From a virus, in IMG/VR virus record IMGVR_UViG_3300020034_000005, positions 1-64,000 of that record: a stretch of DNA of 64,000 nt, one strand, 5' to 3'. The position numbers were made by a program, and so were the translations under genes. Positions 1-64,000 of this stretch are shown here, piece after piece (positions within the stretch are counted from its first letter, which is position 1; each line of letters opens with the position of its first letter). Below the pieces are notes generated by a model, which had not been told where the DNA came from, made no database searches, and worked only from the letters and a program-made list of their open reading frames with translations.

Positions 1-152
1 ACACGCGACGGCCGCCGACGGGTCTGGGGATCTGTGACCTGCGGCGATGTCATGGTGGTCTAGACCGTGGCTTCCAAGACCAGCCTTCATTTGCCTCATC
101 TATGCAGGTCAAAGGCTTGTAGCCTACACGCCGCGATTGGTAGACTCATGGC

Positions 153-761
153 ATGTCGACTCACACCTGCACGGTCTGCGGCGGTCCGCTGCCGACGATG
201 CACCGGTCGGACCGCCGACAGTGCTCGCGGTCCTGTGAGGCAAAGGCGTACCGGACTCGGCGCAGGGAACGGGCTGCCGTAGATCCGATTCCCGCCGAGA
301 TGCGCCGACGGCCCCGCTGGGTGCGCTGGGACGGTCGGAAGATCCCCCTTCGCACCGACGCCCGGTTCGCTTCGGTCACGGATCCGTCCTCGTGGTCTGA
401 CTATGCGACAGCTTCACGGAGCACGATCGGAAGCGGCGTTGGCTACGTCCTGACGGTGGCCGACGACATCGTGTGCATCGACTTGGACCACGTCATCTCA
501 GACGAAGGCGTGCTGGCCGGCTGGGCAGCCGAATTGCTCGCTCAACTGCCGGAGACCTTCATCGAACTGAGCCAGTCCGGAACCGGCCTGCACGTCTGGG
601 GCCGCGGCGGTCTGGCCCAGGGGCGCCGGGTGGCAATGCCTGAGGGCACGGGTCTTGAGGTGTACGGGGACCGCCGGTACATCGCGATGACCGGCCAGGT
701 ATGGCGTGATGCTCCGAGTGTTCTTGCTGATCTGTCCGGAGTGCTTCCAGCCCTGACGTAG
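153..761 (+). CDS. Primase-polymerase-like (AEP/prim-pol) protein with N-terminal Cys4 Zn ribbon
   Basis: CxxC...CxxxC N-terminus; prim-pol-like motifs CIDLD, ELSQSGTGLHVW, EVY..RYIAMTG; TAGACT -10-like box at 141-146. Confidence 0.7.
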   Translation: MSTHTCTVCGGPLPTMHRSDRRQCSRSCEAKAYRTRRRERAAVDPIPAEMRRRPRWVRWDGRKIPLRTDARFASVTDPSSWSDYATASRSTIGSGVGYVLTVADDIVCIDLDHVISDEGVLAGWAAELLAQLPETFIELSQSGTGLHVWGRGGLAQGRRVAMPEGTGLEVYGDRRYIAMTGQVWRDAPSVLADLSGVLPALT

Positions 762-783
762 CTGTCGTGAGGGGGTGTTGGCC

Positions 784-1260
784 ATGGCAGGCCGAGGCCC
801 TCAACCGAAAGACCCATCGCGCCGTGCGCGAGGCAATAGGGACCCGGTCGCCCAGACGGTTCTGCGCTTCGAGCAGGCGGAAGCCCCGGAGTTGCCGACC
901 CTCCAGGTGATGAAGGACGGCGACCTCGTCGAGCACACTTGGCCGGCGCGCACGCTGGACTGGTGGGAGATGTGGAAGGCATCCCCGCAGGCTGAGCACT
1001 TCTCGTCGACTGACTGGGATTTCCTCCTCGACACGGCTGTAGTCCATGCCCGGCACTGGTCCGGCGATGGGGCGGCAGCAGGCGAGCTACGGCTACGGGT
1101 CGCGAAGTTCGGGGCTACTCCTGAGGACCGGGCTCGTCTGCGCATGCAGTTCGCGCAGGCGGATGAGGCTGACGGCAGGCGCCCTGAGGGCGGCCGGTCG
1201 GCCCGGGAGCGCCGCGGCACCTTGCACGCGCTGCCGGATCCGAAGGCGACGGACGGCTGA
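784..1260 (+). CDS. Terminase small subunit
   Basis: MAGRGPQPK start, ELRLRVAKFGATPEDRARLR motif, abuts large terminase. Confidence 0.85.
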   Translation: MAGRGPQPKDPSRRARGNRDPVAQTVLRFEQAEAPELPTLQVMKDGDLVEHTWPARTLDWWEMWKASPQAEHFSSTDWDFLLDTAVVHARHWSGDGAAAGELRLRVAKFGATPEDRARLRMQFAQADEADGRRPEGGRSARERRGTLHALPDPKATDG

Positions 1261-2891
1261 TGCCATGGATCCCGCCTGAGCCGGGCGCCGTTCCGACGCT
1301 GGGTTACGGGGTCATCGACTGGATCTCGGAAATGCTGGCGGCCCCGGACCGCGGTGAGTACGAACCCTTCCTGCTGTATCCGGAGCAGGAGGATTTCGTC
1401 CTCCGCTACTACGAACTGAATCCGCGTACAGGCAAGCGGCGTTTCCGCCGCGGTGTCATCAGCCGGCCGCGCGGGTGGGGGAAGAGCCCGTTCCTTGCCG
1501 CGCTGGCGATCGTCGAGGCCCTTGGCCCTGTAGTGCCGGACGGTTGGGATGCCGAGGGGCAGCCGGTGGGCAAGCCTTGGTCGGAGGTGCGGACGCCGCT
1601 GGTGCAGATCGCGGCGGTGTCGGAGACGCAGACGAAGAACACCTGGACGCCGCTGCTGGAGATGCTTCAGGGGCCGGTGATCGACGAGTACCCGGGCCTG
1701 GAGCCGCTGGACACTTTCGTGAACCTGCCGCGCGGCCGTATCGAGCCGATCACGTCGTCGGCGCGGACGGTGAAAGGCAACAAGCCGGTCTTCGCGGTGC
1801 TGGACCAGACTGAGGAGTGGGTCAGGTCGAACCGGGGGAACCGGCTGGCGGAGACGATGCGGATCAACGCCGCCAAGATCGGCGGTACGACCATCGAGTC
1901 CCCGAACGCCTTCATCCCCGGCGAGGGCAGCGTCGCGGAGGAGTCCGCAGCGTTCTGGGCAAAGATCCGCGAGGGTCGCGCCCGTGACGACGGACTCTTC
2001 TACGACCACCGTGAGGCGCCCGCCGAGACGGACATGACGGACCGGCAGTCCCTGATCGCAGGTCTGACCTTCACTTACGGGGATTCGGCGGACCGCAACG
2101 GCGGCCACGTCGACCTGGACACGCTGGTGGCGACGATCTGGGATCCGAGCACGGACCCGCAGACGGCCCGCGCCGACTTCCTCAACCAGATCACGCACGC
2201 CTCCGACTCGTGGATCACGCAGCCCGAGTGGGCGAGCGTGGCCGCCGCCGACAAGGTTGTGGCCCGCGGCGAGGAGATCGTCCTCGGCTTCGACGGTTCG
2301 CGCCGCAGGAACCGCGGGGTCACGGATGCGACGGCCCTGGTGGGTTGCCGCGTCTCGGATGGCCACCTCTTCCTGGTGGGGTGCTGGGAGCAGCCTGACG
2401 GGCCCTTCGGGCGGGACTGGCAGGTGCCCACGGTTGAGGTGCTGGCCGCTGTCGAGGACGCGTTCCGTGAGTACCGGGTCGTCGGCATGTACGCCGACCC
2501 GGCCCGCTGGGAGTCCCACGTGGCGAAGTGGGAGGCGGATCACGGGAAGCGCATGAAGCTGAAGTCCTCGTTGCAGCATCCGATCGAGTGGTGGATGACC
2601 GGCGGCAGGGCGCATCAGATCGTCAGGGCGCTGGAGAAGTTCCGCTCGAGCGTGGTGGACGGGGAGCTGACGCATGACGGAACGAGCGTGATGACCCGGC
2701 ACATCCTCAACGCCCGCCGGCGTGAGTCCCGCAGCGGCATCCAGATCATGAAGGAGCACCCGGACAGTTCCAAAAAGATCGACGTGGCGGTGGCTGCGGT
2801 CCTCGCCTGGCAGTGCCGTGTGGATGCGATGGCCAAGGGCCTTGGCAAGAAGAAGTCCGGACGATCGGGACGGGTGGTGGTGCTGCGATGA
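1260..2891 (+). CDS. Terminase large subunit
   Basis: Walker A-like RPRGWGKS, Walker B VLDQTE, nuclease motifs LGFDGS and KIDVAVA. Confidence 0.95.
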   Translation: MPWIPPEPGAVPTLGYGVIDWISEMLAAPDRGEYEPFLLYPEQEDFVLRYYELNPRTGKRRFRRGVISRPRGWGKSPFLAALAIVEALGPVVPDGWDAEGQPVGKPWSEVRTPLVQIAAVSETQTKNTWTPLLEMLQGPVIDEYPGLEPLDTFVNLPRGRIEPITSSARTVKGNKPVFAVLDQTEEWVRSNRGNRLAETMRINAAKIGGTTIESPNAFIPGEGSVAEESAAFWAKIREGRARDDGLFYDHREAPAETDMTDRQSLIAGLTFTYGDSADRNGGHVDLDTLVATIWDPSTDPQTARADFLNQITHASDSWITQPEWASVAAADKVVARGEEIVLGFDGSRRRNRGVTDATALVGCRVSDGHLFLVGCWEQPDGPFGRDWQVPTVEVLAAVEDAFREYRVVGMYADPARWESHVAKWEADHGKRMKLKSSLQHPIEWWMTGGRAHQIVRALEKFRSSVVDGELTHDGTSVMTRHILNARRRESRSGIQIMKEHPDSSKKIDVAVAAVLAWQCRVDAMAKGLGKKKSGRSGRVVVLR

Positions 2892-4354
2892 CCGTCTCGA
2901 TCCCCGAGCTCCCGCTCCTGCATCTGTCGGACGACGAGCTGGCCTTGATCAACGTTCTGCGCGGGGATCTGGTGCGCGACCGGTGGCTGCTGCAGCTGCG
3001 GGACGCATATTTCAACGGCGAGCAGCTGGTCCGCGACCTGGGCATCAGCATTCCGCCACAGCTGAGGAGCCTGCACACGGTCATCGGCTGGCCGCGCGTG
3101 GGTGTGGAGTCCCTGGAGGAGCGCCTCGACCTGGAGGCCTTCCGGTGGGCTGATGGTTCGGATTCGTCTGACCTGGCGGAGATCGCCGATGCGAACGACT
3201 TGCTGGACGAGTCGAGCCTCGCCCACCTGGATTCGCTGATCTATGGCCGCGAGTACCTGGCGGTCGGTTCAGGGGATTGCGGGACTGATGACTGCCCGCC
3301 ACTGATCAGCGTCGAGTCGCCGCTGGACATGACACTGCTGTGGGACGCGCGGACCCGGATGGGTACGGCGGCGCTGCGGGAGTGCCAGACGGACAACCTC
3401 ATCGAGTCCGGTATGGATGACCGGATGCTGGTCCTGTACTTGCCGGAGCAGACGGTGACGGCGGTCCCGACCACGTCGGGCGGCTGGGAGATCGTCGACC
3501 GGGACCTTCACAATCTGGGCGTCGTCCCGGTGGTGCGGCTCGCGAACCGCCAGCGCACCAGCGACCGGGTCGGTAAGTCGGAGATTACTCCGGACGTCAT
3601 GTCCATCACGGACGCGGCCTGCCGGCGCCTGATGGGTATCGAAGTGGCCGCCGAATTTTTCGGCGCCCCGCAGCGCTACATCCTCGGCGCCTCCGAGTCC
3701 GCGTTCCAGGATGCGGAGGGCAACGCCAAGTCGGCGTGGGAGACGTACATCGGGCGGATGCTGGCCCTGGAACGGGATGAGGACGGCAACGTCCCGCAGG
3801 TGGGCGCATTTCCGGCCCATGACCCGTCCGGCCAGACGAAGATCGTTGACTTGTACGCGCGGATCATGTCGAGCCAGTTCGGGCTGCCGCCGCACATGCT
3901 CGGCTACACCACCGACAACCCGGCGAGCGCGGACGCGATCCGCTCGACCGAGGCCAAGCTGGTCAAGCGCTCCGAGCGGCGGATCCGCCGGTTCGGGGCG
4001 GGCTGGCAGCAGGCCATGCGCCTTGCCCTTTGGGTGCGGGACGGTGTGCCCCCGGACAAGGCGCGCCGCATCGAGACGGTGTGGCGCAACCCGGCGACGC
4101 CGACGGTGGCCGCCCAGGCGGACGCCACGGTGAAGCTGGTGCAGGCGGGCATTCTGCCTGCGGAGTCGGATGTGGTCCTGGAGATGGCGGGCCTCACCGA
4201 GGGGCAGCGGCAGCGGGTGCGGGCGGATCGTGTCCGGGCCACGGGCCGGGCGTCGAGTTCGGCCCTGATGGACCGGCTGGAAGCCCTCGGCAGCGAGCCC
4301 GCCACCCCCGCTTCCGTCGACGTAGGGACCGGCGATGGCAACGGTCTCGGATGA
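2888..4354 (+). CDS. Portal protein (SPP1 gp6-like)
   Basis: Follows terminase with ATGA overlap; HNLGVVPVV, GKSEIT, NPASADAI motifs typical of actinophage portals. Confidence 0.92.
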   Translation: MTVSIPELPLLHLSDDELALINVLRGDLVRDRWLLQLRDAYFNGEQLVRDLGISIPPQLRSLHTVIGWPRVGVESLEERLDLEAFRWADGSDSSDLAEIADANDLLDESSLAHLDSLIYGREYLAVGSGDCGTDDCPPLISVESPLDMTLLWDARTRMGTAALRECQTDNLIESGMDDRMLVLYLPEQTVTAVPTTSGGWEIVDRDLHNLGVVPVVRLANRQRTSDRVGKSEITPDVMSITDAACRRLMGIEVAAEFFGAPQRYILGASESAFQDAEGNAKSAWETYIGRMLALERDEDGNVPQVGAFPAHDPSGQTKIVDLYARIMSSQFGLPPHMLGYTTDNPASADAIRSTEAKLVKRSERRIRRFGAGWQQAMRLALWVRDGVPPDKARRIETVWRNPATPTVAAQADATVKLVQAGILPAESDVVLEMAGLTEGQRQRVRADRVRATGRASSSALMDRLEALGSEPATPASVDVGTGDGNGLG

Positions 4355-5120
4355 CGGCGCAGTACCCCGTCGGCAGCGTGCCGTGCAGCGAGGACTGACG
4401 CGTCTGCTGGTGCGGGACATGCAGAAACTCCGCGCTCTGATCGTCCCATCCAGGCTGCAACAGACGATCCCGGCCTGGATTGCGGCAATGGATGCCTTGA
4501 TCCGCCAGTACGGCGAGACGTCCGCGTCCCTGGCGGCGGACTTCTTCGATGCGCAGCGGGACGCGGCGGGGGTGCCTGGTTCGTTCACGGTACCGCTGCC
4601 GGATGCGCCCCCGCCTGAGCAGGTGGAGGCGTCGCTGCGCTGGGCGTCGAAGGACGTGTGGCCGCGTGACGAGGCGCGCGCCACCCAGGTCCAGTTGCGG
4701 CCGGTGGACGAGCGGGTCGCCGCAGCGCAGGCGAAGGCCGAGGAGGTCGCCCAGAAGTTGGTGGCGGACCAGGGGCGGGAAACGGTGCGGCAAGCGGTCC
4801 GCGCGGACCGGCAGGCTGTTGGCTATGCCCGCGCTGCCGCCCTCGGGGCGTGCGCCTTCTGCCGTCTGATGGCGTCTCGCGGCATGGTTTACGCCTCGGC
4901 CGGAACGGCTGGGCAGGACGCCAACGATCGCTTCCTCGGGGACGGTACAGCGAAGTACCACAACTCGTGTTCGTGCTGCGTCGTTCCCGTTTTCCGTGGC
5001 CAGCGCTTCGAGTTGTCCGCGCATGCCGCGGAGTGGGACCGGCTGTACCGGGAGTACGCGGCTCCGTTCCCGGGTGATCAGCTGCGCCGGTTCCGGCAGG
5101 CGATTGCCGAGCACGGCTGA
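4335..5120 (+). CDS. Capsid maturation / MuF-like minor head protein
   Basis: ACAFCRLMASRG and YHNSCSCCVVP motifs; between portal and scaffold. Confidence 0.8.
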   Translation: MATVSDDGAVPRRQRAVQRGLTRLLVRDMQKLRALIVPSRLQQTIPAWIAAMDALIRQYGETSASLAADFFDAQRDAAGVPGSFTVPLPDAPPPEQVEASLRWASKDVWPRDEARATQVQLRPVDERVAAAQAKAEEVAQKLVADQGRETVRQAVRADRQAVGYARAAALGACAFCRLMASRGMVYASAGTAGQDANDRFLGDGTAKYHNSCSCCVVPVFRGQRFELSAHAAEWDRLYREYAAPFPGDQLRRFRQAIAEHG

Positions 5121-5206
5121 CGGCCGTGCCTACTGACTGACCCATCGCATGGTCGCCCTGGTGGCGGCCTTTCTCATTTCCACAGCCCCTGGAGGGCCGT
5201 TTCGTC

Positions 5207-5842
5207 ATGCCTGAAGAGATCGAGAACACCGAGCTGGCCGAGGTCGACGAGTCCACCGAGGTGGAGGAGGCCGACACCGGTACGGAGGGCGACTCGGAGG
5301 AGTCGGCTGACACCGCCCAGGAGGCGGAGAAGCCGAAGCCTGAGGAGCCGTTCGACCGGAAGCGCGCCGAAGCCAAGATCGCCAAGGCCAACTCGGAGGC
5401 CAGGAACCTCCGGGAACGGCTGAAGAAGCTGGAGCCAATTGCGGCGGAACTCCAGGCGATCAAGGACGCGGACAAGTCCGAAACCGAACGCCTGGCGGAC
5501 AAGCTGGCCGCGGCGGAGGAGCGCATCGCTTCGACGCGTCAGCGGCTCGCAAAGAGCACCGTTCAGGCCCTCGCGGGTGCCGCGTTCGCGGATCCCGAGG
5601 ACGCAGTCGGCGCGCTGGATCTCGACTCGTACATCGACTCTGACGGCGACATCGACGAGGCGGCCATCGAGGCCGACCTCCAGACGCTCTTGGAGCGCAA
5701 GCCGCACTGGGCAAAGCCCCAGCCCCAGGAGGGCCCGCGGCGCCCGGCACCGGACCGCACTCAAGCGTCCGGCGCCAACAAGACACGGACCCTCGACCCC
5801 GCTGAAGAGTTCGCGGGGTTCCTCCATAAGCAGCTGAAGTAG
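5207..5842 (+). CDS. Capsid scaffolding protein
   Basis: Acidic N-terminus, coiled coil, position directly before capsid gene. Confidence 0.85.
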   Translation: MPEEIENTELAEVDESTEVEEADTGTEGDSEESADTAQEAEKPKPEEPFDRKRAEAKIAKANSEARNLRERLKKLEPIAAELQAIKDADKSETERLADKLAAAEERIASTRQRLAKSTVQALAGAAFADPEDAVGALDLDSYIDSDGDIDEAAIEADLQTLLERKPHWAKPQPQEGPRRPAPDRTQASGANKTRTLDPAEEFAGFLHKQLK

Positions 5843-5860
5843 CTGTCGAAAGAAGGACTC

Positions 5861-6820
5861 ATGGTGGCTACGGCCCCCCTCAAGCTGAGTGATATCAACG
5901 CATCACTCCTGCCGCGGACCCTCGCAGGTCCCATCTTCGAGAAGAGCGTCGAGCAGTCGGCGGTGATGGCGCTCGCGCGTCCGGCGCCGCTGGCGATCGA
6001 CGCGACCACGTCTATCCCGATCCCGATGGACGTGCCGGTCGCCGACTGGGTCGGCCAGGCCAGCCGGAAGCCGCTGTCGAGCGGCGGCGTCAGCATCAAG
6101 CAGATGACGGCGAAGAAGGTCGCCGTCCTGATCCCTGTGGCCGAAGAGGTCGCGATGACCAACGCTGGCGGGCTGTACACCCAGCTCCAGCGTGACCTGC
6201 CGACCGCGTTCGCGAGGGCTTTCGACCACGCGGCGATCCACGGCCTGACCATGAAGGGTGCGGCCGGGCCGTTCGACGACTACCTCGCGGAGACCACCAA
6301 CTCGGTGGCGCTCGGCACGGCAGACCAGGCCCATGGCGGCGTCTGGGCGGACTTCGTGAACGGCATGGGCCTGGTCATCAACGATGACTGGGACTACACC
6401 GGTACGGTCGCCGACCACCGCCTCAAGCCGCGGCTGCTGCTCGCGACGGACACCACGGGCCGGCCGATCCTGGTCGACACCACGGTGCCGGGGACGCAAA
6501 TGGCGTCTGCGGGCACGCTGATCGGTGAGCCGCTGGCGTACTCGCGGTCGGTGTCGGGCAAGCAGCGGCGTCAGTCGACTTCGGCGGACACCGGGCTGCG
6601 TGCGATCGGCGGTGACTGGTCCCAGGCTGCTTACGGCGTGGGAATGGACATCACGGTACGTATCAGCAAGGAAGCGACATATGTGGACGAGGATGGCGGC
6701 GTCCACTCGGCGTTCCAGGAGAACCTCGTCCTCATTCTCGCGGAGGCCTACTACGGCTACGTGCAGGGCGACGCGCAGGCGTTCGTGAAGTACACCGGCA
6801 CGGCTGGCTCCAGCTCGTGA
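5861..6820 (+). CDS. Major capsid protein (HK97 fold)
   Basis: 319 aa, strong RBS AAGAAGGA, KKVAVLIPV / AFARAFDHAAIHG / SAFQENLV motifs. Confidence 0.93.
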   Translation: MVATAPLKLSDINASLLPRTLAGPIFEKSVEQSAVMALARPAPLAIDATTSIPIPMDVPVADWVGQASRKPLSSGGVSIKQMTAKKVAVLIPVAEEVAMTNAGGLYTQLQRDLPTAFARAFDHAAIHGLTMKGAAGPFDDYLAETTNSVALGTADQAHGGVWADFVNGMGLVINDDWDYTGTVADHRLKPRLLLATDTTGRPILVDTTVPGTQMASAGTLIGEPLAYSRSVSGKQRRQSTSADTGLRAIGGDWSQAAYGVGMDITVRISKEATYVDEDGGVHSAFQENLVLILAEAYYGYVQGDAQAFVKYTGTAGSSS

Positions 6821-7827
6821 CGGCAGCGGGCGGTGGCCGTCCGATGCAGGTCGTCGCCCGGCTGCACGCTGCTCCGCCCCGGCACAACGCCGGGGCGGAG
6901 TGGATGGCCTGGAGCATGTTCCGGGCTCTGGTCGAGCGGGGGCATGAGGTCACGGTGTGGCTGTCCCGCTACGGCGAGGATCACGAACCGTATGAGCTGG
7001 ACGGCGTGAAGGTCGTGCCGCTGGAGTCGAGACTGGACTTCGCGTCTGCGGTGCGCCGCGGAAGCGTCCTGGTGTCACACCTGGAGAACGTTCCGCCGAC
7101 GGCGGCCCTGTCGCGAGGCTATGGGAAGCCGTTCGTGGCGATCTGCCACAACACGTTCCTGCCGACGTTCAGGGACATGGCGTCGGGTGGAACAGCCTTG
7201 GCGGTCTACAACTCACAGTGGATGGCGAAGGAAGCCGAGCTCCACTTCGTGGATCACCCCAAGTCGGTGCGGCCCGAGGCGTCGATCATTGTGCGGCCCC
7301 CGGTGTTCGCCAAGGAGTACGCGACGAAGCCCGGCGACCGCGTGACACTGATCAACACCAACCCCGACAAGGGCGGCCTGCTGTTCCACAAGCTGGCCAA
7401 GCGGATGCCGGACACCAAGTTCCTGGTCGTGAAGGGCTCCTACGGAGAGCAGACCGACTACTCGGATCTCCCGAACGTTGAGGAAGTCCAGCACGTGTCA
7501 GGGCACGAAATGCGCGAGGCGGTGTACGCGCGAACGCGTCTGCTGCTGATGCCGTCGTTCTACGAGTCGTGGGGACGTGCCGGTGTAGAGGCTCTCGCGT
7601 CTGGCATCCCGGTCCTGGCCCACCCCACACCCGGCCTATGCGAATCCCTCGGCGAGGGCGGGATCTTCATCGAACGCCAGGACCTCGACGGCTACGAGGC
7701 GGTCATCCGCAAGCTCAAGACGCCAGCCGAGTACCGGCTGGCGTCCAAGCGGGCGAAGGCCCGCAGCGCCGAGCTGGACCCGGCATCCGATCTGGCCGCC
7801 TGGTGTGAGGCTGTCGAATCCCTGTAG
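6817..7827 (+). CDS. Glycosyltransferase family 4 (GT-B fold)
   Basis: NAGAE acceptor loop, NPDKGG, LMPSFYESWGRAGVEALASGIPV (EX7E motif); GTGA overlap with capsid stop. Confidence 0.88.
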   Translation: MTAAGGGRPMQVVARLHAAPPRHNAGAEWMAWSMFRALVERGHEVTVWLSRYGEDHEPYELDGVKVVPLESRLDFASAVRRGSVLVSHLENVPPTAALSRGYGKPFVAICHNTFLPTFRDMASGGTALAVYNSQWMAKEAELHFVDHPKSVRPEASIIVRPPVFAKEYATKPGDRVTLINTNPDKGGLLFHKLAKRMPDTKFLVVKGSYGEQTDYSDLPNVEEVQHVSGHEMREAVYARTRLLLMPSFYESWGRAGVEALASGIPVLAHPTPGLCESLGEGGIFIERQDLDGYEAVIRKLKTPAEYRLASKRAKARSAELDPASDLAAWCEAVESL

Positions 7828-7835
7828 GAGGCGCT

Positions 7836-8249
7836 GTGTTCACTGCTCCTACGGCCGAGGATCTCGGCCTCTACCTGGGTCTCGAAGAGATCAGCGGGGA
7901 ACGTGCGGACCTTCTGATCGCGCAGGCTGTTTCGCTGTGCCTGTCGGTGGTGAAGCCGTTGCCGGACGAGGCGACCGCGGTGGTCCTTTCGGTTGCGGCC
8001 CGCGCGTATGTGAATCCGCAGCAGGTGTCCTACGAGACGATCGGCCCGATGTCCGTGCAGCGCCCGTCCGGCTCGGGCGGCCTGTATCTGACGAAGGCGG
8101 ACAAGGCGGCCCTCAAGGCGCTGGCTGGCCGTGGTGGTGCGTTCACCGTGGATCCGACCCCGGCCACGGCGGACCCGTCGCCGACGTGGCCGATCGACGC
8201 CACTCCGGGGCCAGGTCTCGAGTGCGAGCCGGGCTGGGGGTACATCTGA
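7836..8249 (+). CDS. Head-to-tail adaptor
   Basis: AARAYVNP..ETIGP..GLYLT motifs of actinophage adaptors; synteny. Confidence 0.8.
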   Translation: MFTAPTAEDLGLYLGLEEISGERADLLIAQAVSLCLSVVKPLPDEATAVVLSVAARAYVNPQQVSYETIGPMSVQRPSGSGGLYLTKADKAALKALAGRGGAFTVDPTPATADPSPTWPIDATPGPGLECEPGWGYI

Positions 8250-8611
8250 TGTCTGCCCCGTACCCGTTCGGGGAGACCGTGCGGATCGTCCGTACCGGCA
8301 CGTCGCCGGGCCGTGATCCCCGCGGTCAGCCGCTTCCCGGTGTGGACGAGTCGTTCGATCTGCACGGCTGTGTGGTGACCCCGCGGGCGGAGACGCCCGC
8401 GGTGGGCGGCGCGCAGCAGCAGGACCGGGACACGGTGATTGTCGGCTGGACCGTGTACGCCTTTGCCGGCCACCCGTTGCGAACCACGGACGGCGCGGTC
8501 ATCCGTGGGGTCCGGTGTGAGATCACCGGGGAGCCCGGCGACTGGGGTCGCAGCCCCTTCACCGGCCTCCGGGGTCCGCTGCAGTTCGCTGCGGACCGGG
8601 TCACGGGGTAG
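8249..8611 (+). CDS. Head-to-tail stopper
   Basis: Synteny; C-terminal EITGEPGDW...RVTG signature. Confidence 0.75.
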   Translation: MSAPYPFGETVRIVRTGTSPGRDPRGQPLPGVDESFDLHGCVVTPRAETPAVGGAQQQDRDTVIVGWTVYAFAGHPLRTTDGAVIRGVRCEITGEPGDWGRSPFTGLRGPLQFAADRVTG

Positions 8612-8927
8612 GGCGGGCCTGTTCGACGGCGGCCACGAGTTTCTCCGCGGCGTCGTTGGCGCTGCGGCGGATGGACAAGCTGTGCGGGTCGGACTGTGGC
8701 GGCCGGCCGCCGGACAGCAGGCCCTTCGATTCGGTGGCGGGTGTGCTGCCGGGCAGGACGAACTGCATGTAGCCGTGGAACAGGCGTGTGCCAGGCTTGA
8801 GCCTGGTGCCGGTCACCTCGGCGGCCCGGATGCGGAACTGCCGCTGCTGCTGGCCGACTTCCTTCTTCGTAATGGTGATCCATTCGCCGTCGAAGTTCAC
8901 AGATCCCATGACGCCTTTGACGTCCAT
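8601..8927 (-). CDS. DUF4429-like protein inserted antisense in the head-tail module
   Basis: MDVKGVMGSVNFDGEWITITKK...GYMQFVLPG...DPHSL pattern; GGGGG RBS upstream. Confidence 0.65.
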   Translation of the reverse strand: MDVKGVMGSVNFDGEWITITKKEVGQQQRQFRIRAAEVTGTRLKPGTRLFHGYMQFVLPGSTPATESKGLLSGGRPPQSDPHSLSIRRSANDAAEKLVAAVEQARPTP

Positions 8928-8954
8928 GCCGCCCCCAGGTGAGTCGAGGTGGTC

Positions 8955-9287
8955 ATGATGCCCGCGAAGTTCAAGATGTCCAAGAAGGGCGTCGGACAGC
9001 TGCTGAAGTCCCGCATGATCCAGGCGGACATGCTGGCCCGGGCAGAGCGAATCGAGGCGGCCGCAGTGGGCCTCTCTCCGGCGGGCGGCGCGTCCGACCC
9101 CCACCCGGGGCACTACAAGGGGTCGTTCATCGTGACGACCACGGCCCGCGGGGGGCGCCGCAGAGACCGTGCGACGGCCACGGTCACGAACACCGCGTAC
9201 TACGCCCGCTGGGTGGAGTACGGCACGGAGAAGGTCCCCGCGCATCACGTACTCCTGCGGGCTGCCGCTGCGGGTGGAGGGGCCTGA
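8955..9287 (+). CDS. HK97 gp10-like neck/tail completion protein
   Basis: YARWVEYGT motif, synteny. Confidence 0.8.
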   Translation: MMPAKFKMSKKGVGQLLKSRMIQADMLARAERIEAAAVGLSPAGGASDPHPGHYKGSFIVTTTARGGRRRDRATATVTNTAYYARWVEYGTEKVPAHHVLLRAAAAGGGA

Positions 9288-9688
9288 TGGCCGCCGTCGG
9301 GTCGGTAGACGTGGAGCTGGACCTCATCGGCTGGCTGCAGGCGAAATTCGGCGGCGACGCGGTGGTCCGCGACGAGGTCGACAACAACCTCCTCAACGAA
9401 CTGCCGACCGTGCAACTGCAGCGGCTCCCCGCCGGCGGCGACGACGGGTACCGCCTGGACCGCGCCCTGATCGACATCGACGTGTACGCGGCGACGCGCG
9501 GCGAAGCCATTGCGATGGCCTCTCTGATCCGGGGCTGGCTCCTCACCGAGCTGCGCGGATCCTCGACCAGCCGTGCCGTGTACGGGCTCATCAGATCCTC
9601 ACCACCGCCCGCCATCCGCCCCTACGAAAATCTAGGGCTCCGACGTGTCGGGGCCACCTACGAGATCTACTGTCACCCGGTTTCCTGA
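9287..9688 (+). CDS. Tail terminator protein
   Basis: DRALIDIDVYA motif; directly before major tail gene. Confidence 0.75.
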   Translation: MAAVGSVDVELDLIGWLQAKFGGDAVVRDEVDNNLLNELPTVQLQRLPAGGDDGYRLDRALIDIDVYAATRGEAIAMASLIRGWLLTELRGSSTSRAVYGLIRSSPPPAIRPYENLGLRRVGATYEIYCHPVS

Positions 9689-9718
9689 CCGGTTGGGCCC
9701 GCGCCGGACCCTATTCCT

Positions 9719-9741
9719 GACCCCGCCATGCGGGGTCTTTC
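9719..9741 (+). terminator. Intrinsic terminator-like hairpin upstream of major tail gene
   Basis: GACCCCGC-CAT-GCGGGGTC followed by TTTC. Confidence 0.55.
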
Positions 9742-9758
9742 CTGTTGGGAGACCTTTC

Positions 9759-10346
9759 ATGGTCAACATCACGCGTGCTGCAGATCTGATGGAGGTCGGT
9801 GCCAACGGCGGCGGCTGGTGCGCCGACCTCGGTACGGCGTCCCCGGGCGATCCGGCGGTTCAGCCGGGGGTCCTGTGGTCGCCGATCGGCGCGATCAGCG
9901 ACGACGGCCTGGTGCAGGGTTTCGACGAGGACTCCCAGACGTACACCCCGTGGGGGTTCACGTCTCCTGTCCGTACCACGATCACGAAGTCCCTGCGCAC
10001 GTTCAAGATCACCGCGTGGGAGACGGGCCGCACCACCGTCCAGTCGCTCCAGTACCGCATCCCGGTCGCCGACCTGGCCCCGAGTGTCGGCGGGCTGACC
10101 GCGTTCGCTGAGACGGCGTCGCCGCAGCCGGACCGGCGTGCGTTCTGGTTCATCGTCGAGGACGGTGAGCTGCTGCGCGGATTCTTCTGCCCGGAGGCGG
10201 AGGTGTCGGACCGGTCCGACGTCACGCACAAGCAGGACGAAATGGCCGGCTTCGAGTGGACCATCACCTGCTACCCGGACGAGGCAGGCAACACCGTCTA
10301 CCACGCGGACCGGGTACCGGAGACCGCCGAGTACACCGGTTCCTGA
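9759..10346 (+). CDS. Major tail (tube) protein
   Basis: GAISDDGL, TPWG, EWTITCYPD motifs of actinophage tail tubes. Confidence 0.88.
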   Translation: MVNITRAADLMEVGANGGGWCADLGTASPGDPAVQPGVLWSPIGAISDDGLVQGFDEDSQTYTPWGFTSPVRTTITKSLRTFKITAWETGRTTVQSLQYRIPVADLAPSVGGLTAFAETASPQPDRRAFWFIVEDGELLRGFFCPEAEVSDRSDVTHKQDEMAGFEWTITCYPDEAGNTVYHADRVPETAEYTGS

Positions 10347-10451
10347 CCCGCCCCCGAACTGGATGGGCGGGCTTTCTGCTGGCGCGGGCCCGGCCCGCCC
10401 ATCCTGCAATTTTTCCCTTTGCCCGCGCCCTGATTGAGGAGGCCCGCGCCC

Positions 10452-10874
10452 ATGGCTGCGAACGCCCGAACTGCCACCGCCCGAACCCGAACCGCCCGCA
10501 CTGCCCGTGCTTCGGTGAAGCCCGCCCCGGTGGAGGACTTCACGGACGACGAGGTCGAGCCGCTTTCCGACGCCGAGGCCCAGGAGCTGGAGGCGACGGG
10601 ACGGCATATCAGCGTGAGCCTCTGCGGGGAGCCCGTGCGCGTGGTGCCTGCCGGCGCCTGGCGGTCCTCCGCGCAGCGCAAGCTCCGCGTCGGCGACCTG
10701 GACGGGTTCATGACGTCGGTGCTGCACGAGGACGACTACGAGCTGTACGAGGAACTCGATCCCACCCAGGAGGAGTTCGTTCAGTTCGTCGCTGACGCCC
10801 AGGAGATCTCCGGGGAGTCGCGGGGAAAGCCTCGTGGGCCGCAGGGGTCGTCGAGGCGCACGCGACGGCGGTAG
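10452..10874 (+). CDS. Tail assembly chaperone (G-like)
   Basis: Between tail tube and tape measure; contains G-GGA-AAG slippery site. Confidence 0.85.
   Translation: MAANARTATARTRTARTARASVKPAPVEDFTDDEVEPLSDAEAQELEATGRHISVSLCGEPVRVVPAGAWRSSAQRKLRVGDLDGFMTSVLHEDDYELYEELDPTQEEFVQFVADAQEISGESRGKPRGPQGSSRRTRRR
10823..10829 (+). other. Programmed -1 frameshift slippery heptamer GGGAAAG
   Basis: In phase G GGA AAG; the -1 frame is stop-free into ORF 10940-11290; same heptamer as lambda G/T. Confidence 0.9.
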
Positions 10875-11290
10875 AGGCCGACCTGGCCGCCCGCTACCCG
10901 CGCGACGCCGATCAGATCGGCGCGTACTGGCGCGGGGAGATGACGCCCCGGCGTCTGGGGGTGCTCCTGCATCACCTTCCGCCGGAGTCGCACACGATGA
11001 CTGCCCTGCGTAATGCGATGCCGGATGAGGAGATCGCGGCGCAGGCCGAGTCGGGTGAGCCGGAGAAGGGCCGCTGGTCGCAGTCCGAGCAGCTCATGGC
11101 CCTGATCGCCGACCGGGTCGCGCAGCTCGTCTATGTGACGGTCTGCGCGAACGTCGAGAAGAAATCGGACCGCCCGCCCGCTCCGGAGCCAATCCGCCGT
11201 CCGGGCGCGGCCCCTCGCAAACCCAAGCGCGCCCTGTCTGAACCGAATGCAACCCGGCTCTTCCAGTTGATCAACGGCGGCGCTGCCTGA
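10826..11290 (+). CDS. Tail assembly chaperone, frameshifted C-terminal part (GT-like)
   Basis: Open -1 frame from the slippery site to stop at 11290. Confidence 0.82.
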   Translation, partial: KASWAAGVVEAHATAVEADLAARYPRDADQIGAYWRGEMTPRRLGVLLHHLPPESHTMTALRNAMPDEEIAAQAESGEPEKGRWSQSEQLMALIADRVAQLVYVTVCANVEKKSDRPPAPEPIRRPGAAPRKPKRALSEPNATRLFQLINGGAA

Positions 11291-11311
11291 CGTGCGAGAG
11301 GAGACCCTCTC

Positions 11312-14300
11312 GTGGCGATCAGTGTTGGCTCCGTTGAGGTCGATGTCATCCCCAACACCCAGGGGATTCTGGCCCGGTTGCAGGCGGCTTTGGTGCCGCC
11401 TGCAACGCAGGTCGGCGACGAGGTCGGCGAGATCATCGGCAAGCGTATCGCCGCGAAGGTCGGCAGCGCTGTCCGTGACGGCATCAACGACGGGGCGCGG
11501 GCGGCGCGCCCGGCAGCTACCCGGCAGGGAGACGACACGGGCGGTGCTTTCGCCCGCGCGATGAAGGCCCGCCTGGAGGCGGCCTTCAAGTCCCTCCCGA
11601 AGATCAACATTGGGGCGGACACCTCCGAGGCGGATTCGGACCTGCAGGCGCTGCGGGCCCGCATGGAAACCCTTGCGGGCAAACGCATCGGTATCGAAAT
11701 CGACGCCGCCGAAGCGCGGACCGAGATCTCCGACATCGAGGAGCAGCTCCGCCGCCTCGGAGCGTCGCACCCCAACGTCGCCGTCCGCGCCGACACAGCC
11801 GCGGCGATAGCCCAGCTCCAGGCGGTGCGCGAGGAAATCGACCGGGTCTCCGCGAACCCCGGGCACATCCGCCTGGAGACGGACGGCACCCTCGGACAGA
11901 GACTGCGGGCCGCGGTCGCCGAGGCCGAGGCGTCCCTCCCGAACATCAACATCGACGCCGACACCACACCCGCCCAGGCAGAGATCGCCTCCCTGCGCAG
12001 CCAGCTGACGGCCCTGCGGGATGTCCGGATCGGCATCGACATGGATGCGGGCGCCGCCCTGGCGCGCATCGAGGAGATCCAGGTCCGCCTCGCACGGCTG
12101 TCCGCGAGCAACGCGGATATCGCGGTACGGGTCGACGCAGGAGCTGCCTCCTCGCAGCTCCTCGCGGTGGGCGCACTGGCCAGCGCCCTGGACGCCAAGC
12201 GCGTCAACATCAACGTCAGCGCCGCTCAGGCGATGGCGGCGGTCTTCCAGCTGTCCGTGGCCATCGCAGGTCTCGCCGCGATCCCTGCCATCCCCATCCT
12301 CGCGGCGGGGATCGGATCGATCGCGGCCGCCGGTGTCGCCGCGGGCGCCGGTGTGGGCGCCCTCGCGGCGGTGGCGATTCCCGCGTTCAAGGGCATCGCC
12401 AGCACCTTGCAGGCGCAGAAGACCGCGCAGGACGCGGCGACCACGGCGTCCATCAAGGGCGGCCAGGCGGCCGGCCAGGGTGCGGCGAAAGCGCTGCAAC
12501 TGGCCGGGGCGCAGCAGGCTTTGGCGTCGGCGGAGCGCAACGGCGCCCGGCAGATCGCCCAGGCCCAGCAGCAGGTTCAGCAGGCCAAGACGGCGGCTGC
12601 GGATGCGATCGTGCAGGCGGCCCAGCGCAACGCGCAGGCAGCCCGGCAGGTTCAGGACGCGGAGAAGGCTCTCGTCCAGTCGCAGAAGGACGCCAAGCAG
12701 GCGCAGCTCGACCTGACCGCGGCCCGCAAGCAGGCCGGGCAGGAGCTCGAGGACCTCGCGAACCGGTACGTCGACGCACAGCTGTCTCAGCGGGATGCGG
12801 CGCTCGGTGTTCAGGAGGCCCAGCAGCGGCTGGCGCAGGTCAATGCGGCGGGCTCGAAGGCGACTGTTCTGGAACGCCAGCAGGCGCAGCTCGCCTACGA
12901 CCAGGCGTTGCAGCGGCTGCGCGAGCAGACCACCGACACGAAACGGCTGAAGGACCAGCAGGCCGAAGCCGCCAAGACCGGCGTCAAGGGCACCGACACC
13001 TACAAGCAGGCCCAGGACCAGCTCGCGAAAGCCCAGCAGAACGTCGCTGACAAGACTCAGGCCGTCGGCGACGCGCAGACGTCGGCTGCCCAGACGCAGG
13101 TGCAGTCGGCCCGGCAGATCGCGGACGCCCAGCAGCGGGTGTCTGAGGCGACGGCGAACGTCGCGGTCGCCCAGCAGTCCGCCGCTGATGCGGTGTCCAG
13201 TGCTCAGCGTCAGATAGCCTCCGCGTCGCAGTCTGCGGCCGGGGGCGTCGATCAGGCTGCCGTCGCGCAGGCCAAATATCAGGCTGAGCTGGCGAAACTC
13301 ACCCCGGCCGCGCGGGGGACGTTCAACGCGTTCCTGTCGCTGAAGACGGCATTCTCCGACTGGTCGAAGGCGCTGCAGCCTGCGGTGATGCCACTCTTCA
13401 CCCGGGCCCTGGTTGGCCTGAAGAACGCGCTGCCGGGGCTGACCCCGTTCGTACTCGCCGCGGCGAAAGCGATCGGCACGCTGCAGGACCGGGCGTCTGC
13501 CGGGTTCAAGTCCCCGTGGTGGAAGGGCTTCAAAAAGGATCTGGCGGGCTCTGTCGGGCCTGCGATCGTCGGGTTGGGCGTCTCCTTCGGACGCATCTTC
13601 AAAGGCATGGCCGGTGTGATCCAGGCCTTCCTGCCCCACATGAATTCGATCTCCGCGACCATGCAGCGGATCACCGGCCGGTTCGCGACCTGGGGCACCA
13701 GCCTCAAGGGCTCCCCGAAGTTCGAACGGTTCCTCGCCTACGCCGCCCAGCAGGGACCTGTGGTCGCACGGGCCATGGGCGACATCGGCGGTGGGCTCTT
13801 CGACGTCTCAAGGGCACTGTCCCCGCTGTCGGGTCCGGTGCTGCAGAGTCTGGGTGCGGTGGCGCGGGCCGTCGGGTCGATTGCCCGGGATCTGCCGTGG
13901 CTCCTCCAGCTGCTGTACCTGGCTTTCGTCGCGACGAAGCTGTGGACCCTCGCCATGGTCGCGTTCAACCTGGTGGCGGACGCCAACCCGATCACCCTGA
14001 TCGTCCTCGCGATCGTCGCGCTCGTCGCCGCAGTGATCTACGCCTACAAGAACTTCGGCTGGTTCCGCGACCTGGTCAACACCGTCTGGGCGGCAATCCA
14101 GACGGCCGTGCTCTTCGCGTGGAACACGGTCCTCAAGCCCACGTTCGACGCGATCTGGGGTGCGCTTCAAACGATCGGCCGCTGGGCTACCTGGCTCTGG
14201 CAGACGGTCCTCAAGCCGGTGTTCTCGTTCATCTCCGAGGCGGCCAGGCTGCTGTTTACGGCACTCGTCGTGATCGCGATCCTGCCGATCATCCTTGCGG

Positions 14301-15982
14301 TCAAGCTCCTTGGGGCCCACGCGCAGTGGCTGTGGAACACCGCTTTCAAGCCCACGTTCAACGCGATCGCCGCCGGTGCGATGTGGCTGTGGAAGAACTA
14401 CCTGTCGCCGATCTTCGGATGGATCGGGGACAAGGCAAAGTGGCTGTGGAATAACGCGGTCAAGCCCGCATTCGCACTCTTCAAGCAGGGCATGGTTCAG
14501 GTCGGCGACCAGGCAAAGGCGCTGTGGAAGAACGTCATCAGCCCCGTCTTCGGGTGGATCGGCGACCGGGCCAAATGGCTCTGGGCCAACGTCTTGAAAC
14601 CGCAGTTCGCCCTCATCAAATCTGGGGTCGGGCTCGTCGGCGACGCCTTCAAAACGGTCGTCGGCGCCATCAAAACCCAGTGGGACAAACTGGAAGGAAT
14701 CGCCAAAAAGCCCGTCGCGTTCATCGTCAACACCGTCTACAGCAAGGGCCTCAGGCCCACCTGGAACAACGTGGCCAAAGCGTTCGGGGCACCCCAGCTC
14801 CCGGCCGCGAAAGGCTTTGCCCAGGGCGGTGTCCTCCCCGGCTACACCCCGGGTAGGGACGTCCACCGGTTCACGTCCCCGACGGGCGGCGGCCTCGACC
14901 TGTCCGGCGGCGAGGCCATCATGCGCCCCGAGTTCACCCGCGGCGTGGGCTCCGGCTTCGTCTCCTACTTCAACGGGCTCGCCAAGTCGTCGGGCGCCAG
15001 CGGAGTTCGTGCTGCCCTGGCCCCGGTGCTGGGCGGGAACCCGAACACCCCCACCGACCGCAGCCTCGCCTACAAGGACGGCGGGATCTTCGGGTGGATC
15101 GGCAAGGGCGCCTCCGCGGTGGCCGGCGCCGGGTCGGCTGCCTGGAACGGCATCAAGGACGGTGCGTCCTGGCTGACCGACACCCTGGAAGGGTCCGCGC
15201 GCGCAGGGGTCAAGGCTGCTGTGAGCCCGCTGCTCGCGGGTTTCCCGGGCATGGACACGGGGTTCGGGCAGATGCTCCGCAAGGTCCCCGACCACATGAT
15301 CGACGCCCTGTTCGGCTACTCGAAGGACGCCGACACGAAGGGCGCGGGCGGCATCGGCGGCCCGAAGATCCAAACCGCCCTGAACTGGGTGAAGACGCAG
15401 GCGGGCAAGCCCTATCAGTGGGGCGGAAACGGGAACCCCAGCTGGGACTGCTCGGGGCTGCAATCCGCGATCGAATCCGTCATCCGGGGCCAGAAACCGC
15501 ACCGCCGGTGGGCGACCGGGGCGTTCTCCGGGAAGACGGCCCCGCCCGGGTGGGTCCTCAACGGCAACAGCCCCTTCCGCATCGGGATCACCAACGCCGG
15601 GGTGGGCCACACCGCGGGCACCCTCGGCAAAACCAACGTCGAATCGTCCGGTGGCGCAGGCGTCCACATGGGTGCGAGCGCCCGCGGCTGGAACGACCCC
15701 ATGTTCACCAGCCACTACGGGTTCATGCCCGGCAAATTCGACTCCGGCGGCTACCTCCAGCCGGGAATGAACCTTGCCTACAACGGCACCGGGCGGCCCG
15801 AGCCCGTGTTCACCAGCCAGCAGGCCAACGCCCTGACACAGCAGGCCTCGGCTCCCGCCGGCGGCACCTTCGAGGGCGCCCTGGTCCTCGACTCCGGGGA
15901 GTTCCTCGGCCGGGTGCGCGGCGAAGTTCACCAGCAGATGGCTGGCCTGACGACGGTTCTGCGCGCCGGAAGGACGGGGTGA
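11312..15982 (+). CDS. Tape measure protein with C-terminal NlpC/P60-like hydrolase domain
   Basis: 1556 aa, Ala/Gln helical repeats, W/F repeats; GKPYQWGG..DCSGL..GHT motif near the C-terminus. Confidence 0.93.
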   Translation: MAISVGSVEVDVIPNTQGILARLQAALVPPATQVGDEVGEIIGKRIAAKVGSAVRDGINDGARAARPAATRQGDDTGGAFARAMKARLEAAFKSLPKINIGADTSEADSDLQALRARMETLAGKRIGIEIDAAEARTEISDIEEQLRRLGASHPNVAVRADTAAAIAQLQAVREEIDRVSANPGHIRLETDGTLGQRLRAAVAEAEASLPNINIDADTTPAQAEIASLRSQLTALRDVRIGIDMDAGAALARIEEIQVRLARLSASNADIAVRVDAGAASSQLLAVGALASALDAKRVNINVSAAQAMAAVFQLSVAIAGLAAIPAIPILAAGIGSIAAAGVAAGAGVGALAAVAIPAFKGIASTLQAQKTAQDAATTASIKGGQAAGQGAAKALQLAGAQQALASAERNGARQIAQAQQQVQQAKTAAADAIVQAAQRNAQAARQVQDAEKALVQSQKDAKQAQLDLTAARKQAGQELEDLANRYVDAQLSQRDAALGVQEAQQRLAQVNAAGSKATVLERQQAQLAYDQALQRLREQTTDTKRLKDQQAEAAKTGVKGTDTYKQAQDQLAKAQQNVADKTQAVGDAQTSAAQTQVQSARQIADAQQRVSEATANVAVAQQSAADAVSSAQRQIASASQSAAGGVDQAAVAQAKYQAELAKLTPAARGTFNAFLSLKTAFSDWSKALQPAVMPLFTRALVGLKNALPGLTPFVLAAAKAIGTLQDRASAGFKSPWWKGFKKDLAGSVGPAIVGLGVSFGRIFKGMAGVIQAFLPHMNSISATMQRITGRFATWGTSLKGSPKFERFLAYAAQQGPVVARAMGDIGGGLFDVSRALSPLSGPVLQSLGAVARAVGSIARDLPWLLQLLYLAFVATKLWTLAMVAFNLVADANPITLIVLAIVALVAAVIYAYKNFGWFRDLVNTVWAAIQTAVLFAWNTVLKPTFDAIWGALQTIGRWATWLWQTVLKPVFSFISEAARLLFTALVVIAILPIILAVKLLGAHAQWLWNTAFKPTFNAIAAGAMWLWKNYLSPIFGWIGDKAKWLWNNAVKPAFALFKQGMVQVGDQAKALWKNVISPVFGWIGDRAKWLWANVLKPQFALIKSGVGLVGDAFKTVVGAIKTQWDKLEGIAKKPVAFIVNTVYSKGLRPTWNNVAKAFGAPQLPAAKGFAQGGVLPGYTPGRDVHRFTSPTGGGLDLSGGEAIMRPEFTRGVGSGFVSYFNGLAKSSGASGVRAALAPVLGGNPNTPTDRSLAYKDGGIFGWIGKGASAVAGAGSAAWNGIKDGASWLTDTLEGSARAGVKAAVSPLLAGFPGMDTGFGQMLRKVPDHMIDALFGYSKDADTKGAGGIGGPKIQTALNWVKTQAGKPYQWGGNGNPSWDCSGLQSAIESVIRGQKPHRRWATGAFSGKTAPPGWVLNGNSPFRIGITNAGVGHTAGTLGKTNVESSGGAGVHMGASARGWNDPMFTSHYGFMPGKFDSGGYLQPGMNLAYNGTGRPEPVFTSQQANALTQQASAPAGGTFEGALVLDSGEFLGRVRGEVHQQMAGLTTVLRAGRTG

Positions 15983-15985
15983 CCG

Positions 15986-18226
15986 ATGCCGATCCCGGGC
16001 AATTTCCTGAGCAGTACGACGGAGCGCGTCGACCCGAACACCAGCGGCTGGACAGCGAAACTCAACACGACGCTGTCGCTGGGTACGGGCGGGCGTAACG
16101 GTGACGGCTGCCTCAAACTCACCAGCATCGCGTCGGGAGAAATGCAGGCCCGCACGGTCGCCTCGTACCCCGTCCTGCCGTGGACGGAGTACGAGGCGTT
16201 CGCTGACGCGTCCGGGGCGACGGTTCCGGAGCGCATCGGGATACGGTGGCTGACCGCAGCGAATGCGGAGATCAGCATCGTCTGGTCGGTGACGACCGCA
16301 TCGGCGAGCGCCACCTGGCACCGGATCGCGGTCGCAGCCGAGGCCCCGGCCAACGCCGCCTACGCGCAGGTCATCGTCTCGTCCATAACCCCCGCCGGGC
16401 CTGGGGTGATCAACTACTTCGAGAACGTCTACCTGGGCCTCCCGATCAGGACGGTCGGCAACCTCCTCGCCTTCAACACCGAGACGATGGAACGGGACCT
16501 CACCGACTGGCTGAACGAAAACAACTGCACCATCACCCGCACCGTCCCACCCGTGCAGTGGGCCGTCGACTACTACCTGGGCGGCGGGCAGACCCTTGCC
16601 ATGTCGGTCACCGCCAACGGCGACGCCTGGACACGCACCACCGACTGGCCGGCCGCTACCCCGGGCGTGGAGTATCAGGGGTACTGCTACCTCAACCCGC
16701 CGACCTCCGGGTCCACAACGTGGGTCGAGCTCCGGTTCCACAATGCGGCGGGCACCCAACTGCAGGCCACCCGCAGCATCCTCACCGCACCGGGCACCGG
16801 CTACTACCGGCAGAAAGTCTCCGCGAAAGCCCCGGCGGGCACGGCGTCGTGCATGCTCGCGGCGGGCATCACCGGCGGCACAGCAGCGCAGGTCCTGCGG
16901 GTCGACGGGGCGGTCATCCTTCCCGTACCCGTGTTCCACGACGGCAGCGTCCTGCCGTATGCGGACTCCTCCTTCGAGCAGGGCATCGCAGGCTGGGTGA
17001 CGGCCTCCGGGGTGGCTGCGGTCACCCGCTCCACCCCGTGGGGCTTGCAGGCCTGGGACGGTTCCTACTCGGGGACCATCACCTCGGCGACCGCCACCAC
17101 CTCGGTGATCCGATCGGCGAAATTCCCGCTGCCCGCCGGGTCCGGCGGGCAGACATTCCGGGTCGAGACGATCGGGCAGACCACGGCGGGCGGCTGGACA
17201 CTGACCCGCTCGGTGCGCTGGTACAACGCCGCGAACACCGACCTCGGCGCCACCTCGTCGACAGCAGCCACCGCCCCCACACCCAACTGGTGGCAGCTCG
17301 GCAACAGCTTCACCGCCCCGGCCACGGCCACCCAGGCGGCCGTCGAATACACGCTCACCGCGACCGCCATCAACTCGGTGTACCGCATCGACCAGATCAG
17401 CCTGTGGCAGGACCAGCCGCAGACCGAGACCGACGTCGACGACACCAACGCCCGCATCACGATCACGTTCCGGGACCTGTTCACCGACTACACGATCAGC
17501 GTGTGGCGGGTCCTGCTGGACGGCTCACGCACCCCGGTCCGCGGCGCGGACGGCCTCATCGAAAACCAGGTCATCACCTCGGACACCCTCGTCATCGAGG
17601 ACTACGAGGCGCCGCTCGGGGTGGAGGTGTACTACGTCGCCGAGACCCGCGACGACCTCGGGGCGGTCGCCGAAACCCGTCGCACCGACAGCGTCACCCT
17701 CGACCCCGGCGATGTGCAGTACGCATGGCTGAAAGACCCCGGCAACCCACAACGGAACATCAAACTCATGGTGGCGAAGGGCCCGGACTGGCAGCGGCCC
17801 ATCTCCCAGTCGGAGTTCCGGGTCCGCGGCCGCCGCAACTCCGTGATCCTGTCCGATGTGCGCGGCGGACTGGAGGGCGACCTCGCTGTCTACACCCAGT
17901 CCGACGACGACCGCGCCGCCCTCCACTGGATCCTCGATTCCGGGAACGTCCTGCTCTGGCAGGCAGCCCCCGGCATGGGCGTCGCCGACATGTACGCCAA
18001 CGTCGGCCAGGCCACCGAAACCCGTGGCGGGGGCGTCGCACAGGACCCGTGGCGCACCTGGACGCTCCCGCTCAAAGAGGCGGACATGCCTGCCGCCGTC
18101 GGGATCGCCGGGTCCGCCGGCCGGACCTGGCAGGACGTCCTCACCGAGAACGAAACCTGGCAGGACGTGCGCGACCGGTACGCCACGTGGGAAGACGTTT
18201 TCTTCAACCGGCCGATCGGAGGCTGA
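15986..18226 (+). CDS. Minor tail protein (distal tail-like, repeated carbohydrate-binding-like modules)
   Basis: Follows TMP; three GNLL/GNFL..E..W beta-rich repeats; DYEAPLG. Confidence 0.75.
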   Translation: MPIPGNFLSSTTERVDPNTSGWTAKLNTTLSLGTGGRNGDGCLKLTSIASGEMQARTVASYPVLPWTEYEAFADASGATVPERIGIRWLTAANAEISIVWSVTTASASATWHRIAVAAEAPANAAYAQVIVSSITPAGPGVINYFENVYLGLPIRTVGNLLAFNTETMERDLTDWLNENNCTITRTVPPVQWAVDYYLGGGQTLAMSVTANGDAWTRTTDWPAATPGVEYQGYCYLNPPTSGSTTWVELRFHNAAGTQLQATRSILTAPGTGYYRQKVSAKAPAGTASCMLAAGITGGTAAQVLRVDGAVILPVPVFHDGSVLPYADSSFEQGIAGWVTASGVAAVTRSTPWGLQAWDGSYSGTITSATATTSVIRSAKFPLPAGSGGQTFRVETIGQTTAGGWTLTRSVRWYNAANTDLGATSSTAATAPTPNWWQLGNSFTAPATATQAAVEYTLTATAINSVYRIDQISLWQDQPQTETDVDDTNARITITFRDLFTDYTISVWRVLLDGSRTPVRGADGLIENQVITSDTLVIEDYEAPLGVEVYYVAETRDDLGAVAETRRTDSVTLDPGDVQYAWLKDPGNPQRNIKLMVAKGPDWQRPISQSEFRVRGRRNSVILSDVRGGLEGDLAVYTQSDDDRAALHWILDSGNVLLWQAAPGMGVADMYANVGQATETRGGGVAQDPWRTWTLPLKEADMPAAVGIAGSAGRTWQDVLTENETWQDVRDRYATWEDVFFNRPIGG

Positions 18227-18228
18227 CC

Positions 18229-19320
18229 TTGTATGCGGTCTCCGACCGGTTCCTCGCCACCCTCGCCGAGGGCCACGATCCGATCACCCTGGTCCAGTTG
18301 TTCCGCACGGACGGGGTTGTCGAGACGCTCCCCATCACCGGCGGCAGCGTCCCCGTCGACCGGGGCAGCACGGTGCGCCGCACCTGCTCCGTCACCTCCG
18401 CCGACACCTCCCTGATCCCGCGCACCCCCACCGACAAACTCGCCGTCTACGGGGCGCAGTTGCGGATCAGCCGGGGCATCGCCTACTCCGACGGCACGCA
18501 GGAGATGGCGTCTCTCGGGGTGTTCCGGGTGGATGAGGTGTCCGGGGACGTCGATGACGGGCCGGTCACGATCAGCGGCAAAAGCCTGGAACAGGTGATC
18601 GCCGACGACAAATTCACCGCCCCGTACCGGGCGTCGGGCACCGCGGTCACCGCCATCACGGCGCTGATCGTGCGGTCCATCCCGGACGCCGCGGTCGTCA
18701 ACCGGGCCACCGACGCGGCGATCGGGGCCCGCACCTACGACACGCGGGGCGACCCGTGGACTGCGGTCACCGAGTGCGCGGCCGCGATCGGCGCCGAGTG
18801 CTACGCGGACGCCGACGGAGTGTTCGTCATCGCCGAGCTTCCCGACCTGCTCACCGCGACCCCGGTATGGACGGTCGCTGCGGGCGAGGGCGGGGTGTAC
18901 GTCTCCGCGAACCGCGGGACGTCCGCCGACGGGGTGTTCAACGGGGTGTACGCATCCGGCGAGAACACCGAGGCGAACGTGGCACCGGTGCACTCCCTGG
19001 TCGTCGACACAGACGCAGGGTCGCCCACGTACTGGTCCGGCCCGTTCGGTCACCGGCCGACGTTCTACTCCTCGGCGACGCTCATCACGACGGTGATGTG
19101 CACCAACGCCGCCACCCTGAAACTGCGCGCCGCGGTCGCCCCCAACTCCACTGCCGACATCAGCTCCCTGCCCAACCCGGCGCTGGAGCCCGGCGACGTG
19201 ATCCGCGTCGTCTACGAGGACGGGTCGAAGGAACTCCACCAGGTGGCTTCGTTCACTGTCCCCCTGGACGCCGGCGGGTCCTTCGCCATGCAGACGATCA
19301 GCGCCAAGGAGGGCACGTGA
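18229..19320 (+). CDS. Minor tail protein (DUF5047-like baseplate hub)
   Basis: TTG start with GGAGG RBS; NPALEPGDVI motif. Confidence 0.75.
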   Translation: MYAVSDRFLATLAEGHDPITLVQLFRTDGVVETLPITGGSVPVDRGSTVRRTCSVTSADTSLIPRTPTDKLAVYGAQLRISRGIAYSDGTQEMASLGVFRVDEVSGDVDDGPVTISGKSLEQVIADDKFTAPYRASGTAVTAITALIVRSIPDAAVVNRATDAAIGARTYDTRGDPWTAVTECAAAIGAECYADADGVFVIAELPDLLTATPVWTVAAGEGGVYVSANRGTSADGVFNGVYASGENTEANVAPVHSLVVDTDAGSPTYWSGPFGHRPTFYSSATLITTVMCTNAATLKLRAAVAPNSTADISSLPNPALEPGDVIRVVYEDGSKELHQVASFTVPLDAGGSFAMQTISAKEGT

Positions 19321-20063
19321 GCGGCTCCTCGTCGCAGGCGGTCGCCCAGCAACTCGCCGACGCCATGCGGCAGTCCGCCGTGCAGGCAGGCGTCAGCAGC
19401 CCGGACGTGCGCGGCTCCGACTGGCAGACCGCCGTGGTCACCGCCGTCAACGGCGACGGGACCGTCAACGTCGGGGTGATCGTCGCCCGGTGTCTCGACT
19501 CCTACGCCATGCCCACTGTTGGCGACCTCATCTACCTCACCCAGTCCGGAGCCGGGAACTGGGTGGCCGTCGGCCGCACCTCCTCCGCGGCAGCGGGTGT
19601 CGGCGGGTTCGTGTTCCGCCGCAAAACCGCCGACGACGCCGTACCGAACACTCTGACGCTGACGACAGACACCCACCTCGTCGCCCCCGTCGCAGCCAAC
19701 GCCGTCTACACCATCGACGGCATGCTCTTCACCCTCGGCGCCGACTTCACCTCAGACTTTCGCCTCGGCTACGCCTTCCCGGCCAGCGCAGAAGTGCACT
19801 TCGGCGGGCCCGGCCCGCACACCGCCATTGCCTCCGGTGGCGGAGGGGACGCCGAGTTCGTCGCCCGCCAATCCCCGGACGCAATCAGCAACTTCATCCC
19901 CTACGGCACGTCACAGTCCCGCCTCGGCTTCCCCCTCAAGGGGCTGCTCATCACCGGCGGGACGGCAGGCAGCCTGTCCGTGCAGTGGGCCCGCAACGTC
20001 ACCGGCAGCGGCACCGTCACCGTGCGCGCCGCGTCCTGGCTCAAACTCCACCGCATGTCCTGA
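19317..20063 (+). CDS. Minor tail protein
   Basis: GTGA overlap; AVVTAVNGDGTV OB-like N-terminus, SVQWARN..VRAASW C-terminus. Confidence 0.7.
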   Translation: MSGSSSQAVAQQLADAMRQSAVQAGVSSPDVRGSDWQTAVVTAVNGDGTVNVGVIVARCLDSYAMPTVGDLIYLTQSGAGNWVAVGRTSSAAAGVGGFVFRRKTADDAVPNTLTLTTDTHLVAPVAANAVYTIDGMLFTLGADFTSDFRLGYAFPASAEVHFGGPGPHTAIASGGGGDAEFVARQSPDAISNFIPYGTSQSRLGFPLKGLLITGGTAGSLSVQWARNVTGSGTVTVRAASWLKLHRMS

Positions 20064-20081
20064 CCCACTCCTGGAGGCCGA

Positions 20082-20705
20082 ATGCCTACCGACCCCTACG
20101 GCCAGGGCATCGCTGTAACCGCCCTGACCGACGCCCCCGACGCCTCCGCCCTCGCCGCAGCCCTCGCAGGACTGTCCGGGCTCACCCCACGCACCGTCAT
20201 GCGGTTCGCGTCCGCATCCGCCCGCTCCGCCGCCCTCACCGGGGCCACCGCACCCGTCGCGGGGATGACGACCTGGCTGACCGCCGAGAAACGCCTCGAC
20301 TGCTACGACGGCAGCGCCTGGGTGTCCCAGGTCCCCGACCTCGTCACCTCGACCAGCGGCGCCACGGCCGCCTCGGGGTTCTCCCTCATCAGCTTCTCCG
20401 CCTACAAGGACGGCCGCTCCGTGCTGGTGAACCTGACGGTCGCCCGCACCGGGGCGGCGATCAACTCCGACGACCAGGGCAACATCGCCGACACCGACAT
20501 CGCGACCCTGCTTGCTGCCTGGCGGCCGCCCGAGCTGATTTTCGGAAGCGTCGGCGACGGCTTCGGCCAAGGCGAATGCTCCATCTCCACCGCCGGACTC
20601 ATCACTGTCCGCGCCTGGTCCAGCAACGGCCCCGGATCCAGCACCGTCGGCCTCATCGCGGGCCGCAACATCCGCCTGACGAAGTCTTTCATCCAGACCA
20701 CCTGA
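20082..20705 (+). CDS. Minor tail / receptor-binding fibre-like protein
   Basis: MRFASASARSAAL..GMTTWL..YDGSAW motif and LLAAWRPP C-terminal domain. Confidence 0.65.
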   Translation: MPTDPYGQGIAVTALTDAPDASALAAALAGLSGLTPRTVMRFASASARSAALTGATAPVAGMTTWLTAEKRLDCYDGSAWVSQVPDLVTSTSGATAASGFSLISFSAYKDGRSVLVNLTVARTGAAINSDDQGNIADTDIATLLAAWRPPELIFGSVGDGFGQGECSISTAGLITVRAWSSNGPGSSTVGLIAGRNIRLTKSFIQTT

Positions 20706-20765
20706 CCCAATCTGCACCCCACCACCCGCCCCTTGACCGGGGCTTTCTTCATGACTGGAGGCATC

Positions 20766-21719
20766 GTGGCCACACCCATGACGGCGGACGAGTTCGTCGC
20801 CGCTCTCCGCGCCGAGGGCCTGCACGTCGTAGAACACGCGGGGTGGCGCACCCACAACCGTGCTGGCCACGGGGCGTGGGGCGACATCCACGGCGCGGTC
20901 ATCCACCACACGGGAGGCTCAGGGCCCGGCGACGGGGACGTCGTCTATAACGGGCGCTCCGACCTGCCTGGCCCGTGCGCCCACAGCTATCTCGCCAAGA
21001 GCGGCACGGTCACGATGACCGGAAACGGGCGCGCGAACCACGCCGGCGGCGGCTCCCCGGCCGTGCTGTCCGCGGTCATCAACGAGTCCTACGACGGCGT
21101 TCCGCCCGCTACGCACTTCCACGACGGATCATCCGGCGCCGCCGACGGCAACGCCAGCTTCTACGGCCTGGAGGTCTCCAACCTCGGCACCAAGGCCGAC
21201 GCGTACCCGGCGGTGCAGTACGACGCCGCGGTCCGATGGGCTGCCGCGATCTGCCGCCACCACGCCTGGTCGGCGAAATCCACGATCGGCCACAAGGAAT
21301 GGTCCGACTGGAAGCCGGACCCCATCTACTCCATGACCCAGTTCCGGGCCGACGTCGCCGCCCGACTGGCCCACCCCGCGAGCTGGAACCCCGGCTCGAC
21401 CACCCCGCCCGAGGAGGACGACCCCATGGCCGGCATGACCCCCCGCCAGATCTACGACGCCGTGTGGCGCACCGACGTGATGACCCCGCCCGACGGCACT
21501 GCGACCGCCACGAACCCGACGTGGGCTGCCGAGTCCGTGCTGCGGGATGCGGCGAACCAGGCTCGCGCCTTGCGCGCCACCGTCCAGGCGCAGGGCGTCG
21601 CGATCACCCAGCTCGCCGCAGCCCTCGCCGCACACAACGGGTCCGTCGACGTCGACGCGCTGATCGAGCGCATCGAGACCGCCATCCAGGGCATCGACGT
21701 CCACCTCACCACCAGCTGA
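20766..21719 (+). CDS. Endolysin, N-acetylmuramoyl-L-alanine amidase
   Basis: VIHHT, ANHAG, YGLEV, IGHKEW..KPDP Amidase_2 Zn motifs. Confidence 0.9.
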   Translation: MATPMTADEFVAALRAEGLHVVEHAGWRTHNRAGHGAWGDIHGAVIHHTGGSGPGDGDVVYNGRSDLPGPCAHSYLAKSGTVTMTGNGRANHAGGGSPAVLSAVINESYDGVPPATHFHDGSSGAADGNASFYGLEVSNLGTKADAYPAVQYDAAVRWAAAICRHHAWSAKSTIGHKEWSDWKPDPIYSMTQFRADVAARLAHPASWNPGSTTPPEEDDPMAGMTPRQIYDAVWRTDVMTPPDGTATATNPTWAAESVLRDAANQARALRATVQAQGVAITQLAAALAAHNGSVDVDALIERIETAIQGIDVHLTTS

Positions 21720-21740
21720 CCACCAGAAACGGATCCCCTC

Positions 21741-22001
21741 ATGTCTGATGCCATCTCCCTCCCCGACTCGGGCACGATCGTGCGCAGCGCCGGCACCTAC
21801 GCCCGCGACCTCGCCGAGCGGGTCACCGCCACGTTCCTCCAGGCGTTCATCGGCGGCGTCGTCGTCACCCAGCCGTTCGACATCTCGATGTGGCAGGCGG
21901 CAGGCGTCGCCGGAATCGCCGCGGCGGCGTCCCTCGTCAAGGGCCTCATCGCCCGCTGGCGGGACGTCACCAACTCGGCGTCCCTCGCCAAGGGCATCTG
22001 A
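21741..22001 (+). CDS. Holin (r1t-like)
   Basis: AERVTATFLQAF motif, two hydrophobic segments, follows lysin. Confidence 0.85.
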   Translation: MSDAISLPDSGTIVRSAGTYARDLAERVTATFLQAFIGGVVVTQPFDISMWQAAGVAGIAAAASLVKGLIARWRDVTNSASLAKGI

Positions 22002-22032
22002 CCCTGCCCAACCTGCGCGACCGGGAGGGCCC

Positions 22033-22299
22033 ATGGACGCCGCCACGGTCACGGCGATAGCCGCACTCATCGGCTCGCTGCTGGCCGGAGGAGGCGCCGT
22101 CTACGGCCACCGGATAGCAGGACGGACCCAACGGGAGGGCGGAGTCATCGGCGGATACGACACTCTGACGGGCCGTCTTGAAGCGCGCCTAGAGAAGGCC
22201 GAAGCCAGCCAGACGGCGGCGGAGACGCGAGCGAAAGCAGCAGAGTCGGAGATCGTCCGTCTACAACGGATCGTCGTCCAGCTCGGAGGCACCCCATGA
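22033..22299 (+). CDS. Membrane protein with C-terminal coiled coil (lysis cassette)
   Basis: N-terminal TM segment plus coiled coil. Confidence 0.6.
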   Translation: MDAATVTAIAALIGSLLAGGGAVYGHRIAGRTQREGGVIGGYDTLTGRLEARLEKAEASQTAAETRAKAAESEIVRLQRIVVQLGGTP

Positions 22300-22979
22300 C
22301 GCGCACCGAGCGCCTCTTCGCCCGACGCCGCCACCTCCTGTGGATCGCCACCGCACTCCTCGCCCTCGCCGCAGCGGTCATCCTGACCTGGCAGCGCGTC
22401 GACACCGAAGCCACCCGCGGCGACCAGCTCGCCGCCGAAGCGAACCTCCGCGGCAACGCCGTGTCCACCCTCGCCGGGGACGTCCGCCAGCTCCGATCCC
22501 AGCTCCAGGCCAACGGGCAGACACCAGCCGCGCCCGACCCGGCGCGGGCCGTATCCAACCTGCCGGCGCGCGCCGAGGTGCCCGTACCGATACCCGGGCC
22601 GCCCGGCCCACCCGGGAAGGACGGGAAGTCCGGCCAGAACGGTGCCACCGGGAGCCCCGGCTCATCCGGCACGCCCGGAGCGAATGGGGTGTCGGGTACG
22701 GACGGGCAGTCGGGTGCCACCGGACCCCAGGGCGCACCCGGCCCGGCCGGTGCGCAGGGCGAGCAAGGACCGCCCGGCGCCGACGGCAAGGACGGTTCCG
22801 ACGGCGCGGACGGCCGCAGCGGTCAGACGTGCCCGGACGGGTACAGCCTCCAGGCCCCAGCATCGGACCCGGACGCCCTGGTGTGCCGCCGGGACGGGGC
22901 GCCGCAGCCGACCGCGCCCAGTGGTGGGCTGCTCGGTACGGGGCTGCTGTCGATGACCGCCGCGTACAGGAGGCTGTGA
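22296..22979 (+). CDS. Membrane-anchored collagen-like protein
   Basis: TM segment, about 26 G-X-Y triplets, CPDGY..C motif. Confidence 0.8.
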   Translation: MTRTERLFARRRHLLWIATALLALAAAVILTWQRVDTEATRGDQLAAEANLRGNAVSTLAGDVRQLRSQLQANGQTPAAPDPARAVSNLPARAEVPVPIPGPPGPPGKDGKSGQNGATGSPGSSGTPGANGVSGTDGQSGATGPQGAPGPAGAQGEQGPPGADGKDGSDGADGRSGQTCPDGYSLQAPASDPDALVCRRDGAPQPTAPSGGLLGTGLLSMTAAYRRL

Positions 22980-23149
22980 TGTCCGACCGTCCCCCACGCC
23001 AGCTGCCGCCCCGACCTGATCCGGGTGCCGCTGATACCGACACTCAGGTCGACATGGGGTGGGTCGAACCCCAACCCGAACCGCCATCACCTGAGGGCCT
23101 CGACCTGCAGGCCGTCATCGAAGCCGACGGCGTCGTCGAGACCCCGTGA
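22979..23149 (+). CDS. Small acidic/Pro-rich hypothetical protein
   Basis: TGATG coupling, AGGAGG RBS. Confidence 0.5.
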   Translation: MSDRPPRQLPPRPDPGAADTDTQVDMGWVEPQPEPPSPEGLDLQAVIEADGVVETP

Positions 23150-23159
23150 ACCTCACCTA

Positions 23160-23196
23160 GCCCCGCCCCTGCTTCGGCAGGCGGCGGGGGCTTTTC
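23160..23196 (+). terminator. Late-operon intrinsic terminator
   Basis: GC-rich stem with TTCG loop then CTTTT, between convergent genes. Confidence 0.75.
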
Positions 23197-23235
23197 GCTG
23201 CCCGGCGGCATAACGTTCCCTTGTGCGCCTGCGGG

Positions 23236-23865
23236 CTACCGCGCGAGCGCCTTCTTCAGCTTGGCCACCTCGGGGCCAGCGTCGCTTGGGGGCATCGTCC
23301 ACCTGTACGCGGTGCCGGCGCCGTCGACATAGATGAGGGTCCCGCCTCGCTGGGCGGTGGTCAGGTCGAACGCTGCCGACCCCCACTCGTAGGTGCCAGG
23401 CTGGATCGCCCCTCCGCCCAGGAACCCGTCCGGGGTGACGTTCGTGACGTTCCCGCTGAGGGTGTCGATGGCTTGCCCGTCCGGGGCCAGCCACTTCCAC
23501 CCGCCGCCGTCGATAGGTGCGGTCTCCGCGGCGGCCACCGGCTTGGTCGACTTCGCCTTGTACGCCACGACGGCAAAGATGCCGTTGGCGGGCTTCTCCC
23601 CGGTGCCGGCGGTGACGTACACGATCGACGTCGGTGTGATTTCGAGGACGCCGCCGCCGGGTCCTTCGATCGGGTTCGGTGCCCCGATGGTCTCGGCCGA
23701 GGTGCCCAACTTGTGGTCCTGGCTGGTGTCGCTGGCGCCGGCGGTTGGCGACGAGTCGACGGTCGGGCTGCTGGAGGCGGAGCGGGCCGCCTTGCCGTCA
23801 CTGCCGCAGGCGGAGAGCGGCAGGCAGGCGGTCAGTAGTAGTGCAGCGATCAGGCGAGTGCGCAT
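23236..23865 (-). CDS. Lipoprotein (DUF4352-like beta sandwich), moron
   Basis: Signal peptide MRTRLIAALLLTACLPLSA-C lipobox, Ser/Thr linker, IQPG..G..AFD motif. Confidence 0.75.
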   Translation of the reverse strand: MRTRLIAALLLTACLPLSACGSDGKAARSASSSPTVDSSPTAGASDTSQDHKLGTSAETIGAPNPIEGPGGGVLEITPTSIVYVTAGTGEKPANGIFAVVAYKAKSTKPVAAAETAPIDGGGWKWLAPDGQAIDTLSGNVTNVTPDGFLGGGAIQPGTYEWGSAAFDLTTAQRGGTLIYVDGAGTAYRWTMPPSDAGPEVAKLKKALAR

Positions 23866-24001
23866 TCGAACCCCCGAGGCGTGATGTGGTGACGCCCATA
23901 GCTTCGGCCGGGAAGAACGCCTGGCCGTGTTGCCGCCTCGCGACACGCGGGGAGGACGTCAACAGGGGACGGCTGGACGGGCGTTCGAAGCCATCCACTC
24001 T

Positions 24002-24040
24002 CGATAACATGCCATATCACGGGCGAAAAAACGGTACAAT
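24002..24040 (+). promoter_or_regulatory. Candidate recombinase core site (CGATAA-N6-ATATCA) next to a leaderless promoter (-10 TACAAT)
   Basis: Imperfect dyad; TACAAT 5 nt before ATG 24046. Confidence 0.45.
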
Positions 24041-24045
24041 TAGCC

Positions 24046-24507
24046 ATGCCTCAAAGCCCTGCTGTCGAGCCAACCACGCCCCGAACCGAAGCCATTGCCG
24101 CCGCCGACTGGTGGGCTCAGCAACTTGAGCAAGAGCCCGTCCATGGAATCGGCTCCCCGGAACAGACGGACTTCGCGAACGCCGCCACTACCGTCGGTCG
24201 GATCCCAAAGACGCCCGAGCAGATCGAAGCCTTCCGCGTTGCACTCGCGGAAGTGATCGAACGGAAGCTGAGCGACCGCCCGGAGGACTGGCGACCTGAC
24301 AATCCATCGTGGGGAAGCTACTCCCGCACCATCGCGGGTGACTACCGTCCCGCCGAGGAGTTGGAGACGGCCGCCGAGGAAGCGGGCTTCAAGCTGAAGA
24401 TGTTTGACATGCCTATGAAGACGGTCATGTGGGTCAACCCCGGGGTCGTCAAGGTGGCAGTCGGGCATGGCGGCATCACCGAAGTCGTATGGCAGGTGAG
24501 TCGGTGA
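24046..24507 (+). CDS. Hypothetical protein
   Basis: AADWWA..DYRP..MPMKTVMW pattern; coupled to downstream genes. Confidence 0.65.
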   Translation: MPQSPAVEPTTPRTEAIAAADWWAQQLEQEPVHGIGSPEQTDFANAATTVGRIPKTPEQIEAFRVALAEVIERKLSDRPEDWRPDNPSWGSYSRTIAGDYRPAEELETAAEEAGFKLKMFDMPMKTVMWVNPGVVKVAVGHGGITEVVWQVSR

Positions 24508-24731
24508 TGTTCAAGACTGAGGAGACCCGGCGCGTCCGCCTCAAGGGCGGCACCCGCGTTCACGATGTACCCATCCCGCACGCGCAGCCGATGATGGCCA
24601 CGGCCTGCGGCAAGCGCATCCTCTTGGAGGACATGCGCGGACGTGCCGTCGACCGGCCGTTGTCCGGGACGGACGACATCGCCGTCACCTGCCGCGCCTG
24701 CCTGCGGGCCACTGCAAAGGCGGAAGCGTGA
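24507..24731 (+). CDS. Small Zn-binding hypothetical protein
   Basis: H..TACG..VTCRAC; TGATG and GTGA coupling. Confidence 0.55.
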   Translation: MFKTEETRRVRLKGGTRVHDVPIPHAQPMMATACGKRILLEDMRGRAVDRPLSGTDDIAVTCRACLRATAKAEA

Positions 24732-25744
24732 CCAGCCTCGTCCCGCGCCAGCCGGACGCGACCCCCGCCGTCTACGACGCTGCGACGCTCGCCGTCCTCG
24801 CCGCCATCGAGAAGGCTGCTGACGAACATCTCGACAGGATCATCCCCAACAACACCAGACGCGGATACGAGAACGACTGGAACCTCTGGAAGAAGTTCCA
24901 CGCCTGGCTCGCCGAACGCACCGCCCACGAACTGCCGTTGACCGCCGTCACCAAAGGCACGCTCGTCGGATTCGTCGTCTGGCTCGACACCGTCGAACTC
25001 GCCGCACCCAGCAGCATCGACCGCAGGATCACCGGAGTCACCGTCACCGCGCGCGGACTCGGAGTCGAAGTCCCCAAGGAAGCCACCGTCGCCGCACGCA
25101 AAGCCCTCAAGCCACTGAAGGCCGACGAAGACCGCATCGCACGCGGACGAGGTGCCGCGAAAGCCGCCACCCCCGACCAACTCCGACAAATGGCCGCCGC
25201 CATACCCGACAACCTCACCGGCATCCGCGACCGCGCCCTCTGGCTCATGGCGTTCTTCATCGCAGGCCGCTCCGCCGAAGTCGCCGCCCTCCGCACCGAC
25301 GGCATCAACCTCCACAGCGAAGGCCTCAAAGTCCGCGTCCCCGGCGTCAAAGGCAGACCCGCCCGCGAAGTCGTCGTCATGTACGGCAAAAACCCCGACA
25401 CCTGCCCCGTCCGCGCCTGGTCCACCTGGCAAGCCGCCAGCGGCATCACCACCGGAGCCGCCTTCCGCGCCATCGACACCTGGGGCAACATCGCCGACCG
25501 GCACCTCACCGCCGAATCCATCCGCGACATCATCGCCCGCAACGCCGAACGCGCAGGCGTAGCCGTCCGCCTGACCGGCCACAGCATGCGCGCCGGATTC
25601 ATCACCACGTCACGGCGGGCAGGGAAGCGCGAGGAGAAGATCCGCGAACAGTCCGGTCACGCTCAGAACTCGCCAGCGTTCTGGGGGTACATTCGCGAAG
25701 CCGACAAATGGACCGACGCCGCCAGCGACGACATCGGGCTGTGA
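24728..25744 (+). CDS. Cre-like tyrosine recombinase (no arm-binding domain)
   Basis: RDRAL..GRSAEV, K, GHSMRAGF, SGH, WGY catalytic residues. Confidence 0.9.
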   Translation: MTSLVPRQPDATPAVYDAATLAVLAAIEKAADEHLDRIIPNNTRRGYENDWNLWKKFHAWLAERTAHELPLTAVTKGTLVGFVVWLDTVELAAPSSIDRRITGVTVTARGLGVEVPKEATVAARKALKPLKADEDRIARGRGAAKAATPDQLRQMAAAIPDNLTGIRDRALWLMAFFIAGRSAEVAALRTDGINLHSEGLKVRVPGVKGRPAREVVVMYGKNPDTCPVRAWSTWQAASGITTGAAFRAIDTWGNIADRHLTAESIRDIIARNAERAGVAVRLTGHSMRAGFITTSRRAGKREEKIREQSGHAQNSPAFWGYIREADKWTDAASDDIGL

Positions 25745-25745
25745 A

Positions 25746-26231
25746 TCACTTCTTCGTGTGAAGCAACTGGTCGAGGCCGCTCCACGCTCCGCAGCACAAC
25801 TCCCCAGACCCCTTCGTCACAACCGGACGGAGCTCGTCTACCCCTTGCTGCCTGGCGGTGGCGCGCACCTCATGCGCATCGAACATCCACTTGGCCGCGT
25901 GCTGTCCCTCCAGGGTCATCGGGAGCGCGGCAGACCCGGGCAGTGGGTGCAGGGCGACAATCTTCATGCCAGTCCGCGTAGCGAAGAAGGCTTGCGTGAT
26001 CTGGCACGCCCCCCGGCCTTTATTGCGGGCCTCGATGAAGACCAGGATCTGCGGCGGGGCTCCGCCACCGAAGGCGGCGCCAGGGGACGCCGACACCTTC
26101 GGCCTCGATCCGCTCCACTTCCAGATCATGGTCTGCCACGCAAACGAGACCAGGGTGGCCGCCAGCGCGGATGCCGCCACAGCAACACCCACCACTGCTG
26201 TCCAGGGGATGTCCGAGGCCACGGCCGTCAC
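25746..26231 (-). CDS. Membrane-anchored hypothetical protein
   Basis: N-terminal TM helix then ARNKGR beta domain. Confidence 0.6.
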   Translation of the reverse strand: MTAVASDIPWTAVVGVAVAASALAATLVSFAWQTMIWKWSGSRPKVSASPGAAFGGGAPPQILVFIEARNKGRGACQITQAFFATRTGMKIVALHPLPGSAALPMTLEGQHAAKWMFDAHEVRATARQQGVDELRPVVTKGSGELCCGAWSGLDQLLHTKK

Positions 26232-26282
26232 CTACTTACTTGCGCCGCATGTACATACCTCCAGGGTGCGCCTCTCACTCGT

Positions 26283-26639
26283 TCAGGGCATCCCGAGCTC
26301 AGCCTCCGGCGTGCACACGTCGCACGCTTCGATGACCGCGCCGGCGAGCCCCTCCCGCGCGCTGTCGGCGTCGATGGCGAGCGTCCCGATCCCGTCGTCG
26401 CGTACCCAGCAGTCGGGCCCGTGGAGGATGGGCGGCCGGCCGTGGCGGGTCTGGGTGACGTAAGGCGGCCGGGGCAGCGGGGCGCGCGTTGGTTCCGGCG
26501 GGGGCTTGGGTTTCTGCTGGTCGGCAAGTTGCTGTTCGGCTTGGGCGATCCACCGGTCGGTGCGGGCGAGGTCATCAACCTGGACGCGGCGCAGGAGACG
26601 GAGCGCGGTGAGTCGCTCCTCGGCGGATGGTTCGATCAT
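26283..26639 (-). CDS. DUF6233-like Zn-binding protein, LexA box at start
   Basis: HGPDCW..ACDVCTPE motif; leaderless start 7 nt after TAGACT. Confidence 0.65.
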   Translation of the reverse strand: MIEPSAEERLTALRLLRRVQVDDLARTDRWIAQAEQQLADQQKPKPPPEPTRAPLPRPPYVTQTRHGRPPILHGPDCWVRDDGIGTLAIDADSAREGLAGAVIEACDVCTPEAELGMP

Positions 26640-26647
26640 GTGTTCGA
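26632..26647 (-). promoter_or_regulatory. Actinobacterial LexA (SOS) box
   Basis: TCGAAC-ACAT-GATCGA versus consensus TCGAAC-N4-GTTCGA; overlaps -10 end and start codon. Confidence 0.7.
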
Positions 26648-26733
26648 GTCTACGGTCACGGCGATCCACCACCATCCGAGCCCGCACACCCCCGCCCGCC
26701 TGCCACACTGGCCGGACACCCCAGGAGGACGCC

Positions 26734-26973
26734 GTGCCGTACCGCCCGTACCCCAACGCCGACCGTGCGCTCCGGCAGATCGACCGCCACTACCCGCCGC
26801 AGCCGGTGCAGGTCTCCGAGGCCACGCTCAAGCTGGCCGAGCAGGCGAACCTCGCACTCGCGAGGGCGGCTGAGGTCGTGCGGCCGATAGCGGAGGCCGC
26901 CGCGCGCATGATGGTCGCGCCGCCTCGGATCCAGTTCGGCGACGCGCTGGCCAAGATTCGCCGCACCGCCTGA
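26734..26973 (+). CDS. Hypothetical protein
   Basis: AGGAGG RBS, VPYRPYPNADRALRQ start. Confidence 0.55.
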   Translation: MPYRPYPNADRALRQIDRHYPPQPVQVSEATLKLAEQANLALARAAEVVRPIAEAAARMMVAPPRIQFGDALAKIRRTA

Positions 26974-27117
26974 CCCGCCGCACCGCCGTTGTCGTCCCCG
27001 CCTCTACTCTGGAGGCATCAACAACCCCTAGCCAGAGTGGGGGTTGCTCGCTGGCTGCGAGGTCGCCCCGTCACCGGTTCAGCGCCCGGGGGCGGGGCGC
27101 TCAGGCATCATGGGCGC

Positions 27118-27348
27118 ATGCCGCCGTTCCTCTGGTTCATCCTGCCCGCCGAGCTGATCTACTGCGCTGCGTGCGTCTATTTCGGTGCGCGGTATGGTGC
27201 GCCGCTCTGGTTGCGATGGCCGCACCTTCTGTGGGCTCGCATGCTGGGCACCGTCCCGCCTGAGGTTGGTCGCGTGCGGCCCGACTACCCGAAGATCCGG
27301 CGGCTTGAGCGGGAGCTCGGCATCAGCGATGAACGCCCGGCGCTGTGA
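27118..27348 (+). CDS. Small membrane protein
   Basis: Hydrophobic N-terminus, RPDYPKIRRLERELG C-terminus. Confidence 0.5.
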   Translation: MPPFLWFILPAELIYCAACVYFGARYGAPLWLRWPHLLWARMLGTVPPEVGRVRPDYPKIRRLERELGISDERPAL

Positions 27349-27525
27349 CCACCGTTCCGGCATCATGAACCCATGACGACACAGACCCTTCGCGGAGCCC
27401 GCCAGCGTGTCCCGCTGACCGAGATCGATGTCCGTGGCGCTGTCGCGGCCCGGCAGCTCGGCCGGATCCTCCCCGCGTCCACGGGCCGTTCTCTGCGGGT
27501 GTCGACGTTCAACTCGGCGCTGTAG

Positions 27526-27750
27526 ATGGACCGGTACGAATTCTGGGAGCGCGCGCACCGGCTCAAGGCAGCCGCCCACCGTGCTGCCGCCGCGCGTGAG
27601 GACATGGCGGCTGAAATGGTCAAGGCGACGAAGCCCATGCGGAACTTCGCTGCGATCATGCAGGGAGGTTTCGACCGTGATCTCGGCATGCACCCCGACC
27701 TGGCCGAACTGAACGTCCAGCTCGACGGCTACTACGGTGGGCGGCCGTAG
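27526..27750 (+). CDS. Hypothetical protein
   Basis: ORF with plausible codon usage. Confidence 0.4.
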   Translation: MDRYEFWERAHRLKAAAHRAAAAREDMAAEMVKATKPMRNFAAIMQGGFDRDLGMHPDLAELNVQLDGYYGGRP

Positions 27751-27751
27751 C

Positions 27752-27943
27752 TCACGTCTCCCGCGCCGCTTTCTTCGCCGCCATCTCCAGCTCGGTGTTC
27801 CCAGCGCTCCGTAGGAACGCCTCGGCCGCCTCCAGCCACGGCGCCCAACCCTCCCGCGAGTACGGCTCGGACAGGGCTTTCACCCGCGCCGCCTCGGCCT
27901 CGCGCGCCAGCTTCATCACATGATCAGGGATCTCAATAGTCAC
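27752..27943 (-). CDS. Hypothetical protein
   Basis: ORF, ELEMAAKKAAR C-terminus. Confidence 0.5.
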   Translation of the reverse strand: MTIEIPDHVMKLAREAEAARVKALSEPYSREGWAPWLEAAEAFLRSAGNTELEMAAKKAARET

Positions 27944-27984
27944 AGCCGGGGATCATAAACGGGGGCACTGACACCGGGGCAGAG

Positions 27985-28065
27985 GCTCAGGCGACGGGCC
28001 CGTTGGCGGCCTTCTTCAGCAGCCTGAGCTGCTCGCGCGTCCATCCGGTGATGCGCGCGACGTCA
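27985..28065 (-). pseudogene. C-terminal remnant of a small HTH gene
   Basis: Reads DVARITGWTREQLRLLKKAANGPVA* with no start; begins at the endonuclease stop. Confidence 0.5.
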
Positions 28066-28542
28066 GGCAACGAGCTGCAGGTGTGGGCCGTGCCGTCGCC
28101 ACAGGGCCGCCCAAGTTGTTTTCGCCAGAGTGCGATCATGCGCGTTGAATCGCACCCACCTCTCGCCCTGTCGGCGCCAGACCCTACCTTGACGCGTCCG
28201 AACCTCGACCCCCTCGGAAGGTTCGGGCATGCGATCCCAGGTTGGGCCGTGGCCGCAGAGCATTACCTTGTACCAGGGTTCGGACAGGTAGCGCTTCACG
28301 GCCCCCTGTTCCAGAACGTGGACGTGCGAGTCGAGCATCGTGTTGCAGCGAGAGCACAGCAGTCCGCGAACCGCCCAGTCGCCGGCTGTCGCGTCGTGGT
28401 CAATCACGAGAAATCCGTGCGGTGTCTCGGTGCCCGGGGTGCCGCAGATTTCGCAGCACCGTTGTGCACGCACTTGTAGAGCCTCGTAGTCGGCGCAGCT
28501 GAGCTGGTACTTCTTGTGTTGGCAGCGGGCGTGACGGTTCAC
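28063..28542 (-). CDS. Endonuclease VII-like domain protein
   Basis: CEICG..VIDHD..VRGLLCSRCNTML motif. Confidence 0.8.
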   Translation of the reverse strand: MNRHARCQHKKYQLSCADYEALQVRAQRCCEICGTPGTETPHGFLVIDHDATAGDWAVRGLLCSRCNTMLDSHVHVLEQGAVKRYLSEPWYKVMLCGHGPTWDRMPEPSEGVEVRTRQGRVWRRQGERWVRFNAHDRTLAKTTWAALWRRHGPHLQLVA

Positions 28543-28733
28543 CGGTCCGCTTCTCCGCTGGCCTCCATCTCGGGTCGATGAGGCAGCTTCGCGCCGGGGC
28601 GTCGCAGGTACCAGGCGACGAGTTCCTTGATGGCCGCCGACCGGTCGCCGCCGGGTGCACGCTCGGCCAGCTCCTTCCAGTCCTCGTCGGAGATCCGGAC
28701 GGATCGGTGCTGAGTGCGCGGGGCGTTTGGCAT
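28539..28733 (-). CDS. Ribbon-helix-helix (CopG/Arc-like) regulator
   Basis: RSVRISDEDW..DRSAAIKELVAWY. Confidence 0.75.
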   Translation of the reverse strand: MPNAPRTQHRSVRISDEDWKELAERAPGGDRSAAIKELVAWYLRRPGAKLPHRPEMEASGEADR

Positions 28734-28749
28734 GCGTCGATGCTAACCG

Positions 28750-28821
28750 GGTGTACGTACAAAAAGCTAGCCCAAAGGGGTTGTGGTGTACGTACGCCCC
28801 GGGTTACGGTGTACGTACACC
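28750..28821. promoter_or_regulatory. Three GGTGTACGTAC operator repeats in a divergent promoter
   Basis: Copies at 28750, 28785 and 28808; the last is a perfect 14-bp palindrome GGTGTACGTACACC. Confidence 0.75.
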
Positions 28822-28845
28822 AAGCGGCGAGCAGGGGAGACGGAA

Positions 28846-29511
28846 ATGACGCAGACCATGACCAACCTGGGGACCGTCACCTACAACGGTGAGCCGCTTG
28901 CCCTGGTCGAGTCCAGCTGGAACTCCTGGACCGCCGACGGCATCACCCTCCACATCCTCCCGACCGGCCTGTGGGGAGCCAGCCGCACGGGCAGCTACCC
29001 CACCGGTGCCGACACCCCGCAGGAAGCCCTCGACAACCTCGTCGACCAGGAGCGCAAGGCAGCCCGCGCCGCGACCATCCGGGCCGGGCTCACCGACGGG
29101 CAGAGGTTCGCCCGAGACATGCGCCGCTACCTCGCCATCGGCGCCACCACCCGCCGCTACCGCAAAGGCGCCGACCTCCACGCAGAGATCCTGCGCCTTG
29201 GAATGGAACTGGTCACCAGCGGAACCGAGTACGGATACAGCGAGGACCTGATCAACGCCATCCGTCCGGCCTTCGGCGCGCTGCGGTCCTACGACTCGCA
29301 CATCACGACCGGACGGCTCGGCGGGCTCATCTGCCAGTACATCAACGCGATGTCCCCGTGGCAGCTGCTGGATCTGCTCGCGGAGATGACCGACGCCGGA
29401 ATCACCCACACTGGTGGCGGCGAGCGGTGGCTCCAGGACCTGGCCAAGACCCTCGTCGTCGCCGACGTCAACGCCCTTACCGGACGTCAGACCATCCGCC
29501 GCGCCGCTTAA
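28846..29511 (+). CDS. Hypothetical protein
   Basis: GGGGAG RBS, phage-like codon usage. Confidence 0.65.
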   Translation: MTQTMTNLGTVTYNGEPLALVESSWNSWTADGITLHILPTGLWGASRTGSYPTGADTPQEALDNLVDQERKAARAATIRAGLTDGQRFARDMRRYLAIGATTRRYRKGADLHAEILRLGMELVTSGTEYGYSEDLINAIRPAFGALRSYDSHITTGRLGGLICQYINAMSPWQLLDLLAEMTDAGITHTGGGERWLQDLAKTLVVADVNALTGRQTIRRAA

Positions 29512-29536
29512 TCCGAGCCACCTCAGAGGCGGAGGC

Positions 29537-29719
29537 TCACGCCGCGCGCCCGACCTCGGCCTTCCACGCCTCCGTGTACCCGTGCCGCAACCGCTCGTAC
29601 TCCACCCGCTCCACCGACGACAGCGACCGCCCGTGCCGGGACCGCAGGAACACGCGGATCGCCTCATTCCACACGGACGACGGCCGTGAAGGGCCAGACG
29701 AGGTGGGGGTGGGGGGCAT
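29537..29719 (-). CDS. Small hypothetical protein
   Basis: NEAIRVFL..EYERL pattern. Confidence 0.5.
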   Translation of the reverse strand: MPPTPTSSGPSRPSSVWNEAIRVFLRSRHGRSLSSVERVEYERLRHGYTEAWKAEVGRAA

Positions 29720-29794
29720 GGATCAAGAATACGACGGCGGGCCGCAGATCAGGGCGTCGCAGACGAGACGGCATATGCCGGGTTGGGGCTTTCG

Positions 29795-30040
29795 TCAGGC
29801 CCGCGGCGGGTGGTCAACCACGAACGTCCCGATGCCGCTCTCGCCACGCAGCCACCCCTCCGCACGCAGATGCGCCAAGGCTTTCTGGCTGGTGGAACTG
29901 GCGATCCCCAGCTCGGTGGCCAGACCAAGCGTCGACGGGACACGGCTCCCCGGCGGATAGGTGCCGTCCTCGATCCGTGCAATGACGATCGCGACGACCT
30001 GCCGCCACATCGCCCGCGTCCGGTCCAACTCTCCGCTCAT
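29795..30040 (-). CDS. GntR-family winged-helix regulator (DNA-binding domain only)
   Basis: GTYPPGSRVPS..LATELGI..GIGTFV. Confidence 0.85.
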   Translation of the reverse strand: MSGELDRTRAMWRQVVAIVIARIEDGTYPPGSRVPSTLGLATELGIASSTSQKALAHLRAEGWLRGESGIGTFVVDHPPRA

Positions 30041-30188
30041 GATCCAGACCGTGCCATCCCGCACCCTGCCGCGCGACCGCAGCAACCATCGCCATGGCGC
30101 GGTATGCCGCAGTAAGGTTGCGGGACGAATTGCCCCCGCGACCGATGACGCGGCCCGGGGGTACGGACGACACCGGAGGAGCGCCGCC

Positions 30189-30377
30189 ATGAAGCAGACT
30201 ACCCACCGCCCCGCGCACGCGGCAGAGCCCGCCACCGGGTGGTGCCACTGGCACAAAGGCGCATCCGAGACCGCGGTCCTGGTCCAGATCATCGAGCAGG
30301 CGTCGGCGTCCGGGGCCCGCCTGTACGCGTGCACCCCGTGCAGGGAACAGCACCACTTGGTCCCGGAGGCGTCATGA
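30189..30377 (+). CDS. Small Zn-finger protein divergent from GntR
   Basis: WCHWH..YACTPCRE; GGAGG RBS. Confidence 0.65.
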   Translation: MKQTTHRPAHAAEPATGWCHWHKGASETAVLVQIIEQASASGARLYACTPCREQHHLVPEAS

Positions 30378-30586
30378 CCGAGGGCTACAAGATCGGCGAC
30401 TGGGTGTTCAGTGAGGACTACGGGCGCGGCGCCGGCGAGGTCATCATGGACCTCGGCGACGGACTGCTGCGCGCCGTGTTCGCGCGCGCCGAGGCCACGG
30501 TCCGCACCTACGCTGTACGCCGGGCGACCGATGAGGAGATCGCGGCGGCCCGTCAGGTACGCCAGGCCCGTGAGGCCTCCCGGTGA
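30374..30586 (+). CDS. Small SH3-like hypothetical protein
   Basis: YKIGDWV..GEVI; ATGA overlap. Confidence 0.55.
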   Translation: MTEGYKIGDWVFSEDYGRGAGEVIMDLGDGLLRAVFARAEATVRTYAVRRATDEEIAAARQVRQAREASR

Positions 30587-30753
30587 GCGCCCCCACCGGG
30601 TACCGCAGCCCCGAATGCCGGGCCGCGGGCACCGACTGGCCGGACGGACACCGCCTCTGCCACGGACCCTGCGCCACCCCTGCGCCCGGTGGCGGGATAC
30701 CCGTTCAGGTCCTGCACTGCGCCTGCCCCTGCCATCGCAGGCCGCGCCCCTGA
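30583..30753 (+). CDS. 56-aa Cys/His protein ending CACPCH
   Basis: GTGA overlap; below ORF-track cutoff, translated by eye. Confidence 0.5.
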   Translation: MSAPTGYRSPECRAAGTDWPDGHRLCHGPCATPAPGGGIPVQVLHCACPCHRRPRP

Positions 30754-31015
30754 ACTCCCCGCCCGCGCGTCCGACGGCGGTCCCGCGGGCGGGGTCAACC
30801 GCTTCACCGGTGGCCTAGACCTCTGCTGTTGATGAAGGCTCTGGCCAGCGGTTTATACGGTGCGCGATCAGTTCACACCCCCTGAGTGCCGTGTGCATAT
30901 ATCTGCATGTAGGCGCCCTTGCGCTTACCGTCACAACAAGGAATGGTCAAGGCAAAGAAGCTGACTCCCCAGTCAGCTCATGCACCCCGGACCCCGGTGC
31001 GCGCGTCCATGCATG

Positions 31016-31243
31016 TCAGCTCAGGAGGTCCTTCACGTGCACCCGCAGCGCACGCGCGATCCGCAACAAGTGGCTGGTCTTCGACTCCCCGCCGTACTCG
31101 ATGCGCTGAATCGTGCTGCGGTCCAACTCCGACAGCTCGGCAAGCCGCTCCTGGGTCATGTCGAGGTACAGCCGGCGCACGCGCACGCGGTCGCCGATGG
31201 CCCGTCGGGCATCGAGGATCCACTGCGGCTGGTCGGCTGGCAT
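31016..31243 (-). CDS. XRE-family HTH regulator
   Basis: MTQERLAELSELDRSTIQRIE..LLRIARAL. Confidence 0.85.
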   Translation of the reverse strand: MPADQPQWILDARRAIGDRVRVRRLYLDMTQERLAELSELDRSTIQRIEYGGESKTSHLLRIARALRVHVKDLLS

Positions 31244-31417
31244 CAGACAAACGCTCGACCGCAGATGATCTTATGTCAGCAGCAGATTTGCGGCATCTTT
31301 CGATCATGAAGAGCTGACCGGGCGCCCCAGACCCCGCCGCCCGGTCTCACCACCCATACCGCTCCAGCCCTGCGGCGCTCTGGCATATGCCGCAGGGCTG
31401 GGGCTAGTGTCCATAAA

Positions 31418-31433
31418 TCGAACGTGCGTTCAC
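31418..31433 (+). promoter_or_regulatory. LexA (SOS) box just downstream of -10-like TAGTGT
   Basis: TCGAAC-GTGC-GTTCAC; preceded by hairpin 31364-31401. Confidence 0.6.
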
Positions 31434-31567
31434 TCGAAAGGATGAACAACCACGTGGGAACCGCATCCGTTGGACAGGGAAATTTGGTAGCGCTCTGGCT
31501 CAGGCCGGCGCGCCCACACGGGACCGCCGCTCCTGCCGCGGCGGTCCACGCCGACGGAGAGACACCG

Positions 31568-31798
31568 ATGACCCCCGACGCAATCCTCGCCCTCTACCCC
31601 TGGACGACCGGGTCGTGCTTCCGCTGCAGCGAGGACGACGTGTTCGTCACGCACATCGACGACATCGTCACCCCCTCCGGCGACGTCTACCGGCTGAGCG
31701 CCTGCGGCAGCTGCGTCATCATCCTCGAGACCGAGCGCTGGCGGCACGCCCTCCGCAAGGGAGAGGTGTACGAGCCGGGCCTACTCGGCGCATCGTAG
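31568..31798 (+). CDS. Small Zn-finger protein
   Basis: CFRC..ACGSC; GGAGAG RBS. Confidence 0.6.
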   Translation: MTPDAILALYPWTTGSCFRCSEDDVFVTHIDDIVTPSGDVYRLSACGSCVIILETERWRHALRKGEVYEPGLLGAS

Positions 31799-31876
31799 AG
31801 ACACCCCGCCCATCACGCCGCCCCGCAGACCGCGAGGCGGCTTTCCGCTGGAGACACCCTGGCGGAGGGCCCGTTT

Positions 31877-32155
31877 CTGGGGAGCGCCTGGGGAGAATCT
31901 GGGGGTGGGCGGCACCTGGGGAGAGGTGGATCGGAACCCAACGACCCACCATCGGAACTCAACGCAACGCATCGGAACAGTCAAAAGGGCAGTTCAGCAC
32001 CATCCCGCAAAACGATTGAGGGGAACCCGCAGGCCCAGGATGCACGGCTAACAAAACCCGGCGTACAGGCCGACTCGTCCGCTGTCTGAACCTCTGACCT
32101 GGGAACTCTTGCCGAGTTCCTAGATCAACTGGGGTGCTGGGGAGAATCTGGGGAG
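31877..32155. mobile_element. attP: CTGGGGAG arm-type repeats on both sides, ATCGGAAC repeats, rnpB-like core
   Basis: CTGGGGAG at 31877, 31888, 31916, 32137, 32148; ATCGGAAC at 31930, 31951, 31971; adjacent to integrase 3' end. Confidence 0.85.
32051..32083 (+). ncRNA. rnpB: Fragment resembling the 3' end of RNase P RNA (attP core), not a full gene
   Basis: ACAAAACCCGGCGTACAGGCCGACTCGTCCGCT resembles conserved region V and 3' P1 strand (ACAGAAYCCGGCKTAC..) of actinobacterial rnpB, recalled from memory. Confidence 0.75.
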
Positions 32156-32163
32156 ATCCATTT

Positions 32164-33501
32164 CTAAATGGAGTCCTCGGGCGCCTCATCCGCTCCACCG
32201 GCGTCATCCGAGCCGACGTCGGGGGTGAGCCACCGGCCGAGCGCCGTCAGCCCCATTGTCCCAGACGTCGGCAAGAAGTGGGCGTAGGTCCGCAACGTGA
32301 ACGCCGGATCTCCATGGCCGAGCCACGACGCCAGCTGAGTGATCGTCTCACCGGCCGCCAGCACGATCGACGAGAACGTATGGCGGGTGACGTGAAACCC
32401 GTCCTCCCGCGGCATGGCCCACTTCTTGCGCAGCGCGCGCTTGCCCTTCGCCGTCACGCTCTCCACGACCGTCGGCTCGGGCAGCACACCCGCCCGGCCG
32501 AGCGCCGGCTTCCACTGCTTCTCATCGAAGGTCGACCGGTTGATCGCGCCCCCGGCGCCGCCGTTGATCCTGGAGGTGACCACAAGAAGACGTACTGTCC
32601 GCATCGGCCGGCTCGTCCACGCGATGTTCGGCCGGTCGGGGTCAACCCAGCGCAGCGTCACCTCGACCGTGGGGTACGAGTTCGCGTACTCCTTCACCGC
32701 CGCGGCGAGCTCTACAGGGCACGGTGCGTCACGCAGCTTCCCCCGCTTCGGCGGGGCGAACGCCAGCTTCCCCCCGACCTTCACGATCTGCCGACGGACA
32801 TGGATGATCTCACCGTCGATGTCGTCGGGGGAGAAGCCGAAGCATTCGCCCTGACGGAGGCCGGCCGCCACGCCCAGGTCCAGCAGGATCCGGTAACGCG
32901 CATCGAGCCCAGCTCGCACAGCGGCCACAGTCTCTGGCGACCAGGCCTTTGCCGTCGACGGTGGTGACGCAGGCGGCGACAAGTCCTCGTCGCGGAAAGG
33001 GTTCTCCGCAATCCGCTTCGCCTTGTGCGCGGCCTGGAGAATCGACGAGAAGTACCGCCACGTGGTGCGCACCGTGTTGACGTCGACATCCTCCTCGACC
33101 CGGATCAACCAACCCTTGATCTCGTCCGAGCCGATGCGGTTCAGAGGCATGCTGCCCATGTGCGGCAGGATGTGCTTGAACACTCGCGGGCGCATCGACT
33201 CCTTGGTCGTCGGAGGCACCCGCAGGTTCGGCCACCACGTTTTGCGCACGTACTCGTCGAGGGTGATGTTGCCGTCCCGCGGGTCGTAGAACGTGCCGCG
33301 GGTCGAGTCGGTGGCGGACGCCTTCAACCAGGCCTTGGCCGGGACTTCCTTGGTGAACGAACGGTCGCGCACTCCGGGGATCCCGGCGACCCGCCAGCGT
33401 TTGCCCTTGCCGTGCCGGTCCGTGGGAACCCGGGTCGGCTTGCCCGTCTCAGGGTCTGCGGGGCCCTTCTTGTACCAGCGGTCCTCGATATACCCGGCCA
33501 T
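32164..33501 (-). CDS. int: Tyrosine integrase
   Basis: Arm-binding N-terminus; GLRQGE, PPK, FHVTRHTF, LGH, RTY catalytic motifs. Confidence 0.95.
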   Translation of the reverse strand: MAGYIEDRWYKKGPADPETGKPTRVPTDRHGKGKRWRVAGIPGVRDRSFTKEVPAKAWLKASATDSTRGTFYDPRDGNITLDEYVRKTWWPNLRVPPTTKESMRPRVFKHILPHMGSMPLNRIGSDEIKGWLIRVEEDVDVNTVRTTWRYFSSILQAAHKAKRIAENPFRDEDLSPPASPPSTAKAWSPETVAAVRAGLDARYRILLDLGVAAGLRQGECFGFSPDDIDGEIIHVRRQIVKVGGKLAFAPPKRGKLRDAPCPVELAAAVKEYANSYPTVEVTLRWVDPDRPNIAWTSRPMRTVRLLVVTSRINGGAGGAINRSTFDEKQWKPALGRAGVLPEPTVVESVTAKGKRALRKKWAMPREDGFHVTRHTFSSIVLAAGETITQLASWLGHGDPAFTLRTYAHFLPTSGTMGLTALGRWLTPDVGSDDAGGADEAPEDSI

Positions 33502-33733
33502 GACGCGCCCCCTTGAACGCCGGTGAGCGCGCCGTTATGACCTCGCCACGCCACAGTTGGAACCACTGTCCCCCGGCGAGGAGCTGCGTGACGGCCGAAT
33601 TGAGAGCCGCTACCCCTTCCGGGAGGAACAGTCCGCCGGCGAGCTCGTAGTTCACCCACCCCCGGCCTTCCTTGATACGGACGGGCGCGTCCTCGGAAAG
33701 GCTGGCCGACAACTCGAAGTTGATATTGAGCAC
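33449..33733 (-). CDS. Hypothetical protein between repressor and integrase
   Basis: ORF with RBS-like GGGGG; typical position. Confidence 0.5.
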   Translation of the reverse strand: MLNINFELSASLSEDAPVRIKEGRGWVNYELAGGLFLPEGVAALNSAVTQLLAGGQWFQLWRGEVITARSPAFKGARHGRVYRGPLVQEGPRRP

Positions 33734-33888
33734 GATCTACCCCCTCTGGGGCAATCAGGGAGGTGGGGGACCCCTGTGGTGAAAGTGTCCGGACCCGGAA
33801 ACATAACCCGACTTGGGTCGGTCTTCAACGGTCTGTTATGGATCCAGTTCAGGCATCAAGTAGAACCGCAGGCCAGCGACTTGTATGA

Positions 33889-34347
33889 CTATTCGGCGTC
33901 CCGTTTTGCGCGCTCGTCGGCCTCGATCATCGCCTTCCAGCGGCGGATCTCACCCTTCTCCATGCCCGCGAGGTGGGCGACGATGACGCGCACGTCCTCG
34001 TCGTAGCCGGCGAGCTCAGTGGCCTTGTAGTTCAGAAACTGGATCGCGGCGGCGCGCTGCACCACGGTGAGCGGCCTCTGGAGGCCGAAGGAGATGGCTT
34101 CCAGTCGCTCAGGAGTGGGGGCGGTGGCAATGGAGTTCGTGGCCATCTTCTGGAAATACGGCTTGGACAGCGGGACGCCGGCTGCTGCCGAGCGGTCGGC
34201 CATCTGCCGGTAGGAGACGCCGCGCCCGTCGTCGTTGATCTCGCGGATCATCTGGCTCAGGGCGTCGCGGTCCATGTCCCTGACAAGGTTGTCGGGAAGA
34301 CCGGACGTGGTGTCGTCGCGGGTGGGGGTGGGGGCAGGTGCCTCCAT
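33889..34347 (-). CDS. Putative immunity repressor (XRE-like HTH)
   Basis: VSYRQMADRS..LSKPY..PTPERLEAIS; divergent from cro-like gene. Confidence 0.75.
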   Translation of the reverse strand: MEAPAPTPTRDDTTSGLPDNLVRDMDRDALSQMIREINDDGRGVSYRQMADRSAAAGVPLSKPYFQKMATNSIATAPTPERLEAISFGLQRPLTVVQRAAAIQFLNYKATELAGYDEDVRVIVAHLAGMEKGEIRRWKAMIEADERAKRDAE

Positions 34348-34589
34348 GCCGCTGTCTCCTCGGGTCTCATTCACACCGACTGTCTCTCGTGTAGTCCGCG
34401 CTGACTCTACAAATGGCAGGCCAGGCCGTACAACCATCGACGCACAAAGACGAATCGTCTACAGGTTGATGGTAACTAAGCGGTCGGTTCAGGGAAACTT
34501 CACTTCCGGCCGTTCGGATCTGTAGACGCAGCGGGTTTGATCTGATTCACTGTTCCCATCGAGAGCCGCACCGTTCCGATGGAGATCCT

Positions 34590-34910
34590 TTGAACGTCCG
34601 CTATAACCTCCGCGCCCCACACATCCTGAGATGGGTGATGGATCACCCCGGGAGAGGGGTGCCCTACAGCACGCGAGAGCTCGCCAAGGAGATCGGACTC
34701 AGCTACCACAGCCTGATCGGACACCTCCTCACCGGCAAGCTCACCGACTGCCCCATCGAAGTCGCCCACCGCATCGCGGAGGTCACCGGCGTCGCCGTAC
34801 TGGTGCTTTTCGCGCCCCCAGCGTCTCCAGAACAGAACGAATCGGATCAAGACCGCAGTCGAAAGTCAGATGCGCTGCCCCCGCCCCCACCCCCAGGAGT
34901 ACCCCAGTGA
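34590..34910 (+). CDS. Cro-like HTH protein
   Basis: YSTRELAKEIGLS..IGHLLTG..AHRIAE..LF. Confidence 0.75.
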   Translation: MNVRYNLRAPHILRWVMDHPGRGVPYSTRELAKEIGLSYHSLIGHLLTGKLTDCPIEVAHRIAEVTGVAVLVLFAPPASPEQNESDQDRSRKSDALPPPPPPGVPQ

Positions 34911-35242
34911 CGAAGACCAGGAAGTTGGCCCAGCAGAAGCCCCCGCCCGGGGTTGTCTGGATCTACGACTACACGGACCCCGAGACCGGTGAAGTACTCC
35001 TCCCCGGAATCGCGACCCGTCTGGGCATCTCCCCGAACACCTTCCGGAAGTGGCGGATGGCCGACAAAGGGCCGAAGTCGTTCCTTCTCGGCAAGCCCGT
35101 CGCCGCGTTCATCGAGGACATAGACGCCTGGATCGCAGAGCAGGGCGGCCGGGAGTACGCGGCGGCAGTAGAGGCCCGCGCCGAGGGCCGGCCGCCGGAG
35201 CCCCGCCGCTCCACCGCCAAGCCGCTCGTACCTGCCGCCTGA
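34907..35242 (+). CDS. Excisionase / AlpA-like DNA-binding protein
   Basis: IATRLGISPNTFRKWR..GPKS..DIDAWI. Confidence 0.7.
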   Translation: MTKTRKLAQQKPPPGVVWIYDYTDPETGEVLLPGIATRLGISPNTFRKWRMADKGPKSFLLGKPVAAFIEDIDAWIAEQGGREYAAAVEARAEGRPPEPRRSTAKPLVPAA

Positions 35243-35340
35243 CGCGGCAAACAGCCCCAACCACCGGTGGTCAGAGACCGGCAGCCGGGGCCTAGAGGAC
35301 TCCCTCACCTGCAACTACCTGCAAGCGAAAGAAGACCGTC

Positions 35341-35748
35341 GTGTCTCCATCCAACCAGAACCCTGACCCTGCCGCCTTCTTCGGCCTGGTCGAAGACATC
35401 CCTGAGCTGTCCGTGTGGGAGGCGTCGTTCGATGCCGCCGAGGACTTTCTGACGGAGACCCGTCCGGAGGGCTTCCAGGTCGAGGACATCGGCCGCCACG
35501 CCTGGGACCGCCTGCCCGAGAGGGACCGTCCGGCCGCGCTGAACGCCCTGTTCTACACGTACTGGTCGGCGATGGTGAGTGACCGCGAGGAGTTGGCCCG
35601 GTTCGAGCGGGACAACGACATGCGGGTCCTCCTCCGGGGCCGCCTGGATGAGTACGAGGACCTGGCCGCGGTCTCGATCCCCGCGCCTGCCGCCCTCGTC
35701 GCGGACATCGCAGCACTGGCCCGCCAGCTCGTCGGAGGTGCGGCATGA
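35341..35748 (+). CDS. Hypothetical protein
   Basis: First gene of coupled early operon. Confidence 0.6.
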   Translation: MSPSNQNPDPAAFFGLVEDIPELSVWEASFDAAEDFLTETRPEGFQVEDIGRHAWDRLPERDRPAALNALFYTYWSAMVSDREELARFERDNDMRVLLRGRLDEYEDLAAVSIPAPAALVADIAALARQLVGGAA

Positions 35749-36308
35749 ACGCCGTGAAGTGCAGCTGCATGTTCGGCCCGCGCACGGTCGACGGCGAAGT
35801 TGTCCACGAGGATGGCTGCCGGGTGACCCACCCGGTCCGTCACGCCTCCTGGCAGTCCATCCTCACGCTGGTCGCCGACCTGCCGGAGGGGACGGGTGGC
35901 ACGTCCCGGAGCATCGGGGAGTTCACCGAGGACGGCTTGGGCGGCAGTGCGATGCACGCCGCTTACACAGTGGGTCAGCCGGACGGTTCCGACACGGTCT
36001 ACACGATCACCGTGGCTGTCGAGCGGTCTGTCGACCATAACGACTCGTTCTGGGGTCCGGGCGGCACCCGTGACGGCGACGACCCGACGAAGCGGGTTGT
36101 GGTCGACGGGACGCACTACATCCTCGGTGACGACCGCCCCGGCGACACCTTCAAGGGATTCAGTGGGCACCGCTTCGACATCGAGTTCTTCGACGGCCGC
36201 ACAGTTGCCACTCGGGATCTCTGGTACCAGGGCGTGATCCCGCCGAAGTGGCGCGAGCGCTACCCCGACAACGCTCGCTTCATCCCCGCATCGGCGGTGA
36301 CGTCATGA
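35745..36308 (+). CDS. Hypothetical protein
   Basis: ATGA coupling; GFSG..T.DLWYQGVIP..PDNARF. Confidence 0.65.
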   Translation: MNAVKCSCMFGPRTVDGEVVHEDGCRVTHPVRHASWQSILTLVADLPEGTGGTSRSIGEFTEDGLGGSAMHAAYTVGQPDGSDTVYTITVAVERSVDHNDSFWGPGGTRDGDDPTKRVVVDGTHYILGDDRPGDTFKGFSGHRFDIEFFDGRTVATRDLWYQGVIPPKWRERYPDNARFIPASAVTS

Positions 36309-36607
36309 GCGCCCGCAAGGCCTTGTATGCCGCGCTGATGGTGGGCGGCCCGCACTCTCCGGAGCGATCCGACCGGGCGAGCGCACGGATCGATGCCTAC
36401 CGCGCCGAGATCGTGGCCGCCACTCTCGCCGAGGTCGACCGCCTGCGCGCCGAGCTGGCCCGCCGGACTCCGGACACCTACCTGGCTGCTGCTGCTCTGA
36501 TCGAGGACCGGGCGTGCGACGCCGATTTCACCCACACCCCGCAGCACATTGCCGGGCTGCGTGAGGCCGTCGAGCTGCTGACCCGACGGGCCGGTGAAGT
36601 CCGATGA
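36305..36607 (+). CDS. Hypothetical protein
   Basis: ATGA coupling. Confidence 0.55.
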   Translation: MSARKALYAALMVGGPHSPERSDRASARIDAYRAEIVAATLAEVDRLRAELARRTPDTYLAAAALIEDRACDADFTHTPQHIAGLREAVELLTRRAGEVR

Positions 36608-36653
36608 GCGCCCGAGCTGACAACCTGCGCCGCCAGACCGAGGAGGCGACCTC

Positions 36654-36869
36654 ATGAGTGTGCGAACTGTCCGCTTCCTGGACTGCGAGGGGCACGCCCT
36701 CCGCAACGACATCTCACTGTGCGGCGAGACGGAGCAGGGATTCCCCTGGGAGGCCGCCGTCGAACTGCGCCGCCGGGCTCGCTCTGAGGGGTGGCGGCGG
36801 ATCGACGGGCGCGACATTGGCCCCGAGTGTGCCGAGGTCCTCACCCAAGCGACGGAGGCGTCCCGATGA
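36654..36869 (+). CDS. Small Zn-binding hypothetical protein
   Basis: C..C..GW..GPEC. Confidence 0.55.
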   Translation: MSVRTVRFLDCEGHALRNDISLCGETEQGFPWEAAVELRRRARSEGWRRIDGRDIGPECAEVLTQATEASR

Positions 36870-37078
36870 CTGCCGCCGACATCGCCCGCCTGGACGTACC
36901 GCAGGCCTCGCTGGAGCAGCAGATCGCGGAGCTGCGGGCGCACGCCGAGCAGCACCTCGCCGAGCGCGGAGAGTCCCCGTCGTCCTATCTCCTCGTCGAC
37001 TGGCACGACTTCCTCGACATCGACCCCGACCTGCGGGGCCGCAACTACACGCCACCGGAGGCGTCCGATGAGCACTGA
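36866..37078 (+). CDS. Hypothetical protein
   Basis: ATGA coupling, GGAGG RBS. Confidence 0.5.
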   Translation: MTAADIARLDVPQASLEQQIAELRAHAEQHLAERGESPSSYLLVDWHDFLDIDPDLRGRNYTPPEASDEH

Positions 37079-37304
37079 ACCGAATCTCCCCGACGTCCCG
37101 TCAGGGCCGGTGGAGTCCTCACCGGGGCCGTGGCTGGACGGCAACGGCAACACGGCGGTCCTGCACCACGTGCTGGCGCAAGCCGGAGTCGAGCTGGGCG
37201 CCTATGACCTGTCGACGCTCGCCTGGCTCGCCGGGTGGGAGTCCTCGACGGTCCTCACCATCGCCTCCTGGGTACACCGCGCATCGGCTGGAGGCCCGGC
37301 ATGA
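37068..37304 (+). CDS. Hypothetical protein
   Basis: GVELGAYD..WLAGWE..IASWV. Confidence 0.55.
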   Translation: MSTEPNLPDVPSGPVESSPGPWLDGNGNTAVLHHVLAQAGVELGAYDLSTLAWLAGWESSTVLTIASWVHRASAGGPA

Positions 37305-37903
37305 CCGACTACCCCGAGGCGGCTGCCCGCTTCGCCCGCGAGACCCGTGGCCACGAGATGACCGTCCTGCACGACGACGGCCTGTACCGGCACCTCGTGT
37401 TCGCCGACCCTGACGGCGGCTTCTACCGCTTCGACCTGATCACCTGGCCGCACAACGCGTTCCTGCGCGGCGACGGCTTCAGCTTCGGCTTCTCGATCTA
37501 CCCGACCAAGGACATCTTCGACGTGTTCCGGGGTTCGAGCAGCGGCGGCATCAACCCCGGCTACTGGCAGGAGAAGGTGACTGCCGGGAAGGTTCAGGAC
37601 TGGTCGGAGGACCTCTTCCGCACCTGGGTGATCGGCGAGGCCGCAAAGGGCGAGAGTCGCCATCCGGGTCTGGTCGAAGCGGTCGGCAAGCAGATCCTGC
37701 ACTCGGACGAGCACAGCCTGGAGTACCGGGGCACCGCCGAGTACGCGGTTGCCTCGTTCCGCCACGGCGACTACCGGCTGCGCTTCCCGAACGACTGGGA
37801 GAAGGACTTCGAGGACTTCTCGTGGGAGTACCTGTTCGCCTGCCACGCCATCCTGTTCGGCATCCGCCAGTACGACGCCGCACGTCAGGCGGTGGCCGCA
37901 TGA
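37301..37903 (+). CDS. Conserved phage hypothetical protein
   Basis: HDDGLYRHL..FDLITWP..INPGYWQEK motifs. Confidence 0.7.
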   Translation: MTDYPEAAARFARETRGHEMTVLHDDGLYRHLVFADPDGGFYRFDLITWPHNAFLRGDGFSFGFSIYPTKDIFDVFRGSSSGGINPGYWQEKVTAGKVQDWSEDLFRTWVIGEAAKGESRHPGLVEAVGKQILHSDEHSLEYRGTAEYAVASFRHGDYRLRFPNDWEKDFEDFSWEYLFACHAILFGIRQYDAARQAVAA

Positions 37904-38148
37904 CCGCCACCTTCCGGCTCCGCGTCGGCACGGACATCCGCATCGAGCACGACGACTACACCAACGCAGCCCCGGCACTCACCTTCCTGAACCCGGGCCA
38001 CCAGATCGCTGTGACCCTCCTCGCCGCGTTCGATGACGAGGACGCAGTAGCCGGAGCTGATCGGCTGGTTGCGGCCGTCAGCGAGTGGCGCGACGGAGTA
38101 CGAGCAGCCGTCGCCAAGCAGGCCGCAGCAGTGAAGGCGGCGGCGTGA
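37900..38148 (+). CDS. Hypothetical protein
   Basis: ATGA coupling. Confidence 0.5.
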   Translation: MTATFRLRVGTDIRIEHDDYTNAAPALTFLNPGHQIAVTLLAAFDDEDAVAGADRLVAAVSEWRDGVRAAVAKQAAAVKAAA

Positions 38149-38324
38149 TGGTCACCCTCACGAAGCTCCCCGCCGCTGACCTCGAAGTTTTCCAACTCGC
38201 CCAGGCCGACCACCGGTTCCTCGCCGAGCACGGCCGGGAGGCGGGCTGGCAGCCCTGCGAGCGCGAGCACTACGAGGCGCTCATGGACGTCATCCACAAC
38301 CAGCGCAGGCGGAGGGCGGCATGA
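38148..38324 (+). CDS. Hypothetical protein
   Basis: TGATG coupling. Confidence 0.45.
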   Translation: MVTLTKLPAADLEVFQLAQADHRFLAEHGREAGWQPCEREHYEALMDVIHNQRRRRAA

Positions 38325-38584
38325 CGATCCTCCGCCCCGAGACGACCATCCTGGCCGCCGCCCTATGCGACCTCCCCGACGCCGACCCGGCCGTTCAGCA
38401 GCGGCTAGGCGCCGGGCTGGTCCGGGCGCTCCACGTCACCAACCGCGACCCCGACTTCGAGGACAGCTACAACTCCGGCCACGTCGAGACCGACCTCGAC
38501 GCCTGGGCGGCCCGCGTCGACACGAAAAACCACCGGCACAAGCCGCCCGCCCCGACACTCCGCCGCACCGGGGGGACCGCATGA
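38321..38584 (+). CDS. Hypothetical protein
   Basis: ATGA coupling. Confidence 0.5.
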   Translation: MTILRPETTILAAALCDLPDADPAVQQRLGAGLVRALHVTNRDPDFEDSYNSGHVETDLDAWAARVDTKNHRHKPPAPTLRRTGGTA

Positions 38585-38787
38585 GCATCCGCCGCACCCA
38601 CGGCATCGGCCCGGAGATCGTCGCCACGGAAGCCACGCTCATCGGCACCAGCGAGCTGGAGGCCCGCGACATGGCCGCCGCAGCCCGCACCGTCCGCGCC
38701 CACGCCCGTGATGAAGACGACCGCGCCATGTTGCTCGCCGTCCTCGGGCTCACCGCATACGACCGCACCAGGGGGAACCGATCATGA
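38581..38787 (+). CDS. Hypothetical protein
   Basis: ATGA coupling; DEDDRAMLLAVLGL. Confidence 0.5.
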   Translation: MSIRRTHGIGPEIVATEATLIGTSELEARDMAAAARTVRAHARDEDDRAMLLAVLGLTAYDRTRGNRS

Positions 38788-39146
38788 GCACTGAGACCTG
38801 CACCTGCGGCGAGATCGCTGAGGCTGTCGAGATCGCCCGGATCCGTGAGGCTCAGACGCTGCGCCTCGACGCAGAGGTTGCCCGGCTGGCTAAGGAGCTC
38901 GCGGACACCACAGAATCCCGCGACTTCTACGCCCGCTCCGCCCGGCACATCGCGGCGAAACGGAACCTGGCCGAGGTCGTCATCTGCCTGTGGGACTCGG
39001 GCGATCTGCCCGCCGACACGGCGCTGCGAATGATCCGGTCCGCGCTCGATGTCGGGGACGTCCAGACGTTCGACGCGCTGACGGCGGCAACCACCTGCGC
39101 CAACTCCCGTACCCAGCAGGACCAGCGGAAGGCGGCGGAACTGTGA
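38784..39146 (+). CDS. Hypothetical coiled-coil protein
   Basis: ATGA coupling. Confidence 0.55.
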   Translation: MSTETCTCGEIAEAVEIARIREAQTLRLDAEVARLAKELADTTESRDFYARSARHIAAKRNLAEVVICLWDSGDLPADTALRMIRSALDVGDVQTFDALTAATTCANSRTQQDQRKAAEL

Positions 39147-39661
39147 GCACCGTAGACACCGTGAAGGCCGTCGCCCGGCACCGGAAGCTGTCGTGGTTGG
39201 GCCTCGCCGCACTCGCCGGCGTGCAGGGCAAGGAGCTGAACACACTCCGGCCGCGGGTCGCCGAACTGGAGGCGGCGCTGGACAACGCGGCGTTCCGCCT
39301 CGACGGGGCCCTGCTCCTCGCCGGGGGGCTCCGCCTGCAGCTCGACGAAGCCCACGACATCCGCGACGACATCAACGCCAAGGCCGTCCGCTACGACGAA
39401 GCCGAACACCGTGCCACCGCAGCCGAGCAGCAGCTCGCCGCTAAGGACGAAGAACTGATCGCGCTCCGCCAGTTCAAGGCCAACGTCCAGTCCGTCGACG
39501 TCACCCAGCTCGGCCACCGCGACATCGACCCCGGCGACGCGGTCACCGTGCCCGTCCCGATCGTCAAGACGCTCGCCGAGGCGTTCGGCCAGGGCCGCGC
39601 CAGCACCGACCCCGCACGCACCACCTGGGGCCGCCGCAACGAGCAGGCAGGGGTGGCGTAG
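39143..39661 (+). CDS. Hypothetical coiled-coil protein
   Basis: GTGA coupling. Confidence 0.55.
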   Translation: MSTVDTVKAVARHRKLSWLGLAALAGVQGKELNTLRPRVAELEAALDNAAFRLDGALLLAGGLRLQLDEAHDIRDDINAKAVRYDEAEHRATAAEQQLAAKDEELIALRQFKANVQSVDVTQLGHRDIDPGDAVTVPVPIVKTLAEAFGQGRASTDPARTTWGRRNEQAGVA

Positions 39662-41076
39662 TGGACGCCTACTGGGAGGACACGGACGCCGGGATCACCC
39701 TGTACCTCGGCGACTGCCTCACCGTGCTGCCCACCCTGGCCGACGCGTCCGTGGACTCCATCGTCACCGACCCGCCCTACGGGTTGACCGAGTTGGCAGC
39801 CGCGACGGTTCTGTCAGCGATAGCCGCATGGATGGCAGGCGACCGGACGCACGTGCCGGATGGGCGCGGGTTCATGGGCCGCGAGTGGGATCGTTTCGTG
39901 CCACCGCCTGGTGTGTGGGACGAGTGCCTACGGGTCCTGAAGCCGGGCGGTCACGTGCTGGCGTTCGCTGGTGCCCGCACCGTGGACCTGATGACGCTGT
40001 CGATCCGCATCGCCGGGTTCGAGATCCGCGACAGCATCGACTGGATCTACGGCAGTGGCTTCCCGAAATCACACGATGTTTCCAAGGCCATCGACAAGGC
40101 GGCCGGGGCGCAGCGCGAGGTAGTAGGGGCAAGCGCGCATAGCGCTAACCGGTCGGCCGGTTCCTGGCAGGCGGACGGCCGGGCCCCTACGAGAATGGCG
40201 AAAGGCAACGAGGGGGAACGCCAGATCACCGCCCCGGCCACCGCCGATGCGGCCCGCTGGGACGGGTGGGGCACGGCACTCAAGCCCGCCCACGAGCCCA
40301 TCGTTCTCGCCCGTAGGCCGCTCTCCGGGACCGTCGTCGTGAACGTCCTTCAGCACGGCACCGGGGCCCTCAACATCGACGACTGTCGGACCGTCGCCGG
40401 GCAGGACTACCGGCAGAAGTGCGCGTCCGTGGTGGGCATCGACAGTCCCCGCAACGGCGACACCGGCGGCGAACGGACCGGGGCCCGGGAGGACTCCGCG
40501 CACGTTGCGGGCCGTTGGCCGACGAACGTGATCCTCACCCACCCGCCGCTCCTCGATGACGACGGGCAGGTCGTGGGAGACGCGTGCGCAGACGGGTGCG
40601 TACCCGGCTGCCCCGTCGCGGAGATGGACGCGCAGAGCGGGGGCAGCACCAGCGCAGCAAAGGGCAAGGCCGGGGGCGCCTTCAAGTCCACGAGCCTGTA
40701 CGCGCAGGACGCGACCTCGCGCGGCATGGCCCGGACCGAACGCCCGACACACGGCGACAAGGGCGGCGCATCCCGCTTCTTCACCGTCTTCCGCTACGAG
40801 GCGAAGGCCCCGGCCTCAGAGCGTCCCCGGCTGGCGGACGGCACCGCGCACACCACGGTCAAACCGCTCGCCCTGATGCGGTGGCTGATCCGGCTCGTCA
40901 CCCCGCCCGGCGGAGCCGTCCTCGATCCGTTCGTCGGCTCCGGCACCACGCTGGAAGCGGCCCTCATCGAAGGGTTCCCCGCCATCGGTATCGAGCGCGA
41001 AGCCGACCACGCCGAACTGTGCGTGACCCGGCTCGCCAAGCCCATCACGTCGACCCTCTTCGGCGCCACCCCCTGA
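39661..41076 (+). CDS. DNA amino-methyltransferase (N6-A/N4-C, beta class)
   Basis: VTDPPY catalytic motif; VLDPFVGSGTT SAM motif. Confidence 0.92.
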   Translation: MDAYWEDTDAGITLYLGDCLTVLPTLADASVDSIVTDPPYGLTELAAATVLSAIAAWMAGDRTHVPDGRGFMGREWDRFVPPPGVWDECLRVLKPGGHVLAFAGARTVDLMTLSIRIAGFEIRDSIDWIYGSGFPKSHDVSKAIDKAAGAQREVVGASAHSANRSAGSWQADGRAPTRMAKGNEGERQITAPATADAARWDGWGTALKPAHEPIVLARRPLSGTVVVNVLQHGTGALNIDDCRTVAGQDYRQKCASVVGIDSPRNGDTGGERTGAREDSAHVAGRWPTNVILTHPPLLDDDGQVVGDACADGCVPGCPVAEMDAQSGGSTSAAKGKAGGAFKSTSLYAQDATSRGMARTERPTHGDKGGASRFFTVFRYEAKAPASERPRLADGTAHTTVKPLALMRWLIRLVTPPGGAVLDPFVGSGTTLEAALIEGFPAIGIEREADHAELCVTRLAKPITSTLFGATP

Positions 41077-41190
41077 CCGGGCGCGCTGTCGCGGATGTCA
41101 CCGACCCCCACAGCGCGCCCTCACCACGTACCGCACCCGCCGAGGACAAGTCGGCGGGCGCCCACCCAGCACCCCAACAAGGAGATCACC

Positions 41191-41922
41191 GTGTTCCGTA
41201 AGACCCCCAGCGCCCCGCTCCCCACCCCGACCAGCACCGGTCCGGCGATCAGCTTCGACAAGGTGCCCGCCGGCCTCGTCAACCTGACCAAGACCGCCGC
41301 CGTCAGCCTGGAGAAGTCCGGGCTCACCGGGCAGCGCGCCGCCGTATACCTGGTCCTCGACCACTCCGGGAGCATGACCAGCTTCTACCGCGACGGGTCA
41401 GTGCAGCGCCTCGCCGAGCAGGCGCTCGGCCTGTCCGCGAACCTCGACGACGACGGCACCGTCCCCATCGGCTACTTCGGATCGACCGCCGAGCCCATGC
41501 TCGACGCCCGCCTCGACAACTACGCGGGGATCGTCGACCGCACCCACCCCGCGGTCCGCTGGGGGTCCACCAACTACGTGGCCGCCATGCAGGCCGTCAT
41601 CGACGAGCACCAGCGGTCCGGTGCCACAGACCCCGCGTTCGTGATCTTCCAGACGGACGGGTCCCCCGACGACCGTGGCGCAGCCGAGCGGATGCTCCGT
41701 GACGCCTCCCGGCTGCCGATCTTCTGGGCGTTCGTCGGGTTCGGAAACAACATCCACTTCCTGGAGAAGCTCGACGACCTTCGCGGCAGGGCTGTCGACA
41801 ACGCGTCGTTCTTCCACGCCGCGAACCCGCACCAGGTGACGGACGCCGACCTGTACGACGGCATCACGCACGAGTACGCGGGCTGGCTCGCCGCAGCGAC
41901 GGCCGCCGGAATCGTCGCCTGA
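41191..41922 (+). CDS. vWA domain protein (TerF/TerY-associated vWA-like)
   Basis: MIDAS LVLDHSGSM, TNY, FQTDG, IFWAFVGFG. Confidence 0.8.
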   Translation: MFRKTPSAPLPTPTSTGPAISFDKVPAGLVNLTKTAAVSLEKSGLTGQRAAVYLVLDHSGSMTSFYRDGSVQRLAEQALGLSANLDDDGTVPIGYFGSTAEPMLDARLDNYAGIVDRTHPAVRWGSTNYVAAMQAVIDEHQRSGATDPAFVIFQTDGSPDDRGAAERMLRDASRLPIFWAFVGFGNNIHFLEKLDDLRGRAVDNASFFHAANPHQVTDADLYDGITHEYAGWLAAATAAGIVA

Positions 41923-42045
41923 CAGCCCCCTGACCGCTGTGGTGCAGCGCCCCCCTTCGCGCGCCACGGCACCCAGGCCCGCCGAGCCCGAACCCCCCGC
42001 CCGGGCTCGGCGGGTCCCCATCACTGCACCCGAAAGGCACGGCAC

Positions 42046-43047
42046 ATGAGCACCACAGAGCAGGCGAGCTTCTCGCCGCCACTCACTTACCCGACCGGGG
42101 CGACGGTCATCCTCGAGCCCGGAGCACCCAGAGAGGACTGGCACGCCGCCCGCCAAGGGGGCATCGGAGGCTCCGACATGGCCGCCATCTGCGGCCTCAA
42201 CCCCTACACCAGCCCGCTCGAGATCTGGTTCCAGAAGACCGGCCGGCCTGTCCCTCGCCGCGACAACCCGGTCCTCGACGAGGCCGCCATCTACGGCCAC
42301 CTCCTCGAGCCCGTCGTCGCCACCCGCTTCCTCGCCATCACCGGCCTGTACGCAGCCGAAGGGCCCGGCACTCTGGGGCGCCCCGATAAGCCGTGGATCG
42401 CCAACCTCGACCGCGTCACCCACGAAGACGGCCAGCCCGGCGTTGTCGAGATCAAGACCCGCTCGAGCTACGCCCTCAAGGACTGGCTCGACGAAGTGCC
42501 CGTCGCCGTCCAGATCCAGACCCAGTGGTATCTCGCCGTCACCGGCTGGCAGTTCGCCTACAGCGCCTGCTCCATCGGCGGCCAGCGCACGGTCATCCAC
42601 CGCCTCGAGCGCGACGACCAGATGATCGCAGACCTGGAGAAGATCGCAGACGAGTTCTGGGACCAGGTGCAGACCGGCACCCAGCCCGCCATCGACGGAT
42701 CCGCGGCCACCGGCGACCTCCTCGACCGGCTTCACGCGAACCCTCTCGAGTCCGTGGTCGTCGCCGACGCGCTCGAGGTCGAGGGCTGGCTCAAGCAGCG
42801 CGCCCACGCCAAAGAACAGATGGCCGCTGCGGACCTCGCCCTCACCGACGCCGAGAACCACCTCAAGGCCATCGCCGGGGACGCCACCGACGTCCACATC
42901 CGCGGCGAACTCGCCTACTCCTGGCGCCGCCGCAAAGGCCAGGTCTCGTGGAAGGCCGCAGCGCTCGAGGCCGACCCCGACATCAACCCCGAGGACTACC
43001 GGGGCGAACCCACCCGCGTCTTCAACATCCACCTGGAGAACCTGTGA
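42046..43047 (+). CDS. YqaJ/RecE-like exonuclease
   Basis: GIGGSD, ANLDR, VEIKT, QTQWY. Confidence 0.9.
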   Translation: MSTTEQASFSPPLTYPTGATVILEPGAPREDWHAARQGGIGGSDMAAICGLNPYTSPLEIWFQKTGRPVPRRDNPVLDEAAIYGHLLEPVVATRFLAITGLYAAEGPGTLGRPDKPWIANLDRVTHEDGQPGVVEIKTRSSYALKDWLDEVPVAVQIQTQWYLAVTGWQFAYSACSIGGQRTVIHRLERDDQMIADLEKIADEFWDQVQTGTQPAIDGSAATGDLLDRLHANPLESVVVADALEVEGWLKQRAHAKEQMAAADLALTDAENHLKAIAGDATDVHIRGELAYSWRRRKGQVSWKAAALEADPDINPEDYRGEPTRVFNIHLENL

Positions 43048-43847
43048 CCGACGCCCGCAACGCCGTCGCCCGCCGCGCCGAGAACGTCGGCGCCGTCCAG
43101 CAGAACGGCGAGCAGCAGCAGCCGACCATGGCGCAGCAGATCGAGAAGATGAAGCCGGAGCTGGCCCGCGCGCTGCCCAAGCACATGGACGCCGACCGGA
43201 TCGCCCGCATCGCCCTGACGTTGATCCGCAAGAACCCCGACCTGGCCACCTGCAGCACTGCATCGTTCCTCGGCGCGCTGATGACCTGCTCGCAGCTGGG
43301 CTTCGAGCCGGGCTCGCCCACGCAGGAGGCATTCATCGTCCCCTACAAGGGGGAGGCCTCGTTCCAGCTCGGTTACCAGGGCATGGTGACGCTCTTCTAC
43401 CAGCACCCGATGGCCTCGTCGGTGAAGGTCGAGACCGTCCGCGAGAACGACTACTTCGAGCACGAAGAGGGCCTCGAGGAGACGCTCGTCCACCGGCCGT
43501 TCGCCGGCGGGCCGCGGGGCCGCGCAGTCGCCTACTACTCCGTCGCCCGCCTCATCAACGGTGGCCGGACCTTCAAGGTCATGTACCCGTCGGAGATTGA
43601 GGAGCGGCGCCTGAAGATGCCCTCCAAGAACAGCCCTGCCTGGCGGAACAGTTACGACGAGATGGCCAAGAAGACCGTCCTGCGTAACCACTTCAAGGCC
43701 CTGCCGAAGAGCGCATCCCTGGCCCGCGCCATGGCCCACGACGGGACCGTGCGCACCGACATCCAGGCCGACGCCATTGACGTCGCGCCCCAGCACGACG
43801 GGCCGCCCGAGCTCACCGCCGGGGCCTCGAGCGACCAGCAGCAGTAA
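43044..43847 (+). CDS. recT: RecT-family single-strand annealing protein
   Basis: AFIVPY, QLGYQG, SPAW..YDEMAKKTV. Confidence 0.92.
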   Translation: MTDARNAVARRAENVGAVQQNGEQQQPTMAQQIEKMKPELARALPKHMDADRIARIALTLIRKNPDLATCSTASFLGALMTCSQLGFEPGSPTQEAFIVPYKGEASFQLGYQGMVTLFYQHPMASSVKVETVRENDYFEHEEGLEETLVHRPFAGGPRGRAVAYYSVARLINGGRTFKVMYPSEIEERRLKMPSKNSPAWRNSYDEMAKKTVLRNHFKALPKSASLARAMAHDGTVRTDIQADAIDVAPQHDGPPELTAGASSDQQQ

Positions 43848-43930
43848 CCGCCCCGTTGGGGCCCCCTGCCCGTCCGAAGCAGGCAGGGGGCCCCGGAACC
43901 CCATCGCACCACACCCGGAAGGAAACCGGC

Positions 43931-44209
43931 ATGACCGATCCCACCGCCACCCGCATGTACGACGCCGTTGAGTACGGGCTCTGGCAAGACCTCGCCGACG
44001 CACTCAACCGCATCGAGGAGTACGGCCTCGACCCCATCGCTCAACTCTGTGAGCAGCTCAACGCCAAGCCTGTTCAGGCCATCGACGCAGGTGACGTCAT
44101 CCACGGGAGTGGTGTCCGCAAGCCCGGCGGCTACCTCCTGCGCCACCGGTCCAGCCGGTTCGGCTGGACCGTCCAGGACCGCGCCAAGGCCCCGGAGGTC
44201 ACGTCATGA
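43931..44209 (+). CDS. Hypothetical protein
   Basis: AAGGA RBS. Confidence 0.5.
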   Translation: MTDPTATRMYDAVEYGLWQDLADALNRIEEYGLDPIAQLCEQLNAKPVQAIDAGDVIHGSGVRKPGGYLLRHRSSRFGWTVQDRAKAPEVTS

Positions 44210-44637
44210 CGACCCCCCTGTACGTCCTCGACATCCGCGAGGACGACGACGGCATCGAACAGCCCAACGAAGCCCTCTTCACCCCCACCCCGGAGAACGC
44301 CGCCGAGTACGGCTTCATGACCCGCGACGGCATCCACCTCACCGGAGTCGGCGAGGAGGACGAGCCGCCCACCGAGTTCGTTGCCCTCGGCCACAACCAC
44401 ACCTGGACGGCGCTCGCGCTCCTCGCCGACGCATGGATGCGGAAGAACCACCCCGACGCCGACCTCCCCGTACACACCCGGCCGCCCGTCCGGAAGCACG
44501 CCGTGTTCATCACCCACCCCCACCCCGACCACCCGTGCGGCTGCGCATGGGACGGCCAGTGGCGGCTCGTCTACGCCCCCGCCACCGAACCCGGGGCTGT
44601 TGCGGTCACCGTCATCCCCGCAGGGAGGACGACATGA
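44206..44637 (+). CDS. Hypothetical protein
   Basis: ATGA coupling. Confidence 0.55.
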   Translation: MTTPLYVLDIREDDDGIEQPNEALFTPTPENAAEYGFMTRDGIHLTGVGEEDEPPTEFVALGHNHTWTALALLADAWMRKNHPDADLPVHTRPPVRKHAVFITHPHPDHPCGCAWDGQWRLVYAPATEPGAVAVTVIPAGRTT

Positions 44638-45029
44638 GGGCCCTGACGATCAAGCAGCCGTGGGCGGGTGCCATCGCCCACCAGACGAAGCGCGTCGAAA
44701 ACCGCACCTGGAAACTCCCCGCCAAGCACCACGGGGCCCGCATCCTCATCCACGCCGGCGCGGAACGAGACCGGTGGGCAGTCGTCCACGGCGACCACCT
44801 CGACGTGTACAGCGCGATCGTCGCCGTCGCCACGCTCACCGGCTGCCACTGGGCCGAGAGCGACCGCCTGTGCAGCCCCTGGAGCCAGGACGACGCCTAC
44901 CACTGGACGCTCGACGACGTCATTGCCCTTCCGCAGCCCGTGCCCGCGAAGGGGCGGCTGGGTCTCTGGGCACCCGACGCCGAACTGATCACCGCCGTCG
45001 AGCAGCAGCTGCAGGCGGTGACCCGATGA
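44634..45029 (+). CDS. ASCH-domain protein
   Basis: ALTIKQPWA..KRVENRTW..LIHAG..KGRLGLW. Confidence 0.85.
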   Translation: MRALTIKQPWAGAIAHQTKRVENRTWKLPAKHHGARILIHAGAERDRWAVVHGDHLDVYSAIVAVATLTGCHWAESDRLCSPWSQDDAYHWTLDDVIALPQPVPAKGRLGLWAPDAELITAVEQQLQAVTR

Positions 45030-45784
45030 ACCGCTGGTACGTGGGTCAGCCCACGAAGCGTGGCGGCGTCCACCCTCCCCGCACGAAGACCAACCGGTAC
45101 GGCGAGCACTCGTCCGCCATGCGGCGCCAGGAGCAGCGCATCCACGACAAGGAGTTCCTCGCCAACTACGTGCAGCTCAAGCCCGGCATCCTCGTCGTCT
45201 GGGACGGGCAGCCGTACCGCGTCGTCGAGCTTGCCGAACGACCCCTCGACCTGTGGGGCGACAAGCATGAGGAGCGCTTCAAGGAAGCCCTCACCTACTG
45301 GGAGCGCTACCCGCGCGGCGACCGCCCCGAGAAGCTGACGTGGACCGGACGCCCCTACGCGTTCATCCTCGCCCCCGACGGCAGGCCGCAGGAGAAGCCC
45401 CTCCACCTGATCGGCCCCGCAGACCACTCCTGGGACGTGCTGCCCGAGCACTACGCGATCTGTTCCGCGTGCGGTGAACTCCCGCCCTGCCACGACGAAC
45501 TCGCCGAACGTGAAGGCGACCGGCAGGCCGCCCGCGCCGACGTCCTCATGGACATCGCACCCGGCCACTGCCTCGGCTGCGGCGAGTACGTCAACGCCCG
45601 CCAGAAGGCCGCCCGCTTCCCCGGCCCGAACCTGTGGCGGCCGGACCTCCCGGAGAACTCGGCGGTGTTCCACGCCCGGCAGGAGTGCTCCGACGAAGTC
45701 GACCGCTACCGCACCCAGTGGGAAGCGCGCGGCAACAACAACCCGCAGAGCAGCCTCTTCGCCGACGAGGAGAACACGTCATGA
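45026..45784 (+). CDS. Cys/His-rich hypothetical protein
   Basis: CSACGE, CLGCGE motifs; ATGA coupling. Confidence 0.6.
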   Translation: MNRWYVGQPTKRGGVHPPRTKTNRYGEHSSAMRRQEQRIHDKEFLANYVQLKPGILVVWDGQPYRVVELAERPLDLWGDKHEERFKEALTYWERYPRGDRPEKLTWTGRPYAFILAPDGRPQEKPLHLIGPADHSWDVLPEHYAICSACGELPPCHDELAEREGDRQAARADVLMDIAPGHCLGCGEYVNARQKAARFPGPNLWRPDLPENSAVFHARQECSDEVDRYRTQWEARGNNNPQSSLFADEENTS

Positions 45785-46167
45785 CCATCACCTCCGCCGA
45801 GGCCCGCGACCTGGCGAACGCCGCGCTGGCCCGCCTGTACGGCAACGTCACCCAGTACGACCGGCTCCTCCTGGAGCAGGCCATCGACTCCATCGCCGGA
45901 GACGGCAGCCGGTTCAGCATGAACGAACTGCGCGCCGTGCTCCCCGAGATCGGCTACAAGGCCGCCGGCCTGTTCTTCCACGGCCTCGTCGCACCGCACA
46001 AGGTGCCGCTCGTCGAGATCGTCGACGAAGTCACCTCGGTCAACAAGAAAGCCCACGGGAAGACCGTCAAGGTCTACGTCCTCACCCCGCACGGCCGCGT
46101 CGCGTTCAGCAAGCGGCGGCGCGAGCGGGCAGCCCTCCGGGACCAGAACGCGAGGGCCGCCGCATGA
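45781..46167 (+). CDS. Winged-helix-like hypothetical protein
   Basis: FSMNELR..S..AHGKTVKVY. Confidence 0.55.
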   Translation: MTITSAEARDLANAALARLYGNVTQYDRLLLEQAIDSIAGDGSRFSMNELRAVLPEIGYKAAGLFFHGLVAPHKVPLVEIVDEVTSVNKKAHGKTVKVYVLTPHGRVAFSKRRRERAALRDQNARAAA

Positions 46168-46249
46168 GCAACCTCGCCTGGATCATCCCCGCGCTCATCA
46201 TCGCCGGGGCCCTCATCGCCGCAGCCGGAGCCTGGTTCAGGGGGCGGCG

Positions 46250-46411
46250 ATGAGCTTCGAGACCTACGTCAACACCTTCTTCATCATCGCGTTCGCCGGC
46301 GCCCTCATCGTCACCGCCACCAAATGGCTGTTCGTCGCGACCGTCACCTTCTGGCTGCTGTACGGCCTCTGGTACGCCGCGATCCGCCTCGACACCTGGA
46401 GGCGGACGTGA
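46250..46411 (+). CDS. 53-aa membrane protein
   Basis: Hydrophobic, ATGA/GTGA coupled; preceded by a 29-aa TM peptide at 46164-46253. Confidence 0.5.
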   Translation: MSFETYVNTFFIIAFAGALIVTATKWLFVATVTFWLLYGLWYAAIRLDTWRRT

Positions 46412-46662
46412 AGCTCCCCTGGTGGCTCCGACGGTCCTGGCAGCAAGCACAACGGACCGTGCACGAAGCCGAGATGAGCGTCGCCGCGTACCGGTTCCTC
46501 ACCGCCATCGAAGCCGAAGCCGCATGCCTCGACCAGCTCGCCGACGGCGTACCCGCCGCACCCGACAACCGGCCCGGCATCAACCTCGCCGCACACGACA
46601 CCTGCGAACTCATCTACGGCATGCCCGCCGACGACCACGACACCGAACGGGGGAAGCGATGA
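46408..46662 (+). CDS. Hypothetical protein
   Basis: GTGA coupling. Confidence 0.45.
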   Translation: MKLPWWLRRSWQQAQRTVHEAEMSVAAYRFLTAIEAEAACLDQLADGVPAAPDNRPGINLAAHDTCELIYGMPADDHDTERGKR

Positions 46663-47636
46663 CCACCGCAACCAACGAACCGCCCGCACACGGGACCTAC
46701 GCCCGCGGCAACGGCGCCCCCGGCTACCGACCGCCGTGCGACTGCCCGCCCTGCCGCAAAGCCCGGCTGCGGACCAAGAAGCACAACAAGGCCATGCGAG
46801 ACCTCGGCAAGGGCGCCCGCGTACCGGCAGACCAGGCCCGCACCCGACTCCAAGCCCTCTGCCAGACCATGACGTGGGACCAGATCGCCGCGGCCACCGG
46901 CTGCGAACCCGGCAACCTCCGCCTGATCAGCTCGGGCAGGCGGGCCGCGATCAACCGCAGCACCCAGAACAAGATCCTCGCCGTGGCACCGCAGCCCCCC
47001 AGCGCGCGCGGCAAATACGTCGACGCCACCGGAAGCCGCCGCCGACTCCAAGCCCTCCGCGCACTCGGCTACTCCGCCCGCCACATCGCCGACATCGGCG
47101 GGTTCGCCACCAGCGAGAGCCGCGTACACACCATCTGCGCCACCCGCCAGCCCACCGTCCGCCACCACCTGGCCGCGAAGATCACCGCCGCCTACACCGT
47201 CCTCGCCGGAACACTCCCGCCGCCCAGCGCCGGAACCACCATCGCCCGCAACTACGCCGCGAAACAGGGCTGGGCACCGCCCGGGGCCTGGGACAACATC
47301 GACGACCCGGCCGCCGTCCCCGACTCAACAGGGCACTGCGGCACCGACCGAGGCTGGTGGACCCACCGCAATACACACCTCCCCGTCTGCCAGCGGTGCG
47401 AGGCCGCCCACCAGGAGTGGAAGCGGGACCACCAGCACCTGGCCAGGACCGAGTTCATGAAGGCCCTCACGGCCGCCCGCTCCGCCGCCTCCCACCGCGG
47501 CGCCGACATTGCCGACGACGGCCGCGAACTCATCCGCCACGGCTGCGACTACGACACCGCCGCCGCCCGCATCGGCGTCACCCGCCAACACCTCCAACAA
47601 GAACTCCAACGCCACCCCGAAGGAGCCGCAGCATGA
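46659..47636 (+). CDS. Multi-HTH DNA-binding protein with Cys clusters
   Basis: HGTY..CDCPPC, RRRLQALRALGY, GWAPPGAWDNIDDP motifs common in actinophages. Confidence 0.75.
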   Translation: MTTATNEPPAHGTYARGNGAPGYRPPCDCPPCRKARLRTKKHNKAMRDLGKGARVPADQARTRLQALCQTMTWDQIAAATGCEPGNLRLISSGRRAAINRSTQNKILAVAPQPPSARGKYVDATGSRRRLQALRALGYSARHIADIGGFATSESRVHTICATRQPTVRHHLAAKITAAYTVLAGTLPPPSAGTTIARNYAAKQGWAPPGAWDNIDDPAAVPDSTGHCGTDRGWWTHRNTHLPVCQRCEAAHQEWKRDHQHLARTEFMKALTAARSAASHRGADIADDGRELIRHGCDYDTAAARIGVTRQHLQQELQRHPEGAAA

Positions 47637-49321
47637 GCTACCGCAACGACGACGACGCGCTCACCGTCATGGACTGGTTCTGCGGGGCCGGCGGGTCTTC
47701 CCAGGGCATGCACTCGGTGCCCGGGGTGCGGGTGGAGCGGGCCGCGAACCACTGGGCCAAGGCCATCGAGTCGCACGCAGCGAACTTCCCCCTCGTCGAC
47801 CACTACCGCGGCGACATCCGCGAGGCCCCGGTCGAGCGGTGGCCCGTCACCGACATCTTCTGGGCCAGCCCCGAGTGCCCGCAGTGGTCGAACGCCCGCG
47901 GCAAGAAGCGGGACTTCGCGAACACCCTGCAGGGCGACCTGTTCGGCGACGGCGCCCCCTCCGAAGAGGTCGAACGCTCCCGCGCCCTCATGGAGGAAGT
48001 CCCCATGTACCTGCGCGGGGTGCAGCAGCGCGGCGGACTCGTCAAGGCGGGCGTCGTCGAGAACGTCGTCGACGTCCGGGCCTGGGACCAGTGGGACCGG
48101 TGGATCGGCGAGATCAAGAAGCTCGGGTACGAGACCCGCACCATCGCCCTGAACTCCATGCACGCCGACCCGCGCACCGTCCACCAAGCACCCCAGTCCC
48201 GCGACCGCCTGTACGTCGCCTACTGGCACCAGTCCCTGGGCCGCACCCCCGACTGGAACAAGTGGCTCCGCCCGCGCGCCTGGTGCACCGGCTGCCAGGA
48301 ATGGGTGCGCGCCGTCCAGGTCTTCAAGGACCCCACCCGCGACATGGGCCGCTACCGCCAGCAGTACGTCTACCGCTGCCCTGAGGTGAAGTGCCGCAAC
48401 CAGATCGTCGAACCCTCCACCCTGCCCGCCGCCGTCGCCATCGACTGGAACCTCCCCGGCCAGCGCATCGGGGACAGGGCCAAACCGCTCGCCGACAAGA
48501 CCCTCGCCCGCATCCAGGCCGGCCTCGACAAGTTCGCCCGCCCCATGGTCGTCCCCGCTGGAGGGACCTGGCGCAACGACCCGGTGCCGCTCGACCAGCC
48601 CATGCCGACCCGCACCACCCGGGAGAACGACGGCCTCGCCATACCGCCCTTGCTCATCCCTGTTGAAGGACGGGACGGGAAGGAGCCCGCCTCCGCGAAC
48701 AACCCGCTCCGCACGCAGACCGCCCGCAACGAAACCGGCCTGGCCTGGCTGCCATTCATGGTCACCATGCGCGGCGGCGGCGACCAGCTCCGCGGTAAGT
48801 CCATCGGTGAGGCGCTCGGCACGGTCTCCGCGAACGGCAACCACCACGGGCTCGTCGCCCCGAACGTTCCCGCCATGGTCATGCGGAACAACGGCTCCAA
48901 AGGCGACGGCGGCGAACACTGCACCAGCGCCGCCGACTACCTCCGCACCATGACGACAGCCGGCCACCAGTCCCTCATCACCTGGGAGCACCTCCTCGTC
49001 CCCTACTACGGCACCGGAACCGCGCGCCCCGTCGCCGACCCGATCGGCACCCTGTCCACCCGCGACCGGTACGCCCTCGTCAAGGGCGACGTCGACATCA
49101 ACGACGTGCTCTTCCGGATGCTGGAGCCCCACGAGATCGGCCGGGCCATGAGCTTCGCCGACGAGTACGTGGTCCTCGGCAACAAGCGGGAGAAAGTCCG
49201 CCAGTACGGCAACGCCGTCACCCCGCCCGCCGCCGAAGTCATCGTCGCCGCCCTCGTCGAAGCCATCACCGGCGAAGAGATGTCCCGGCACGCGGCGCCC
49301 GAGCTGGCAGCCGCCGCATGA
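47633..49321 (+). CDS. DNA (cytosine-5) methyltransferase
   Basis: WFCGAGG, WASPEC, VENV, QSRDR, QYGNAV. Confidence 0.92.
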   Translation: MSYRNDDDALTVMDWFCGAGGSSQGMHSVPGVRVERAANHWAKAIESHAANFPLVDHYRGDIREAPVERWPVTDIFWASPECPQWSNARGKKRDFANTLQGDLFGDGAPSEEVERSRALMEEVPMYLRGVQQRGGLVKAGVVENVVDVRAWDQWDRWIGEIKKLGYETRTIALNSMHADPRTVHQAPQSRDRLYVAYWHQSLGRTPDWNKWLRPRAWCTGCQEWVRAVQVFKDPTRDMGRYRQQYVYRCPEVKCRNQIVEPSTLPAAVAIDWNLPGQRIGDRAKPLADKTLARIQAGLDKFARPMVVPAGGTWRNDPVPLDQPMPTRTTRENDGLAIPPLLIPVEGRDGKEPASANNPLRTQTARNETGLAWLPFMVTMRGGGDQLRGKSIGEALGTVSANGNHHGLVAPNVPAMVMRNNGSKGDGGEHCTSAADYLRTMTTAGHQSLITWEHLLVPYYGTGTARPVADPIGTLSTRDRYALVKGDVDINDVLFRMLEPHEIGRAMSFADEYVVLGNKREKVRQYGNAVTPPAAEVIVAALVEAITGEEMSRHAAPELAAAA

Positions 49322-49394
49322 CCGCCGCCGGGCCCTGACCGGCCGGCCACCACCGCACCTCCTATCCGCACCGTACTTTCGAGAGAAGCTGCAC

Positions 49395-50312
49395 ATGCCT
49401 TGGGCCAAGTTCGACGACCGGTTCCCGATGAACCGCAAGGTGCGTCCGCTCTCCGACCGCGCCTTCCGCCTGTACGTCTCCGCGATCTGCTGGTCCGCCG
49501 AGAACCTCACGGACGGCTTCGTCGCCGAGACCGAACTGCGCCTCGTCGCCGACATCCGGGGAGCCAAAGGTGCGGCCGCGGAGCTCGTTGACGTCGGCCT
49601 GTGGGTGCCGTCGACGCGCGTTCGTGCCGCGTTCGTGCCGCCGTCGCGTCAAGTTCGTGCCGCCGTCGTGTCGAAGTCGCGTCAAAGTCGCGTCGAAGTT
49701 CGTGCCGCGAACAACGACACGAAAGTACGCGGTTGGGAGATCCACGACTACCACGAGTACAACCCCACCGCCGAGCAGGTTCGCGCCGAGCGTGAGGCCA
49801 AGTCTGCACGTCAGCAGCGGTGGCGGAAGAAGTCCCGGGGCAACGGACCTGAGCCGGAACCGCCTGCCGACGACCAGGATGTAGACGCATCTACAGATGC
49901 GTCTCAAGACGCGTCGCGAGACGGTGCCGGAGACGCTGCCCCGCGCACGCGCGTTCCCGACCCGACCCGTACCCGTACCCCTTCTATGGCTGATGTAGGT
50001 GGGGAGGGTGCAGGTAGTAGTGCGCGCGAGTCCGCGCCGCCCGGCGAAGCCCCCATCGACGACGCAGGCTTCGCCGTCACCGACACGATGCGCCGCTGGG
50101 CGAACCTCACCTTCGGGGCGGCCGTCGACATCGAGCACTCCACGCAGCAGTTCGTCAGCCACTACCGATCCACCGGCGTCGACCGCCGCTCCTGGCCCGA
50201 CGCCTGGCAGAAGTGGATCAGGGATGACGCGAAGAAGACCGCCGACCGACAGCAGCGTTCCCATCTCCGCGCCGTCGCCGGCCAGAGCCCCGAAGAACGA
50301 GGGATCTTCTGA
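49395..50312 (+). CDS. Replication initiator (RepA-like) carrying iteron arrays
   Basis: MPWAKFDD..LTDGFV..WEIHDY N-terminus; W..AWQKWI C-terminus; precedes helicase. Confidence 0.8.
   Translation: MPWAKFDDRFPMNRKVRPLSDRAFRLYVSAICWSAENLTDGFVAETELRLVADIRGAKGAAAELVDVGLWVPSTRVRAAFVPPSRQVRAAVVSKSRQSRVEVRAANNDTKVRGWEIHDYHEYNPTAEQVRAEREAKSARQQRWRKKSRGNGPEPEPPADDQDVDASTDASQDASRDGAGDAAPRTRVPDPTRTRTPSMADVGGEGAGSSARESAPPGEAPIDDAGFAVTDTMRRWANLTFGAAVDIEHSTQQFVSHYRSTGVDRRSWPDAWQKWIRDDAKKTADRQQRSHLRAVAGQSPEERGIF
49620..49708 (+). repeat. 11-bp-period tandem array (GTTCGTGCCGC / [AC]GTCG[CT]GTC[AG]A), about 8 units
   Basis: GTTCGTGCCGC at 49620, 49631, 49653, 49698 with intervening 11-mers. Confidence 0.8.
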
Positions 50313-51640
50313 TGACCACCGACCTCGAACCCACCGACGACCTCGACACCCCGCGCACCCCACCCCAGGACATCTCCGCCGAGATCACCGCGCTGGGCTC
50401 CAGCCTCTTCAGCCGCCCCGCCCTGCGCGCCGTCCTCGACCGCCTCGACCCCGCCGCCTGCTACCAGCCCGCCCACACGCTGATCCTCACCGCCATGGGC
50501 GAGATGGCCGCGGCCGGCAAGGCAGTCGACCCGATCACCCTGTCCAAGCACCTTGGCGACACCGGACGCCTCACCCGGGCCGGCGGGCCCTCGTACATCC
50601 ACCAGCTGGCCAGCTGGACATTTACCGCGACCAGCCCCGCGAACGCCGCCGAGTACGCGGACATCGTCATGGACCGTGCGCAGCGCCGGGCCGTCATCAG
50701 TCTCGCCACCGACCTCAGCGAAACCGCCTACGGCACGACCACTGCAACGCCCGAGCTCGTCGAGCGGGCCGTCACCCAGATCCGCGAACTCCGCGACCAG
50801 GGCGCCGCAGCCGAAGAACTGCCCACCGAGGACATTCTCGACTTCGTCAACCACGAGGACACCTACGACTGGGTCGTCCCCGGCCTCCTCGAACACCAGG
50901 ACCGGCTGATCCTCACCGCGTCCGAAGGCGGCGGGAAGTCCACCCTGCTGCGCCAGATCTCCGTCACCCTCGCCGCGGGCCTCCACCCGTTCCGGACCGG
51001 GGAGACCATCGAGCCCGTCCGCGTCCTGACCCTCGACTGCGAGAACGGGGCGCCCGCCTCCCGCCGCAAGTTCCGGCCCATGCTCGCCGCTGCCGAGTCC
51101 GTCGAACGGCCCGTCAAGCGCGGCCAGTTCCACATCGAGTGCCGCCCCCAGGGCCTCGACCTGACCCGCCCCGCAGACCGGGCGTGGCTGATGCGCCGCA
51201 TCGAGAAGATCAAACCCCAGGTGCTGATCATCGGCCCCGTCTACCGGCTGCACGCCGGGAACCCCAACGACGAAGAGCTCGCCCGCAAGGTGTCCGTCGT
51301 GATCGACGAGGCCCGCGCCACCGCCGGATGCGCCGTCCTCATGGAAGCCCACGCCCCCCACGGCAACGGCATCGGACCCCGCAGCCTGCGCCCCCTCGGC
51401 AGCTCGCTGTGGATGCGCTGGCCCGAGTTCGGGTTCGGCCTGCGACCCGTCGACGACGAGAAGTCCGCACAGAACCACGAAGGCGCCCGTGGCCGGGCCG
51501 TCGTCCCCTGGCGCGGTATGCGCGACGAACGCGACTGGCCCAAGTTCATCAAGCAGGGCATCGCCTGGCCGTGGACCTCCTACCAGCCCATCGACGCCGA
51601 CCCGTACACGGGCTACTCCCCGACAGGAGCGATCTGGTGA
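50312..51640 (+). CDS. Replicative helicase (DnaB-like N-terminus + AAA_25/RecA-like ATPase)
   Basis: PPQDISAE..VDPITL; Walker A ASEGGGKST; GSSLWMRWPE. Confidence 0.85.
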   Translation: MTTDLEPTDDLDTPRTPPQDISAEITALGSSLFSRPALRAVLDRLDPAACYQPAHTLILTAMGEMAAAGKAVDPITLSKHLGDTGRLTRAGGPSYIHQLASWTFTATSPANAAEYADIVMDRAQRRAVISLATDLSETAYGTTTATPELVERAVTQIRELRDQGAAAEELPTEDILDFVNHEDTYDWVVPGLLEHQDRLILTASEGGGKSTLLRQISVTLAAGLHPFRTGETIEPVRVLTLDCENGAPASRRKFRPMLAAAESVERPVKRGQFHIECRPQGLDLTRPADRAWLMRRIEKIKPQVLIIGPVYRLHAGNPNDEELARKVSVVIDEARATAGCAVLMEAHAPHGNGIGPRSLRPLGSSLWMRWPEFGFGLRPVDDEKSAQNHEGARGRAVVPWRGMRDERDWPKFIKQGIAWPWTSYQPIDADPYTGYSPTGAIW

Positions 51641-52359
51641 GCCAACGCAACGCCTTCGAAGCCTTCCTCGACCGCATCGAATCAAGGCATGCCCGACAGG
51701 AGAACCCGGCCGGCAGCCCCGGCGCCCTCGCCGGCGGCATGACCATCGAGGCCCTGCCCACCGTCTACCGCGGCACGACGTTCCGCTCAGCCCTGGAGGC
51801 GTCGTGGGCGTGCACCCTCGATGAGCTCAACGTCGCCTGGGAGTACGAACCGCAGACGATCGACCTCCCCTCGGGAGCCCGGTACATACCCGACTTCTGG
51901 CTCCCGCTGACAGGCACTTGGATCGAGGTCAAAGGGCCAGGCGTCCCGAGGATCGAGAAGGCCTACGAGCTTGGATCAACCAGGGCGTGCGATTGCCACG
52001 GCCTCACCTGCGACTGCCCGTTCCCCGGCGGTGAACTGGTCCTCATAGGCCACCCGCCCAAGTCGCTGGACACCACGGCCGGCGGCCCGTTCAACCACTG
52101 GCCGCTGCACTCCCTGGCCAGACTTCGCCGCCGCCACGGTGGCCACCCCACCTGGACATCCACGCGCCGCAGCAACGCCTGGCTGACCCGATGCCCCGAC
52201 TGCGCCCAGGTCACCTGGTTCGACTCGCCGTGCTGCCGGGCCTGCCGCGGCCCGCTCGCGGGCGCACACGGGGCCAGCTCCGGCGACCCCGACTTCACGT
52301 TCCACCGCGTCACCGGACCTCGCGCCGACACCGACGACCCAGAGGAGATGTCCGCATGA
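51637..52359 (+). CDS. PD-(D/E)XK nuclease-like protein
   Basis: FRSALEASWA..WEYEP..YIPDFWL..IEVKG. Confidence 0.8.
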   Translation: MSQRNAFEAFLDRIESRHARQENPAGSPGALAGGMTIEALPTVYRGTTFRSALEASWACTLDELNVAWEYEPQTIDLPSGARYIPDFWLPLTGTWIEVKGPGVPRIEKAYELGSTRACDCHGLTCDCPFPGGELVLIGHPPKSLDTTAGGPFNHWPLHSLARLRRRHGGHPTWTSTRRSNAWLTRCPDCAQVTWFDSPCCRACRGPLAGAHGASSGDPDFTFHRVTGPRADTDDPEEMSA

Positions 52360-53615
52360 CCACCATCTGCGCCCGCTGCAAGGGCACGAAGATCGACCCG
52401 GTGTTCGCCGCCATGGAGGACCACGGCAACGGTGATGTCCGGGAGGTCCCGGAGCCGTGCGCGGACTGCCAGGTCCCCGCCCCGGCGCCTGAGTTCGGCA
52501 CTGACGGCTGTACGTGTGTCCCGTGGACCCGGCAGGGCGGCGAGCCCCGGCTGTGCGGGCCGAACGACACCGTCGACATGATCGGCGGCTGGCATTTCGG
52601 GAGCGACTGCCCGCACCACGCGCCGCGCAAGCCGTCGGACTCCGATCACCGCCTGGCCCTGTCGGAGGCGTTGGGTCTCGGGACGGGTGCGCCGTGGGAT
52701 GCGATCGAGGAGCGGGCGGCGGAGTTGACGGCGGCCGCCCTCACCGCACCCGCCGACCGGGCGCACCGCAGAGCGTGCCCGTCCCGTGAGCCGCTGCTCG
52801 ACGTCCAGTGCGCGAAGGAGGCCGGGCACGAGACGCACTCGGACCGGCCGGGGCGGATCTGGTATCCCGCACCCGCCGAACGGGCGGCCGTCAAGATGGG
52901 GGCCACCATCACGCGGCTGCGGGCTGAACGCGCCGAGCTCAACCGCCAGCTGGCCTGCATTCGTGGGGACATGCGGGACATGGAGGCCCACCTGCGCGAG
53001 CAGGACGCCGAGTTCGAGCGCCTCCGCGGGGGCCGGGCGGCTGTGCTGGCGGATGCCGAGGAACTGGCCGAACTCGACCGCGAGGGCGCGGAACTGGTCT
53101 GCGTGGACACGTGCGGCAGCTGCGACGCCTGCGGGATGGAGCCCTTCGGCACCCCCGCAGAGGGCTGGCGCGAGGCGGCCCGCTTCCTGCGCCGCACGGA
53201 CCGCGACTCGCCGGACTTCCTCGGCGCGATCCGGGGGGCCCGCCTCATCGAGACCGAGCTCCGCCGCCGGGCCGACGAGGCACAGCAGACCAAGCCCGAC
53301 GCGGATGATCTGACCGCCGAGGAGAACCGCGATCTCGCCGACGACCTTGGCCTCCAGCTGTACCGCGCGCAGGACGCCCTGGCGTTCGTCGCCGAATGCT
53401 GCGACATCGCCGACCGGGAACAGCGGCCTGTCACCACGGGCGTCGTGCGGGAGTGGTTGAAGGGCGCGCGCTGCGGACGGGAGTTGCGGGCCGACGAGGC
53501 GCAGCAGGGCGAGGCGGAGCGACCTGTCCAGCACGCTCCCGGGATCGCGATCCGGTGCCCTGCCTGCCGCTCCAAGGGCTACTCGGTCTGCCTGGCCGAG
53601 GGGGCGCAGCGATGA
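52356..53615 (+). CDS. Mosaic Cys-rich hypothetical protein
   Basis: Several CxxC modules plus coiled coil. Confidence 0.55.
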   Translation: MTTICARCKGTKIDPVFAAMEDHGNGDVREVPEPCADCQVPAPAPEFGTDGCTCVPWTRQGGEPRLCGPNDTVDMIGGWHFGSDCPHHAPRKPSDSDHRLALSEALGLGTGAPWDAIEERAAELTAAALTAPADRAHRRACPSREPLLDVQCAKEAGHETHSDRPGRIWYPAPAERAAVKMGATITRLRAERAELNRQLACIRGDMRDMEAHLREQDAEFERLRGGRAAVLADAEELAELDREGAELVCVDTCGSCDACGMEPFGTPAEGWREAARFLRRTDRDSPDFLGAIRGARLIETELRRRADEAQQTKPDADDLTAEENRDLADDLGLQLYRAQDALAFVAECCDIADREQRPVTTGVVREWLKGARCGRELRADEAQQGEAERPVQHAPGIAIRCPACRSKGYSVCLAEGAQR

Positions 53616-54505
53616 GCGAGCAGCCGCCCTACTACCAGGACGAGCAAGTGACGCTCCTCCTCGGCGACGCGCTGGAGCAGCTGCGTACCCTCCCCGACGG
53701 GTCCGTGGACTGCATCGTCACCAGCCCGCCCTACTACGGGCTCCGCTCATACGGCATCGACGGGCAGTACGGGCTGGAGGCAACGCTTCCGGAGTATGTC
53801 GCCACCATGCGTGCCGTATTCACCGAAGCGCGCCGGGTGTTGACCGATGACGGAACGCTGTGGTTGAACCTCGGCGACTCCTACAGCGCTGGCGGGCAAG
53901 GCGGCAACCGCGGCGGCAGGCTCATAGGCGGCGCACACCTGGATCGCGTCCCCGGTCGAACCCGGGTCCCAGGCTTCGCCCCGAAAAACCTGCTCATGAT
54001 TCCGGCGCGGGTAGCCATGGCGCTCCAGGACGACGGATGGGTCCTCCGTAACGAGATCGCCTGGCACAAGATCAACGCCAAGCCTGAGCCGGTCCGTGAC
54101 CGCATGTCCAGCAGGCACGAGAAGCTCTATCTGCTGACCAAGAGCCAGCGGTATGCGTTCAACCTTGACGCGGTCCGGGAGCCCTACACCTGCCCCAACG
54201 ACTCGCGGCTGAATCCGGAGCAGGTGGCTCGGGGCCGTAATCCCGGCGACGTGTGGGCCATCCCTACGGGTTCTTATCCGGGAGCCCATGAGGCTGTGTT
54301 CCCCATCGACCTGCCGCTGCGCTGCATTCGGGCTGGTTGCCGTCCTGGCGGAACCGTGCTGGATCTGTTCTCCGGGTCTGGGACGACGGGCGCTGCAGCC
54401 GTACAGCTCGGATGCCAGTACGTCGGTATCGACCTCAACGCGGCGTACCACGACCTCGCCAGAGAGCGGTTCACGCAGGGCGTTCTCGCGTTCGACACCC
54501 CGTGA
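53612..54505 (+). CDS. DNA amino-methyltransferase (SPPY, likely N4-C)
   Basis: VTSPPYYG; VLDLFSGSGTT. Confidence 0.92.
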   Translation: MSEQPPYYQDEQVTLLLGDALEQLRTLPDGSVDCIVTSPPYYGLRSYGIDGQYGLEATLPEYVATMRAVFTEARRVLTDDGTLWLNLGDSYSAGGQGGNRGGRLIGGAHLDRVPGRTRVPGFAPKNLLMIPARVAMALQDDGWVLRNEIAWHKINAKPEPVRDRMSSRHEKLYLLTKSQRYAFNLDAVREPYTCPNDSRLNPEQVARGRNPGDVWAIPTGSYPGAHEAVFPIDLPLRCIRAGCRPGGTVLDLFSGSGTTGAAAVQLGCQYVGIDLNAAYHDLARERFTQGVLAFDTP

Positions 54506-54582
54506 CCCCACCCCACACTGCCCCGGCTGCCGACCGGGGCGGCGCCCACCCAGCATCCCAACCCGACCCGAAGGAGAACCCC

Positions 54583-54804
54583 ATGCCCGAGAACATCACC
54601 GCCCTCGCGTACTTCATCCAGTCCCGCCCCGCCCCGGGTCAGCCGTGGCAGCAGGCGTCAGGGGTCCACTTCACCTGGAGGTCCAAGCCCCAGGCCCTGG
54701 CGAAGCTCGCCGCCCGCCGCGAGCAGCAGCCGAGTTGGGAGCACCGGCTGATGGAGCGGATCACCACCGTCACTGAGCGGCCCGCCGCGGAAGAGGGCCA
54801 GTGA
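54583..54804 (+). CDS. Hypothetical protein
   Basis: AAGGAG RBS. Confidence 0.55.
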   Translation: MPENITALAYFIQSRPAPGQPWQQASGVHFTWRSKPQALAKLAARREQQPSWEHRLMERITTVTERPAAEEGQ

Positions 54805-54985
54805 CCGACCGAACCCCGGCCCGCCGTCCGCAGGCCCGCAGCCTCCTGACCTCCCAGTCGGAGGCCATCCTCACGACCCTGTACCCGGGGCAGGTGCGGG
54901 CTGTCGTCATCGAGCGGGCGCTGCAGTGTCTGGCCGCCGCCGACCGGAAGCGGGCACGGCGGGCGGCACGTGAAGGGGCGGGGTC

Positions 54986-55258
54986 GTGAGCGGGCCGACG
55001 ATCGCCGAGCTCCTGCATCTCGTCGACCGGGCGGAGCGGGGCACGTTGCTCGCCGGGGAGGCGGTTCAGCTCCGGGCGGGGATACGGGCGCTGGGGGCGG
55101 CTCGGGTCGCATCCGAGGATCCGGTCGGACCGCAGGAGGCCCGGGAGTGTGGCTGTGCGCCCGCCTCCCGGCCTCAGGACCAGAAAACGCAAAGCTCTAG
55201 CGGTCAACGAACTACAGGCCCCTCAGGGGCCCCTGAGGGGATTCGGCAGTGGAAGTAG
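54986..55258 (+). CDS. Hypothetical protein
   Basis: LVDRAERG..E..LRAGI; GTGA coupled to small ORF 54801-54989. Confidence 0.45.
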   Translation: MSGPTIAELLHLVDRAERGTLLAGEAVQLRAGIRALGAARVASEDPVGPQEARECGCAPASRPQDQKTQSSSGQRTTGPSGAPEGIRQWK

Positions 55259-55668
55259 ATCGGCACCTGAAGCACTGGACCGACACTCAGCGATGGATCA
55301 TCGCCGCGGAAACGGGTTTCGCCTGCGCCTACTGCCAGATCATCTTCGGGTCGGTCGTCAGCAGGCCCGGCCATGAACCGCGCGTCCTTCGGATGCAGGT
55401 CGACCACTTCATCCCCGTCTCCTGGACCGGCCGGGAGGGCGACAGAGCGAACTGCGTCGCGGCCTGCCAGATATGCAACGCCCTCAAGCAAGACGCGATC
55501 TTCGACTCTGTGGTCAACGCGCGCCGGCAACTTGACCGGCTGTGGGTCAAAGGCGGGTACCGGGTCGAGTTCATACCCGCGCGGTCCAACTTCGAGGACC
55601 CCGACGGATGGGCTCGTGACTACGCGCGATACCTGCGGACCGTCGGCGTCCGGATGGATGCCGAGTAG
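55249..55668 (+). CDS. HNH endonuclease
   Basis: CAYC..VDHFIP..NCVAACQICNALK. Confidence 0.85.
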   Translation: MEVDRHLKHWTDTQRWIIAAETGFACAYCQIIFGSVVSRPGHEPRVLRMQVDHFIPVSWTGREGDRANCVAACQICNALKQDAIFDSVVNARRQLDRLWVKGGYRVEFIPARSNFEDPDGWARDYARYLRTVGVRMDAE

Positions 55669-55705
55669 CGCCAGCCACCACCAACTCGACCTGAATGGAA
55701 CCGAT

Positions 55706-56185
55706 ATGACCGACCCCACGATCACCGACCTCCGCCGCGAACTGGAGAAAGCGCAGATCGCCCTGATCGCCGCGCTGAAACATCTCGGCGCGCACGCCGA
55801 AATGAACGCCGCCCTCCACTGCGCGGACCGCGTCATGTATTCACCACTCCACGCCAAGATCGAAAGCACCATCGACGGCATCGACCACGCCCTCGCCCGC
55901 ACCGAACAGACCGAACCCTCCACGCTGTTCGCGCGGTCTCTCGCGGACACCGCCGGACTCGTCAAGATCCTCACGGACCTCGACCGGTGCCAGCACGGCC
56001 GCCACCAAGGCGACGACTGCGGGCCCGCCGACGCCTGCACCGGCACCTCCGCAGGCAACCCGCACATGCAGCCGGGCGACGTCATCGGCTACGGCCTGCG
56101 TCGCGACACCATCGTCATGCCCGACCGCGACCACAAACACGACCCGAAGGCGTGGCGCGGCACGGACATCGAGGAGCCGAAGTGA
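55706..56185 (+). CDS. Hypothetical protein
   Basis: DLDRCQHGRH..C..C motif. Confidence 0.5.
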   Translation: MTDPTITDLRRELEKAQIALIAALKHLGAHAEMNAALHCADRVMYSPLHAKIESTIDGIDHALARTEQTEPSTLFARSLADTAGLVKILTDLDRCQHGRHQGDDCGPADACTGTSAGNPHMQPGDVIGYGLRRDTIVMPDRDHKHDPKAWRGTDIEEPK

Positions 56186-56508
56186 TCACACCGCCGCTCG
56201 GCCGGGAGATGGACACCAGCCGCCAGCCCTGCGGGTACTCGCCCGGCGACACCGACGCCGACACCTGCATGCGGCCCGCCACCTGGCACATCGCCTGGGA
56301 CGTCGCGATGGAGAACGGGCTCGCCTGCGACGAACACATGGCATCCGCCAAGAAGTTCGCCTACGTCGACCGGCACCCCGTCGGCGCCGACTGCTCCATG
56401 CCCGGCAGTGCCTGGTTCTTCGAGGAACAGCGCTGCGGATACCCCGATGAGGCTCCGGTTCTGCAACTGGCCGAAGCCCTCACAGTGCCCACCAAGGAGC
56501 CGAAGTGA
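56182..56508 (+). CDS. Cys-rich hypothetical protein
   Basis: GTGA coupling, GAGGAG RBS. Confidence 0.55.
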   Translation: MITPPLGREMDTSRQPCGYSPGDTDADTCMRPATWHIAWDVAMENGLACDEHMASAKKFAYVDRHPVGADCSMPGSAWFFEEQRCGYPDEAPVLQLAEALTVPTKEPK

Positions 56509-56891
56509 CCGACCCCCGCCAGCCTGCGTCCTTCACCTGTCCGACCTGCACCGAGACGTATCAGCCGCACTGGCGTGACCCAGGCTCCGACCTGTGCCGC
56601 TCGTGCGGCCAAAGCCGCGACGGGTTCTGCAAGTGGGCCGACGAACACCCCCAGCACCTCGACCAGCATCCGTGCAGCGGCAGCAGTGAGGAACCCGGTA
56701 GTCCGTGCCGGTACTGCGCGGCCCCGGTACCGCTCAACGGTGATCCATGCCCGCACTGTTGGCAGACCTTCGACGGCATGAGCATCGCCGACGTCAAGGC
56801 CGTGTTCGCGGCCGACGCGGAGGCCATGGAGGGAGAGCCCGTCTTCAACATCACGCCCATCCTCGACGCGCCCACCGAGGAGACCCGATGA
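56505..56891 (+). CDS. Zn-ribbon hypothetical protein
   Basis: Four CxxC motifs. Confidence 0.55.
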   Translation: MTDPRQPASFTCPTCTETYQPHWRDPGSDLCRSCGQSRDGFCKWADEHPQHLDQHPCSGSSEEPGSPCRYCAAPVPLNGDPCPHCWQTFDGMSIADVKAVFAADAEAMEGEPVFNITPILDAPTEETR

Positions 56892-57760
56892 CCGACCAGC
56901 CGACCTCCGACCCGATCACCGCCCTCCTCGCCCACCTGGAGGCGGAGCAGGCGAAAGCCCAACGCACCGCCGACGAGGCGGGTCGGCGCCCTGCGGATGA
57001 CCTCACCGCCGTCGAGGCCCTGTACGCGGCCGGCGGGATGGCGTGCGGGTTCCGGCAGGCCGCGGTCCTCGCCGTCCACCACCTGCGCGGGCCGGAAGCC
57101 CGGGACGCGTACATCGCCGCGACCGAGGGGCAGCAGGCGGTGGGGACCGACGCCACCCCCGTCGGCCGATGCGTGTCCAGCCACTGCGTCGAAGGCGATC
57201 ACATCTTCATGAGCCCCGAAGAGACGCCCGCGACCAGCACGGACACGCCGGACACCTGCTGCTCCTGCGGCGGCACCCCGGTCGTCTACCGGAACTACCG
57301 CGACCTGTCGTTCTGCGCCCACTGCGCGAACTGTGCGTGCGGGGAACGGCCGTGCGTGCGGGCGACCGACATAGCTGGCGACGACAGCGAGCTGGCCCAG
57401 CTGCGTGCCGAGCTGGCCCGGATGCAGGAGGCGGGCGACCACCACCTCGGCGGCGCCGAACGGGAACGCGCCGACGTCCAGCGGGACCGCGACCAGCACG
57501 CCGCCGTACTCACCGACGTACTGGGCCGGTTCTCACGCGACGCCAACGAGGAGGGCGCCGCCGGGTACCAGTGCCTCCTGACCGTTCCGGGCCCGATCTT
57601 CGAGCGCTGGCGCAGCATGGTCGCGCCGACCGTCGAGCGCCCGTGGTGGGAACAGGTCAGGCAGTACGAGCAGGCGGCCGTCGACGCCACACGCCACGTG
57701 CTGGAGCTGAAGGCCATCATCAACGCCGTCCGCGCCGCCCTCGACGGAGACCCGAAGTGA
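56888..57760 (+). CDS. Mosaic hypothetical protein
   Basis: ATGA coupling; Cys cluster plus coiled coil. Confidence 0.55.
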   Translation: MTDQPTSDPITALLAHLEAEQAKAQRTADEAGRRPADDLTAVEALYAAGGMACGFRQAAVLAVHHLRGPEARDAYIAATEGQQAVGTDATPVGRCVSSHCVEGDHIFMSPEETPATSTDTPDTCCSCGGTPVVYRNYRDLSFCAHCANCACGERPCVRATDIAGDDSELAQLRAELARMQEAGDHHLGGAERERADVQRDRDQHAAVLTDVLGRFSRDANEEGAAGYQCLLTVPGPIFERWRSMVAPTVERPWWEQVRQYEQAAVDATRHVLELKAIINAVRAALDGDPK

Positions 57761-57987
57761 TCGCCGACCTGGCGGGCCGTCTCGCCATCCACCTCACCCG
57801 GTACGCACACCGCCACGGGGTGCACCGGTACCTGGCCACGTCGTGTTTGCACGGTGATCACGCGTACTGCGCCGGGGAGACCGGCCGGGTCGGGGCGAAG
57901 GCGCCGGCGCGGTGCAAGTTCTGCCCGGACGGTGCGGGCAGCTGCGTCTGCCCGTGCCACCGGATCGGGGTGGCCGACCATGCCTGA
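57757..57987 (+). CDS. Small Cys/His protein ending CVCPCH
   Basis: HRYLATSCLHGDHAYC..CKFC..CVCPCH. Confidence 0.55.
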   Translation: MIADLAGRLAIHLTRYAHRHGVHRYLATSCLHGDHAYCAGETGRVGAKAPARCKFCPDGAGSCVCPCHRIGVADHA

Positions 57988-58159
57988 CCCGATCGCGTTG
58001 ATGCCGCCGGGGGTCGACCTCTGGCTGAACGCCGGCGAGAGGTGGATCCACATCCCCGCGCCGCCCACCCCCGCCGAGAAGGCGTTGGCCATCCTGCGCC
58101 CGCACCTCGCCTGGCAGCCCCGGTACCGCCCCACCCCCTGACCCACCAGGAGACCCACC

Positions 58160-58570
58160 GTGACCAAACCGGCAGCAACCGACCCGCTGGCCAAGTCCAA
58201 CGAGTCCTGCCCCTTCTGCCTGATCAACCTCGGCCGCGCGCCCGCCACGTTCGTGGGCGAGTGGGCCGACGCCTTCGCGATCGTCCCGCGCCAACCGGTG
58301 GTCGAGGGGCACATCCTCGTCATCCCGAAGAGCCACGTCGTCGATTTCGCGGACGACCCCGACGTGACCGGGGCGACCGCGCGGCGGGCGGCGCAGCTCT
58401 GCCGCGACCTGGACCTGGTGCACGCCAACCTGATCACCAGCCGAGGCGTACACGCCACGCAGTCCGTTTCCCACCTTCACCTGCACCTGATTCCCCGGAC
58501 GGAGAACGACGGACTGGCCCTGCCCTGGCACTCCGGCCGCACCCGGCGCACCTCGGGAGACGCGCCATGA
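58160..58570 (+). CDS. HIT family nucleotide hydrolase
   Basis: CPFC..GHILVIPK..QSVSHLHLHLIPR histidine triad. Confidence 0.9.
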   Translation: MTKPAATDPLAKSNESCPFCLINLGRAPATFVGEWADAFAIVPRQPVVEGHILVIPKSHVVDFADDPDVTGATARRAAQLCRDLDLVHANLITSRGVHATQSVSHLHLHLIPRTENDGLALPWHSGRTRRTSGDAP

Positions 58571-58737
58571 AGCGGCAACCGCCCCCGTGCCCGTCGGGGA
58601 AGTGGCGCTACCGCGACCGCATCGCCGCCATGTTCGCGCTCGCGGGTATCGACCGCACTGGATCGAAGCGGCGCGAGCAGCGCGCGTACCGGTGTTCCGC
58701 CTGCCGCGGCTGGCACCTCACCAGCCGACCTGCCTGA
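58567..58737 (+). CDS. Small Zn-finger protein
   Basis: CPSGK..RAYRCSACRGWHLTS. Confidence 0.65.
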   Translation: MKRQPPPCPSGKWRYRDRIAAMFALAGIDRTGSKRREQRAYRCSACRGWHLTSRPA

Positions 58738-58889
58738 CCCACCGCGCCTGCGTAGGAACCCCTACGCAGGCCACGGCCCGCACCCTCATCACCCAGGCGC
58801 AACAACCGAACCCATTCACCCCAACAGCCCGCAAGCCGCCACCACAACCTGATGCACTCCCACATTCAACAGAAAGCCCGGGGGAACCC

Positions 58890-59060
58890 ATGTCAGACCA
58901 CGGCCAACTCGCACACACCGGAATCGGCACCGTCGTCATCGGCGGCACCGCCTACTACATCGGCGGCTGGATGATCCTCGCCGCGCTCCTCCTCGTCGCC
59001 ACCGGAACCCTCCTCATCCGCCTCCGCTTCCGCCGCGGACGCACCGTCGGTGAGAAGTGA
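58890..59060 (+). CDS. 56-aa protein consisting of a LAXTG sortase-type sorting signal
   Basis: MSDHGQ-LAHTG, hydrophobic stretch, basic tail RLRFRRGR; GTGA-coupled to GT2. Confidence 0.7.
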   Translation: MSDHGQLAHTGIGTVVIGGTAYYIGGWMILAALLLVATGTLLIRLRFRRGRTVGEK

Positions 59061-60550
59061 CCGGACGCCGCCGCCGGACCCCGGTACTGGCCGCCCACCA
59101 GCACCGCTCCGGCACCATCCTCATCGGCATCGTCGTCCTCGGATGCGCCGCCGCCTGGGCCGCACAACACGCCCTCGCCGCCTCCGATTACGCCCACACA
59201 AGCAGCCGCCTCAGCCTCGTCTGGGTGGCCCTGTTCTTCGCGTTCATGACGCAGACGCTCATGTACCACCTGGAGCGCCCCAGGAAGGTCAGCGCCCGGC
59301 AGCAGCGGTATCTCGACAGCCTCCACATATCGATCCTCGTGCCCGTCTACAACGAGGACCCCGGATACCTGCGCCTCGGTCTGGAATCGTTCCTCCGCCA
59401 GACCCGCATGCCGGACTCCGTGCACATCGTCGACGACGGCAGCACCAGCTCCGACTACACCCACATCCGCACCTGGTGGCAGCAGGCAGCCCGTAACGCC
59501 GGACTTCACACCACCTGGCAGCGCATCCCCAACGCGGGGAAACGGCACGCCCAGGCCAACGCCGTCGACCGCAGCGGCGACGCGGACATTTACATCACGT
59601 GCGACTCCGACAGCTGCTTTGCCCCCAACGCTGTTGCCGAAGCCCTCGCCCCGTTCGCCCGGCCGCGCGTGCAGTCGGTCGCCGGGATCGTCATCGCCAC
59701 GAACAACCACGCCAGTCTCCTGGCCCGTGTCACTGACCTGTGGTTCACCACCACCCAGCTCGTCGACCGGTCCGGGCAGTCCGCGGTCGGCGCCGTCATG
59801 GTGAACTCCGGTCCCCTCGCCGCGTACCGGGCGGGCATCATCCGCGACAACCTCGGCAGCTATTTGAACGAAACGTTCATGGGCCGCCCGGTGATGTTCT
59901 CCGACGACAGCCTCCTCACCCTGTACGCGCAGGAGCGCGGCCTGACCGTTCAGCAGCCGTCCGCGGTGGTGTTCACGGCGATGCCGGAGAGCTGGGGGCA
60001 TTTCTCCCGCATGTACCTGCGGTGGATGCGCGGCTCCACGATCCGGTCGGTGTGGCGGATGCGGTACCTGTCGGTGGCGCGGCCTGCGTTCTGGCTGCAC
60101 CTGCTGCGCTGGTTCCAGGTGTTCCTCGTCCAGATGGTCACCGTGTGGCTGGTGCTCGTCGAGCCGATCGCGTACACGAATCTGCCGCCGTTGAGCATGC
60201 TGTGGGTGCCGTTCCTCATCGGCTGGGCGCAGGGGTTGCGCTACCTGAGTGTGATCCGCAGCGATGAGCGGATCCGGTCGCGGGCGGTGACGTGGCTCCT
60301 GATGCCCCTGGCGATCGTCCTGGCGTGGACGGCGCTGCGGTGGTTGCGCTGGTACGGCATCGCGACGTGCGCCCGCACCGGCTGGGGGACCCGCCAGAAC
60401 GGCGCCGAAGTGTCCCTCGCCACCGCGGTCGGCCCGCAGCCCCTGGCGGCGGCGATGCTCGCAGACTTCCCGACGGCGCGAGTGCGGGCCGTCAAGCTCC
60501 TCGATGTGGACACCGAGACCACCCTGCAAACCGCCCTGCCCCGCCGGTAG
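59057..60550 (+). CDS. Membrane processive GT2, hyaluronan synthase/NodC-like
   Basis: VPVYNED, VDDGS, NAGKRHAQ, CDSDS, SGPLAAYR, SDDSLLT, MYLRWMRG; N- and C-terminal TM helices. Confidence 0.85.
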   Translation: MTGRRRRTPVLAAHQHRSGTILIGIVVLGCAAAWAAQHALAASDYAHTSSRLSLVWVALFFAFMTQTLMYHLERPRKVSARQQRYLDSLHISILVPVYNEDPGYLRLGLESFLRQTRMPDSVHIVDDGSTSSDYTHIRTWWQQAARNAGLHTTWQRIPNAGKRHAQANAVDRSGDADIYITCDSDSCFAPNAVAEALAPFARPRVQSVAGIVIATNNHASLLARVTDLWFTTTQLVDRSGQSAVGAVMVNSGPLAAYRAGIIRDNLGSYLNETFMGRPVMFSDDSLLTLYAQERGLTVQQPSAVVFTAMPESWGHFSRMYLRWMRGSTIRSVWRMRYLSVARPAFWLHLLRWFQVFLVQMVTVWLVLVEPIAYTNLPPLSMLWVPFLIGWAQGLRYLSVIRSDERIRSRAVTWLLMPLAIVLAWTALRWLRWYGIATCARTGWGTRQNGAEVSLATAVGPQPLAAAMLADFPTARVRAVKLLDVDTETTLQTALPRR

Positions 60551-60562
60551 GCCCCATGCGAT

Positions 60563-60596
60563 TGCGGCCCCCGACCCGTGTGGGCCGGGGGCCGCA
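60563..60596. terminator. Bidirectional GC-rich hairpin between convergent genes
   Basis: TGCGGCCCCCG...CGGGGGCCGCA. Confidence 0.6.
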
Positions 60597-60623
60597 GACG
60601 TGTACGGACGGTGAGGGTCGCCG

Positions 60624-60809
60624 CTACTCCGACGGCAGCCGGCCCGCGATCTGCCCGGCCAGGATGTGCGCGTCCGTGGCGTGCTCGCCGGATCCGCCGG
60701 CCAGCACCTGCAGCAGCCGGACCGCCTCCCGCGCCTCGTCCAATGTGATCAGCGGGAGGCGGGTGGGCTCGGGGAAGTCGCCGGTGACCGGGGGTGCGAT
60801 GCCGTCCAT
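60624..60809 (-). CDS. Small hypothetical protein
   Basis: LITLDEARE..LAGQIAGRLPS. Confidence 0.5.
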   Translation of the reverse strand: MDGIAPPVTGDFPEPTRLPLITLDEAREAVRLLQVLAGGSGEHATDAHILAGQIAGRLPSE

Positions 60810-60840
60810 GACCAGGGCAACGGGGCGGGGGAGGGTCCGG

Positions 60841-61128
60841 TTACGGCACGTCGACGATCCTCACGTAGCCCGCCGCGTCCAGCTCGGCCAGCAGCTCGTC
60901 GATGTCCTCCGGTGGCAGCCCCGTGGCGCGCCGCTCCAGCTCAGCAGCCCGCGCGTCCTCGATGCTCCAGTCGCCAGCTGCCGCGAGGAGCTCGCTGAGG
61001 AGACCGACCGCACCGAGGCTCAACGGGGCGTTCTGGATCAAGTCGTTGGGGATGTACGTCACCGGCCTCTCCGGATCACGGAGCACGCTGTCGAGGATGT
61101 GCGGCTGTACGTGGACTTCCTTCGTCAC
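60841..61128 (-). CDS. Stand-alone winged-helix domain (Rep N-terminus-like)
   Basis: YIPNDLI..LSLGAVGLL..W..LAELDAAGYV. Confidence 0.6.
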   Translation of the reverse strand: MTKEVHVQPHILDSVLRDPERPVTYIPNDLIQNAPLSLGAVGLLSELLAAAGDWSIEDARAAELERRATGLPPEDIDELLAELDAAGYVRIVDVP

Positions 61129-61347
61129 GGTCGTTCGCCCCTTCGTTGCCAGCCTGCAATCGATCAAGCCTCGCGCGCACGCACTAAGGCCGAAGGGCCA
61201 CCACGGGCGTGTTGGCAAGCCGGATATTGATGCCTTCTCCGTATTGGGTAACCCGTCTTGGTAGTGAAGACCCCGGACCGCCGAACCCCTCGCCCGTGAC
61301 ACCTTCGCCGAAGGCGTCGTCACCGAAGGTGTCGCCAGTGGCGACCT

Positions 61348-61692
61348 CTAAATGTCCGGTTTCGTGGAGCGGTTGTAGACCGTCAACGTCGTCACGAAGC
61401 CGCCCCCACCCGGCTGTCCCGCAGGAACCTTCGATCGCACACGGGTCAGGTAGCCGTACTCCTCCAGCTCGGCGAACGCCATACGGAAAGCCCTCTTGCT
61501 CTCCGCCCGATCACCCCGATGCCGGTGGGCCTTCTCCCACATCTTCTGGGCGTTCGTCTGCCATCCCGGCGGCCGCGCCAGGATCTCGACCAGCACCATG
61601 CGGGACAGCATCCCGAGCCGCTCGTCGAACACCATCTCGTTCGGGGGCTGGGAGAAGCCCTTCTTGATCTCGGACCGTTGGACTATCAGCAC
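61348..61692 (-). CDS. Stand-alone winged-helix domain (Rep N-terminus-like)
   Basis: FSQPPN..DERL..LARPPGW..ELEEYGYL. Confidence 0.65.
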   Translation of the reverse strand: MLIVQRSEIKKGFSQPPNEMVFDERLGMLSRMVLVEILARPPGWQTNAQKMWEKAHRHRGDRAESKRAFRMAFAELEEYGYLTRVRSKVPAGQPGGGGFVTTLTVYNRSTKPDI

Positions 61693-61917
61693 CTTTCGGC
61701 CTCCGTCTGGCAGGCGGAGGCCGGGGCGGCTATCGTCATGAGAGGTGCCTTACTTCGAGGTGGGACACTGACGAGGCGGGCTGGTAACCCGCTCCATACG
61801 CACAGCGGCCGGACGGAGAACCCCCGTCCGGCCGCTGCCGTTTTGCTGACATTCTACGTGGCGCATGTGACCCAAGTGGCATATTCACGCGGGCAGTTAC
61901 GCCTGATCCGCACCGCT

Positions 61918-62229
61918 CTACAGCTCGGTGATCTCGAACGGTTCTGGCAGTGGCAGCAACGGCACGCCCAGCGCCGTCCCGATCAGTGCGCGGGCCAGAA
62001 TGTCGTGCTCGACCGGGTCGCGGCCAGGCGGCATCAGCACGCAGAACGACCCGTCCGCGCGGACCGCGACACCACCGCAGAACGTCCGGTCGGTGATCGA
62101 GGACGTCACCAGGGCCACACCCAGCTCGGCCAGCAGGTCCGGCAGCGGGGCGTTGAGGAGGTGGGCGGGGGTCGGCCGAGGTCCCACAGGGGTGCGGGTT
62201 GTAGACGGCGTTGCTAAGGTTGCAGACAC
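61918..62229 (-). CDS. Hypothetical protein
   Basis: GAAGGAG RBS before GTG. Confidence 0.55.
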   Translation of the reverse strand: MSATLATPSTTRTPVGPRPTPAHLLNAPLPDLLAELGVALVTSSITDRTFCGGVAVRADGSFCVLMPPGRDPVEHDILARALIGTALGVPLLPLPEPFEITEL

Positions 62230-62365
62230 GAGTGCTCCTTCTTCGCGGTAGGAACTCACTGATCAGCAGGTGGCAACCCGCTGGTTGGGCTGGCCGGACG
62301 TTCGCAGCGTCCGGCCTTTCACGTCCCCCCCAATTCAACGACGTGGGCGGGGATGCGTCTCGGTG

Positions 62366-62779
62366 TCAGTGCGGGAGTACGCCATCGAGGTACTCCTGCA
62401 CCGGTCCGAACAGCCCGTAGGGCACGTACTCCGCGATCTCCGAGTGCGCGATCCAGGCGACCGCGTCCAACTCCTCGTCGTCAGCGACCCGGGCCTCACC
62501 GCCGACGGGGCGGACCGCGACGTAGTGCATCGGCACCTTCGACTTCGGGTGGACTCGATCACCGAGCACCTTGATCACTTCCACCTTCAGGCCGGTCTCC
62601 TCGTCGACCTCGCGGACCGCCGCCTCCTCCGGGGACTCGCCGGCCTCGATCGCGCCCCCCGGGAAGACCCAGGAGATCTCACCCTCAGAGGCGCGGCGGC
62701 GGGCCATGAGGACCTTCCCGCCATCGGTGATGATCGCCACCGACACGGGGGGCTTCTCGGCAGTCGTCTCGGTCGTCAT
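62366..62779 (-). CDS. Nudix hydrolase (canonical box)
   Basis: GGAIEAGESPEEAAVREVDEETGL. Confidence 0.9.
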   Translation of the reverse strand: MTTETTAEKPPVSVAIITDGGKVLMARRRASEGEISWVFPGGAIEAGESPEEAAVREVDEETGLKVEVIKVLGDRVHPKSKVPMHYVAVRPVGGEARVADDEELDAVAWIAHSEIAEYVPYGLFGPVQEYLDGVLPH

Positions 62780-63414
62780 ACGGTGGCCTCCAGGGCGTCC
62801 AGGATCGGCGGGTAGATGCGGTCGGCGGGGATGTAGCGGGAGAGCTCCGCTATGGGAGCCCATGCCACGTCGGCGTTTTCGGAAGCGTCCCCATTGACCG
62901 CTTCGCCGCGCACGAAATCGCAGAGATAGTAGTTGCAGTAGGCGCGGGTTACGGGATGAAGTCGTTCACCGAGGTGCTCACGGACCATGCAGTGGATGCC
63001 TGTTTCGTCGAGCGTTTCGCGGACCGCGACCTTGGTGGCGGATCCGCCCGGCTTGACGATTCCGGCAGGGAACTGCCAGGTGATGTCCGTGCCGTCCTGC
63101 CTGCAGACGAGGAGCACCTCACCCCCGCGGCGCACCACGGCGATGGCTACACGCAAGGCCTGTGCCTGCATCTGCTGGGGCTGGGCGCGCGTGTAGTGGA
63201 TGAACCGCCGACGCACCGCATCACCTGCCTTCTCCGTGTAGGCCGTATTCAGAATCCGGCGGGTTTCCAACTTCGGGACCATGTCCGGCGACTTGTGCCA
63301 TGACGCGACACTCCGGACGGAGACCCCGAGGCGCGCAGCGAATTCCTCCTGCGAGTCCTCGAATGCGTCCTGGAGACAGCACGCGTGTCGTCCGGTCCAC
63401 TGGGTGACATCCAC
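62776..63414 (-). CDS. XRE-HTH / Nudix fusion protein (degenerate Nudix box)
   Basis: SQEEFAARLGVSVRSVASW HTH; AGIVKPGGSATKVAVRETLDETGI. Confidence 0.85.
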   Translation of the reverse strand: MDVTQWTGRHACCLQDAFEDSQEEFAARLGVSVRSVASWHKSPDMVPKLETRRILNTAYTEKAGDAVRRRFIHYTRAQPQQMQAQALRVAIAVVRRGGEVLLVCRQDGTDITWQFPAGIVKPGGSATKVAVRETLDETGIHCMVREHLGERLHPVTRAYCNYYLCDFVRGEAVNGDASENADVAWAPIAELSRYIPADRIYPPILDALEATV

Positions 63415-63457
63415 TATCGGCTCCTTGGCCGCGCCTGTGGGGGCTGTTGCGGCGAAG

Positions 63458-63517
63458 CTGCAGGGTGCCTGCATGTCCGCTGCATGATCACTGCATGTTG
63501 CTGCAGGGTGACTTCAT
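63458..63517. repeat. Six helically phased CTGCA(T/G)G repeats upstream of HTH-Nudix
   Basis: Copies at 63458, 63469, 63480, 63491, 63501, 63512 (last degenerate). Confidence 0.75.
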
Positions 63518-63564
63518 GGTCCAGGGACGCGCACGCGCGTTGACTCGATCCCATGAAGCCACCG

Positions 63565-63819
63565 TCACTCTCCCTTGCCGTACTGGAAGGCGCGTTGGTA
63601 CGTGACGCCTCCCATGATCTTGCCGATCTGCTTCCAGGTCGTCGTGGGGGTCTTGAGCCCCTGGGCGATCTCTTGGCGTTGGCGTCTGCGGAACAGTTCG
63701 AGTTCCTCTTCGAGGTGCTTGGCGAGGTTGACGAATGCGGCCCAGCGCTCGGGGAGGTCTTCGATCGCGCGCAGCTCGTCGTCGTAGCGCGTGTAGGGAG
63801 CGTCGGAAGAGATGGCCAT
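63565..63819 (-). CDS. Small HTH DNA-binding protein
   Basis: TWKQIGKIMGGVTYQRAFQ HTH. Confidence 0.65.
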   Translation of the reverse strand: MAISSDAPYTRYDDELRAIEDLPERWAAFVNLAKHLEEELELFRRRQRQEIAQGLKTPTTTWKQIGKIMGGVTYQRAFQYGKGE

Positions 63820-63883
63820 GACGTGAGAGTACGGGCGATCCGACGCTCACTCAAGACTCAGCTAGAGAAAGTGAGTTGGGTGC

Positions 63884-63912
63884 TTGACTCCCCGTCGTGC
63901 GACCTCTACGGT
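63884..63912 (+). promoter_or_regulatory. HrdB/sigma70-type promoter pointing out of the window
   Basis: TTGACT-N17-TACGGT. Confidence 0.6.
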
Positions 63913-64000
63913 CGAGACATCGAAGCCTCAAGCTGCGATTTGAGAATGATCGTCGTCCACTCCTACCGGACCCAGTCCGCGGACGATGAACAACCAAACA

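Follow-up and report, generated by a model that had tools for sequence, protein, structure and literature searches.

Insertion at a specific site in the 3′ end of a tRNA or tmRNA gene is textbook knowledge, and mycobacteriophage L5, the Streptomyces phages VWB and mu1/6, and pSAM2 are among the tyrosine-integrase elements that occupy the 3′ part of such genes. In an attP of the lambda type, the core is flanked by arm-type Int sites and by accessory-protein sites. The tyrosine-integrase elements residing in tRNA and tmRNA genes were reportedly surveyed by Williams in 2002.

An Enterococcus phage, phiEf11, was reported in 2025 to integrate into ffs, which encodes the 4.5S RNA, and the target was presented as a novel class of attB (PMC12540744). 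According to the accessible text of that report, the phiEf11 attP core lies 74 nt from the end of the integrase gene and is identical to a stretch of ffs, and the known non-coding RNA targets are tRNA/tmRNA genes and csRNA; rnpB, the gene of the RNase P RNA, is not named there as a target (PMC12540744). The TIGER/Islander announcement, as far as its accessible text goes, sorts integration targets into tRNA/tmRNA, protein-coding and intergenic ones (PMC12424338). Our full-text literature searches found no paper on rnpB as an attachment site, and those examined mention rnpB solely as an annotation or as a marker for phylogenies; the supplementary tables of TIGER/Islander could list it.

Here we analyzed the first 64 kb (hereafter "the window") of C338, a phage contig of 90,308 bp without a terminal repeat. 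The sequence comparisons described below indicate that this phage very probably integrates at the 3′ end of rnpB.

Results

The attP region of an unintegrated phage

The left arm of the phage encodes the large terminase, the portal, the major head protein and a 1556-a.a. tape measure protein, the integrase gene and attP lie in the middle of the window, and the right arm carries methyltransferases and a resolvase-like domain. The contig was compared with prophages by tblastn, using 51 ORFs. A 61.7-kb prophage of a Streptomyces genome, G337, showed synteny with the entire contig (identities of 74% for the portal, 72% for the major capsid protein and 63% for the tape measure protein), and four genes from the 64–90-kb part of the contig are located just upstream of the terminase gene in this prophage (FtsK-like, 60%; glycosyltransferase/methyltransferase-like, 69%; methyltransferase-like, 58%; epimerase-like, 75%). 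Since phage DNA is present on both flanks of positions 31877–32155, this region is attP, and not attL or attR. The phage is a temperate siphovirus of 90 kb in its unintegrated form, the hosts of which are probably Streptomycetaceae-like actinobacteria. A nucleotide search with positions 31000–34000 against 50,697 phage records gave no match. The last gene of the left (structural/lysis) arm, a high-GC3 ORF on the plus strand (31424–31798), is located directly left of attP; it has no Pfam match, and the G337 prophage has a homologue (55% identity) as its final gene ahead of attR.

On the other side of attP, the minus strand encodes a tyrosine integrase of 445 a.a. (32164–33501), which is convergent with the core. 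The protein matched PF00589 (33.1 bits; cut-off, 27.1), PF22022 (28.1 bits; cut-off, 27) and the integrase family phrog_1 of PHROG (E 2e-33). In an alignment of eight sequences, R216, H370, R373, H396 and Y406 were invariant, and from their positions and the recombinase consensus, we take these residues to be the catalytic motif R...H-x-x-R...H...Y. At E ≤ 1e-20, 427 proteins were related to the integrase, many of them named Streptomyces and the best one 80% identical, and the integrases of mu1/6 and VWB are distant relatives (29% and 25% identity, respectively). Pfam detected no N-terminal arm-binding domain in the integrase and nothing in the neighboring ORFs. A weak candidate for an excisionase/HTH gene (34631–35242, plus strand) matched PF12728 (HTH_17) with its C-terminal part only, at 18.8 bits, which is below the cut-off of 27.

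Repeats and a stem-loop around the core

A preliminary description of this DNA had recognized a core, arm-type repeats around it and a hairpin, GGAACTC-N5-GAGTTCC, and all of these elements were found where it had placed them. The arm repeat, CTGGGGAG, occurs seven times in the 64-kb window, which is an ordinary total (the mean in shuffled sequences was 3.9, and 14 of 100 shuffles reached 7); what stands out is the clustering. Five of the seven copies, all on the plus strand, lie inside 279 bp, in which simple arithmetic from the window-wide density predicts ~0.02 copies. Three of these are located left of the core (31877, 31888 and 31916) and two right of it (32137 and 32148), and degenerate copies are present at 31899 (CTGGGGGT) and at 32129 (CTGGGGTG), with a repeat spacing of 11 nt. 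The P arm (31877–31923, plus strand) comprises three exact direct repeats and the degenerate copy at 31899, as candidate arm-type integrase sites. The P′ arm (32129–32155, plus strand) comprises the degenerate copy at 32129 and two exact ones, with offsets of +82 and +93 when counted from where AACCCGG... begins.

A second repeat family, ATCGGAAC, has three of its four window copies at 31930–31978 (plus strand), as direct repeats with a spacing of 20–21 nt; these may be sites of an accessory protein, either an excisionase or a host factor. The hairpin (32102–32120) falls within a longer inverted repeat (32090–32135, plus strand; arms 32095–32108 and 32114–32127), whose predicted folding energy is −22.7 kcal/mol (z −3.8; 1 of 200 shuffles folds as well). 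The stem-loop lacks a T run, and a consensus scan called no plus-strand terminator. As it would follow the rebuilt rnpB, this structure is a candidate for a terminator or for a hairpin protecting the 3′ end.

The core matches the 3′ end of RNase P RNA genes

The letters of positions 32051–32083, read out directly, are ACAAAACCCGGCGTACAGGCCGACTCGTCCGCT. The attP core as a whole (32051–32085, plus strand) is a copy of the last ~31 nt of a type-A RNase P RNA, followed by 4 nt of trailer, and contains conserved region V, the 3′ strand of P4 and the 3′ strands of P2/P1. In a permissive Rfam scan of 31800–32200 (401 bp), RF00010 was placed at 32008–32081, where its alignment stops, with 12.2 bits (E 0.086), a score that is weak alone and in which only the last ~32 positions of the model are truly aligned. 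This value is far under the gathering score of the family, 100 bits, and the rnpB-like stretch is therefore a 3′ fragment and not an RNase P RNA gene. No Rfam family was found at gathering level within the 64-kb window. ARAGORN detected no tRNA or tmRNA gene, nor a fragment of one, in the window either, leaving no alternative target of this kind and placing the phage outside the class of elements that target these genes.

What decided the matter was a search of 185,579 species genomes for exact matches to the 23-mer at 32057–32079. This 23-mer occurs in at least 120 loci, from Streptomyces, Kitasatospora, Streptacidiphilus, Blastococcus, Modestobacter, Geodermatophilus and other genera. Among the matches listed, blastn detected a full rnpB with the 23-mer at its end for 96 of the 122 occurrences; of the others, 22 were second copies without rnpB and 4 lay at the edge of a locus. 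Rfam confirmed the full rnpB in all nine loci in which it was expected (262–300 bits), and exact core matches at rnpB 3′ ends are found in many Streptomycetaceae and Geodermatophilaceae. One of the 22 copies without rnpB, in locus L017, may be a divergent rnpB.

Among the matches listed, one reference genome matches the full 35 nt: the rnpB of Streptacidiphilus carbonis (L029; 291 bits) is the same as the window at 35 of 35 positions (32051–32085), including ACAAAA and CGCTGT. Besides this Streptacidiphilus carbonis type, the rnpB ends bearing the 23-mer have a Streptomyces form, ...CTCGTCCGCC, and core rnpB ends also occur as the commoner CAGCCCGAC allele. The resemblance of the core to the 3′ end of a type-A RNase P RNA, as asserted in the preliminary description, is thus confirmed by the RF00010 fragment and by the exact rnpB ends, of which there are at least 96.

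Related prophages are inserted at rnpB

Homologues of the integrase were sought in 301 genomes of the genus Streptomyces and were found at E ≤ 1e-80 in 48 of them, only part of these being located at rnpB. A core-like 35-mer (up to 7 mismatches, within 1.5 kb) was present in 11 of 30 fetched Int loci and in five of the six with at least 60% Int identity. It was absent from twelve loci at 47–49% Int identity (L155–L166), the integrases of which presumably use another site. Rfam, applied to the first 20 of the 30 loci, revealed no tRNA beside close Int homologues, and identified a complete rnpB in two loci (L144 and L145; Int, 73% and 72%), where rnpB and int are convergent and the end of rnpB is ~80 nt away from the stop codon of int. 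Whether integrase homologues sit beside rnpB, a point raised by the preliminary description, can be answered for two Streptomyces genomes: in G337 (Int, 73% identical) and G186 (72%), a complete rnpB (297 and 295 bits, respectively) ends ~80 nt from the stop codon of a convergent int gene.

A pattern search of five genomes then provided the extent of the inserted elements. A second core copy lies downstream on the same strand, at a distance of 61.7 kb in G337, 57.3 kb in G186 and 55.3 kb in G145, and Rfam located rnpB at the first core copy of each pair only, the distal copy being without rnpB. In G145 and G179, the int gene is located at the far prophage end and points at the distal core copy. 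This second arrangement, in which rnpB is again whole at one junction, is also seen in elements of 75–106 kb. The relatives are thus integrated between direct repeats with an intact gene at one junction, as are elements inserted at the 3′ ends of stable RNA genes. Control patterns read backwards gave 0 matches.

These results bear on the possibility that the likeness to rnpB arose by chance in G+C-rich DNA, to which the Rfam E-value of only 0.086 might point. With a 23-nt exact match at no fewer than 96 rnpB ends, integrase homologues and paired core copies linked to rnpB, and no matches of the backwards-read controls, we regard a chance resemblance as refuted, its probability being next to nil.

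To the right of the G337 attR follows a chromosomal gene that is conserved, with matches in 109 of 151 genomes, a tally that includes the unpublished genome G194. In G078, this gene is located 148 nt from rnpB, which corresponds to an empty site. In nine other genomes examined for the gene, rnpB lies within 1.5 kb in two and not in seven.

It might also be supposed that the phage acquired the rnpB-like stretch from a host through imprecise excision, and that the true core is a nearby site in another part of the int-proximal region. Flanking DNA is indeed acquired by phages, and the identity with rnpB begins abruptly at ACA; however, the segment duplicated at both ends of two related prophages is exactly the rnpB-like stretch, and the arm repeats are found at a fixed distance to the core in 13–20 of 23 viral stretches (described below), which makes this origin very unlikely. 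The evidence instead supports rnpB as a probable docking site for phages, much like tRNA genes, with related prophages sitting exactly there.

Strand exchange is predicted in the last nucleotides of rnpB

The attL and attR of the G337 prophage differ at two positions left of CTCGTCTG, namely C/T five bases before AACCC and G/A in CCCG[G/A]CTC, and they diverge again directly after CTCGTCTG. A related free attP (L218) combines the alleles left of the G337 attR (T, A) with the flank right of its attL. Since both polymorphisms stay with the left flanks, the exchange would take place within CTCGTCTG, the 8 nt that end the gene. On the basis of this one related prophage, we infer that strand exchange of the C338 phage occurs in the last 8 nt of rnpB (CTCGTCYG), and the predicted overlap region in the window is CTCGTCCG (32074–32081, plus strand).

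Two other readings of this part of the core were considered and rejected. The G/A polymorphism of G337 was at one point taken as phage-derived sequence in rnpB, an assignment reversed by the P1 covariation and by the L218 attP: the G allele of attL pairs with C of the host 5′ P1 strand (CGAGCCGGGC), with which A would mismatch. The dyad CCGGC-GTACAG-GCCGA in the core was considered as a pair of core-type sites; it is not kept in the CAGCCCGAC allele and is located 5′ of the crossover as mapped.

The position of the crossover also bears on what the phage would give to its host gene. The preliminary description had suggested that integration might supply rnpB with a variant base (AAAA versus AGAA). 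With a crossover 3′ of 32054, the A of the phage at this position would become part of attR instead of the ribozyme. Moreover, ACAAAA is a natural rnpB allele, found in 3 of the 96 rnpB-linked matches among those listed (L029, L064 and L100; 283–300 bits each), and this suggestion is not upheld. In G062, the integrated element's own core copy stops short of the variant-base position. The accompanying proposal, that the phage replaces the 3′ end and the terminator of rnpB, holds in a narrower form: the last few nucleotides, the trailer and the hairpin would come from the phage, but not the whole conserved region V.

The attP design is kept in relatives

When the sequences left of attR and right of attL are combined, G186 and G337 have the same design as the window, with two to four copies of CTGGGGAG (or CTGGGGG) at a distance of 130–180 nt left of the core. 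Comparable left-arm repeats are located 116–180 nt upstream of the core in the attR of G186 and G337 and in attP stretches from IMG/VR, and the right-arm pair lies 57 nt past the 25-mer, at +82 and +93, in the window and in the attL of both genomes. CGGAAC triplets are also present in the G337 attR and at the end of a G123 contig, and a hairpin is found at the same place in the G337 attL.

A scan of IMG/VR with a lightly degenerate 25-mer yielded 23 stretches. In 18 of them, an integrase 62–75% identical to that of C338 is encoded right after the core on the opposite strand, and four of the five stretches without Int have less than 250 nt of stored DNA downstream. Both the +82 and the +93 repeat are present in 13 stretches, and at least the +93 repeat in 20. 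A full rnpB is found in one stretch, the rest carrying just its last 34–49 nt; these stretches, with the end of rnpB and not the full gene, are attP sites of free phage contigs. The arm motif is thus located on both sides of the core and next to int, and is kept in relatives, as expected of arm sites of the lambda type. Beyond Int, the G186 prophage has little in common with the C338 phage, indicating that the integration module moves between otherwise different phages. The targeting of the rnpB 3′ end by this integrase, the central proposal of the preliminary description, gains support from the exact core at rnpB ends, the related prophages in rnpB and the same arm layout in these relatives, and appears well founded.

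We also considered that the core might be a relic of a phage that formerly used rnpB and now either does not integrate or uses another site, leading a lytic or episomal life. Among the contigs of four soil-metagenome runs, those of X1 and X2, which probably represent the source sample, contain the attP form, and those of X3 and X4 contain short fragments. No joint of the phage arms to rnpB was present in the contigs of these four runs, and no lysogen of the C338 phage was found. The X3 contigs break at 32065 and 32108, with a coverage of ~3–5x and a break unlike a 31-mer repeat boundary, for which reason this break is given no weight, and the joints in X4 stem from relatives that are 90–95% alike. 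That only the attP form was seen, that the bin holding the contig has no matching attB, and that the 90-kb contig is much bigger than the related 55–62-kb prophages would all fit a relic. Against this, the integrase frame is intact with invariant catalytic-motif residues, the five exact arm repeats and their spacing are kept in comparison with the relatives, and an attB exact over 35 nt is present in a reference genome. A relic is hence an unlikely reading, and we favor a phage that can still integrate at rnpB.

The host of the phage

The contig is filed in assembly G000 (9.5 Mb; 338 contigs; 92.5% completeness). This assembly has one rnpB (304 bits), and the 3′ end of this gene fits the core at ~20 of 33 positions by manual count. 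No second core copy is present in G000, and in 60 relatives of G000 we obtained four short DNA matches at chance level, none of them at rnpB. A search for the WhiB family gave no match in G000, where the incomplete genome means that absence is not proof; among the control genomes, only Corynebacterium matched. From the rnpB mismatch and the failure to find WhiB, we consider it likely that binning placed the phage contig with the wrong organism.

The reading that the phage does belong to G000 and integrates into its rnpB despite the mismatches can point to the presence of the contig in this assembly and to a similar G+C content (65–72% along the window). However, several of the mismatches lie in or beside the inferred overlap, no WhiB-family gene was found in 9.5 Mb, the close relatives of the phage Int and structural genes are in Streptomyces, and the source is a soil metagenome; we therefore hold this assignment to be extremely improbable. 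A Streptomycetaceae-like actinobacterium with an rnpB ending in ...ACA(A/G)AACCCGGCGTACAGGCCGACTCGTCCGC is the likely host.

Other integrases at the same target

When the set of at least 120 loci with the 23-mer was searched with the C338 Int by tblastn (120 loci searched), eight loci gave matches. In five of the eight, integrases of ~26% identity start 110–135 nt after the core on the opposite strand, and those checked belong to Geodermatophilaceae. In locus L101, both core copies are present, 4.8 kb apart. The location of ~26% identical integrases beside the same core indicates that distantly related integrases use the same target. In the genomes behind L029, L064, L100/L070 and L044, Int homologues of 22–48% identity are not located next to the core, indicating that the elements in those rnpB genes use other integrases.

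Discussion

The findings can be joined into a scheme of integration, which is built from comparisons of sequences. The integrase would bind the CTGGGGAG arm repeats on both sides and the core, and would recombine the attP core with the 3′ end of the host rnpB, the exchange falling in the last 8 nt. In this process rnpB would stay whole, consisting of host sequence up to the crossover and then of the last few nucleotides, the trailer and the hairpin of the phage. After insertion, the int gene would lie ~80 nt downstream of rnpB and face it, and attR at the far prophage end would consist of the phage core copy and the displaced 3′ trailer of the host.

From our data, rnpB seems to be the target of a large clade of Streptomyces phage integrases. 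It is conceivable, although we would put it at somewhat below even, that, like tRNA/tmRNA genes, rnpB is quite generally a hot spot of integration in Actinomycetota, one that has so far gone undescribed, and is used by at least two distant integrase lineages (a Streptomyces clade and that of Geodermatophilaceae) in 55–62-kb prophages and 75–106-kb elements. The insertion could then alter the 3′ processing or the level of RNase P RNA, and the end allele could set which hosts are lysogenized. If this is true, each insertion would replace the terminal nucleotides of an essential ribozyme gene together with its trailer and terminator, and the allele at the rnpB end (for example, ACAAAA, or CGCT versus CGCC) could decide the host range of lysogeny of the phage.

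The existing Streptomyces integration systems include phiC31, phiBT1 and VWB. Next to these, the int-attP modules directed at rnpB would form a new family whose attB is conserved, present in a single copy and essential, and could be the basis of further integration vectors for Streptomyces and related bacteria. Island finders restricted to tRNA/tmRNA genes would class such prophages as "intergenic", and phage-borne rnpB ends are open to mis-annotation as rnpB fragments or pseudogenes.

Compared with the lambda attP, the ~280-bp attP of C338 likewise has direct repeats on both arms at the spacing of a helical turn (11 nt) and a second repeat family, ATCGGAAC, in three copies on one arm, whereas its motifs are unrelated to those of lambda and the binding of Int to them is a prediction. 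With phiEf11, as described in the accessible text of the 2025 report, the C338 phage shares a temperate nature and a core near int that matches an essential stable RNA gene other than a tRNA gene; phiEf11 differs in its target, ffs, in the phylum of its host and in its integrase. The likeness to the elements that target tRNA/tmRNA genes extends over the int gene beside attP, the core copying the 3′ end of a stable RNA whose gene is rebuilt, the direct repeats of the gene end that bound the prophage, and the arm-type repeats flanking the core. Unlike in those elements, the target of C338 is the gene of the RNase P ribozyme, and the crossover is predicted at the very end of the gene, in its final 8 nt, instead of at the anticodon or T loop. 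Taken together, the mechanism is the classic tyrosine-integrase scheme at the 3′ end of a stable RNA gene, with a different target gene.

Elements and a possible scar at rnpB in bacterial genomes

Homologues of the tyrosine integrase of the window (Int; 32164-33501, minus strand), with 49-66% identity, show a second arrangement, in which they lie at the far end of elements measuring 55-106 kb and are directed at the distal copy of the core, the rnpB 3'-end sequence located at 32051-32085 in the phage attP (genomes G145, G179, G199, G250 and G322; loci L146, L148, L151-L153, L173-L179 and L234-L244). In G250 and G322, the distal core copies are altered within CTCGTCTG (CTCGTGTG, CTCATCTG). A sister group of integrases in Streptomyces genomes (L155-L166) is 47-49% identical to Int; no rnpB-like core was found within 1.5 kb of these genes, and scanning eight of the loci with Rfam revealed no tRNA.

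Insertion into rnpB was also observed in a complete Streptomyces chromosome, G062, in which the gene holds an 11.8-kb element (L187/L190; G062:C1:5814140 and 5825933) with no close homologue of Int beside it, and GCCGACTCGTC is duplicated in tandem in its distal core copy. In G174, two core copies, the second with 2 mismatches, are just 283 nt apart (G174:C59:199130-199439; L238/L243), and this pair looks like the scar of an element lost from behind rnpB. Three core copies each are present in the genomes G064 (L185, L188, L191) and G123 (L177, L182, L183), suggesting tandem or serial insertions at rnpB. The G123 assembly is broken at the repeats.

Sequence features in and around the core

The core itself forms a small minus-strand stem-loop, TCGGC-CTGTAC-GCCGG (32058-32073), followed by GTTTTGTT (tail to approximately 32048), and this structure, directly downstream of int, was the sole terminator-like call in the terminator scan. 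The T run following it is produced by the AAAA allele of the core. The stem-loop might thus contribute to the termination of int transcription.

Among loci L015-L134, many of the rnpB genes have CTGACC(T/A)G within approximately 10-20 nt past the gene end, as do many of the inserted elements, and the reverse complement of this motif, CAGGTCAG, lies approximately 15-30 nt ahead of the core in many second-copy (attR-type) flanks. The window contains CTCTGACCTGGG at 32092-32103. The motif may represent either a terminator stem common to these loci or a protein site.

Gene content, binning and size of the phage contig

On the phage contig, C338, there are at least two and perhaps three DNA methyltransferase-like genes (window 39661-41076 and 46736-49321; L192:7222-8010, past the window), together with a nucleotide-sugar epimerase-like gene (L192:4329-5210) and an FtsK/SpoIIIE-like gene (L193:6566-8755). 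Self-BLAST of the contig revealed a 78-nt direct repeat with 81% identity (window 39705-39780 and 53659-53734) and no other internal repeats. Since the rnpB in the surrounding soil-metagenome bin, G000, differs from the core, and no WhiB-family gene was found in the bin, C338 is probably mis-binned. The contig spans 90.3 kb, comprising the window (1-64000) and a further 26.3 kb, and exceeds the related prophages, which are 55-62 kb, by approximately 30 kb.
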